The position numbers and the translations under genes are program-made. Positions 1-64,000 of a DNA stretch of 64,000 bases are shown here, piece after piece. The stretch is from an uncultured Alphaproteobacteria bacterium (GTDB lineage: Bacteria; Bacteroidota; Ignavibacteria; Palsa-1295): positions 11,659 to 75,658 of the forward strand of contig CAYOJJ010000007.1 in NCBI GenBank assembly GCA_964404255.1, written 5' to 3'. The notes under the pieces were generated by a model, which was not told the DNA's origin, ran no database searches, and saw only the letters and a program-made list of their open reading frames with translations. Positions within the stretch are counted from its first letter, which is position 1; every line of letters starts with the position of its first letter.

Positions 1-18534: not shown

Positions 18535-18566
18535 GAACGCATTCCGTATTCGTTCAAAATCGAAAT

Positions 18567-19070
18567 ATGGGACTTTTAAATAAATATGATAATCCGTTCG
18601 ATAGCGGTAATATCGTTATTACCGGTGTTGATACTCTTTTAAATTGGGCGCGCCTATCGAGCCTTTGGATGATGGGCTTTGGCTTGGCCTGTTGTGCTAT
18701 CGAAATGATGGCAGCATCGGCCTCGCACTATGACATCGGCCGTTTCGGGGTTATCCCGCGTCCGAGCCCGCGCCAATCGGATATCATGATCATCTCGGGT
18801 ACCGTTACGCTAAAAATGGCAACCCGCACCAAGATCTTATATGAGCAGATGCCCGATCCGAAGTACATTCTTTCGATGGGTTCGTGCTCGAATTGTGGCG
18901 GTCCGTACTGGGAGCATGGTTATCATGTTCTTAAAGGGGTCGATCGGGTGATTCCGGTCGATGTCTATATTCCCGGCTGTCCGCCGCGTCCGGAAGCACT
19001 GCTTGAAGGACTCATGAAGCTTCAGGAAAAAGTGCGTCGTCAATCAGTAGCCCAATCCGCCCTGAGCTAA
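18567..19070 (+). CDS. nuoB: NADH-quinone oxidoreductase subunit B
   Basis: [20 protein letters not shown] and GCPP cluster-N2 cysteine motifs. Confidence 0.9.
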
Positions 19071-19073
19071 ACC

Positions 19074-19574
19074 ATGACGAATAAAGATATATACGATAAG
19101 CTGAAAAAAGCCTATCCAAGCGCCATCGGCGATTGGAATGAGCAAACCGGCAGTGAGTACGCCAAAAAGACGAGCTCTTATGCCGATGTTACCGATCCTG
19201 GTGCATTGCATAGCATCTGCCTGTATTTGCGCGACGAAAGTGATCTTCAGTTTAACAATCTGAACTGCGTCTCCTGCGATGACAATGGCGATAAGACACT
19301 CTCGGCCGTCTATCATATGGAATCGACGATTCTCGGCCATTACTTTGCCTTAAAGGTGAAAGTACCGGTCGATCATGCCGTCGTTCCGAGCGTCACCGAT
19401 ATTTGGGCCAGTGCCAACTGGCATGAGCGCGAAGGCTGGGATATGATCGGCATTAAGTTCAGCGAACATCCCGATCTGCGCCGCATCCTGCTTGAAGAAG
19501 ATTGGGTAGGGCACCCGCTTCGCAAAGATTATAAGCATCCTGAGTTTTATCGAGGAATGAAAGTACCGTATTAA
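19074..19574 (+). CDS. nuoC: NADH-quinone oxidoreductase subunit C
   Basis: Conserved ...[16 protein letters not shown]... motif; position between nuoB and nuoD. Confidence 0.85.
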
Positions 19575-20779
19575 TGGCTGAAGTTCTTCAACGAAATCTG
19601 ACGACCGCACCGCTTCCGGTAAAAGTTGTCCCCGCCGAAAAGGTCGAAGGCAAGAATCGCCTGAAGACCGAAGAGATGGTGCTCAATGTAGGCCCCCAGC
19701 ATCCGTCAACGCACGGCGTGCTCCGCCTCGAAGCCGTTCTCGATGGCGAGCTCGTCATTGATGTTATTCCGTATCTTGGGTATCTACATCGCTGTTTTGA
19801 AAAGCATTGCGAAGCAATGACCTATCCACAGGTAGTGCCATACGTCGATCGTATGGATTACCTGGCCGCGATGAACTCCGAGCACGGTTATGCTCTGGCC
19901 GCCGAGCGATTGATGGGTATTGAAGTACCGGAAAAGGTCGAGTATATTCGCGTACTCTTCGCCGAGTTACAGCGTATTGCCTCGCATCTTATCGCTGTCG
20001 GTACGTTCGGCCTTGACGTTGGAGCTTTTACGCCCTTCCTCTATTGCTTCCGTGATCGCGAAGATATTCTCGAAATGTTCGAGAAGACCTGCGGTGCACG
20101 CTTGCTCTACAATTATATCTGGGTTGGCGGTCTTTCGCATGACTTACATCCTGATGTATTGCAAATGTGCCGCGACTTCGTAAAGAAGAATCGCGCTACG
20201 CACAAAGAAGTAAACGAACTTCTTACTTTCAATAAGATTTTTGTCGAGCGCACGGCCAACGTCGGTGTGCTCAAGCCGGATGTCGCTATTAACTGTGGCG
20301 CTTCGGGCCCGATGCTTCGCGGCTCGGGTATTAAGTGGGACTTGCGTCGCAATGATCCCTATTCTATCTACGACCGTTTCGAATTTGAAATCCCGGTCGG
20401 CGAAGGAATGATGGGCCAGGTCGGAGATTGCTTCGATCGTCATTGGGTCAGAATGCGCGAGTGGGAGCAATCGCTCAATATCATCGAGCAGATCCTCGAG
20501 CAATTCCCGCAGAACGACAAAACGGATGTACAGAAGGCGATTCCGAAACGCATTAAGCCAGCCGTCGGAGAAATCTATTCTCGTACGGAAAACCCGCGTG
20601 GTGAGCTTGGCTACTATATTGTTTCGAAGGATGAGATCAAGCCGTGGCGTGTAAAAGTACGCTCGCCAGCCTTCACCAATCTTGGGTTGTTGCCGATCAT
20701 ATCCCGTGGATACTTAATGGCGGATATGATCATTATCCTTGGCTCGATCGATATCGTGCTCGGGGAAGTAGATAGATAA
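19574..20779 (+). CDS. nuoD: NADH-quinone oxidoreductase subunit D
   Basis: 49-kDa subunit motifs (LNVGPQHPSTHGVLRL, RVKVRSPAF); TAATG overlap with nuoC. Confidence 0.9.
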   Translation: MAEVLQRNLTTAPLPVKVVPAEKVEGKNRLKTEEMVLNVGPQHPSTHGVLRLEAVLDGELVIDVIPYLGYLHRCFEKHCEAMTYPQVVPYVDRMDYLAAMNSEHGYALAAERLMGIEVPEKVEYIRVLFAELQRIASHLIAVGTFGLDVGAFTPFLYCFRDREDILEMFEKTCGARLLYNYIWVGGLSHDLHPDVLQMCRDFVKKNRATHKEVNELLTFNKIFVERTANVGVLKPDVAINCGASGPMLRGSGIKWDLRRNDPYSIYDRFEFEIPVGEGMMGQVGDCFDRHWVRMREWEQSLNIIEQILEQFPQNDKTDVQKAIPKRIKPAVGEIYSRTENPRGELGYYIVSKDEIKPWRVKVRSPAFTNLGLLPIISRGYLMADMIIILGSIDIVLGEVDR

Positions 20780-20837
20780 TAAGTGTTGATCCGGCCACCC
20801 GTATCGGTTCGGGTGGTCTTATTTTTCAGACGAACTG

Positions 20838-21932
20838 ATGTTTGACGGATTAAAAGAGTTGTTGGAGAGTCTTGTCGGGAAGGGAAATCTTGCCGATATT
20901 GTCTCTATCGTTATCTACTGTGCATTGCCGTTGGTGGTGATCCTGCTGTATGCACTCTTTGCCATCCTTGCTGAAATGAAGCTTTCGGCTTGGTTGCAGG
21001 ATCGTCTTGGTCCGATGCGCACAGGCCCTTACGGCATTCTTCAGCCGATCGCCGATATCTTGAAGCTTCTGCAGAAGGAAGATATTACGCCGGTCGAAGC
21101 CGATAAAAAGCTCTTCAATCTTTCGCCGTTCATCGTCTTTATCGGAAGTTATCTTGGTTTTGCCGTTCTTCCGTTCTCGGCAATGTATATCGGCGCCCGC
21201 TTAAATGTCGGTATTTTTTATCTCGTCGCTGTTAGCGGCTTGGTAGTAGTCGGTATTTTGATGGCTGGTTGGGGATCGAATAATAAATACTCCTTACTTG
21301 GCTCCATGCGTTCGGTTGCTCAGATTGTTAGCTACGAAATTCCGGCAGGCCTTGCTATCCTTTCGGTAGTAATGGTCGCGGGTTCAATGGATCTTCAAAC
21401 GATCTCCAAATTGCAGGAAGGTGGCATTCAGAACTGGTTCATCTTTGGCGGCCCAAAAAGCATTGCCGGTTTTGGCGGTCAGTATTCCTGGCTCCTGACG
21501 CCCTTAATGCTCGTCGCTTTTATTATTTACATTGTTGCTTCGCTGGCCGAAACGAACCGTGTACCGTTCGATATTCCTGAAGCGGAATCCGAACTTGTTG
21601 CCGGCTATCACACGGAATATTCGGCTATGAAATTTGCGCTCTTCTTCCTTGCCGAGTATGCCAATATGCTGGTTGTAAGCGCTATTGCTTCGGTGATCTT
21701 CCTTGGCGGTTGGAATTCTCCCTTTGGTGAATTCCTTGGCGGCCCCATTCTCGGAGTTGTGTGGTTTTTGGCGAAAGCCATCTTTTTCGTTATTGTTCAG
21801 ATCTGGATTCGTTGGACACTCCCACGCCTTCGCGTCGATCAATTAATGAATATCTGCTGGAAGGTGATGATACCGTTCGGAATGGCAACGGTACTCGTCG
21901 TTGGTACACTGGTAACCTTCCTGGTTCATTAA
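20838..21932 (+). CDS. nuoH: NADH-quinone oxidoreductase subunit H
   Basis: [35 protein letters not shown] motif; multiple TM helices. Confidence 0.9.
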
Positions 21933-21938
21933 TAATGG

Positions 21939-22163
21939 ATGATAGGCCGGCGCTTGTCCTTCGGGTTGTTGTTTTTGCTCGGGACTGCAGCTGCAGCTCT
22001 CGGGTGGACTGATCTTACGATCGTCGGAATCCGGCTCGGCTTCTTAACGATCGTCGGACATACGTTGCAGGTGATCGGAATTTTCGGCGCCATGCTGGTG
22101 CCCGATAAAATAGTCGAACTGACGCCAGAAGAAATTGACGAAATGAGAGATGATATATTGTAA
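21939..22163 (+). CDS. Possible small two-TM membrane protein (74 aa) inside the nuo operon
   Basis: Starts 7 bp after the nuoH stop; its stop overlaps the next ATG (TAAATG); hydrophobic. Could be spurious. Confidence 0.3.
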   Translation: MIGRRLSFGLLFLLGTAAAALGWTDLTIVGIRLGFLTIVGHTLQVIGIFGAMLVPDKIVELTPEEIDEMRDDIL

Positions 22164-22727
22164 ATGAAGACAATAAGATCGATCTTTTTTATAGTAGCAG
22201 TACTGCTCGTTTGTGCAGAAGCTCAGGCGGGTGGGACAACCGTGTTTTCCGATAGTTATAAGGAAATATCGGTATCCTTGCCATCGTCCTGGTTCGGTAA
22301 AACCGAAGGCGATACCAGCAAAACGCTGCAGCTTTTCGTTTCGCGCGAAAAGATAGAGAAGCCAACCGATATGTTTCAGGTCGGAATGACGGCGACGAAG
22401 GTCAGAAATATGTCAAAGGTTGTCGATAAGATCAAAGCCGATAGCCAGATCGCCATCCTGTGGGTCAATGCATCTCGCGATGCAGAAAAGAATCTGACCA
22501 AAGCCGAAGAAAAGCAGATCGTTGGATTCAGAAATGGAATCTATGGCGGATTCCTGCGCGAAGTAGTCTTTCAGCCGAAGCCGGAAGTGCCGGCTATCCA
22601 TAAACTGGAAGTGATATTGAGCGCTAACGATAATCTCATCGATATTGTCTTCGAAGCTCCGGAAACGGAATGGTCGAAGTATGAGACTATTTATAAAGAC
22701 GCCATAAAAAGTTTACATGTACAATAA
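22164..22727 (+). CDS. Hypothetical secreted protein (187 aa) inserted between nuoH and nuoI
   Basis: Signal peptide MKTIRSIFFIVAVLLVCAEAQA; no recognised domain. Confidence 0.5.
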   Translation: MKTIRSIFFIVAVLLVCAEAQAGGTTVFSDSYKEISVSLPSSWFGKTEGDTSKTLQLFVSREKIEKPTDMFQVGMTATKVRNMSKVVDKIKADSQIAILWVNASRDAEKNLTKAEEKQIVGFRNGIYGGFLREVVFQPKPEVPAIHKLEVILSANDNLIDIVFEAPETEWSKYETIYKDAIKSLHVQ

Positions 22728-22745
22728 GTCGCATCGAGCGATCCT

Positions 22746-23417
22746 ATGAGCGGATACTTTAAAGATATACAAGAAGGATTAGGTACGGCACTCAAAGGAA
22801 TGAGCATCGTGATGAAGCACTTGCTCAAACCAAAAGTGACGCGCCAATATCCGAACCCGGAAGATCGGTTCGCTTTGCCTGAAAGGGCTCGTAACCGTCT
22901 GTATGTCAATATGGACGATTGCATCGGCTGCGACCAATGTGCTCGCGCCTGTCCGGTCAATTGTATTACGATCGATACGGCCAAGGCCATTCCGGGTGAG
23001 AATCTTGGGACGACTTCCAGCGGCAAGAAAAAATCGCTTTGGGTTACACGCTTCGATATTGATATTGCCAAGTGTTGTTACTGTGGCCTTTGTACCTTCC
23101 CATGCCCGACCGAGTGTATCAGAATGACGGACGTTTTCGAATTCAGTGAATTCGACCGGGTGAATCTCATCTATAATTATGCTTCGATGACGGCTGAAGA
23201 AGCGGCTGTTCATGCGGCAAATGCAAAAAAAGATGAGGAGCGTTTAGCAATCGAGCGTGCGAAACAAGCGGAAGAAAAAGCGAAAGCTGCAGCCGCAGCT
23301 CCGCCGCCTGCTGCACCAAGCGCCCCGGCTGCTCCTGCTGCCGGTGGTGTAAAACCGCCGCCATTCATGGCAAAACCGGGTGGGCTAAAACCACCGCCGT
23401 TTCAGGCAAAACAGTGA
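22746..23417 (+). CDS. nuoI: NADH-quinone oxidoreductase subunit I (2x[4Fe-4S]) with an Ala/Pro-rich C-terminal tail
   Basis: CIGCDQCARACP and CCYCGLCTFPCP ferredoxin motifs; tail ...AAAAAPPPAAPSAPAAPAAGGVKPPPF... Confidence 0.85.
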   Translation: MSGYFKDIQEGLGTALKGMSIVMKHLLKPKVTRQYPNPEDRFALPERARNRLYVNMDDCIGCDQCARACPVNCITIDTAKAIPGENLGTTSSGKKKSLWVTRFDIDIAKCCYCGLCTFPCPTECIRMTDVFEFSEFDRVNLIYNYASMTAEEAAVHAANAKKDEERLAIERAKQAEEKAKAAAAAPPPAAPSAPAAPAAGGVKPPPFMAKPGGLKPPPFQAKQ

Positions 23418-23442
23418 TCGGTAATTCTTAAGAGTTGTTGTT

Positions 23443-24120
23443 ATGTTCGATTTGATCTTCTACATCTTCGGTATTATTACTCTTGCCGGTGCCATTGTCA
23501 CCGCAATGAATAAGAATATTGTCTACGCCGCCTTTGGCCTGCTCTTCACCTTTTTTGGAGTGGCTGGCCTGTATGTCATGGCGAATGCCGATTTTCTTGC
23601 CGTTACTCAGTTAATGGTGTATGTCGGCGGTATCTTAATTCTGCTGATCTTCGGTGTTATGCTTACTAACCGCATCGCCTCGGCGAACATTGTTGTCAAT
23701 TCGGGGCCAAAAGCAGTTGCCGGTATTCTTTCACTTGGTTTACTGGCTATTCTATTTGCCGCTTACTTCGGTTCCGGTTCAGAAGTAAAAGTAAAGACTC
23801 CGGACGGCAAAACGAAAACAGAATCTTCCTTTGTCACCTATAAGAGCAATCCCTGGAATCGCACTCCGCTTTGGAATAAAGATGCGAACGAACGAATTTT
23901 ATCGCAGAAGTACGGTACACCTTCGGAAATGAAGCATAACGAAGGATCGAGCGGTACTTCCAATGAGATCGGTACCTTATTTCTTACCGATTACCTCCTT
24001 CCGTTTGAAGTAGTCTCGGTGGTGCTGCTTGTTGCCCTTATCGGCGCAACCATGATCGCCCGTAAGGAGCCTACGCCGGAAGAAGAAGCGATCTCCGAAG
24101 CTTTAACCACGAACAGTTAA
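23443..24120 (+). CDS. nuoJ: NADH-quinone oxidoreductase subunit J (with ~70-aa hydrophilic insertion)
   Basis: TM profile and operon position; conserved C-terminal LVALIGATMIA. Confidence 0.8.
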   Translation: MFDLIFYIFGIITLAGAIVTAMNKNIVYAAFGLLFTFFGVAGLYVMANADFLAVTQLMVYVGGILILLIFGVMLTNRIASANIVVNSGPKAVAGILSLGLLAILFAAYFGSGSEVKVKTPDGKTKTESSFVTYKSNPWNRTPLWNKDANERILSQKYGTPSEMKHNEGSSGTSNEIGTLFLTDYLLPFEVVSVVLLVALIGATMIARKEPTPEEEAISEALTTNS

Positions 24121-24129
24121 TCGAAATCT

Positions 24130-24438
24130 ATGTCGATCGGACTCAACCATTTCCTTTTTATTAGCGCCGTGCTGTTCGTGCTGGGCGTGTACTCGATGCT
24201 TTCACGCCGTAATGTTATCGCCATCCTGATGGGTGTCGAGCTGATTCTCAATGCGGCTAATATCAATTTTATCGCTTTTAGCCGTTACGGTGGTATCAAT
24301 ATCGGCGGTCAACTGGCATCGATCTTTGTGATTGTTATTGCAGCAGCCGAAGCAGCCGTTGCGCTGGCGATCGTACTGAATATCTATAAGAATTTCAAAA
24401 CGGTCAATCCTTCGGAGGCCGATTCACTCAGGGATTAA
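24130..24438 (+). CDS. nuoK: NADH-quinone oxidoreductase subunit K
   Basis: ~100 aa, three TM helices, conserved GVELILNAANINF. Confidence 0.85.
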   Translation: MSIGLNHFLFISAVLFVLGVYSMLSRRNVIAILMGVELILNAANINFIAFSRYGGINIGGQLASIFVIVIAAAEAAVALAIVLNIYKNFKTVNPSEADSLRD

Positions 24439-24456
24439 CCGAACGAATAACAGACT

Positions 24457-26688
24457 ATGCACCAACTGATAGCACTATCGCTGGTAATTTTAGGACTGCC
24501 GCTGCTGTCGTTCCTGATCATTATTTTTAATCAGAAACGACTCAATCACAAAGCGCATCTGATCGGCTTACCGATCATGGGCACAGCGCTGGTATTGGCA
24601 CTCTACATCTGTTTTACCAAATTGTCGTCCATTGCCGATCCTATTAATTTTACCTTTAATTGGATCAGCTTTGGCAATGTCCCTGGAGTAGGGGAGTGGA
24701 TTATTACCTCCGGTGTAATGATCGATAACCTCACTGCTATCATGCTGGTGGTGGTTACTCTTATTTCATTCTTAGTGCATTTATTCTCGAGCGTGTACAT
24801 GCACGATGATATCAGATATAGCCGCTATTTTGCCTATCTCGGTATCTTCACCTTCTCGATGCTCGGTATCGTGCTTGGTAATAACCTCTTTTCCATCTAT
24901 ATTTTCTGGGAATTGGTAGGTTTTTCGAGCTACGCGCTTATTTCACATTGGTATGAGAAACCGGGCCCGCAGTATGCTTCCAAAAAAGCATTTATTGCAA
25001 ACCGTGTCGGTGACGTTGGTATGTGGACCGGTCTGATGATCATGTTCACGTCCTTCCATACGTTTGACTTTGGAAAGATCTTCGCGGCTATTCACAATGG
25101 TTTACCTCCAACGTTCAGCTTCCTTGGTATGAGTCCGGAAGCAACGTTGACGGCAGCAGGTATTTTAATTTTCTGTGGTGCTGTTGGTAAAAGCGCTCAA
25201 TTCCCATTGCACGTCTGGTTACCGGACGCAATGGAAGGCCCGACTCCGGTATCTGCACTTATCCATGCAGCAACGATGGTCGCCGCTGGTGTCTATCTTA
25301 CCTGTCGCATTTTCCCGATCCTTACCGGCGATGCCATGCTCGTCGTTGCGCTTGTCGGTGGGTTCACGAGTTTCCTTGCTGCTTCGATCGCTCTGACGCA
25401 GAACGATCTGAAAAAAGTACTGGCGTATTCCACTGTCTCGCAGTTGGGATATATGATCATGGCACTCGGTGTCGGTGCGTTCAGTGCCGGCTTCTTCCAT
25501 TTGGTAACGCATGCTATGTTCAAAGCCTGCCTCTTCCTCGGCTCGGGCTCGGTTATTCATGCGATGCATCATTCCCTGCATCATTTGCATGACCATCATA
25601 CCGATCCTCAGGATATGCGTAACATGGGTGGGTTGCGGAAGAAGATGCCCATTACGGCCGCGACCTTTATTATCGCTACACTTGCTATCAGCGGTATTCC
25701 GCTCATGTCAGGTTTTATGTCGAAGGATGAGATCCTTGCCGGAGCTACTGCTTATAGCTCATTACAGGGAGGTATTGCATCCGTTCTTCCATGGGTTGGT
25801 TTCGGTGTGGCAATGATGACGGCCTTCTATATGTGGCGTCAGGTCTTCATGACCTTCTTCGGTGAGCCGAAAATGCCGGAAGTGTATGCTCATATCCATG
25901 AGTCACCGAAAGCAATGACGATACCGCTTATTATTTTGGCATCGCTTTCTTTCTGGATTTGGTACGGTGGTAACCCGATCGATCCGGCCAATGGCTGGTT
26001 CATGAAGAAATGGGCTCCGACCCCGGCGCAGATCGTCCCGGCAGCTACCGCTCCGCATTTTGCTCATGCTGCAACCGGTGGCGAACACCCTGAAGCAGCA
26101 GCCGAGCATCATGAAGCGGCTGAAGGGCATGCTGCTGAAGCGATGCATACTGAAGCTACTACTGCTACTCATTATGAAATGATGGAGCATCAGGAAGTAC
26201 TCGAGCATAAAACGCACGAGGTTGCTTCTACCGGTATGCTTATCTCGATCATTGTTGCTCTGACCGGCATTGCTTTAGCATGGTTCTTATATATTAAGAA
26301 TACTGCTCTGGCCGGTAAGATCGCGACGGCCTTCAAGCCGCTCTATAAGTTTAGCTTGAATAAATGGTATATCGACGAACTCTATGAATTTGTATTTGTC
26401 GGTTCGTTCATGCTCATATCGAGGGGCTGTGTGTGGTTCGATTCCAATATTGTCGATGGTATCGTCAATGGAGTCGGTACGACGACTATTATGATCTCGA
26501 AAGTTGGCGGTTGGATCGATCGCTATATCGTCGATGGCCTTGTAAATCTTGTTGCCGGTGTATCGCAGATCATCGGATTATTCTTCCGCTCGTTCCAGAC
26601 CGGTAAGGTACAAACCTACCTGGCCTGGGCACTGGCCGGAATGATGATCGTTTTTGCTGCGCTCGCCTGGGGCATGAAATTAATGTAA
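24457..26688 (+). CDS. nuoL: NADH-quinone oxidoreductase subunit L (with His/Glu-rich insertion near the C-terminus)
   Basis: Antiporter-like subunit motifs (WLPDAMEGPTPVSALIHAATMV); insertion HFAHAATGGEHPEAAAEHHEAAEGHAAEAMHTEA... Confidence 0.9.
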   Translation: MHQLIALSLVILGLPLLSFLIIIFNQKRLNHKAHLIGLPIMGTALVLALYICFTKLSSIADPINFTFNWISFGNVPGVGEWIITSGVMIDNLTAIMLVVVTLISFLVHLFSSVYMHDDIRYSRYFAYLGIFTFSMLGIVLGNNLFSIYIFWELVGFSSYALISHWYEKPGPQYASKKAFIANRVGDVGMWTGLMIMFTSFHTFDFGKIFAAIHNGLPPTFSFLGMSPEATLTAAGILIFCGAVGKSAQFPLHVWLPDAMEGPTPVSALIHAATMVAAGVYLTCRIFPILTGDAMLVVALVGGFTSFLAASIALTQNDLKKVLAYSTVSQLGYMIMALGVGAFSAGFFHLVTHAMFKACLFLGSGSVIHAMHHSLHHLHDHHTDPQDMRNMGGLRKKMPITAATFIIATLAISGIPLMSGFMSKDEILAGATAYSSLQGGIASVLPWVGFGVAMMTAFYMWRQVFMTFFGEPKMPEVYAHIHESPKAMTIPLIILASLSFWIWYGGNPIDPANGWFMKKWAPTPAQIVPAATAPHFAHAATGGEHPEAAAEHHEAAEGHAAEAMHTEATTATHYEMMEHQEVLEHKTHEVASTGMLISIIVALTGIALAWFLYIKNTALAGKIATAFKPLYKFSLNKWYIDELYEFVFVGSFMLISRGCVWFDSNIVDGIVNGVGTTTIMISKVGGWIDRYIVDGLVNLVAGVSQIIGLFFRSFQTGKVQTYLAWALAGMMIVFAALAWGMKLM

Positions 26689-26727
26689 TATCTGTACCCC
26701 CGAAGAACCAAAGAAGGAATAAGATCA

Positions 26728-29157
26728 ATGAAAACCGTAACGATAGCTGTTGCAAGCATTCTCGCCATTATTATGGCGGCGGTTGCTCCTGCACAGACGG
26801 TTCAAAGTGTTTCTCCGGGGAAGAAAGCTGTTTTTGAACCTGGCTTTTTATATGTGAAATTTACGGCAAAGAGCCATATTAAATCTTACAATCTCGCTGT
26901 TGGAAAACCGACCGGGAATAAGGAATTAGATAACGTGTTGTCGGAGATCGGCGTAACGGAAATTCATGCGTTCGATCATGTAACGCGCGATAATGTTAAT
27001 GCCTGGGCTTTTGCTGCTGATAGAACTGCCGAGATCGAGATCAGAACAACTGAAAATCCCATTTCGCTTGAAGAGGCTGAGGCCAAATTACAGGCTCTTG
27101 GTGTCGTCGAGATCGCTGCGAGAAAAATGATCTTCCAACCCTGCGTTGTTATTCCTAACGATCAGGGTTACTCCTCCCAATGGGCATTACCAAAAATGCA
27201 ATTACCCCAAGCCTGGGATCTGAGCAAAGGTGATAGCAACGTTATTATTGCAGTACTCGATGAAGGAGTAAATTACCTCCATGAAGACCTCCAGAAAAAT
27301 CTGGCGATCAATTATGGGGAAATGGGCAAGGATAAGGACGGCAAAGATAAAGCTACCAACGGGATCGATGACGATAAGGATGGTAAGGTCGATAACTGGC
27401 GCGGCTGGGATCTCGCTGGAGGCAATGGGAGCCCGACAACTCTCGGAGATAATGATCCAATGCCCGGGCCCGGTGAAGGCCATGGTACGTTTGTAGCCGG
27501 TTGTGCTGCTGCAACACCCAATAATACTCTCGGAGTAGCCGGTACAGGATATAATTGCCATTATATGCCGGTTAAATGTACTGCCGATACCGGAAAGAAC
27601 GCCGGTAGTATCAATTATGGGTATTCCGGTATTTATTATGCAGCCACTCATGGAGCTCGGCTGATTAACTGTTCCTGGGGTGGGTCTGCCCAAGGCGCAA
27701 CGACCAACGATATTATTTATCTTCAAAGCTTTATTGATTCGGCCAATGCTCATGGAGCATTGGTTGTCGCCGCTGCAGGAAACGATGGAAAGAATACCGA
27801 TAATGAAGGCTTTATTCCGGCTTGCCTGAATAATCTTCTTTCGGTCGGTGCGACCCAGAAAAATACTCCAACTCAGGGAGATACAGTTATCGGCTTTTCC
27901 AATTATGGCCGACGCATCAAAGTATATGCGCCCGGTGGTGATATTTACTCTACCCAATTTCCGGGTACGAATAATTATGGATTTTCCGGCGGGACATCCT
28001 TTGCCTGTCCGCTCACGGCCGGTATTGCCGGGCTGGTATGGGCAAAATATCCGGAATGGTCCGGCTCTATCGTTACTGCACAGATCGTAAAAACCTGCGA
28101 TCCGATCTCTTTCCCAGCCGATAAAAATTTATATTGGGGAAGAGTGAATGCCTATAAAGCACTCGCTGCTCCGGTCGTCCCGGGCTTAGTGGTAAAAGGG
28201 TATTCGTTGGATGGTGTTCCGAATGGTACTATCGAATATCTTAATAAGGAATTTACAGTCACCGTAACTCTGAAGAATGTAGCTGCCAACTGGACTTTCA
28301 CCACGGCCAAACTTGCTTCAGACGATCTTTATGATGTAACACAGGGTACTTCTTCGCTCGGCAGTCTTTCGGCCGGTGCTCTTAAAACGGTTTCGTTCAG
28401 CTTCCAGCGTAATGGTAATGACGATGATGAAAATTTACCGTTGAAAATAGTATTAAGCGATGGAAATACGTATAGCGATACCGAATATGTGACTATACCT
28501 ATTACCGGCGATAATATTTACACAAAGCCACCGGTTGTTGCCCCGCAGAGCTATAGCATCGATGGTGTACCCAATGGCTCCCTGGAATATATCAATAAAA
28601 AATACCAATTAGATCTTTCCTTAAAAAATAGCGGCGGCCCGGCTTCTATAACAGCTATTCTTATCCCCCGAACGGGATATAGCATTCAGCAGGGAATATC
28701 GGCTCTCGGCAACATAGCAACCGAAGCTTCGAAGACGGCAATGTTCCAATTCACCCGCGATAGCAGTGACGACGGTCATTCGCTCCCGATGGATATTGCA
28801 ATATCCGATAATAACACTTATAAGGATACTATCCATTTAAATATTGCGATCACGGGTAATAAAGTACTGACCGATGCGGTCGCCACTACCCCGGCTATTT
28901 CCCCAAGAATGTATGTAATACCGAACCCGGCTATTAATTCAGCAAAACTAATGCTGAGCTTGCTGCGTGAGACAGATGTAACCCTGCGGATCACCGATCT
29001 TATGGGACGAACCATCAAGACGCTTACTCCCGGCGCTTTTGCCGAGGGGCAAAGTGAATATGAACTCCCCTTGGAAGGACTTTCCGGTGGAGTCTATATT
29101 CTTCATCTTGAAAGTTCGGCTGGCGAACACTACGTTACCCGTTTGGTATTGCAATAA
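26728..29157 (+). CDS. Subtilisin-like S8 serine peptidase with a C-terminal type-IX-secretion sorting domain, inserted between nuoL and nuoM
   Basis: Signal peptide; catalytic-site motifs HGTFVAG (His) and GTSFACPLTAG (Ser) (the Asp of the triad is presumably in AVLDEGV); Ca-binding-like DDDKDGKVDNW; C-terminal ...GVYILHLESSAGEHYVTRLVLQ. Confidence 0.85.
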   Translation: MKTVTIAVASILAIIMAAVAPAQTVQSVSPGKKAVFEPGFLYVKFTAKSHIKSYNLAVGKPTGNKELDNVLSEIGVTEIHAFDHVTRDNVNAWAFAADRTAEIEIRTTENPISLEEAEAKLQALGVVEIAARKMIFQPCVVIPNDQGYSSQWALPKMQLPQAWDLSKGDSNVIIAVLDEGVNYLHEDLQKNLAINYGEMGKDKDGKDKATNGIDDDKDGKVDNWRGWDLAGGNGSPTTLGDNDPMPGPGEGHGTFVAGCAAATPNNTLGVAGTGYNCHYMPVKCTADTGKNAGSINYGYSGIYYAATHGARLINCSWGGSAQGATTNDIIYLQSFIDSANAHGALVVAAAGNDGKNTDNEGFIPACLNNLLSVGATQKNTPTQGDTVIGFSNYGRRIKVYAPGGDIYSTQFPGTNNYGFSGGTSFACPLTAGIAGLVWAKYPEWSGSIVTAQIVKTCDPISFPADKNLYWGRVNAYKALAAPVVPGLVVKGYSLDGVPNGTIEYLNKEFTVTVTLKNVAANWTFTTAKLASDDLYDVTQGTSSLGSLSAGALKTVSFSFQRNGNDDDENLPLKIVLSDGNTYSDTEYVTIPITGDNIYTKPPVVAPQSYSIDGVPNGSLEYINKKYQLDLSLKNSGGPASITAILIPRTGYSIQQGISALGNIATEASKTAMFQFTRDSSDDGHSLPMDIAISDNNTYKDTIHLNIAITGNKVLTDAVATTPAISPRMYVIPNPAINSAKLMLSLLRETDVTLRITDLMGRTIKTLTPGAFAEGQSEYELPLEGLSGGVYILHLESSAGEHYVTRLVLQ

Positions 29158-29189
29158 CGATTGTACACAGACTATTTGATTAACGGACT

Positions 29190-30791
29190 ATGACCTTTAG
29201 CTTTCCGATCCTGACCATCCTGACCTTCCTGCCGGTGGCGGGGATGATCATCACGGCATTGCTGCCGAAAACAAATATCAAGGCGCTTCGGGGTGTGACC
29301 GTAGGGACAACCATCCTTATGATCATTTTCTCAGTCGTCCTTTGGATGAATTTTAATTCTTCGCTTGGCGGCATCAACGATCCGAAAAGCTTCCAATTTG
29401 TGGAGCGCGTATCCTGGATCAGGCTTTCGGGGCTGCCGGTCTTTGGTAACATTGCCATCGACTATTCAATGGGTATCGATGGGCTTTCCGTTACGATGGT
29501 CTTGCTGACCTCATTGATCTCCTTTGTTGGTGCGATCGCGAGTTTCTCGATCCACAAACAGGAAAAAGGATACTTCATGATGTATCTCCTGCTTGTGACG
29601 GGTATGATGGGAGTATTCGTATCGCTGGATTTCTTCCTATTCTATATCTTCTGGGAATTGATGCTGCTGCCGATGTACTTCCTTATCGGTATTTGGGGAG
29701 GTCCGCGTCGTGAGTATGCTGCGATCAAGTTCTTTATCTATACACTCTTTGGCTCGATCTTCATGTTACTCGTGATGATCGGTTTGAATATGACGACGGT
29801 TGTAAAGAGCGGCGATATTTCCTGGCATACGTTTAACCTGCTCGATATGATGAATCCGGCAAATCATCAGGCCGGTTCGATCTTCGCCGGTTCTATGACA
29901 ACGTGGAGATATATCGGCTATCTCGGCCTCTTCCTTGGCTTTGCTATCAAGATACCGATGTTCCCATTCCATACGTGGCTGCCCGATGCCCACGTAGAAG
30001 CGCCGACGGCTATCTCGGTTATTCTTGCCGGTGTGCTTCTGAAAATGGGTACGTATGGTATTCTGCGCATCTGCTTTGGTATCTTTCCGGAAATTGCCAT
30101 CGAGACGAGCAAATACATGGTGATCTTCGGCTTCATCAATATCGTCTATGGTGCGTTCTGCGCAATGGCTCAGAAAGATCTTAAGAAGCTTATCGCTTAT
30201 TCCTCGGTCAGCCACATGGGGTATGTCTTACTCGGTATGGCGGCGTTGAATTCGCAGGGGCTGGCCGGAGCTATCTTTCAGATGTTCAACCACGGTACAA
30301 TCACTGCCATGCTCTTCCTGAGTGTCGGTGTGCTTTACGATCAGGCTCATACGCGTGGTCTTAATGAATTCGGAGGTCTCGCGAATAAGATGCCGAAGTA
30401 CTTCGCCTTCGTGGTGATCTGCTATTTCGCTTCGCTTGGCTTACCCGGCTTCTCGGGCTTTATCTCGGAAGCGTTCGTCTTCCTCGGTGCGTTCCAAAGC
30501 TTCCAGTTCTGGACGATCCTTTCAACGCTTGGTATCATTCTTACAGCCGCGTACATGCTCTGGGCATTACAGCGTATGTTCCTCGGTACCTTACCGGAGC
30601 GCTGGAGCGGCCTCGTCGATATTAACGGACGTGAAATGGTATCGCTCGTTCCGCTTGCTATCATCGTGATCTTCCTCGGCATTTATCCTTCGCCGATCCT
30701 GAATCTTATGATGACAAGCGTGAATCAATTAGCGGATTTTATTCATAAGTCCGTTCCGCAGGTAGCCCAGGCCGCTGCGATCATAAAATAA
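29190..30791 (+). CDS. nuoM: NADH-quinone oxidoreductase subunit M
   Basis: Antiporter-like subunit; conserved WLPDAHVEAPTAISVILAGVLLKMG. Confidence 0.9.
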   Translation: MTFSFPILTILTFLPVAGMIITALLPKTNIKALRGVTVGTTILMIIFSVVLWMNFNSSLGGINDPKSFQFVERVSWIRLSGLPVFGNIAIDYSMGIDGLSVTMVLLTSLISFVGAIASFSIHKQEKGYFMMYLLLVTGMMGVFVSLDFFLFYIFWELMLLPMYFLIGIWGGPRREYAAIKFFIYTLFGSIFMLLVMIGLNMTTVVKSGDISWHTFNLLDMMNPANHQAGSIFAGSMTTWRYIGYLGLFLGFAIKIPMFPFHTWLPDAHVEAPTAISVILAGVLLKMGTYGILRICFGIFPEIAIETSKYMVIFGFINIVYGAFCAMAQKDLKKLIAYSSVSHMGYVLLGMAALNSQGLAGAIFQMFNHGTITAMLFLSVGVLYDQAHTRGLNEFGGLANKMPKYFAFVVICYFASLGLPGFSGFISEAFVFLGAFQSFQFWTILSTLGIILTAAYMLWALQRMFLGTLPERWSGLVDINGREMVSLVPLAIIVIFLGIYPSPILNLMMTSVNQLADFIHKSVPQVAQAAAIIK

Positions 30792-30837
30792 TAGTTGTAA
30801 AAAGGCTAACCGATTTCAGAAGCTTTTTCTTGTAGCT

Positions 30838-32550
30838 ATGCACTCATTCTTGCTTGATATGGCAGCTGCCGGAAATGGATTGACAAAATTCATTTCGGTG
30901 AGTATGCAGAATTTTCAGCCGGAAACGACTCTCACGGTAGGGTTTCTGCTTGCCATTGTTTTCGATCTGCTGATCAAGAAATCTTCCATGAAAAAAGCGA
31001 CCGGGGTATTTGCCCTGATCGTTCTGGGTACAGCCTTCGCCCTTTCCTGTATGCAGATGACGTGGTATAATGCTGCTGAGCATGGCTGGAAAGGTGGCAA
31101 CATTATTTTCCCGTATACACAGACCCTGTTTGCTCCGCAGCACCAACCCGATGGCTCCTGGAGCGGGTATGGTATGGCAGTCGTGGATAACTTCGGTGTG
31201 ATCTTTAAGATGATCATCTCGCTTTCCGGGATGATGGTTATCGGTATGTCGATGCTTTCCAAAGAAGTCGAGGCGCGCGGCCGCAATAACGGCGAATTCT
31301 ATTCGTTGTTACTGGCCCTCACCCTTGGTATGTTCCTCATGCCGTCTTCAATGGATTTGGTAATGATGTATATCTCGCTCGAACTCGTTTCGATCACGAG
31401 TTACATTATGGCAGGCTTCATGAAGGATAATTCGAGAAGTACCGAAGCTTCAATGAAGTATGTGCTCTTCGGAGCATTCAGCTCCGGCCTGATGATCTAT
31501 GGCTTCTCGATCATTTACGGTCTTACGGGTACGACGAATATCAATGCCATTCGGCAGATTCTCGAAGGGCAATTCGCCAATGGTACGGTCAATACCGTTG
31601 CGCTCTGGACGGCTGTTATTCTTTCGATCGCAGGTATGGGCTATAAGATCAGTGCCGCACCATTTCACTTCTGGACGCCCGATGTTTATGAAGGTGCTCC
31701 GATACCGGTAACGGCATTGCTTTCAGTTGCTTCGAAAGCTGCTGGCTTTGGCTTATTAATGAGATTTTTACTCTTCGCCATTCCTTCGAACGGTTCAACG
31801 TTATTGCCGTATCTCAACTGGCCAATGCTTGTCGCTATTATGGCGGCCCTGACGATGACGCTCGGTAACTTTGCGGCTCTGCGGCAATCGAATGTTAAAC
31901 GTATGCTTGCCTATTCGACGATCGCTCATGCCGGTTATATGATGGTCGGCTTAGTGAGTATCGGGGCGGGACAGAAACTGATTGGCGTACAACCAGGGAA
32001 TTTCGAAGCAGGAATGAGCTCCGATGCCGGTGTCACCTCGATCCTAATCTATTTGATCTCATATCTCTTTACGAATCTTGGCGGGTTCTATGTTGTCATG
32101 CTGATCGCCAATAAGATCAATTCCGAGGAGATCGAAGATTATAAAGGCTTTGCAAAGAAATCACCCTTGTTGGCATCGTGCCTCACGCTTTTCCTTGTAT
32201 CGCTTACCGGTATCCCATTGACTGTGGGCTTCATCGGTAAGTTCTATATCTTTACTGCGATCGTCAAACAGCCACAATGGTTGTGGCTTACGGTCATTAT
32301 GGCATTGAATTCTGTCGTCTCACTCTATTATTATGTACGCGTGATGCAGGCAATGTTCATCAAGCAGGCTGACGATCAGACAGCAGCGGCAGGAACGATC
32401 GAATTACAGCCCGATGGAACACTGCGTTACAGCATTATCTCCAAAGTGTTCATTTTTGCATTCCTCATTCCGACGGTCTTCTTCGGTATTTATTTTACCT
32501 GGCTGGTCGATTTCACGAGTAATGCCATTCGGTTCTTTATCGTACAATAA
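30838..32550 (+). CDS. nuoN: NADH-quinone oxidoreductase subunit N (start may be the internal ATG at 30904)
   Basis: Antiporter-like subunit; FHFWTPDVYEGAPIPVTALLSVASKAAG. Confidence 0.85.
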   Translation: MHSFLLDMAAAGNGLTKFISVSMQNFQPETTLTVGFLLAIVFDLLIKKSSMKKATGVFALIVLGTAFALSCMQMTWYNAAEHGWKGGNIIFPYTQTLFAPQHQPDGSWSGYGMAVVDNFGVIFKMIISLSGMMVIGMSMLSKEVEARGRNNGEFYSLLLALTLGMFLMPSSMDLVMMYISLELVSITSYIMAGFMKDNSRSTEASMKYVLFGAFSSGLMIYGFSIIYGLTGTTNINAIRQILEGQFANGTVNTVALWTAVILSIAGMGYKISAAPFHFWTPDVYEGAPIPVTALLSVASKAAGFGLLMRFLLFAIPSNGSTLLPYLNWPMLVAIMAALTMTLGNFAALRQSNVKRMLAYSTIAHAGYMMVGLVSIGAGQKLIGVQPGNFEAGMSSDAGVTSILIYLISYLFTNLGGFYVVMLIANKINSEEIEDYKGFAKKSPLLASCLTLFLVSLTGIPLTVGFIGKFYIFTAIVKQPQWLWLTVIMALNSVVSLYYYVRVMQAMFIKQADDQTAAAGTIELQPDGTLRYSIISKVFIFAFLIPTVFFGIYFTWLVDFTSNAIRFFIVQ

Positions 32551-32871
32551 GTGATACCATTTGAGATTTCTGTAGAAGAGTTCGATGCCTTGCGTAAAAA
32601 GGGGATCGAACACCAATTGATCGATTGCCGCCAGCCGAACGAGTTTCAAGTCTCGAATATCGGCGGTGAGCTTATGCCAATGCAGACTATCCCGCAGCAT
32701 CTGGCAGATTTTCGTGACGATATCCCCTTGATCATTGTCTGCCGTACTGGCAGCCGCAGTGCGATGGTGACCCAGTTCTTACGCCAGAACGGCTTTCCCA
32801 ATGCCCAGAACCTTGCCGGTGGTATTTATGCCTGGCATGATAAGATCGATCCGGAAGTAAAAAAATACTGA
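32551..32871 (+). CDS. Single-domain rhodanese-like sulfurtransferase; GTG start abuts the nuoN stop
   Basis: Active-site loop CRTGSRS; ~106 aa. Confidence 0.7.
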   Translation: MIPFEISVEEFDALRKKGIEHQLIDCRQPNEFQVSNIGGELMPMQTIPQHLADFRDDIPLIIVCRTGSRSAMVTQFLRQNGFPNAQNLAGGIYAWHDKIDPEVKKY

Positions 32872-32874
32872 GCC

Positions 32875-33600
32875 TCAGGCGAAGCGTTCGATAAATTGCT
32901 TGATGATCGGATCGTGGGATTCCATTAGTTCTTTCGGAGTACCATCGAAATACGCCTTACCTTCATGAAGGAATATGACCCGTTTTGCTATTTCTTTTAC
33001 TGTAAAAAGATCGTGCGTAATAATAAGATTGGTGGAGTTATAGACGTCGCATAAGTGCAGGATAAGCTCATCGATCTGATCGCTTGTTACCGGATCGAGA
33101 CCCGTTGTCGGTTCATCGTAAAAGAGATATTTAGGCTCCATAGCGAGCGCCCGTGCCAAGCCTACGCGCTTTTTCATACCGCCCGATAGTTCGGAGGGTT
33201 TTTGATCGAGAATATTTTGCAGACCCACTTTTCGAAGGCATTCTTCCGCGATCTGTAATAACTTCGTGCTATCGCGTTGTCCCTGTTCCCATAGCCCAAG
33301 AGTTATATTTTCATAGACGGTCATCGAATCGAAAAGGGCGGCGTTCTGAAAGAGAAAACCGATACGCCGGCGCAGTGCATATAATTCGTTTTCAGATAGC
33401 GTTGCAATATCTTTACCATCGACTATTACCGACCCGGAATCGGGTTGAAGCAACCCGATAATATGCTTTAAGAGAACGCTCTTGCCGCAGCCGGATTTAC
33501 CGATAACCGCTACCGTTTCTCCATCGGCAACAGACATCGTTAGCCCTCGAAGAACCACCCGTGAGCCGAAAGATTTATGGAGGTCTTTGATCTCGATCAT
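32875..33600 (-). CDS. mlaF: ABC transporter ATP-binding protein, MlaF/Mkl-like
   Basis: Walker A GKSGCGKS; signature LSGGMKKRVGLARAL; Walker B LFYDEPTTGLD; paired with an MlaE-like permease. Confidence 0.6.
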   Translation of the reverse strand: MIEIKDLHKSFGSRVVLRGLTMSVADGETVAVIGKSGCGKSVLLKHIIGLLQPDSGSVIVDGKDIATLSENELYALRRRIGFLFQNAALFDSMTVYENITLGLWEQGQRDSTKLLQIAEECLRKVGLQNILDQKPSELSGGMKKRVGLARALAMEPKYLFYDEPTTGLDPVTSDQIDELILHLCDVYNSTNLIITHDLFTVKEIAKRVIFLHEGKAYFDGTPKELMESHDPIIKQFIERFA

Positions 33601-33604
33601 TGCC

Positions 33605-34312
33605 TTAAAAGATTATCAGCCATAAGGCATAATCCAGGATCAGGATCATTGCCGCAGAAATAACGAATGCCCGAATGCTCGATAGGCCAACACCTTCGGC
33701 GCCCCCGGTGGTATTTAGACCAACATGCACGCCGATGAGCGAAGTAACGGCTCCAAAAAAGATCGATTTGAAAATGCCGCCAAAAACATCTTTCAAATGA
33801 AAAAATCGCTGGACACTATCGAAAAACGTTTTATTACTAATGTCGAGAAAGAAATTGGCGACCACAAATGCTCCTATCAACGCGATCGCATTAGCGAAGA
33901 TCGTAAGGATGGGCATCATAATCGTTGCCGCAAGAACCCGGGGGGTGGAGAGATAACGAACCGGGCTTATTCCGAGGCTTTCCAAGGCATCGATCTGTTC
34001 GGTGACTTTCATGGTACCAAGTTCTGCAGCGATCGAGGCTCCTACACGCCCGGCAATCACAATAGCAGAAAGGACAGGACCTAATTCGATAAAAATTGCC
34101 CGGCTGACAGCAGAGCCGATCAGGCTATAGCTGATCATCCCTTTGAATTGATAAGCGGCCTGCCAGGAGCTTACCATGCCGGTGAAAAAACCGATTACGA
34201 GCACCAGGGGTAGGGAGCCGGTGCCAATATGATCCATCTGCTTAAGCAGAAGCTGCCGATCGCGGCCTAAAACGGATACAAAAGAAAATGTCCGGCCCAA
34301 TAGGCGAGACAT
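33605..34312 (-). CDS. mlaE: MlaE-like ABC transporter permease (start uncertain; probably a non-ATG start upstream of 34312 but 3' of tRNA-Phe)
   Basis: DUF140/MlaE-type TM pattern; the long ORF to 34534 overlaps tRNA-Phe antisense, so its extreme N-terminus is not coding. Confidence 0.55.
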   Translation of the reverse strand: MSRLLGRTFSFVSVLGRDRQLLLKQMDHIGTGSLPLVLVIGFFTGMVSSWQAAYQFKGMISYSLIGSAVSRAIFIELGPVLSAIVIAGRVGASIAAELGTMKVTEQIDALESLGISPVRYLSTPRVLAATIMMPILTIFANAIALIGAFVVANFFLDISNKTFFDSVQRFFHLKDVFGGIFKSIFFGAVTSLIGVHVGLNTTGGAEGVGLSSIRAFVISAAMILILDYALWLIIF

Positions 34313-34507
34313 AGCACCGAATTCGCGCAGGAATGCAAGAGTCTTTCGGCCGATGAAGCTGATCGGATTAGTCACGAAGTGAATGTAACAGCTATAGTTA
34401 CGCTCTGGTGCGTTGGTAAAATCAGGTAGTACGGCTGCTCGAAAAGGTTGTTTCTTTTCTGAAACTACGGTGCCTATGGTTGGTGTTAGGTGTGCTCCAT
34501 TTGGTAT

Positions 34508-34580
34508 GGTCAGGTAGCTCAGTCGGTAGAGCAAAGGACTGAAAATCCTTGTGTCGGGGGTTCGATTCCCTCCCTGACCA
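34508..34580 (+). tRNA. tRNA-Phe (anticodon GAA)
   Basis: Cloverleaf: acceptor ggtcagg/cctgacc, D-arm gctcagtcggtagagc, anticodon loop ctGAAaa, T-arm gggggttcgattccctc; 73 nt. Confidence 0.9.
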
Positions 34581-34691
34581 CAACAATCTCTTCAAGCGGT
34601 CTCCCTTCCCCCGCACTTTCCTGCGACAAGTTTTTTCTCTTTATCGTTACAGAACCGATCACGATATTCGCGTTCGTACCGAATTCATTTC

Positions 34692-36446
34692 TTGTTTTAC
34701 TTTCACAGACAACTCATGAGACTTTCTGCTTGCTTCGTCTGCTTGCTCGGTGTTTGCTCGCTTCTTTCGTCCTGTAAAAAAGAAACAGCGGTTTCTATGC
34801 GCCAGGCACAAGGCGGCAAAAAATATGGCGGTCGCTATACCATCAATGAGATTCGCGGCAATCCTTCCAGTCTCGATCCGGTGCGAATGAATAGCAAGGT
34901 AGAAGATGATATTGCTACCAACATATACGAGCATTTGGTTGATAATAGTGCAAAGTTGGAAATAGAACCGGAGCTTGCTTCACGCTGGGAGATCTCACCC
35001 GATGGAAAGACCTATACCTTTCACTTGCGGACCGATGTATTCTTTCATGACGATGCCTGTTTCCCAGCAGGCAAAGGAAGAAAGATGGTTGCTTCCGATG
35101 TAAAGTATTCGCTCGAACGAGTCTGCGATCCGAAGACTCTGACCAGTGGATATTGGGTCTTTCAAGGAATTGTCGAAGGGGCAGATGACTATTTCCTTCG
35201 GGATTCACTCAATAAACTGGGAAAGAATATCACTGAAGTTGCAGGGTTTCAAGTCGTCAATGATTCTACCTTCGTCGTCAAACTTGTCCAGCCCTTTGCA
35301 CCATTCCTTGAGCACCTGACGACAAGCTTCGGCTTCGTTACTGCCAAGGAAGCAGTAGAGAAATACGGCAAAGATTTCTTCCAGCATCCGGTAGGAACCG
35401 GGCCGTTCGTTTTCGATCATTGGAAGCCGGACGAGGAGATCGTTATGAAACGCAACCCTCATTACTGGCAGCATGATGGTTCGGGTAACCAGTTGCCGTT
35501 GCTCGATGAAGTACGCTTCACAATGATCAAAGACGATAAAACGCTCTTTGCTAATTTTGAACGCGGTGTTCTTGATGAAGATTTTACTATCCCGACCGAG
35601 TCGTTCGATCAGATCGTAACGGCCGATAAAAATCTTACCCCGGCTTATCAAAGCAAGAAATATCAGTTGCAGCACGTTACAGCAATGTGCTCGTACTTTA
35701 TCGATATTCTTTGCACCACACCGCAATATTCCAATATGGCGCTTCGCAGAGCGATGAGCTTTGCCGTCGATCGTGAGCGTATCGTGAAGTATGTCTTAAA
35801 GAATATGCCGCATAGCCCGGCACACAACGGTATAGTACCGCCGGCATTTTCGAAATATCCGATCGATCAGGTAAAAGGAATTGCGTTCAATGCCGATAGC
35901 GCTCATTCCTGGCTGCAGAAGGCCGGCTATGGGCCGGGCAAGCCGCTAAGCATCAAATTATCGGTATATAATGAGCCAAGCCAGTTACAGATCGCTCAGG
36001 CTGTGCAGGAAATGTGGAAGGTTAATCTTGGCGCTCAAGTTGACTTGGAGGTCATGCAATCGGGGCAGTTACTCGATCAATCGGAAGATGGTAAGCTCGA
36101 TGTCTGGATCACGCGTTGGTATGCCGATTATCCGGAAATTGAAAACTTCCTTAATCTGCTCTATGGCAAACTGGTCCCGCCGGATAATACGATGAAGAGT
36201 TACCCGAACAGTACCAGATGGAATTCCGAAGCCTTCAATAGGCCCTTTAGCCAGGCCTTGCAAACGACCGATGAAACCGAGCGTGTAAAGCTGTATGCTC
36301 AGGCCGAACAGGTTGCGGCGTACGAGGCTCCGAGCATCCCGCTTTTTTATCAGGAGCATTACCGCCTGTTGCAGCCCTGGGTGCGCGATAACCCGCTTGA
36401 CCCGATGAATCGTATAGACCTCAAATGGGTCTGGCTTGATAAATAA
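34692..36446 (+). CDS. ABC transporter substrate-binding protein, family 5 (oligopeptide/dipeptide OppA/DppA-like), lipoprotein
   Basis: Lipobox LSSCKKE; SBP_bac_5-like length and motifs. Confidence 0.65.
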   Translation: MFYFHRQLMRLSACFVCLLGVCSLLSSCKKETAVSMRQAQGGKKYGGRYTINEIRGNPSSLDPVRMNSKVEDDIATNIYEHLVDNSAKLEIEPELASRWEISPDGKTYTFHLRTDVFFHDDACFPAGKGRKMVASDVKYSLERVCDPKTLTSGYWVFQGIVEGADDYFLRDSLNKLGKNITEVAGFQVVNDSTFVVKLVQPFAPFLEHLTTSFGFVTAKEAVEKYGKDFFQHPVGTGPFVFDHWKPDEEIVMKRNPHYWQHDGSGNQLPLLDEVRFTMIKDDKTLFANFERGVLDEDFTIPTESFDQIVTADKNLTPAYQSKKYQLQHVTAMCSYFIDILCTTPQYSNMALRRAMSFAVDRERIVKYVLKNMPHSPAHNGIVPPAFSKYPIDQVKGIAFNADSAHSWLQKAGYGPGKPLSIKLSVYNEPSQLQIAQAVQEMWKVNLGAQVDLEVMQSGQLLDQSEDGKLDVWITRWYADYPEIENFLNLLYGKLVPPDNTMKSYPNSTRWNSEAFNRPFSQALQTTDETERVKLYAQAEQVAAYEAPSIPLFYQEHYRLLQPWVRDNPLDPMNRIDLKWVWLDK

Positions 36447-36461
36447 TAGGAGAGGCTGCCG

Positions 36462-37841
36462 TTGTCGTCGATCGTTGTTCAAAAATTCGGAGGTACTTCA
36501 GTACAGGATGCGGCCGCTATGCGCCGTGTCATGGAGATCGTAAAGCGCTTCGGTATTAAGCGAGGTATTCGTCCATTGGTGGTGTTATCGGCCTGCGCCG
36601 GTGTTACGAATGCGCTTATTCGCATTGGTGAGCTTTCCCTGCTCGGTAAGTTCGATGAGGCCCATAAAATCATTTCCGAACTCGATGAGCGCCATTTCAC
36701 CATTCTTCATGATCTGGCATTGCCGCTTCGAAGCGAGCAGGAAGCAGCGCTTTCATTACGCTTTATCTGGCGAGAGCTGCGGACGTTGGTTCGTGGCATA
36801 GAGTTGCTTGGTGAACTGACGCCGAAGATGAAAGATAAGCTGGTCTCGGCCGGTGAACGCGCTTCGACGACGATCTTTGCCCAGGCTTTTCGCGAGCATC
36901 TGGCCGCCAGAAATATCCCGGTTCTTTTTTGCGATGCCCGAGAGTTTTTTATTACCGATTCTGCTTTTACATTGGCGCGCCCGCAGGTAGGAGAGATCAG
37001 TAAACGCATGAAGCCCTTGGCAAAGAAAATGCAGGCTGGTACGGTTTGCGTGACTCAGGGATTTGTCGGAGCAACGAAACGTGGGGAGACGACAACGATA
37101 GGTCGTGGAGGGTCGGATTTTTCAGCAACGATGATGGGTGTTGCTATTCAAGCCGCTGAAATACAGATCTGGACTGATGTTGCTGGTATTTTTACCTGCG
37201 ATCCGCGCCTCGTGCCTTCGGCCTTTGCCCAGCCGGTGGTTAATTTTTCCGATGCTTCTACAATGGCGTTCTATGGAGCCAAAGTGCTGCATCCTGAGAC
37301 CATCGGGCCTGCTGTCGAAGCTGGTATTCCGGTGCGGGTCTTATCTTCTAAGGAGCCCGATCTTCCCGGTACTACGATAGTTCTTTCTTCAGAGGAAGGG
37401 GCGCCGATCACCGGTATTGCCATTAAGCGTTCGGTCGCTCTTATGCAGTTGCGGTCAGAAGAATTACTGCCGAATGTAAATGCCGTAGCCATTACTCTCG
37501 AGGCTATGGCAGAAAAGAAGATTGTCCCGCTTGCCACAAGTTTATCGTTCGACGATACGATGTTTGTCATCGATACCATTGCCGAGACCCGTCAATTACA
37601 GACAGCCCTTGCAGGTATGGTACCATTCGAGATCGATCAAAATAAAGCACTGATCTCATTAGTAGGCCATGGTCTGGAAGATACAGCGGGAATTGCCGCC
37701 CGATTATTTAAGGCCTTAAAGAAGGTTAACTGTGAAATGATCTCCTTCGGCGGCGCGGGAAATGCTATATCGATCGTTATTGCCGATACAGACGTCGAGC
37801 AAACAGTGAAACGAATTCACCAGGAGTTTTTTGCATCCTGA
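36462..37841 (+). CDS. lysC: Aspartate kinase (TTG start)
   Basis: N-terminal MSSIVVQKFGGTSV; kinase core; C-terminal ACT domains. Confidence 0.85.
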   Translation: MSSIVVQKFGGTSVQDAAAMRRVMEIVKRFGIKRGIRPLVVLSACAGVTNALIRIGELSLLGKFDEAHKIISELDERHFTILHDLALPLRSEQEAALSLRFIWRELRTLVRGIELLGELTPKMKDKLVSAGERASTTIFAQAFREHLAARNIPVLFCDAREFFITDSAFTLARPQVGEISKRMKPLAKKMQAGTVCVTQGFVGATKRGETTTIGRGGSDFSATMMGVAIQAAEIQIWTDVAGIFTCDPRLVPSAFAQPVVNFSDASTMAFYGAKVLHPETIGPAVEAGIPVRVLSSKEPDLPGTTIVLSSEEGAPITGIAIKRSVALMQLRSEELLPNVNAVAITLEAMAEKKIVPLATSLSFDDTMFVIDTIAETRQLQTALAGMVPFEIDQNKALISLVGHGLEDTAGIAARLFKALKKVNCEMISFGGAGNAISIVIADTDVEQTVKRIHQEFFAS

Positions 37842-37843
37842 TC

Positions 37844-38797
37844 TTAGGAAGCTTGCCTAATAGTAATGCGTCCGGAAGGAATGCCGTATTTCGAGACGTT
37901 CGTCATCGGGTAGTTTACATTCGGTTGGATAAACTGGAAGCGGTCGAAGTGTAAAAGAGAAAAAGGAGATGGTCCGTGCTTTCTCACATCGTTTCCATAC
38001 CAATCGGGCTCGAGTGTTACAATAATGCTGCCGGATGGCCGATCCATCGGCGCTAAAGCTGCGCCACCGGGATAGGGCAAATTATCTTTCAGTGTATCGT
38101 TATAGGTATAGCTGTCGTTGCCCGCTGCGGAGGTAAAAAGACCGTAAAAGCTGCTTTGTATCGGTGTGAAGTTTGAGTCAACAGACCATAAGCCATACTT
38201 CCATCCTGTCGGTGGTACCGGCAGGGCCGATAGGGAAGAGTTATATTTCCCCGCATCAAAGGTAGTAAGATAAAACTCTTTCTTATATCTGGTAGAATCG
38301 CTGGAGGCAGAAGTAAAGACGAGCGAACTACTAAGCGGAGAAAAATTACCAAGCGGGCTCGGATCGAGCACGGCTGAAGCGGTTTTTGCCGCAACGATCG
38401 AAACGGTCTCTTGCCACAAGGTCAGCCCGGGTTGCTCGGGAGTGGAAGTCTGCTCTAAACTGATTAATATTTCCTGAAGGCTATCGACCTGACGCGATAA
38501 TTTTGGGTGGATAAGGACGATGACCGAATCATCGGTATTGACAGATTTTACAGATAAGACGGATATCTTTCTCCAGGCAGAATCATGAGCATATTTGAAC
38601 CATAGAAAGTAATTCTCTCCGATACGAAGCGGTTTCAGGCGATATGCCGAAATGGTTACATCGGATAACAGGCTATCGTTTGAACCCGTCGGATTATTCG
38701 GGTTCGTACCTGAGGAAGAGCACCCAAATTCAACAATGCCAAGAAATGCAAGAAGTACGAGCCAAAGGATAGAGTATCTCATCACAGGATGTAACAC
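37844..38797 (-). CDS. Hypothetical lipoprotein
   Basis: Signal peptide plus Cys (LGIVEFGCSSSG); no recognised domain; stop 2 bp from the lysC stop. Confidence 0.45.
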   Translation of the reverse strand: MLHPVMRYSILWLVLLAFLGIVEFGCSSSGTNPNNPTGSNDSLLSDVTISAYRLKPLRIGENYFLWFKYAHDSAWRKISVLSVKSVNTDDSVIVLIHPKLSRQVDSLQEILISLEQTSTPEQPGLTLWQETVSIVAAKTASAVLDPSPLGNFSPLSSSLVFTSASSDSTRYKKEFYLTTFDAGKYNSSLSALPVPPTGWKYGLWSVDSNFTPIQSSFYGLFTSAAGNDSYTYNDTLKDNLPYPGGAALAPMDRPSGSIIVTLEPDWYGNDVRKHGPSPFSLLHFDRFQFIQPNVNYPMTNVSKYGIPSGRITIRQAS

Positions 38798-38827
38798 CCC
38801 CGACCAACTTTTGTTTCTGGCAATAAT

Positions 38828-39175
38828 TTAGCGCTTTTTCTTGGCCGGTTTTAATACCGAAGGAGGAACATTGATCTCCATGCGGAGCAATGCTGCCGCA
38901 AGAGTTTTGCCCTGGGCATCCTGTTTCAGGCTTACTGTGCCGCCGCCGCCGAGCGTCTCGTGCAGGAGAAAATTTAATGCCCAGAGATTCGGCAATTCGT
39001 AGCGCTCGACCTTCCCCTGGCAAATTCCCTTAAAGTGTTTTTTCACTTTTGCGGCCGTTATCTCTTTTTTGATCAACGGATAAAATCTCTCTTCACGCGC
39101 GATCAGGCCAACATTCGCTGCATCGCCTTTATCGCCGCTGCGGGCATGGCAGATATCCAATAACTGTATTTTCAT
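38828..39175 (-). CDS. DUF4387-like small protein (AtuA-associated)
   Basis: ~115 aa, immediately downstream of a DUF1446-like gene (the known pairing). Confidence 0.45.
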   Translation of the reverse strand: MKIQLLDICHARSGDKGDAANVGLIAREERFYPLIKKEITAAKVKKHFKGICQGKVERYELPNLWALNFLLHETLGGGGTVSLKQDAQGKTLAAALLRMEINVPPSVLKPAKKKR

Positions 39176-39178
39176 TTC

Positions 39179-40570
39179 TTAGGCTTCCTCTACAACGACT
39201 CGTGGTGTAACGGCTGTTTTCTTTAGTAATGCCGGCCAATAGGCGACTACTTCGCTTGGCTTCGGGCGCCCGCCGGCAAAACCGGTAACGCTTGGCGGTC
39301 CGGTAAGAATAAGGGGAGCGATGTTCTTGCCGAATTCAACAATGGATCGCTTATCCTGCCCGCGCACCCCAAATTTTACAACTACTTCCTGCACGTCGCT
39401 TTCTTGGGTTGGAGTGAGCGGCCCATGGCAGGAATTGTAGCCGAGGAATTCGGTGCGCATTTCTTCAAAATTGCATCCGGCTTTTTTCAAACGAGCTCGA
39501 AGAATTTTATCGGCGAGCTTGGCTTTCTCCATAGCGTCCGGCCAGGTGTAGGTTAATGTACCCGCCGCCGAATAGCCATCGTTATAGGACATAGAAACTT
39601 TGTAGAACTCCGTCGCAGGCCGGCCTTTGATACCGAACACTTTCACCCGATTCTTGCCGAGATCCTGTAGTTGAATAGAAGTGAAATCGGCGATACAATC
39701 CGGAGTAATATATTCTCTCGGGTCGCCAATTTCATATAGCAATTGCTCGGCTACCGATTGACGATTTACCAAGCCACCGGTACCGGGGTGCTTTGTAATA
39801 ATAAATTCTCCGTTCGGATAGGCTTCGGCAATGGGGAAGCCTATATTTGCAAAATCTTTTACTTTCTTCCAATCGGCAGAAAAATTACCACCCGAGCTTT
39901 GAGCGCCACACTCTAAAATATGGCCGGCAACGGTACCGGCAGCGATCTTATCCCAATCATGTTCCTGCCAGCCGAATTCATGGATCATTGGGGCAAGAGT
40001 AAGACCGGTATCGGTGGTTCGACCGGTAATAACGATCTGTGCGCCCTGACGAAGAGCTTCGACAACCGGCCAGGCACCGAAATAGACATTCGCACTTAAG
40101 ACTCTCGAACGGACATCACTTAATGGCTCGCCCGTCTCCATGTTCTTCAGAGGGTGTCCTTCACCAAGAACAGCATTGAGCGAATCAAGAATATTATCGC
40201 CGAGGACAACGCCTACTTTTATCTTGATGCCTTTTTTTCGTGCAGCAGCGAAGATCGCATCGCGGCAGGCTTCAGGATTGACACCGCCGCCATTGGTAAT
40301 GATCTTGATATTCTTATCGACAATATCGGGAAGGACTTCCTCGATCACTTCAACGAGATCGCGGGCATAGCCGGCGTTCGGATCGCGAAGCTTTTGCTTC
40401 TGCATAATAGACATGGTTACCTCGGCAAGGTAATCCATCATCATGTAATCGAGTGGAGAGCTGGAAGAGGCACGGCGGATCTGATCGATAGGGGCGCTTG
40501 GAAGATCACCCCAAAATCCCTGGCCGGATGCGATACGAATGGTCTGCTTCATACTTGGGCAGTACAACAT
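39179..40570 (-). CDS. DUF1446 (acyclic terpene utilisation AtuA-like) family protein
   Basis: 463 aa; N-terminal IRIASGQGFWGD pattern typical of the family. Confidence 0.5.
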   Translation of the reverse strand: MLYCPSMKQTIRIASGQGFWGDLPSAPIDQIRRASSSSPLDYMMMDYLAEVTMSIMQKQKLRDPNAGYARDLVEVIEEVLPDIVDKNIKIITNGGGVNPEACRDAIFAAARKKGIKIKVGVVLGDNILDSLNAVLGEGHPLKNMETGEPLSDVRSRVLSANVYFGAWPVVEALRQGAQIVITGRTTDTGLTLAPMIHEFGWQEHDWDKIAAGTVAGHILECGAQSSGGNFSADWKKVKDFANIGFPIAEAYPNGEFIITKHPGTGGLVNRQSVAEQLLYEIGDPREYITPDCIADFTSIQLQDLGKNRVKVFGIKGRPATEFYKVSMSYNDGYSAAGTLTYTWPDAMEKAKLADKILRARLKKAGCNFEEMRTEFLGYNSCHGPLTPTQESDVQEVVVKFGVRGQDKRSIVEFGKNIAPLILTGPPSVTGFAGGRPKPSEVVAYWPALLKKTAVTPRVVVEEA

Positions 40571-40587
40571 CCCGAAGGCTCATTTTG

Positions 40588-41235
40588 TCAACGGAAAGTA
40601 CGTGCCAGAAAGCGGTCGATGGGAATGGCAATGAGCATTCCAAGAAATGGGGCGGTAAGATAGATCCATAGCCCCGTCATCGTGCCGGAGATAAGTGCGG
40701 GCCCCAAAGTGCGCGCCGGATTCATCGAGGCACCCGTATAAGGACCTGCTGCCAATGCCGCTAAAAACACGGCAATGCCTATTATTACGGCGGAAACAAA
40801 AGCTGACTTATTCCGGCGTCCCGTCCATAAAATGGTACTCATAAGAAAGCAGGAGATGAGCACTTCGATGCCAAACACATACCATTCGCCAAGCTTTGGT
40901 ATAGTTGCTCCTAATGTTATATTAGCAGGGAATAACGCATGTAATACCAGGCTGGCACTAAGAGCGCCTGCACATTGCCATACAAAGCGAAAGAAATACT
41001 TCGGAGCAGAGACTTCTTTCCTAAGCAGGAAAATAAGACTTACCGAAGGGTTGAAATGCCCGCTATCGATACGCTCACAAACAAGGATAGCAATGCTCAC
41101 AGCGAGGCCCCATATAAGGCATACTCCGAGATGACCCAGCGCCCCGGATGTACTATCGTTAACAATCATAGCTCCTGTACCGAGAAGCACAATGATAAAA
41201 GTACCGAGAAACTCGGCCAGAGCAAGACGGCGCAT
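40588..41235 (-). CDS. MIP-family channel (aquaporin/aquaglyceroporin; possible arsenite channel)
   Basis: First NPA box as NPS in SGHFNPSVS and second NPA box as NPAR; 6 TM helices; adjacent to arsC. Confidence 0.75.
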   Translation of the reverse strand: MRRLALAEFLGTFIIVLLGTGAMIVNDSTSGALGHLGVCLIWGLAVSIAILVCERIDSGHFNPSVSLIFLLRKEVSAPKYFFRFVWQCAGALSASLVLHALFPANITLGATIPKLGEWYVFGIEVLISCFLMSTILWTGRRNKSAFVSAVIIGIAVFLAALAAGPYTGASMNPARTLGPALISGTMTGLWIYLTAPFLGMLIAIPIDRFLARTFR

Positions 41236-41243
41236 ATATCTTA

Positions 41244-41717
41244 CTATAAACCGATCTCTTGAACCGCTTTGTGATAATCGGCTTCGGTGAGCCCGGTTGG
41301 AATGCTTAAAAACCGGCGGATACTTTGCTCTATTTCGCCGGCGATCTTCCGGTAAAAAGCCAGTTGCTCTTCACGGCTGCCCTCATATTTTGCCGGGTCT
41401 TCAAAACCCCAATGTGCTGTGGCAGGATGCCCTGGTAATACCGGGCAGGCTTCTTTTGCATTATCGCAAACAGTAATGAGAATATCGATCGGGCGTTGTA
41501 AGAATTCCTCAACCGATTTCGAGCGATTGGAAGAAATATCGATTCCCAACTGCTTCATCGTTTCGATCGCAAGTGGGTGAACATACCCTTCCGGCCTTGA
41601 ACCGGCACTGAAGACCTCAAAACGATCGCCACCGAATGCTTTCATAAATCCTTCGGCCATCTGGCTGCGGCAGGAATTGCCGGTACACAAAAAGAGTATG
41701 CTTTTTTTACGGTCCAT
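41244..41717 (-). CDS. arsC: Arsenate reductase, low-molecular-weight phosphotyrosine-phosphatase family
   Basis: CTGNSCRSQMAE P-loop; further Cys in VCDNAKEACP. Confidence 0.75.
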   Translation of the reverse strand: MDRKKSILFLCTGNSCRSQMAEGFMKAFGGDRFEVFSAGSRPEGYVHPLAIETMKQLGIDISSNRSKSVEEFLQRPIDILITVCDNAKEACPVLPGHPATAHWGFEDPAKYEGSREEQLAFYRKIAGEIEQSIRRFLSIPTGLTEADYHKAVQEIGL

Positions 41718-41932
41718 ATATCGGTCGTTAACGATAGAAAAATAATGATTCGAAGATCAGGGATTTGAACTCTCAACAGCAGTGCTATCAATTCAGTAAT
41801 AGCCATAGCGGGTTAATCGCGTCCGCCGTAGCTTTTTTGGCATAGTCACCGTTGGACTTATTTATCGTAAAAAAACGATAAAAGGTTCTCGATAAGGCAA
41901 CATTTATCAATTGCCAAATTGTTACCTTTTCA

Positions 41933-42895
41933 ATGAAACGATTTGCGATTATCGGTGCGCCCTGTATCGATGAAGTAATAAGCCCCTCGGGAGAGATCAC
42001 ATCCCGCCAGTTGGGTGGTATATTATATTCTTATGCGGTTGCCGAGCGTCTGATCGCTTCGTTAGGTCTGAATGTAGAGGTAATACCGTTGTCCTTTATT
42101 TCAATAGCGGATGCAGACTTATTACAACCGTTCTTTTCTTCACTCCATCATTTTAATTTTAGTTTCGCTCCCCGCACGTACGATCATCTGTCGAACAGAG
42201 TAAAGCTATTATACAAAACCGATTCGAGCCGCACGGAATATTGTGCGAGTATTTTGCCGGAGCTTACGGCCGAGCACTTACCGGCAGCATTACTGCAAAG
42301 CCTGGATGGGATCTTTATAAATATGATTTCGGGATTTGATATTACTCTGCCCACACTTCAGCACATCCGATCGAATACCGATGCTTACATCCATCTCGAT
42401 ACCCATGCGCTGATCCTCGGAGAACTCTCGAGTGACAGTGAAAAACCGCGCAAAGTATCCGGCGTAAAGGAATGGAGGCAATGGCTTTCAAATGTAGATT
42501 CCCTGCAATGTAATGAGATGGAGGCTGATTGGCTGGGAGTACCCGATACGACTACGGAAATGGAATTACTCAGAGCTGCACGTTCGCTCTATAATAAAAA
42601 TGGCTATCCAAAACAATTTGTCATCACCCGAGCCGAACGCGGCGCCACAGTATTCGATTTTACTACGGAGCAGATCTGGAATAAAGCTCCGTATCAGAAA
42701 GATATTCGAAATACCACCGGTTCCGGTGATGTCTTCGGGGCTGCTTATACCTTGAGCAGGATGCTTGGGACTTCGGTAGAACAATCGCTTTGGCAAGCAG
42801 AAGCGATTGCCGGTTGGAATGCGACGCTCGATCAGCTTGAAGAGCTTCTAAAAGCTCCTTTTGGCCCGGAAATAGGGGAATCAGTAGCAAAATGA
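41933..42895 (+). CDS. PfkB-family (ribokinase-like) carbohydrate/nucleoside kinase
   Basis: C-terminal GSGDVFGAAY motif. Confidence 0.6.
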   Translation: MKRFAIIGAPCIDEVISPSGEITSRQLGGILYSYAVAERLIASLGLNVEVIPLSFISIADADLLQPFFSSLHHFNFSFAPRTYDHLSNRVKLLYKTDSSRTEYCASILPELTAEHLPAALLQSLDGIFINMISGFDITLPTLQHIRSNTDAYIHLDTHALILGELSSDSEKPRKVSGVKEWRQWLSNVDSLQCNEMEADWLGVPDTTTEMELLRAARSLYNKNGYPKQFVITRAERGATVFDFTTEQIWNKAPYQKDIRNTTGSGDVFGAAYTLSRMLGTSVEQSLWQAEAIAGWNATLDQLEELLKAPFGPEIGESVAK

Positions 42896-42981
42896 CGGCA
42901 TCCAATGAAAAAATATTAACCGCATTTTTCGGACTAAAACAGGAATTCCAGCTGTTATATTTTGTGACCAAAAAGGAGTTG

Positions 42982-43260
42982 ATGATGAGTAGGGTAGTAT
43001 TAGTACTTTTAGGATTGAGCCTGAGCGCCACAGGGGCGTTGGCTCAATCGGTGGAAAAACCCCCGGAGAAACCGATACCTTCGGTGAATTCGGCTACTGC
43101 TCCTTCTCCAACAAAAAGCAGAATACTGAATAATGATGTTAAACGAGAAGAGCTGACAAAAAAATTAGAATTCAGAAAACAGGAATTACATCAATGTCAG
43201 CATAAAGACAGGGCTGCCGGTGACCAGCACCAGCGTAGCGATGCCCATAAAAAAGAATGA
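42982..43260 (+). CDS. Small secreted Pro/Lys-rich hypothetical protein
   Basis: Signal peptide MMSRVVLVLLGLSLSATGALAQ; the ORF is open from 42892. Confidence 0.35.
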   Translation: MMSRVVLVLLGLSLSATGALAQSVEKPPEKPIPSVNSATAPSPTKSRILNNDVKREELTKKLEFRKQELHQCQHKDRAAGDQHQRSDAHKKE

Positions 43261-43280
43261 TCGAAGGATCTTAATAAAAA

Positions 43281-43316
43281 GAAAACGCCCGGTTTCCCGG
43301 GCGTTTCTGTTTTATT
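43281..43316 (+). terminator. Rho-independent terminator
   Basis: aaacgcccggtttcccgggcgtttctgtttt. Confidence 0.7.
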
Positions 43317-43678
43317 GGGAATAGAGATCCACCATTTGCTCTGCCAACAAACAATGGGCAATACCCCAATTACCGTATCAATACAATCCTCATCACATTC
43401 AATAATCTCACTCATGCGGGACGGACACCCGTGTAACACATAAGATAGATCACAACCCGGGAGTCATGTCCCGGCACGAGTGAAGATCGTAGCTAATTGG
43501 TTGTCAATGTGCTTTTCTCAACTATGCTCTCTGGTAGTATATACATACAATCTTTGTACCAAAGATTTATATAATTTTAAGAAATAGTTTAAAATATTAA
43601 AACCCCTTTTCTTGCAACCCCTGGCCGATTTTGTCGTAGTTTTGGTGTGGGTATTTTTTACTACTATCTCGCCGGCGA

Positions 43679-44374
43679 ATGAGAATTTTGGTTATCGAAG
43701 ATGAAAAGAAAGTAGCTCGGTTTGTCGAGCAGGGACTGCGCGAAGAAAAGTACGACGTTGATGTTGCATTCGATGGAGAAGAAGGGCTTCAACGCGCATT
43801 AGCCGATAGTTACGATCTTGTTATTACCGATCTTATGATGCCAAAAAAATCCGGGATCGAGGTAATACAGGGTATTCGAGCTGCCGGCAGGGCAGTACCG
43901 ATCCTCTGCCTGACAGCAAAGACTGCTATTGGCGATAAAGTAGAGGGCCTCGATGCAGGCGCCGACGATTATCTGACCAAACCCTTTTTATTTGAAGAAC
44001 TGGCCGCGCGAGTACGGTCGTTACTTCGCCGCTCCGATATCGAAAAGAAAACCCAGCTTGCTACCCACGATCTTGTTCTCGATACGGTTACCCATACGGC
44101 GAAACGGTTGAAATCGGGCTCTACTTCCGAAGAAATAAAGATCCCCTTAACGGTAAAAGAGTATGAGTTACTTGAATTCCTGCTCCGCCATAAAGGCAAA
44201 GTTATTTCACGATCGGTGATCACCCAAAATGTATGGGGATATTCCTTTACGATGGGGTCTAATGTGATCGATGTCTATGTAAAACGTCTTCGTGAAAAGC
44301 TCGATGGCACTCGTCCTGAAGAAGAGCGTCTGCTTATCAGCGAACGAGGCGTTGGGTATGGTATAAAAGAATAA
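43679..44374 (+). CDS. OmpR-family two-component response regulator
   Basis: Receiver domain (conserved Asp in LVITDLMMP) plus winged-helix output domain. Confidence 0.85.
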   Translation: MRILVIEDEKKVARFVEQGLREEKYDVDVAFDGEEGLQRALADSYDLVITDLMMPKKSGIEVIQGIRAAGRAVPILCLTAKTAIGDKVEGLDAGADDYLTKPFLFEELAARVRSLLRRSDIEKKTQLATHDLVLDTVTHTAKRLKSGSTSEEIKIPLTVKEYELLEFLLRHKGKVISRSVITQNVWGYSFTMGSNVIDVYVKRLREKLDGTRPEEERLLISERGVGYGIKE

Positions 44375-44386
44375 CTTGTAGGCTCA

Positions 44387-45100
44387 TTGTTTTTTTTGCG
44401 CGTCTTTTTTTGGGTTTTGGTCCTTATCATAGTATGCTCTGAAGCTACTATCGGGCTTGCCCAACAGCGGGATTCTACTTCCTCCGGCGATCCGAATGCT
44501 TTCCGGCTATTACTCGCGCCAACGTCCGTCGGTTTACCGGCTAATCATGGCTCTATTCAGTTAGCTGAATTATCGGTACCCTGTATCAATTATGGTATTA
44601 TTGACGAGCTTATCGTCCGTGGCGGCATAGCTCCGTTTACGATCGACGGACACTTATTATATTTTACCATGGCCGGTCTTGAAGTCTTTAATTATAGCGG
44701 GTTTTCAGGTCTCGGAGGGCTTGCCATAACGAGTATGACGGGTAGCGGCCGCTCGTGGGAAAGTTCGCTCTATGGCTTCGGAGTGCTCGGATATACAAGT
44801 CCAGGGATCGGTATCTATGGCGGCTTTGGCGGAGGATATTCAGCAAGCAGGGAGTCTAATTCTGCTATAGTAATGCTTGGCGCTGTTTTGCCGGTAAGCA
44901 GTCATAATGCGGTGGTAACCGAGAATTGGATCATACCCGAAAGCGGTACTGAAGCAGTGTCTTTAGGAGTCAGGATCTGGGGAAAAGTGCTTTCCGGAGA
45001 TTTTGGGATCATTGCCATTACCAGAGAACATTCCCTGCAATTCCAAACGGTTGCGCCCTGGGTATCGTTATCGTATCACTTCGATGCTTCGGACGAGTAA
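44387..45100 (+). CDS. Hypothetical exported protein (Gly/Ser-rich; possible beta-barrel) between the regulator and the kinase
   Basis: Signal peptide; its stop overlaps the kinase ATG (TAATG). Confidence 0.45.
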   Translation: MFFLRVFFWVLVLIIVCSEATIGLAQQRDSTSSGDPNAFRLLLAPTSVGLPANHGSIQLAELSVPCINYGIIDELIVRGGIAPFTIDGHLLYFTMAGLEVFNYSGFSGLGGLAITSMTGSGRSWESSLYGFGVLGYTSPGIGIYGGFGGGYSASRESNSAIVMLGAVLPVSSHNAVVTENWIIPESGTEAVSLGVRIWGKVLSGDFGIIAITREHSLQFQTVAPWVSLSYHFDASDE

Positions 45101-46704
45101 TGCTTAGAGTTCGGCTGGTATTATGGTATTCGCTATTGGTAGTACTTACTGTCGCAACAGTGGGGGCTATCCAGTATGTGTTACTGTACCGCTCGCTTAC
45201 CGAAGAACTCGATACCTCTTTGCTTGAGGATGCCCGCGCTACCTTGAGGCTGGTCCAAAGCCGGAGTGCAAAGCAACTGGCGAGAACCTCTGTCGAACCT
45301 CACAGTAACTTCGGTCATAATTCGCTTAAAGAACTTGTCGATGAAGCGCTTTCCCAGGCTCCGGATACTTTAAAGGGAGATGAACTGACCGATAGGGTAT
45401 TAACCTACCTTATGAACGAGATGCTGATCGAACTATCCGGTAAAGATAGTTCGGCATCGGATCCGCTCGATCTTATCGTCGAACGGACTCTGACAAGCCG
45501 TCGCAACAATATGGTCGAGATCTTTTCTTTGCCATTCGTCTCCGATTCGACTTCTGTATTATTTCGGACAAAGAACCTGGGGCAGCAATCGCTGCAAAAA
45601 ACCTTTAGTGGTACTTTTATTCCTTTGCGCGATTCTGCAGTTAAATGCGGAAGCAAAACAATGGGCAAGGATGAGGTCCGGGCAGCCTTCTGCGGCTCGA
45701 AACATTTTGGTGTGATGGTAGCCTATTCGACCAATGACATCGATGCCTCAGTTTCGAGTTTACTGCAAACCTATCTCTTCTTATTACCGGTAGCGCTGAT
45801 AATCGCCTCGCTTGGCGGACTTCTACTTTCGAAAAAAGCTCTTCGCCCGATAGAAGAAATAGCCGAGACGGCCCGGGATATAAATGCAAGAAATCTTTCG
45901 AATCGTATTCTCATGCCCGATCGCCAGGATAAAGAACTGGCGCTGCTGGTAACAACGCTCAATACGATGTTCGAGCGATTGGAGAATTCCTTTCAGCGTA
46001 TCGCCCAATTTTCAAGCGATGCTTCGCATGAACTCAAGACACCGTTGGCGATCATGCGAGGGGAGATCGAGCAAATGCAGCGCAAGATAGAATTAACCAA
46101 AACGCTCGATCGCGCAGAGGCTGAGCAGTTGCTTTCCAGCATGACCGAAGAGGTCAATAGAATGCAGCGTATTGTCGAAGGTCTGCTGTTGCTTGCCAAG
46201 GCTGACGATCAGCGGCTTTCACTGGAGCTTGAAGAATTCGATCTTAGTGAGTTTCTTTCTTCGATTGCCGAGGATACAGAAATCCTCGCTGCCGATAAAG
46301 GACTGGAGTTTGTTTCCGATATTTTGGCCGGGCCGGTTCTCGTTCGAGCCGATAAAACCAAGTTCTATCAGGTACTGATGAATCTTGTCGATAATGCCTT
46401 GAAATATACTCCGGCCCCGGGGACGATAACGATGTATTTGTATCGGAAGCACAATGCCGTCGTCTTCGGAGTAAAGGATACGGGTAAGGGAATAGCGCCG
46501 GAAGATCAGGAAAAGATTTTCCAACGGTTCTTTCGTACCGAAGAGGCCCGCTCGCACCGTGGGGCAGAGTATGTTGCCAGATCGCTTGGGCTTGGGCTCG
46601 CCATTGTAAAATCGATCGTGGAAGCCCATGGGGGAACGATCACCGTTGAAAGTGCTCTTGATAAAGGAGCCAATTTTATTATTACACTTCCCGCTACCGC
46701 TTAG
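45100..46704 (+). CDS. Sensor histidine kinase (TM sensor / HAMP / HisKA / HATPase_c)
   Basis: H-box SHELKTPLA; ATP-binding DTGKGI, GLGLAIVK. Confidence 0.85.
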   Translation: MLRVRLVLWYSLLVVLTVATVGAIQYVLLYRSLTEELDTSLLEDARATLRLVQSRSAKQLARTSVEPHSNFGHNSLKELVDEALSQAPDTLKGDELTDRVLTYLMNEMLIELSGKDSSASDPLDLIVERTLTSRRNNMVEIFSLPFVSDSTSVLFRTKNLGQQSLQKTFSGTFIPLRDSAVKCGSKTMGKDEVRAAFCGSKHFGVMVAYSTNDIDASVSSLLQTYLFLLPVALIIASLGGLLLSKKALRPIEEIAETARDINARNLSNRILMPDRQDKELALLVTTLNTMFERLENSFQRIAQFSSDASHELKTPLAIMRGEIEQMQRKIELTKTLDRAEAEQLLSSMTEEVNRMQRIVEGLLLLAKADDQRLSLELEEFDLSEFLSSIAEDTEILAADKGLEFVSDILAGPVLVRADKTKFYQVLMNLVDNALKYTPAPGTITMYLYRKHNAVVFGVKDTGKGIAPEDQEKIFQRFFRTEEARSHRGAEYVARSLGLGLAIVKSIVEAHGGTITVESALDKGANFIITLPATA

Positions 46705-46922
46705 TCCTGGAATTGTCGTTATCTAAGGTAATTTGCTACTATAATACTAAAAAAGAAAAGCGGATACGCATATCAATAGCGTATCCGCCCCCTGAGATTC
46801 ATCCGGCAACCACACACACGACAAACGGTTACCGTACTCATCACAAAACTACTACGACGGATCTCAACCCCCTATAGTAAAATTGAACTAATACCTACTT
46901 TTAAATTCTAATACAAAAATAC

Positions 46923-46959
46923 AAAAAAAATGGACTCCCGTACGAGAGTCCATTTTTTT
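46923..46959. terminator. Bidirectional rho-independent terminator
   Basis: aaaaaaaatggactcccgtacgagagtccatttttttg. Confidence 0.7.
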
Positions 46960-46975
46960 GCTATAAATTCTCAGC

Positions 46976-49900
46976 TTAGAAAGTAACTTCGGCGCTTTCC
47001 ACTCTGGCTACCCACCTGACGGTCTCGCTTGTGCCGCCGTTATTCTGGAATTGCACGTCTAATTCATTGCTGGCTGTACCAACGACCCGGACATTCCATC
47101 CCGTCGGTTCTGCACTGGTCAAATTGATGACAGTTGCTCCGGCGGCGATAGTTACCGTACCGCCATTATTGATAGCAACGCCGGTGATCTCCCAGCCACC
47201 GAAGTTTCCTCCGCCTGTTGCCTTGGCAACAACGGTGATATGGAAACTGTGAGCAGCATTAGCCGGCATGGTGATCTTGGCAGATCCGCCATCGAGAAAC
47301 ATCGAAGACCAGGTACCGGAGTTATCGTTAACGGAATTGCGAACGGTCAGTACCGAAGTCTGAGCATCGCCATTGGAAGCAAATGAACCACTGGCCTGAG
47401 CCATCTGTCCGTAATTCGAGGCCGTTGCATTTCTTCCACCGGGGATCATTGCATAAGAACCGGAAGCAGTATTATTGAATCCACCACTAACAACACTATA
47501 GCCTCCTTGTGCTTTATTGGTACCTCCACCGGCAACAACATTATAACCTGGGGCTGATGCATTAGGAGTAGCGAGATTGGAATTACCGCCGCCAACGACG
47601 TTGTACCCCGAGCCATTAGTGGAAGTACCATTGGCTTGATTACTTACACCGCCGGCAATGACATTCGCACCAGAAGTCGTGCCGCTACCGCCCTGGGCGC
47701 TATTCGTATAACCACCGACGATCACATTGAAGCCACCCCAATCGGCTGCGCCGCCGGATGCATTATTGTTTTGTCCGCCTACCACGATATTATATCCGGA
47801 AGGAGCACCGGAGGATGTCGTATTACCACTTGCAGTATTGGCGATACCACCACCGATAAAATTAGCGCCGGAAAAATTACCCGAACTTCCATTGGCATGA
47901 TTACTCAGGCCGCCGGTAACGGTATTGTAGCCACTATTGGAAGATGAACTTCCACCTAAAGCAGTATTACCACTACCGCCGGCTACAGTATTAAAGCCGG
48001 TGCCATCGGCAGTACCACCGTTGGCCTGGTTACTTACACCACCGCCAATACTATTATAGCCGGTATTATTATTTGCCGAGCCTGATGCATGGTTGTTCTG
48101 TCCGCCGGAGATAGTATTTGCTCCTGAATTATTTCCATCGGAGCCGTTGGCAATATTATTAAAACCTCCTCCGATGGTATTAAGGCCAGAGTTTATACCA
48201 TTGCCGCCATTCGCCTGACTGGTATAGGCAGAGCCAATTTGATTGAAGCCGGAGAAGGTGCCAGCTCCGCCGTTGGCATGGTTACTATATCCTCCGACTA
48301 CGGCATTCATACCGGACCAATCGGCACTACCACCATTAGCAGTATTACCATAACCGCCGCTGACGACATTAGCACCACTTGGGGTAGTAGTAGAAGAACC
48401 ACCATTAGCACTATTATTCAAGCCACCGGCAATGGTATTGGCGCCGCTCACAATACCCGAACCACCATTGGCATGATTATTTTGACCACCGGAAACAGTG
48501 TTTGAACCGCTGTTTGAAGACGAACTTCCACCCAGAGCAGTATTACCAAGACCACCGGCAACAGAATTATAACCGGTACCATCGGCAGTACCGCCGTTAG
48601 CCAGGTTATTTATACCTCCTCCAATACTATTCCCACCGCTATTATTATTTGCAGAACCTGCGGCATGATTATTCTCTCCGCCCGAAACAGTATTAAGCCC
48701 GGAATTATTTCCATCACTTCCGGTGGCAATATTATTGAAGCCTCCGCCGATCATATTAAGACCGGAAAGAGAGCCCGTTCCACCATCGGCATGATTAAAG
48801 TATCCGGTTCCGATATGATTAAACCCCGAAAAGGACCCGGTATTACCGGTAGCAGTACCGGAATAGCCACCGCTTATCGTGTTGAAGCCAGACCAATCGC
48901 CGCTATTGGCATTTGCATTATTATTAAACCCACCGGCGATCACATTGCCTCCACTCGGAGTAACAGTAGAAGAACCACCGTTGGCAGTGTTATTACCGCC
49001 GCCGCTAATAGTATTTACACCAGCCACTATTCCGGAACCGCCGTTGGCATGGTTGTTTTGTCCTCCACTAATGGTATTGCCTCCTCCGGTTGAAGCATTA
49101 CTGCCCCCGAGAGCGGTATTACCAGTACCACCGGCAACAGTATTGAATCCCGTACCATCGGCCGCTCCGCCGTTAGCCTGATTATTATTTCCTCCACCAA
49201 TACTATTATAGCCGGTATTATTATTGGCCGTCCCCGAGGCACGGTTGCTCTGGCCGCCACTAATCGTATTCCCACCTGAATTGTTGCCATCGGAGCCATT
49301 GGCAATCTGATTAAATCCGCCACCGATAGTATTTAAGCCCGAGAAGGATCCTATTCCACCATTTGCCTGGCTGATATAGCCAAGACCAATATGATTAAAG
49401 CCCGACATGCTACCGGTATTTCCATTGGCAGAATTAAGATATCCTCCTCCAATGACATTCAATCCGGACCAATCGCCGCTATTTCCACTTGCAGAATTTA
49501 TATAGCCACCACCAATTACATTGGCTCCGCTTGGAGTAGAAGTAGAAGAACCACCATTGGCAGTATTACTTGCACCGCCGGAGATTACATTGAGACCACC
49601 AACGATTCCCGAACCACCATTAGCATGATTGCCTTGACCACCTGCTACCGTATTTGCACCACCTAAGGAGGTGGTACTTCCTCCTAATGCAGTATTGGAG
49701 TTGCCGCCGCCAACAGTATTATAGCCGGCACTCGTGGCCGTACCGCCATTGGCCTGGTTACCGCTACCACCGGCAACAGTATTATATCCAGTTGCATCTG
49801 CAGAACCGCCATTGGCCTGATTTCCACCGCCACCGGCAACAGTATTATAACCTGTATTATTATTGGCACTACCGGAGGCACGGTTGGCTTGACCACCGGC

Positions 49901-51775
49901 AATAGTATTCGCACCTGAGCTATTTCCATCGGAGCCGGAAGCAATATTATTATAACCACCGCTTATGCTATTGTATCCGGAAAGATTCCCATTACCACCA
50001 TTAGCAGTATGCTGCCAACCTCCACTGATATGGTTGCCGCCGGAATTAATACCAGCACTACCATTGGCATTATTGAACATACCACCGCCGACACTATTCA
50101 TACCGGACCAATCGCCAGCGCCGCCATTAGCAGTGTTTCCATACCCGCCAGCAATGGTATTGATACCACTTGGAGATGACGCAGAAGTACCGCCATTAGC
50201 ATTATTGCTATATCCACCGGAAACTACATTGACGCCGCTGAGTGCACCTGAATTACCATTAGCATGGTTACCCTGGCCACCACCTATCGTATTTTGTCCG
50301 CCTAAATTATTAGTACTGCCGCCAAGAGCCGTATTATTGCTGCCGCCTGCTACCGTATTATAACCGGTATTATCTGCGCTACCGCCATTGCTATTATTAC
50401 TTTGGCCACCGCCGACCGTATTAAATCCGGTGCTATTATTGGCTGAACCGTTGGCATTATTACCTTGACCGCCACCGATATGATTTAATCCCGAGCCGCT
50501 GCCGGCGTTACCATTGGCATTATTTGCATAGCCTCCGGAAATGCTATTGTATCCGGAGAGATTGCCTGCCCCTCCGTTGGCATTAGATAGCCAACCGGCG
50601 CTTACATGATTTCCCCCTGAATTGTAGCCATCTCCACCATTAGCATTATTGAACGAACCGCCGCTGATCGAGTTATTGCCAGACCAATCGCCAGAACCAG
50701 AATGGGCGTTATTAACATACCCACCAGCGATAACATTGGCGCCAATAATTCCGGTAGATGTGGTTAGGCTGCCTCCACTGGCATTATTATTATAACCACC
50801 GGAAATAGTATTCGCACCAGATACGTTGCTTCCGGTACCACCGGCCGCATTATTACCGGTTCCACCACCGACGGTATTAGCACCTGATCCCGAAAAAGCA
50901 TTGCCGGTCGCATTGTTATTCGTACCGCCGGCGATCGTATTACCATTGGTTGAATTTCCGGTGCCAGCGCTGGCATTGTTATTCGAGCCGCCTCCGACAA
51001 CATTCCAGCCAGAAGGGGAGCCGGTATTTCCATTCGCATTATTATTACTACCTCCGACTACGACATTGAAGCCCGAGCCATTTCCGGTGTTGCCGTTGGC
51101 ATGATTGCCAGAACCGCCACCCACAAAGTTCATTCCCGAGGAGCCGCCGGTATTACCATTAGCGGTATTGAAGTAACCACCAACGATCACATTCAGACCC
51201 GACTGTGGAGCCCCGGAAGGATCGGCAGCACTGTTAATAGTATTGCTGGCGCCACCACCGATAAAGTTCACATCGGCAAAATTCGCGTTTATACCGGTGA
51301 TCGTAGAATTTACCGCAGAGCCAATAAAATTACAGTTACCACCGTTAATACTACTGCTAATGCCATTACCTATAAAATTGCCGATTAGTCCCGTGCCGAT
51401 CAAGCTTGTAGAGCCGCCATAGATATTTGCTGCCCCTCCGCCGCCGCCCGGTTCGATACGGATAGCGCGAACACCATTTGTGATAATACTAATCGGCGCA
51501 AGGGTAGTACCGGCCGTTGTGCCAAGAAGATTATTGGTACCATCGATGCCGGAAAGAGCATTTCCTTGTGTAAGCCAGGCCGTAGTGCCAAGGCTTGTGG
51601 TTGTCAGAATGGTGCCTCCACCCGGCGGGAAAATGAAGTTATCCAGGACATTGGTGGTTTGTCCTGTAAGAATTGTGTAGTGACCTGCTCCATCATCTAC
51701 CTGCATTTTATGCTGGGCAAACAAAGGGGTGGCTATTACGGAAATAGCGAATAAGCTACCAAATAGGTATTTCAT
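46976..51775 (-). CDS. Giant secreted glycine/asparagine-rich repeat protein (~1599 aa from MKYLF; the ORF is open to 51826), predicted beta-solenoid fibre
   Basis: Signal peptide ...ATPLFAQ; hundreds of ~19-aa GxNxxxGGxxNxAxG units grouped in ~190-aa super-repeats; C-terminal non-repetitive domain. Confidence 0.7.
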   Translation of the reverse strand: MKYLFGSLFAISVIATPLFAQHKMQVDDGAGHYTILTGQTTNVLDNFIFPPGGGTILTTTSLGTTAWLTQGNALSGIDGTNNLLGTTAGTTLAPISIITNGVRAIRIEPGGGGGAANIYGGSTSLIGTGLIGNFIGNGISSSINGGNCNFIGSAVNSTITGINANFADVNFIGGGASNTINSAADPSGAPQSGLNVIVGGYFNTANGNTGGSSGMNFVGGGSGNHANGNTGNGSGFNVVVGGSNNNANGNTGSPSGWNVVGGGSNNNASAGTGNSTNGNTIAGGTNNNATGNAFSGSGANTVGGGTGNNAAGGTGSNVSGANTISGGYNNNASGGSLTTSTGIIGANVIAGGYVNNAHSGSGDWSGNNSISGGSFNNANGGDGYNSGGNHVSAGWLSNANGGAGNLSGYNSISGGYANNANGNAGSGSGLNHIGGGQGNNANGSANNSTGFNTVGGGQSNNSNGGSADNTGYNTVAGGSNNTALGGSTNNLGGQNTIGGGQGNHANGNSGALSGVNVVSGGYSNNANGGTSASSPSGINTIAGGYGNTANGGAGDWSGMNSVGGGMFNNANGSAGINSGGNHISGGWQHTANGGNGNLSGYNSISGGYNNIASGSDGNSSGANTIAGGQANRASGSANNNTGYNTVAGGGGNQANGGSADATGYNTVAGGSGNQANGGTATSAGYNTVGGGNSNTALGGSTTSLGGANTVAGGQGNHANGGSGIVGGLNVISGGASNTANGGSSTSTPSGANVIGGGYINSASGNSGDWSGLNVIGGGYLNSANGNTGSMSGFNHIGLGYISQANGGIGSFSGLNTIGGGFNQIANGSDGNNSGGNTISGGQSNRASGTANNNTGYNSIGGGNNNQANGGAADGTGFNTVAGGTGNTALGGSNASTGGGNTISGGQNNHANGGSGIVAGVNTISGGGNNTANGGSSTVTPSGGNVIAGGFNNNANANSGDWSGFNTISGGYSGTATGNTGSFSGFNHIGTGYFNHADGGTGSLSGLNMIGGGFNNIATGSDGNNSGLNTVSGGENNHAAGSANNNSGGNSIGGGINNLANGGTADGTGYNSVAGGLGNTALGGSSSSNSGSNTVSGGQNNHANGGSGIVSGANTIAGGLNNSANGGSSTTTPSGANVVSGGYGNTANGGSADWSGMNAVVGGYSNHANGGAGTFSGFNQIGSAYTSQANGGNGINSGLNTIGGGFNNIANGSDGNNSGANTISGGQNNHASGSANNNTGYNSIGGGVSNQANGGTADGTGFNTVAGGSGNTALGGSSSSNSGYNTVTGGLSNHANGSSGNFSGANFIGGGIANTASGNTTSSGAPSGYNIVVGGQNNNASGGAADWGGFNVIVGGYTNSAQGGSGTTSGANVIAGGVSNQANGTSTNGSGYNVVGGGNSNLATPNASAPGYNVVAGGGTNKAQGGYSVVSGGFNNTASGSYAMIPGGRNATASNYGQMAQASGSFASNGDAQTSVLTVRNSVNDNSGTWSSMFLDGGSAKITMPANAAHSFHITVVAKATGGGNFGGWEITGVAINNGGTVTIAAGATVINLTSAEPTGWNVRVVGTASNELDVQFQNNGGTSETVRWVARVESAEVTF
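47600..51100. repeat. Hierarchical coding tandem repeats (~57-bp units, ~570-bp super-repeats) inside the giant gene
   Basis: Recurrence of SGDWSG(M/L/F)N every ~190 aa; very low complexity. Confidence 0.6.
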
Positions 51776-51889
51776 TGGGGAATGACTGGTAAAATAAAAA
51801 ATACTGCTCAGAACGTAACGGCGCAAATATACGGGAAAAAGAGCAAAGTTAAGGGAGAAGGGTATATCGATATACTATTACGTTATAAA

Positions 51890-51921
51890 ATAAAAAAACC
51901 GGCGTAAAGGCCGGTTTTTTC
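51890..51921. terminator. Bidirectional rho-independent terminator
   Basis: aaaaaaaccggcgtaaaggccggtttttt. Confidence 0.65.
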
Positions 51922-51979
51922 GATCATTAGTAAAACTAAGATCGTTCCTGTGATCCCGTGGCAGGGATCGCAACTTATA

Positions 51980-53863
51980 TTAGGGGATCGTGGCATTAAT
52001 ACCAAAGAACACATTACCTGGGCCAGTTGGGTTGCTATTTGGTATGATTCTGATCGATAGTAAGTCGCCGGCAGTTACTGAAAGATTAGTGGCATTATTA
52101 CCACTGGTTTGTGCATTCCCTGAAAGGGTTATACTCGGCCCACTGTTAGAGCCATTCTGCCTTACAGTATAGGTAAAGGAATTTCCGGTACCAGGAGCAT
52201 TTTCGCACTGCACATATAAGGATCTAATAGTACAATCAACAGGTACTATAACCTGAAAATCAGCTTCGGTTGTACCGGGAGAACTTATTCCGCTTGGGCA
52301 GGCAAATTCTGTATTAGTTGAACTGACGGTACCTGAGACCATGTGCCCGCTCCAGACAATATTATTTGTAGTCGGGGTTGTCCAACCAAGTGTGGGAGTA
52401 GCAGTACCGCCACCACTGGCAATAGTAAGTACATCTCCGTTAGCGGTGCCGGCGGAAGTTGCCGGAAGTGTATAGGTTGCATTTGCAGTGGCCCCCGATA
52501 CCAAAGCGGTAGAGAAGGTATTGGCAGCATTATTTAATTTGAGCGCTTTACCGCTATTGACAATAACAGCACCGTTGGTACCGGTGCCGGTATTGTTTCC
52601 GGCTACGAGGGTAATATTACCGCCATTTTGATTGGTACCTGCTGCATTTCCGGCTGTTACGGTTACGTTACCACCAGCCCCGGTAGTAGAAGCATCGGTA
52701 CCAGTAATAGTTACTGCAGCACCGGCTGCCGTACCGGTCGAAGTGCCACCGGTCAGGTTTAACGAACCGCCCTGGCCTCCGCCGCCAGCATTACCGCCGC
52801 GGATAGTAGCCGATCCACCATTACCACTGGTTGCTCCACCCTGGCCACCGGATACTAATACTGTTCCGCCACCGCCGGTTGTACCCGGGGTACCGCCGCT
52901 TAAAATGGAGTTACCGCCGGAACCAAGCCCACTGCCAGCTCCGCCATTGAAAGTGAGGTTTCCACCATTATGACTGGCTCCGCCGGTACCTGTGCCGGTA
53001 CCACCATTAATATTAATAGCACCTCCGGTGCCACCGCTGGCACCGCCCGTACCTGCCGAAATACTAATATCTCCACCATTGCCGGTGGTATTACCAGTTC
53101 CGGTCTGCATAATAAATGATTTACCGGCTGTGCCAGCCGAAGCACCATCCGGGGTCGAAATATCAAGATTAGTACCACTGCCGGTTGTATTGAGTACTAT
53201 CCCTTTGGAAATACCCGAACCGGTTGCTGTCGTTGTAATAGTCAGGCCGGTTGCGCTATTATTTGTCGCATTGGTTGCTGTTGAATTTATCCTTGCTCCT
53301 AATGCTGCTGCATTTACGTTCGTGGCTGAATACGAAATATCGAACAAATAATTATTTGCTGCGATATTAGTAGTATTCTGGGTTGTCGTTGCTCCGTAAG
53401 TAACGCCGGTGACGGAAACAGGGGACCAGGTAAGTGTACCTGAGCCATTGTTTGTAAGTACACCAGCCGCATTGGCGGGGATCGTATTACCGAGAATTTT
53501 ATTGACAGTAATAACACCAGCATTTGTAATACTGGCATCGCCGGTTAATGCAACATCGGAAGCGACATTCGTACCATTGCCCACAAAAATATGGGCGCTC
53601 GTAAGTGTCGATGATAATCCTGCAGCACCCCAGCTTAATGTACCCGAACCATTGTTCGTAAGTACCCCTGCTGCATTCCCGGTGGGAAGCGTCAGGGTAA
53701 ACGGGGTTGTGAAACTGCCTGTTTGATCGGCCTGTAAGGTCAATTGGACGGTACCGGCTGTACCACCGCCAAGAATAACTTTTCTCGCATACTCAAAGCC
53801 ATAAGTCTGCGCTGAAGCTGCCGAAGCTGTAAGCAAAGCGACCAAGATTAGGAGTCTGTTCAT
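51980..53863 (-). CDS. Secreted glycine/threonine-rich fibrous repeat protein (paralogous family)
   Basis: Signal peptide MNRLLILVALLTASAASAQ; N-terminal module similar to 53938-55668; Gly-rich repeats. Confidence 0.65.
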   Translation of the reverse strand: MNRLLILVALLTASAASAQTYGFEYARKVILGGGTAGTVQLTLQADQTGSFTTPFTLTLPTGNAAGVLTNNGSGTLSWGAAGLSSTLTSAHIFVGNGTNVASDVALTGDASITNAGVITVNKILGNTIPANAAGVLTNNGSGTLTWSPVSVTGVTYGATTTQNTTNIAANNYLFDISYSATNVNAAALGARINSTATNATNNSATGLTITTTATGSGISKGIVLNTTGSGTNLDISTPDGASAGTAGKSFIMQTGTGNTTGNGGDISISAGTGGASGGTGGAININGGTGTGTGGASHNGGNLTFNGGAGSGLGSGGNSILSGGTPGTTGGGGTVLVSGGQGGATSGNGGSATIRGGNAGGGGQGGSLNLTGGTSTGTAAGAAVTITGTDASTTGAGGNVTVTAGNAAGTNQNGGNITLVAGNNTGTGTNGAVIVNSGKALKLNNAANTFSTALVSGATANATYTLPATSAGTANGDVLTIASGGGTATPTLGWTTPTTNNIVWSGHMVSGTVSSTNTEFACPSGISSPGTTEADFQVIVPVDCTIRSLYVQCENAPGTGNSFTYTVRQNGSNSGPSITLSGNAQTSGNNATNLSVTAGDLLSIRIIPNSNPTGPGNVFFGINATIP

Positions 53864-53937
53864 ATAACTGCTACCGTCCAATTGATTTAAACTTAGTTAT
53901 TTCGTTACAAAGAATATTCTCTATCAATGATGGGAAA

Positions 53938-55668
53938 TTAGTTGATAGCGATAACTCTCCAGCGACTGATACTGCCATCATACATCAGTGTAACTGTACC
54001 ATCGGCATCGACGATAATATCGCCGCCTTTAATGCGAAAACCATTACTCGGTGTATTCGCATTGTTATTTAGAAGAGTGAAGTTATTTGTACCCGTATTC
54101 ACGAGGATTACAATTCTTCCGTCAACACCATCGCTTAAGCCACGGACGGCAAAGCCGGTGCTGGTTGCCGATGCCTTAAAATAAGTATTCGTAGTACCGA
54201 TCGTATAATCACTGGAAGTAGTAATAGAGATCGTGCTTGCAGCAGTATATTGTGTTGCACCGAAGGTTTGGGTACCGGTCCAGGTATGGGCATTCGAAAG
54301 ATTAAACGTGGGGTTCGGATACGTACCGCTAAGATCGCCACCGGCAGCACCGTTCGGCGGTAAAGAGGTAGGTCCTCCGGTGATCTTGCTGTATGCAATT
54401 GCAGCGGTCGGCGATACATCGGCATCAACGATAGTACCGTCAGCAATTTTAGCGCTGGTGATAGCATTTGCCGCTACCGTAGGATTTGGGTAGGTACCGG
54501 TGAGATCTCCACCCGCCGCACCGCTTGGCGGTAAAGAAGTCGGTCCGCCACTGATCTTGCTATATGCAATTGCAGCGGTCGGCGATACATCGGCATCAAC
54601 GATAGTACCGTCAGCAATTTTAGCGCTGGTGATAGCATTTGCCGCTACCGTAGGATTTGGGTAGGTACCGGTAAGATCTCCACCCGCCGCACCGCTTGGC
54701 GGTAAGGAAGTTGGGCCGCCGCTGATCTTACTGTATGCAATAGCGGCAGTCGGTGATACATCGGCATCAACGATCGTCCCATCGGCGATCTTCGCACTGG
54801 TGATAGCATTTGCTGCTACCGTAGGATTTGGGTAGGTACCGGTGAGATCACCACCTGCAGCACCACTTGGCGGTAAGGAGGTCGGGCCGCCGGTAATTTT
54901 ACTATACTGAATAGCAGCCGTCGGCGATACATCGGCATCAACAATGCTACCGGCAAGATTTAATTTACTATAGGCAATAGCTGCTGTCGGGCTGACATCG
55001 GCATTGACGATCGTTCCATCAGCGATCTTAGCGCTGGTTACAGCATTAGCGGCAATAACCGGGTTCGGGTACGTACCCGTGAGATCGCCGCCTGCCGCAC
55101 CACTTGGTGGAAGCGAGGTCGGTCCTCCGGTGATCTTGCTGTACTGGATAGCGGCTGTCGGTGAAACGTCAGCATCAACGATGGCGCCATCGAGGATCTT
55201 CGCACTATTTACCGCACCGTTTGCGATCGTAAGAGTGCCGGTGCCGTCGATGGTTGCATCTCCACCCATAGGGGTGCTGTTCCAGGTACCACTATTAGCG
55301 ATAAGCAGGTTGCCGGCAGTTGCAGTAGTTGTTCCAAGGGCAACGCCATTAATTCTGGCGACAGTATTCGATCCCGGGGCTCCCGTTACATCGCCGGCTA
55401 AGACAATGGAAAGAGTAGTAGGGCTTGTCCAGCTTAGTAGCCCTGAGCCATTGGTCGTCAGTACATATCCATTGGTAATACCGGTGCTCGGGAAGGTATA
55501 GACTGCGCTTCCCAGCGCATCGGTCTGAATAGTGGTGGTATTCGTGGTAGAAGTACCTCCGCCGGCTAAGACCAATTTAGTGGCATAATCGGTCTTATAT
55601 GTTTGGGCAGATGCTATATTACCAAGCGCCAGGACAGCAAGCGCAATGGCAGATAATGTTTTTTTCAT
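53938..55668 (-). CDS. Secreted fibrous repeat protein with near-perfect 57-aa tandem repeats (tail-fibre-like AKIADGTIV / GDLTGTYPNP motifs)
   Basis: Signal peptide MKKTLSAIALAVLALGNIASAQ; repeat DADVSPTAAIAYSKISGGPTSLPPSGAAGGDLTGTYPNPTVAANAITSAKIADGTIV in about 5 copies. Confidence 0.7.
   Translation of the reverse strand: MKKTLSAIALAVLALGNIASAQTYKTDYATKLVLAGGGTSTTNTTTIQTDALGSAVYTFPSTGITNGYVLTTNGSGLLSWTSPTTLSIVLAGDVTGAPGSNTVARINGVALGTTTATAGNLLIANSGTWNSTPMGGDATIDGTGTLTIANGAVNSAKILDGAIVDADVSPTAAIQYSKITGGPTSLPPSGAAGGDLTGTYPNPVIAANAVTSAKIADGTIVNADVSPTAAIAYSKLNLAGSIVDADVSPTAAIQYSKITGGPTSLPPSGAAGGDLTGTYPNPTVAANAITSAKIADGTIVDADVSPTAAIAYSKISGGPTSLPPSGAAGGDLTGTYPNPTVAANAITSAKIADGTIVDADVSPTAAIAYSKISGGPTSLPPSGAAGGDLTGTYPNPTVAANAITSAKIADGTIVDADVSPTAAIAYSKITGGPTSLPPNGAAGGDLSGTYPNPTFNLSNAHTWTGTQTFGATQYTAASTISITTSSDYTIGTTNTYFKASATSTGFAVRGLSDGVDGRIVILVNTGTNNFTLLNNNANTPSNGFRIKGGDIIVDADGTVTLMYDGSISRWRVIAIN
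54230..55190. repeat. 171-bp near-perfect tandem repeat array (about 5 copies, one truncated) inside the CDS
   Basis: Identical DNA blocks, e.g. gcaatagcggcagtcggtgatacatcggcatcaacgat... recurring every 171 bp. Confidence 0.75.
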
Positions 55669-55706
55669 AGTTGTCGTGTGTGTGGTTGTATCCGTGGAAA
55701 ATTCTA

Positions 55707-56543
55707 TCAGTAGGTCGAAACTACTTTCCAGAAGGTAGACGCCGCATCATATACTAATGTTGCTGCGCTATTATGCCCGAGGATGATATCTCCTCCGGGA
55801 TTAAGATCGAAACGATTGCCGGCTGAAGAACCGCTATTATCATTTTTGAGTACAATAGGCTGGGTACCGATATTGGTTATAATAACCAAATGTCCGTCGG
55901 GAATACCGGCATTATTAATTCCTGTAAGATCTATAGGCCCTCCCGTGCCATTATTCAAGCGGAAATATGAAGCAGAGGGGGAAAGCAAAAGATTGTTTGT
56001 GTTTCCTAATAATGAGCCGGCGCCGGTGTAGGTATTATCGACGGAAGTATTGAGCGTTGCGGTACTATTAGACCAACTAAGATTGCCGGAGCCATCATTT
56101 ACAAGCACCTGGTTAGATGTTCCCTGTGACGAAGGAAAGGAATAAGCGACGTTATTAATCTTTGTAATATTGCCGCTATTATTGACGGAAAATTGACCGC
56201 CGGAGCCAATCGTAACAACGCCGGTTTGGCTGATACTCATTCTGGTATTAGGACCACCGGAACCGGTAACGAAATTAATAGGGGTGTTATCGAGAGTGCC
56301 CAGTTGATTGGAGCCCCCGATGCCAGTATTGCCACCTAATGCCCAGGCAAAAGTAGGTATTGCACCGGAAGTTAAAAGTACTCCGCCACCAGCAGGTAGT
56401 TGAAAATTATCGACTGCATTAGTAGTTTGGCCTTTAAGGACCGAGTAGTGGCCGGCGCCATCATCGACTTGTAAAAAATGACCTTGTGCAAAAGCTGAAG
56501 AGGCTGTAATCAACAGCGCTGCACCCAATACTAAATTTTTCAT
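55707..56543 (-). CDS. Secreted fibrous-family protein (short paralog; N-terminal module as in the giant protein)
   Basis: Signal peptide ...SAFAQ; N-terminal QVDDGAGHYSVLKGQTTNAVDNF is ~70% identical to the giant protein's N-terminus. Confidence 0.65.
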   Translation of the reverse strand: MKNLVLGAALLITASSAFAQGHFLQVDDGAGHYSVLKGQTTNAVDNFQLPAGGGVLLTSGAIPTFAWALGGNTGIGGSNQLGTLDNTPINFVTGSGGPNTRMSISQTGVVTIGSGGQFSVNNSGNITKINNVAYSFPSSQGTSNQVLVNDGSGNLSWSNSTATLNTSVDNTYTGAGSLLGNTNNLLLSPSASYFRLNNGTGGPIDLTGINNAGIPDGHLVIITNIGTQPIVLKNDNSGSSAGNRFDLNPGGDIILGHNSAATLVYDAASTFWKVVSTY

Positions 56544-56731
56544 AAGCTGCTCTATGAGTAAAAGATCCCGTGGTCATCTATAGGGGGGTGGGGGGAAAAG
56601 ATGACGAAACACAGACACACGAATATACTTAAATATTTTTTAAATTGCAAGCGAGGGGGAAAGATGGAAGACTTTTATTTTTGCAGGTCTTAGTTATTTA
56701 TTATTTATACCTTATATTTATATTATTATAT

Positions 56732-57955
56732 TTATTTCCGAGAAATAATAACTATTGTTAAATCGTCGGTGACGACGAGTCCGGACTGCAATAACCGATC
56801 TTTTAACCCTTCACTGCCTTCTTTGATAATTGTGGGTACGATAGAAAGTACACCCGAAGGACCGACCATTTTTCTATTGTGTTCATGGTACGCTTCCGAA
56901 AGTCCATCAGTGTATAAGACGATAGTATCTCCGGAAAAAAAAGGAAGCACGTGCGGTATAAATATGGCAGAAGGTAAAATTCCGAGGGGCATGCCGCTGG
57001 TAGTAATTTCTACAATACCGGTATCGGCTTTGACTAAGACCGGACGAGGATGACCACAAATAACCGATTCAACAGTATTAGAACTCGTATCGATTATTAA
57101 GAATACCGCAGTGACAAATCGCTCTGCAGAAGTACTCTCGGTAACCAGCATATTCAACCGTTCAGCTAATTGAACCAGCGATAGCTGGCCTGATCGAACC
57201 TGCGGTAATAACGCATGTAAGGAAGCCTGAACGTTCGACATCAGAATTGCAGCGCTTACTCCTTTTCCGACAACATCGGCAATGACAGCCAATACCTTGG
57301 TATCGGAAAGAGCAATGAGATCGTAATAATCTCCACCGACAAGTTCGCTTTGATGGCTGAAGGCATCGAACCGAAGACCGGCGATAATCGGAAGCTGCTG
57401 GGGTAAGAGCGATAGCTGGATCTCGCGGGCCAATCTCAGTTCTGCTTCATACCGTTCCTTTTCCCGTTCGGCTTCGAAGAGGCGGGCATTGGTAATTGCC
57501 ATTCCGGCAAGCAGCGATAACGATTCAAGATAATTATTTTCCTGGGTTAGATCGGTTTCGCTGACGATCGATCTTCCGAATCCAAGAAACGCAATGATCT
57601 CATTTTGCTCGGAGTCGAAAACGGGCAGGGTCGTCCGTACTCCTTCCGGAGGAGAAAATAACCACGTTTCCAATTCTTCAAAGCTGATCGTTTCAGGAAA
57701 CGGGAAATGGCGAAGACCCGAATGAGAGACTAACTGGTACTGGCGTTCACCGTTGGGCAACGGCTCATTGCCAAGGTAGGCAAAGCCATCGGTAATGAGC
57801 GCTTTACCCATGATCGTTCGTTGAATACTTTTTAAGATGCCAATAGGGCCAAGATCGGGGGTGAGTGTCCGTGCAAATTCAAGCAGCGACCGCATGGCAA
57901 AGCGCTCGCGACGAAGGTCGCGTTCGAGCAGTTGTTCTTTGTTCTGGGCGGTCAT
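56732..57955 (-). CDS. PP2C-type serine phosphatase (SpoIIE/RsbU-like) with an N-terminal GAF-like domain
   Basis: PP2C motifs GGDYYD, VADVVGKG, LYTDGLSEA; start at MTAQNKEQ because the longer ORF overlaps tRNA-Gly. Confidence 0.7.
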   Translation of the reverse strand: MTAQNKEQLLERDLRRERFAMRSLLEFARTLTPDLGPIGILKSIQRTIMGKALITDGFAYLGNEPLPNGERQYQLVSHSGLRHFPFPETISFEELETWLFSPPEGVRTTLPVFDSEQNEIIAFLGFGRSIVSETDLTQENNYLESLSLLAGMAITNARLFEAEREKERYEAELRLAREIQLSLLPQQLPIIAGLRFDAFSHQSELVGGDYYDLIALSDTKVLAVIADVVGKGVSAAILMSNVQASLHALLPQVRSGQLSLVQLAERLNMLVTESTSAERFVTAVFLIIDTSSNTVESVICGHPRPVLVKADTGIVEITTSGMPLGILPSAIFIPHVLPFFSGDTIVLYTDGLSEAYHEHNRKMVGPSGVLSIVPTIIKEGSEGLKDRLLQSGLVVTDDLTIVIISRK

Positions 57956-58011
57956 GGGATGAACAAAAACAAAAAAGCCGCCCTCGTCTTGGGGCGGCAG
58001 TAAGTCACTTG

Positions 58012-58084
<73 letters not shown>

Positions 58085-58242
58085 ATTCATTGGAGCGCGC
58101 TAATAACATTCCAGACGAGGCGGAAGGTTTCCATTTAGTTAAGATTATGAATCTATTGTTTCTATAATTTGTCTCGGGGTACTAAATACGGCTTCGGATG
58201 GTTATTTCGACGTATTTTTGCACTTTACTAATTTTTAAAGCA

Positions 58243-64000: not shown

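Follow-up and report, generated by a model that had tools for sequence, protein, structure and literature searches.

The locus examined here raises the question of whether four neighbouring genes, whose products combine secretion signals with modules common to phage fibres, are the debris of a phage or encode fibres that the cell makes for itself. The genes, which we call G1 to G4, are chromosomal and co-oriented on the minus strand of a 64,000-nucleotide stretch of DNA (the window, by which we mean the whole of the sequence analysed), and the host is a Kapabacteria/Ignavibacteria-type bacterium of the Bacteroidota-Chlorobi group. The ORF list places G1 at 46976-51775 (1599 aa counted from the ATG at MKYLFG), G2 at 51980-53863 (627 aa), G3 at 53938-55668 (576 aa) and G4 at 55707-56543 (278 aa), exactly as in a first-pass annotation made from the letters alone, which had taken the products for secreted, repetitive, tail-fibre-like fibre proteins, a description that our analysis bears out. 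We lean towards the view that G1-G4 form a lineage-specific, chromosomal, Sec-exported fibre family with proposed roles in docking and ligand binding. Most likely they are cell-surface adhesins, where we infer both the surface location and the adhesion.

The arrangement of the genes differs in one respect from what had been proposed. The first-pass annotation had each gene probably transcribed separately, with terminators in the intergenic regions generally. Terminator-like hairpins are present only 3′ of G2 (51892-51921, minus strand, a 12-bp stem then a T-run) and, resembling an intrinsic terminator, 3′ of G1 (46924-46959, minus strand, a 16-bp stem then a T-run); none was found in the 38-nt gap between G4 and G3 or in the 74-nt gap between G3 and G2. 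Because the hairpins occur only at these two sites, G4-G3-G2 is probably, as judged from sequence, a single operon ending at the hairpin behind G2, and the order of its genes is kept in other genomes. G1 appears to be a separately transcribed, very long addition to this three-gene unit, with an estimated size of roughly tens of nanometres. A sigma-70 promoter scan gave 19 sites against 21.5 expected and was uninformative. Weak evidence comes from TATATTTG, a Bacteroidetes-type -7 motif situated 49 nt upstream of where G1 starts.

All four proteins start with a basic n-region, a hydrophobic core and A-x-A followed by Gln, in the manner of a Sec/SPI-type signal peptide, as called by eye and with a heuristic, without SignalP. 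The signal peptides occupy 51716-51775 in G1, 53810-53863 in G2, 55606-55668 in G3 and 56487-56543 in G4 (all minus strand), with cleavage between LFA and QH, ASA and QT, ASA and QT, and AFA and QG, respectively. It had been noted that all of them end in AQ; the Sec signal stands for all four, but AQ is not a feature of the family, since cleavage before Gln is the general Bacteroidetes Q-rule (PMC5837995) and also holds for other, unrelated secreted proteins in the window. The mature N-terminal Gln is probably cyclised to pyroglutamate. The two types of N-terminal module that had been described are real and are conserved in homologues. Module A, with the consensus QHxLQ(V/L)DDGxGHY...F.LP.GGG.LLT, is carried by G1 (~51590-51715, minus strand), where it matches A-type genes elsewhere, and by G4 (~56364-56486, minus strand), where it begins at the mature Gln; in the alignment of the G4 family (A1), Q20, H22, D27, D28, G29, A30, G31 and H32 are invariant. 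Module B, with the consensus QTYKxDYATKxVLAGxGT, is carried by G3 (~55423-55605, minus strand) and, as a variant that matches B-type genes in other loci, by G2 (~53609-53809, minus strand). A search of the PDB with the A1 profile gave no meaningful match. Shared ancestry of the two modules is not supported by hhalign, which gives a probability of 9%, and only a short FTLP..G..LLT..W motif is common to both.

The distribution of these modules bears directly on the question of a phage origin. The combination of signal peptide and N-module was seen only in chromosomal, non-phage settings, in Kapaibacterium and Ignavibacteriae MAGs, which fits the original proposal of a cellular gene family rather than a prophage and answers its suggestion that other genomes be searched for the N-module. 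In one such genome (locus L001) the order G4-G3-G2 is kept between dnaN-recF-dciA and a 2-oxoacid dehydrogenase E1 gene; this orthologous cassette lacks G1, its G3 orthologue is likewise annotated DUF5907, and the body and tip of its third gene differ from those of G2. A scan of metagenomes for G3 orthologues returned only a twin of the L001 contig. Elsewhere, a protein with a signal peptide and module B (P0024) adjoins three K1-lyase_C genes and an arginine biosynthesis operon, so that tips of the K1-lyase_C type are carried by sister genes; another relative (P0012) lies within an 874-kb contig in a non-phage context, and in two loci (L091 and L092) an A gene is followed directly by a B gene. 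Tandem arrays of such genes reach nine (locus L005, where every product has a signal peptide with cleavage ahead of Gln), and G4-G3-G2 is a recurring order. The fibre genes are all that the neighbourhoods in the window and in ten related loci have in common, with no shared accessory, usher or regulator gene; the histidine kinase/response regulator pair and the SpoIIE/PP2C gene pointed out earlier as flanking genes are not conserved neighbours across these ten loci.

If the cluster were what is left of a prophage, tailocin or contractile injection system, its products would be built into a phage-like particle inside the cytoplasm. Such a history could account for the phage tail-fibre modules in all four proteins, for the tRNA-Gly gene 1.5 kb upstream of the cluster and for the phage tail collar genes that adjoin fibre genes at locus L007. 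Nevertheless, we regard such an origin as very improbable and largely refuted by context, signal peptides and scans of viral collections. The cleavable signal peptides of G1-G4 and their relatives are incompatible with cytoplasmic virion assembly. No phage or integrase Pfam domain (capsid, sheath, tube, baseplate, terminase, integrase or lysis) was detected in the window ORFs scanned (~20 of the ~45 ORFs of >=150 aa), and the window is housekeeping DNA containing the nuo (NADH dehydrogenase) operon, gcvT, a two-component system and ABC transporters. Over the length of the cluster the GC content stays level, with no compositional anomaly, and the homologous cassettes sit in differing housekeeping contexts. 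Finally, neither N-module core was seen in the viral loci and contigs examined: the module-A core occurs at 10 places in the genome loci but is missing from all 78 viral loci, the DNA pattern of the module-B core was absent from 2.9 million viral contigs although the same pattern recovers G3 and four orthologues, and tblastn alignments to 50,697 phage genomes never reach the N-modules.

Behind the N-modules the proteins consist of repeats, and the Gly/Asn/Thr-rich, repetitive character ascribed to them is confirmed. Gly makes up 25% and Asn 17% of G1, whose repeat body (47543-51331, minus strand) comprises ~59 units of 21 aa over ~1,260 residues with the pattern N-[TV]-[IV]-x-G-G-x-x-N-x-A-N-G-G-x-x-x-x-S-G-x. 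The autocorrelation has peaks at 21 and 192 aa, the latter corresponding to a super-repeat of 192 aa (576 nt), and the DNA repeat families D1 and D7 in G1 have the same 576-nt spacing with 61-77% identity. Pfam and NCBIfam gave nothing for G1 at E<=1; in phmmer searches of the PDB, however, residues 918-1227 matched the head of the trimeric autotransporter BpaC (1.3e-7), and UspA1 was matched too. The C-terminal tip (46979-47500, minus strand, residues 1426-1599) consists of three 14-aa repeats of the YadA/UspA1-head type and then a jelly-roll beta-sandwich, and the profile of this region (A3) matches the UspA1 head at 1.9e-22. An AlphaFold model of the tip (pLDDT 81, pTM 0.78) has the tail fibre gp42 of phage Kp9 and the Fri1 tailspike as its top PDB matches; in BFVD it has 109 matches at E<=1e-3, the top one being an uncultured Caudovirales protein (TMq 0.88, rmsd 2.4 A, 29% identity). 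By sequence, the tip found no match in the 50,697 phage genomes.

The long G1 body invites a structural explanation, in which the Gly/Asn/Thr beta-solenoid would serve as a building material of the envelope, whether in an S-layer-like coat, a sheath, spinae or a surface that binds ice or minerals. The extreme regularity of the 21-aa repeat over ~1,260 residues and a weak match to the ice-recrystallisation-inhibition beta-roll 3ULT (E 0.0037; 6.8e-4 with a profile) can be cited for it. We think this quite unlikely, as the 3ULT match is far weaker than that to the trimeric autotransporter head (1.9e-22), G1 is missing from the orthologous L001 cassette, and the tips vary and are fibre-like. The S-layer proteins known from Bacteroidota, moreover, use C-terminal domains of the type IX secretion system (T9SS), which G1-G4 do not have; the gliding or S-layer role once suggested for the cluster is unsupported on the same point, although two other proteins of the window do carry such a domain. 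The Pfam scan that found no Por_Secre_tail (TIGR04183) in G1-G4 detected it at 8669-10648 (2.2e-9) and at 26728-29157 (2.7e-6), and we therefore rejected T9SS cargo as an identity for G1-G4. G1-G4 resemble T9SS adhesins of the SprB/RemA type in being large, repetitive and secreted and in belonging to the same bacterial group, but differ from them in lacking that domain. A trimeric autotransporter was also ruled out by Pfam/NCBIfam scans, in which the C-terminal YadA-type anchor is missing. G1 shares head-type beta-roll repeats, a signal peptide and an adhesin-like architecture with the type Vc proteins YadA, UspA1 and BpaC; in contrast to them it has neither the YadA-type beta-barrel anchor nor a coiled-coil stalk, its main repeat is 21 aa instead of 14-16 aa, and its polarity is reversed, with the conserved end N-terminal and the variable tip C-terminal.

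The three remaining proteins also draw on phage-type modules. The stalk of G3 (~54289-55227, minus strand) is a DUF5907 repeat region that matches the Pfam family at 4.9e-15 (55.9 bits against a cutoff of 27, in 4 stretches) and PHROG 2012, 'minor tail protein', at 7e-25. By tblastn, G3 residues 148-433 are ~32% identical to tail-fibre-like proteins of T7-like cyanophages, the stalk being closest to cyanopodovirus fibres; no meaningful match was found among PDB sequences. Within the gene, a 171-nt (57 aa) tandem repeat runs for 3.6 copies (54323-54942) with 89% matches and 0 indels in TRF, and copies of the corresponding repeat family (D2) are 83-90% identical. Such near-identical 171-nt units, together with the swapping of modules between orthologues, make the suggested recombination hotspot plausible, but neither a diversity-generating retroelement (DGR) nor any other mechanism dedicated to variation is present. 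DGR-driven hypervariation was ruled out, as a reverse transcriptase and a template/variable repeat pair are absent: there is no second copy of the 3′ gene segments in the window and no YxDD motif in ORFs >200 aa.

The C-terminal domains had been described as all distinct; G3 (53941-54261, minus strand) and G4 (55710-56036, minus strand) in fact have one type of beta-sandwich in common, each matching the other's orthologues at 1e-14 to 1e-16, which leaves three tip types among G1-G4. In the monomer model of G4 the C-terminal part has a pLDDT of ~80 and phage tailspikes as its top PDB matches, while residues 1-170 have a pLDDT <50; for the N-terminal halves, monomer models cannot be relied on. 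Orthologues of G4 that are ~50% identical score 28-32 bits against Phage_depo_C (cutoff 25), whereas G4 and G3 themselves give no match to it at E<=1. Phage_depo_C was detected in 19 of 57 profile relatives (best E 3e-29), among which T4 gp36 and, only in 2 distant ones, Mtd_N also occur. An internal module of G4 (~56064-56201, minus strand; SGNITKINNVAYSFPSSQG..VLVNDGSGNLSW) is 72% identical to the repeats of a protein without signal peptide that is encoded on a viral contig, and the module has 185 viral relatives in IMG/VR. The Gly-rich middle of G2 (~52544-53101, minus strand; GG.G..GG.I.I.GG) has a relative, P0034, without a signal peptide inside a phage structural module. The distinct C-terminal domain of G2 (51983-52363, minus strand) is common to another secreted protein (P0026) and has no meaningful match in the PDB; G2 as a whole matched nothing in Pfam, among PDB sequences or in the 50,697 phage genomes. 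The stalk repeats and C-terminal domains of G1-G4 are thus homologous or structurally equivalent to those of phage tail fibres and tailspikes, specifically the DUF5907 fibres of T7-like cyanophages, the Phage_depo_C depolymerases and the fibres in which YadA-like head repeats precede a jelly-roll tip. They differ from them in having a cleavable signal peptide and a cell-specific N-module in place of a tail/baseplate attachment domain, and in lying outside phage genomes.

Since Phage_depo_C and K1-lyase_C are depolymerase C-terminal domains, an enzymatic or glycan-processing role may exist. G1-G4 could accordingly be secreted glycan-binding or glycan-degrading proteins, released or periplasmic: tailspike-like depolymerases, or modifiers of biofilm or capsule like Pantoea WceF. 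The C-terminal families are named from phage depolymerases (with Phage_depo_C and K1-lyase_C in sister genes), the model of the G1 tip resembles WceF weakly, a Galbitalea MAG encodes a Phage_depo_C protein with pectate-lyase-like proteins beside glycosyltransferases, and an outer-membrane anchoring signal was not found in G1-G4. We nevertheless consider this explanation unlikely. G1-G4 contain no pectate-lyase, beta-helix hydrolase or other catalytic Pfam domain at E<=1, the C-terminal beta-sandwiches are the non-catalytic part of depolymerases, and an N-module conserved across paralogues with different tips fits common docking better than an enzyme family.

The fibre family that we favour has a close parallel. 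The mosaic adhesive trimer (MAT) fibres of Bdellovibrio bacteriovorus (Caulton et al. 2024, PMC10769870) start with a signal peptide and a conserved ~130-aa N-domain and continue as a fibre whose tip varies; they are located on the surface, and the N-domain is thought to bind a surface element. Both are chromosomal multi-paralogue families in which a conserved module right after the signal peptide leads into a long phage-tail-fibre-like stalk, with a C-terminal tip that appears to be interchangeable in G1-G4 too, the N-domains being compared by description only. G1-G4 are best read as putative functional analogues of MAT fibres. There are differences: the host belongs to the Bacteroidota-Chlorobi group and not to the Bdellovibrionota; there are two N-module types, which hhalign does not unite (9%) and which show no sequence kinship to any solved structure; the genes lie in tandem, some of them in a probable operon, and keep the order A-B-B; and the stalks use DUF5907 and 21-aa YadA-head-like repeats. 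A chaperone-protease C-terminus of the S74 type is present in 13 of 21 MAT fibres (PMC10769870), whereas Peptidase_S74 is absent from G1-G4 and from the ten Pfam families of the 57 relatives. Fold matches of the G4 model to the tips of the MAT fibre Bd1334 were insignificant (E >1).

Each protein is a mosaic of signal peptide, N-module at the mature N-terminus, repetitive beta-rich stalk and tail-fibre/tailspike-type C-terminal beta-sandwich tip, and G4, G3 and G2 constitute a conserved three-gene unit of the composition A, B, B. The chains may trimerise after export, like their phage and autotransporter-head relatives; the conserved N-module would then hold the fibre to some part of the cell envelope or to the partner fibre, and the variable distal domain would recognise a ligand, for which a glycan on the surface of another cell or of a substrate is the likeliest candidate. 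Pfam/NCBIfam scans for domains and inspection of G1-G4 found no T9SS C-terminal domain, YadA-type anchor or lipobox cysteine. With the signals for T9SS, autotransporter anchoring and lipoproteins absent, surface display is putative, and as an outer-membrane route is not identifiable in G1-G4, the proteins could stay periplasmic or be released. A different use of exported proteins that resemble phage receptor-binding proteins would be as decoys, that is, as fibre mimics that shield the producer's phage receptors or block those of competitors. The window also contains two STAND-type (DUF4062-NACHT/TPR) genes, but they lie 40 kb from the cluster and the conserved gene context gives no hint of defence; this purely speculative idea has a very slim chance of being correct.

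An arrangement such as that of G1-G4 is uncommon, and a similar one is already known in Bdellovibrio. Our results suggest that exported cellular fibres built from recruited phage tail-fibre modules are not peculiar to that organism, and that an uncultivated branch of the Bacteroidota-Chlorobi group has such fibres with N-terminal modules of its own and a conserved operon. They also raise the question of how putative trimeric fibres that carry no signal for T9SS, type V secretion or lipoprotein export are brought to the surface. In a profile search, related modules occurred in >11,000 protein clusters, nearly all unannotated or DUF-named, so one characterised example would annotate much dark matter. 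For Kapabacteria, a group of poorly known ecology, G1-G4 are candidate determinants of partner specificity. A bolder version of the fibre reading, to which we give little credence, is that the A-B-B unit is a dedicated cell-cell recognition apparatus of Kapabacteria/Ignavibacteria. The two previously undescribed N-modules would serve as sorting and docking tags for a new outer-membrane display route that is neither T9SS, type V secretion nor lipoprotein export, the phage-derived tips would attach to a partner or prey, and lineage-specific additions such as G1 would extend the unit. Cyanobacteria could be one candidate partner or prey, because an enrichment culture of cyanobacteria yielded a published Kapabacteriales MAG (PMC7714850) and the nearest relatives of the G3 stalk are fibres of cyanopodoviruses.

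The four ORFs of the cluster lie on the minus strand exactly where the first-pass annotation had placed them, as G1 (46976-51775, 1599 aa), G2 (51980-53863, 627 aa), G3 (53938-55668, 576 aa) and G4 (55707-56543, 278 aa). Each begins with a typical SPI-type signal peptide that ends in A-x-A, is followed by Gln and lacks a lipobox cysteine; the predicted cleavage sites are LFA|QH in G1, ASA|QT in both G2 and G3, and AFA|QG in G4. The "AQ" ending noted in the first pass is thus present in all four but is not a family trait, because among the other secreted proteins of the window four or five likewise have a Gln laid bare by the predicted cleavage; it reflects the Bacteroidetes "Q-rule", by which the new N-terminal Gln turns into pyroglutamate (PMC5837995, PMC10653852). 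The proposal that terminators separate all the genes, each being transcribed on its own, is not supported. Terminator-like hairpins on the minus strand were found only 3′ of G2 (51921-51892) and 3′ of G1 (46959-46924), with none in the 38-nt G4/G3 gap or the 74-nt G3/G2 gap. Because hairpins follow only G2 and G1, the arrangement suggests that G4-G3-G2 are probably a single transcription unit and G1 a second one.

G1-G4 are all mosaics built from phage-fibre blocks. The composition and repeats attributed to the four proteins were borne out. Gly makes up 25% of G1 and Asn 17%. Its 21-residue repeat, N-[TV]-[IV]-x-G-G-x-x-N-x-A-N-G-G-x4-S-G-x, occurs about 59 times, and these units are grouped into a super-repeat of 192 aa (576 nt) with 61-77% DNA identity between copies. 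In G3 a 171-nt unit is present in 3.6 copies that are 89% identical. The regularity of the G1 repeat, together with a weak match to 3ULT, could point to a structural coat or ice-binding role, which we regard as improbable. DGR-mediated variation was considered and is excluded for the G1-G4 locus. Trimeric-autotransporter head beta-rolls align to the G1 body (BpaC, 1.3e-7), and a profile of the G1 C-terminus matches the UspA1 head at 1.9e-22. The last 174 residues of G1 gave a confident model (pLDDT 81, pTM 0.78) of YadA-type repeats followed by a jelly-roll, whose best PDB matches are the tail fibre gp42 of phage Kp9 and Acinetobacter phage tailspikes. In BFVD 109 entries match this tip at E ≤ 1e-3, several carrying a YadA-like head annotation, and the top one is an uncultured Caudovirales protein (TMq 0.88, rmsd 2.4 Å, 29% identity).

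G3 is a DUF5907 repeat protein (55.9 bits in Pfam, where the cutoff is 27); it is matched at 7e-25 by PHROG 2012, "minor tail protein", and over residues 148-433 it shows about 32% identity to T7-like cyanophage proteins that resemble tail fibres. Pfam gave no match for G4 itself; its orthologues of about 50% identity contain the domain "Phage depolymerase C-terminal beta sandwich", and the C-terminal part of G4, which was modelled with confidence (pLDDT ~80), is best matched by the phage tailspikes Solidus gp83 and CBA120 TSP4. Annotated tail fibre proteins are 43% identical to G4 residues 206-275, and the internal module of G4, SGNITKINNVAYSFPSSQG..VLVNDGSGNLSW, occurs in three copies of about 72% identity in a viral-contig protein of 940 aa that has no signal peptide. 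This protein is encoded at 7401-10223 (+) of locus L016, on a 236-kb IMG/VR contig that was matched three separate times (L016, L020, L090). Relatives of the Gly-rich middle of G2 also lack a signal peptide, and one of them, P0034, sits between a phage capsid gene and an SU10-adaptor gene. The C-terminal domain of G2, which has neither a Pfam nor a PDB sequence match, is common to another secreted protein, P0026. G3 and G4 end in one and the same C-terminal domain, contrary to the view that each gene has a distinct one.

The signal peptides and the N-terminal modules that follow them are the parts that are not phage-like. Both module types recognised in the first pass were recovered in the cluster and its relatives. 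Module A (G1, G4) starts at the mature N-terminus and reads Q-H-x-L-Q-(V/L)-D-D-G-x-G-H-Y ... F-x-L-P-x-G-G-G-x-L-L-T, with Q20, H22, D27, D28, G29, A30, G31 and H32 invariant in the G4 family, and module B (G2, G3) reads Q-T-Y-K-x-D-Y-A-T-K-x-V-L-A-G-x-G-T. Homology between the two was not demonstrable (hhalign probability 9%), and a PDB sequence search returned no meaningful relative of either. In a scan of 185,579 species, with one genome per species, relatives were found in Candidatus Kapaibacterium and Ignavibacteriae MAGs, and the module-A core was seen only in these loci and in the related locus L001. A search of IMG/VR found 185 viral relatives; the best 80 of these, at 78 loci, match internal and C-terminal modules only, and the module-A core was present at none of the 78. 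For the module-B core, a degenerate DNA pattern that recovers G3 and four orthologues had no match across 2.9 million viral contigs, and in a tblastn search of 50,697 phage genomes the N-terminal modules were never covered by a match.

The surroundings of the cluster are those of an ordinary chromosome. Besides the nuo (NADH dehydrogenase) operon and gcvT, they hold genes for ABC transporters, for an OmpR-type response regulator paired with a HAMP histidine kinase, and for a SpoIIE/PP2C phosphatase. No phage or integrase domain was found among the scanned window ORFs, and GC is flat across the cluster. Judged by the taxonomy of the homologues, the Q-rule and the T9SS C-terminal domains, the DNA probably comes from a Kapabacteria-like organism. 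The window GC is about 48%; a published Kapabacteriales MAG has a value of 48.4% (PMC7714850). A tRNA-Gly gene upstream of the cluster is the only island sign. A prophage or tailocin remnant, as the phage-fibre modules might suggest, conflicts with both the signal peptides and this context, and we consider it very improbable; homologues of the full-length proteins are not consistently prophage-encoded. The tRNA-Gly(GCC) gene (57977-58084, minus strand) has its own terminator hairpin, and the SpoIIE/PP2C gene follows immediately downstream. The mechanically called 452-aa ORF of the phosphatase overlaps the tRNA gene, so that the real start must be later, at about 57958. The phosphatase had been described as GAF-PP2C; the SpoIIE/PP2C domain is present, but GAF was not detected at Pfam E ≤ 0.001. 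Between the response-regulator and histidine-kinase genes, 44387-45100 (+) encodes a 237-aa secreted protein (cleavage GLA|QQ) without a Pfam match, and this gene runs right up to the start codon of the kinase.

In other genomes, related cassettes occupy different chromosomal places. L001 keeps the order of the cluster, with a G4-like gene, a G3-like gene with DUF5907 and a B-type third gene; it is flanked by dnaN-recF-dciA on one side and on the other by the E1 gene of a 2-oxoacid dehydrogenase. In a Kapaibacterium MAG (L005, 1371-18804, plus strand) there are nine consecutive fibre genes, each with a signal peptide cut before Gln. They contain the A, B, B triad and a member as long as 1819 aa, and a further three are of about 310 aa and include at least one that has a K1-lyase_C tip. 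Downstream of P0024, a protein with a signal peptide and module B, are three K1-lyase_C genes and an arginine biosynthesis operon, and at L091 and L092 a B gene immediately follows an A gene. Apart from the fibre genes, no genes are common to the window and the related loci. Another Kapaibacterium MAG locus (L007) has three Phage Tail Collar (PF07484) genes in tandem (3762-5392, minus strand) beside module-A fibre genes and a G1-like Gly/Asn-repeat protein (655-2703); downstream are housekeeping genes, namely probable GAPDH, phosphoglycerate kinase and RuvA genes, judged from N-terminal sequences.

Strict homologues of G4 are rare: a word-seeded search of 5.8 billion sequences gave 18. When 1.84 billion representatives were searched with a profile, 11,185 proteins reached E ≤ 1e-3, among them 129 that reached E ≤ 1e-30; most of the 11,185 have internal or C-terminal modules in common, often in many copies. 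Of the 148 top matches, 59 have signal-peptide-like N-termini, and a subset starts with module A. Other Pfam domains in 57 of these matches were Phage_depo_C (19), DUF5907 (3), Mtd_N (2) and T4 gp36 (1), and neither the T9SS C-terminal domain nor S74 was among the families reported for them. The only Galbitalea locus matched in the species scan, and through the C-terminal domain only, is L009 of an actinobacterial MAG, where two pectate-lyase-like proteins and one Phage_depo_C protein, together spanning 5173-11875 (plus strand), adjoin glycosyltransferases; tailspike-type domains thus occur in cellular polysaccharide loci as well. This locus and the names of the tip domains would favor a depolymerase or glycan-processing role for G1-G4, yet no catalytic domain is detectable in them and we think such a role unlikely. 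At a distance of 30 kb from the cluster, a fifth gene (15856-17835, plus strand, 659 aa) encodes a secreted fibre-like protein with a signal peptide ending GDA|Q followed by IPRTISYQGIL, an N-terminal type that also heads a Phage_depo_C-type gene in locus L003 and several profile matches; the protein carries a motif resembling DUF5907, AKLAAGSVNSSNIEDGSIANADL, and has DUF7452 (2.6e-20) as its C-terminal domain.

By analogy, the closest functional precedent for G1-G4 is the mosaic adhesive trimer (MAT) family of Bdellovibrio, in which a signal peptide and an invariant N-domain of about 130 aa, thought to bind a surface element, precede a phage-like fibre whose tip can be swapped (PMC10769870). 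G1-G4 differ in coming from another phylum, in their two new N-terminal modules and in their conserved three-gene core. The first-pass reading of tail-fibre-like secreted fibres outside a prophage was largely right in kind; their function can only be inferred. G1-G4 would be exported by Sec, with cleavage baring a Gln that is probably cyclised, and the chains may trimerise like their fibre and TAA-head relatives. The conserved N-module would dock onto an envelope component or a partner fibre, the variable C-terminal beta-sandwich would bind a ligand, most likely a glycan, and a G1 fibre would be tens of nanometres long. Because the A-then-B gene order is strict, A and B proteins might co-assemble. 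A role as phage decoys is speculation to which we give very little credence. Outer-membrane crossing is the weakest link of the proposed mechanism. G1-G4 have no T9SS C-terminal domain, autotransporter anchor or lipoprotein signal. The same scan found T9SS Por_Secre_tail on a multicopper oxidase (8669-10648, plus strand) and an S8 peptidase (subtilase; 26728-29157, plus strand), so the organism has T9SS cargo and the scan an internal positive control.

Elsewhere in the window, two adjacent minus-strand genes (1496-4336 and 5384-8359) encode large DUF4062-NACHT/TPR proteins of the STAND NTPase type, which may form a pair with a part in defence or signalling. An M-box (Mg2+) riboswitch (60928-61101, plus strand, 141.9 bits) lies upstream of an ABC-type permease gene (61235-62986).
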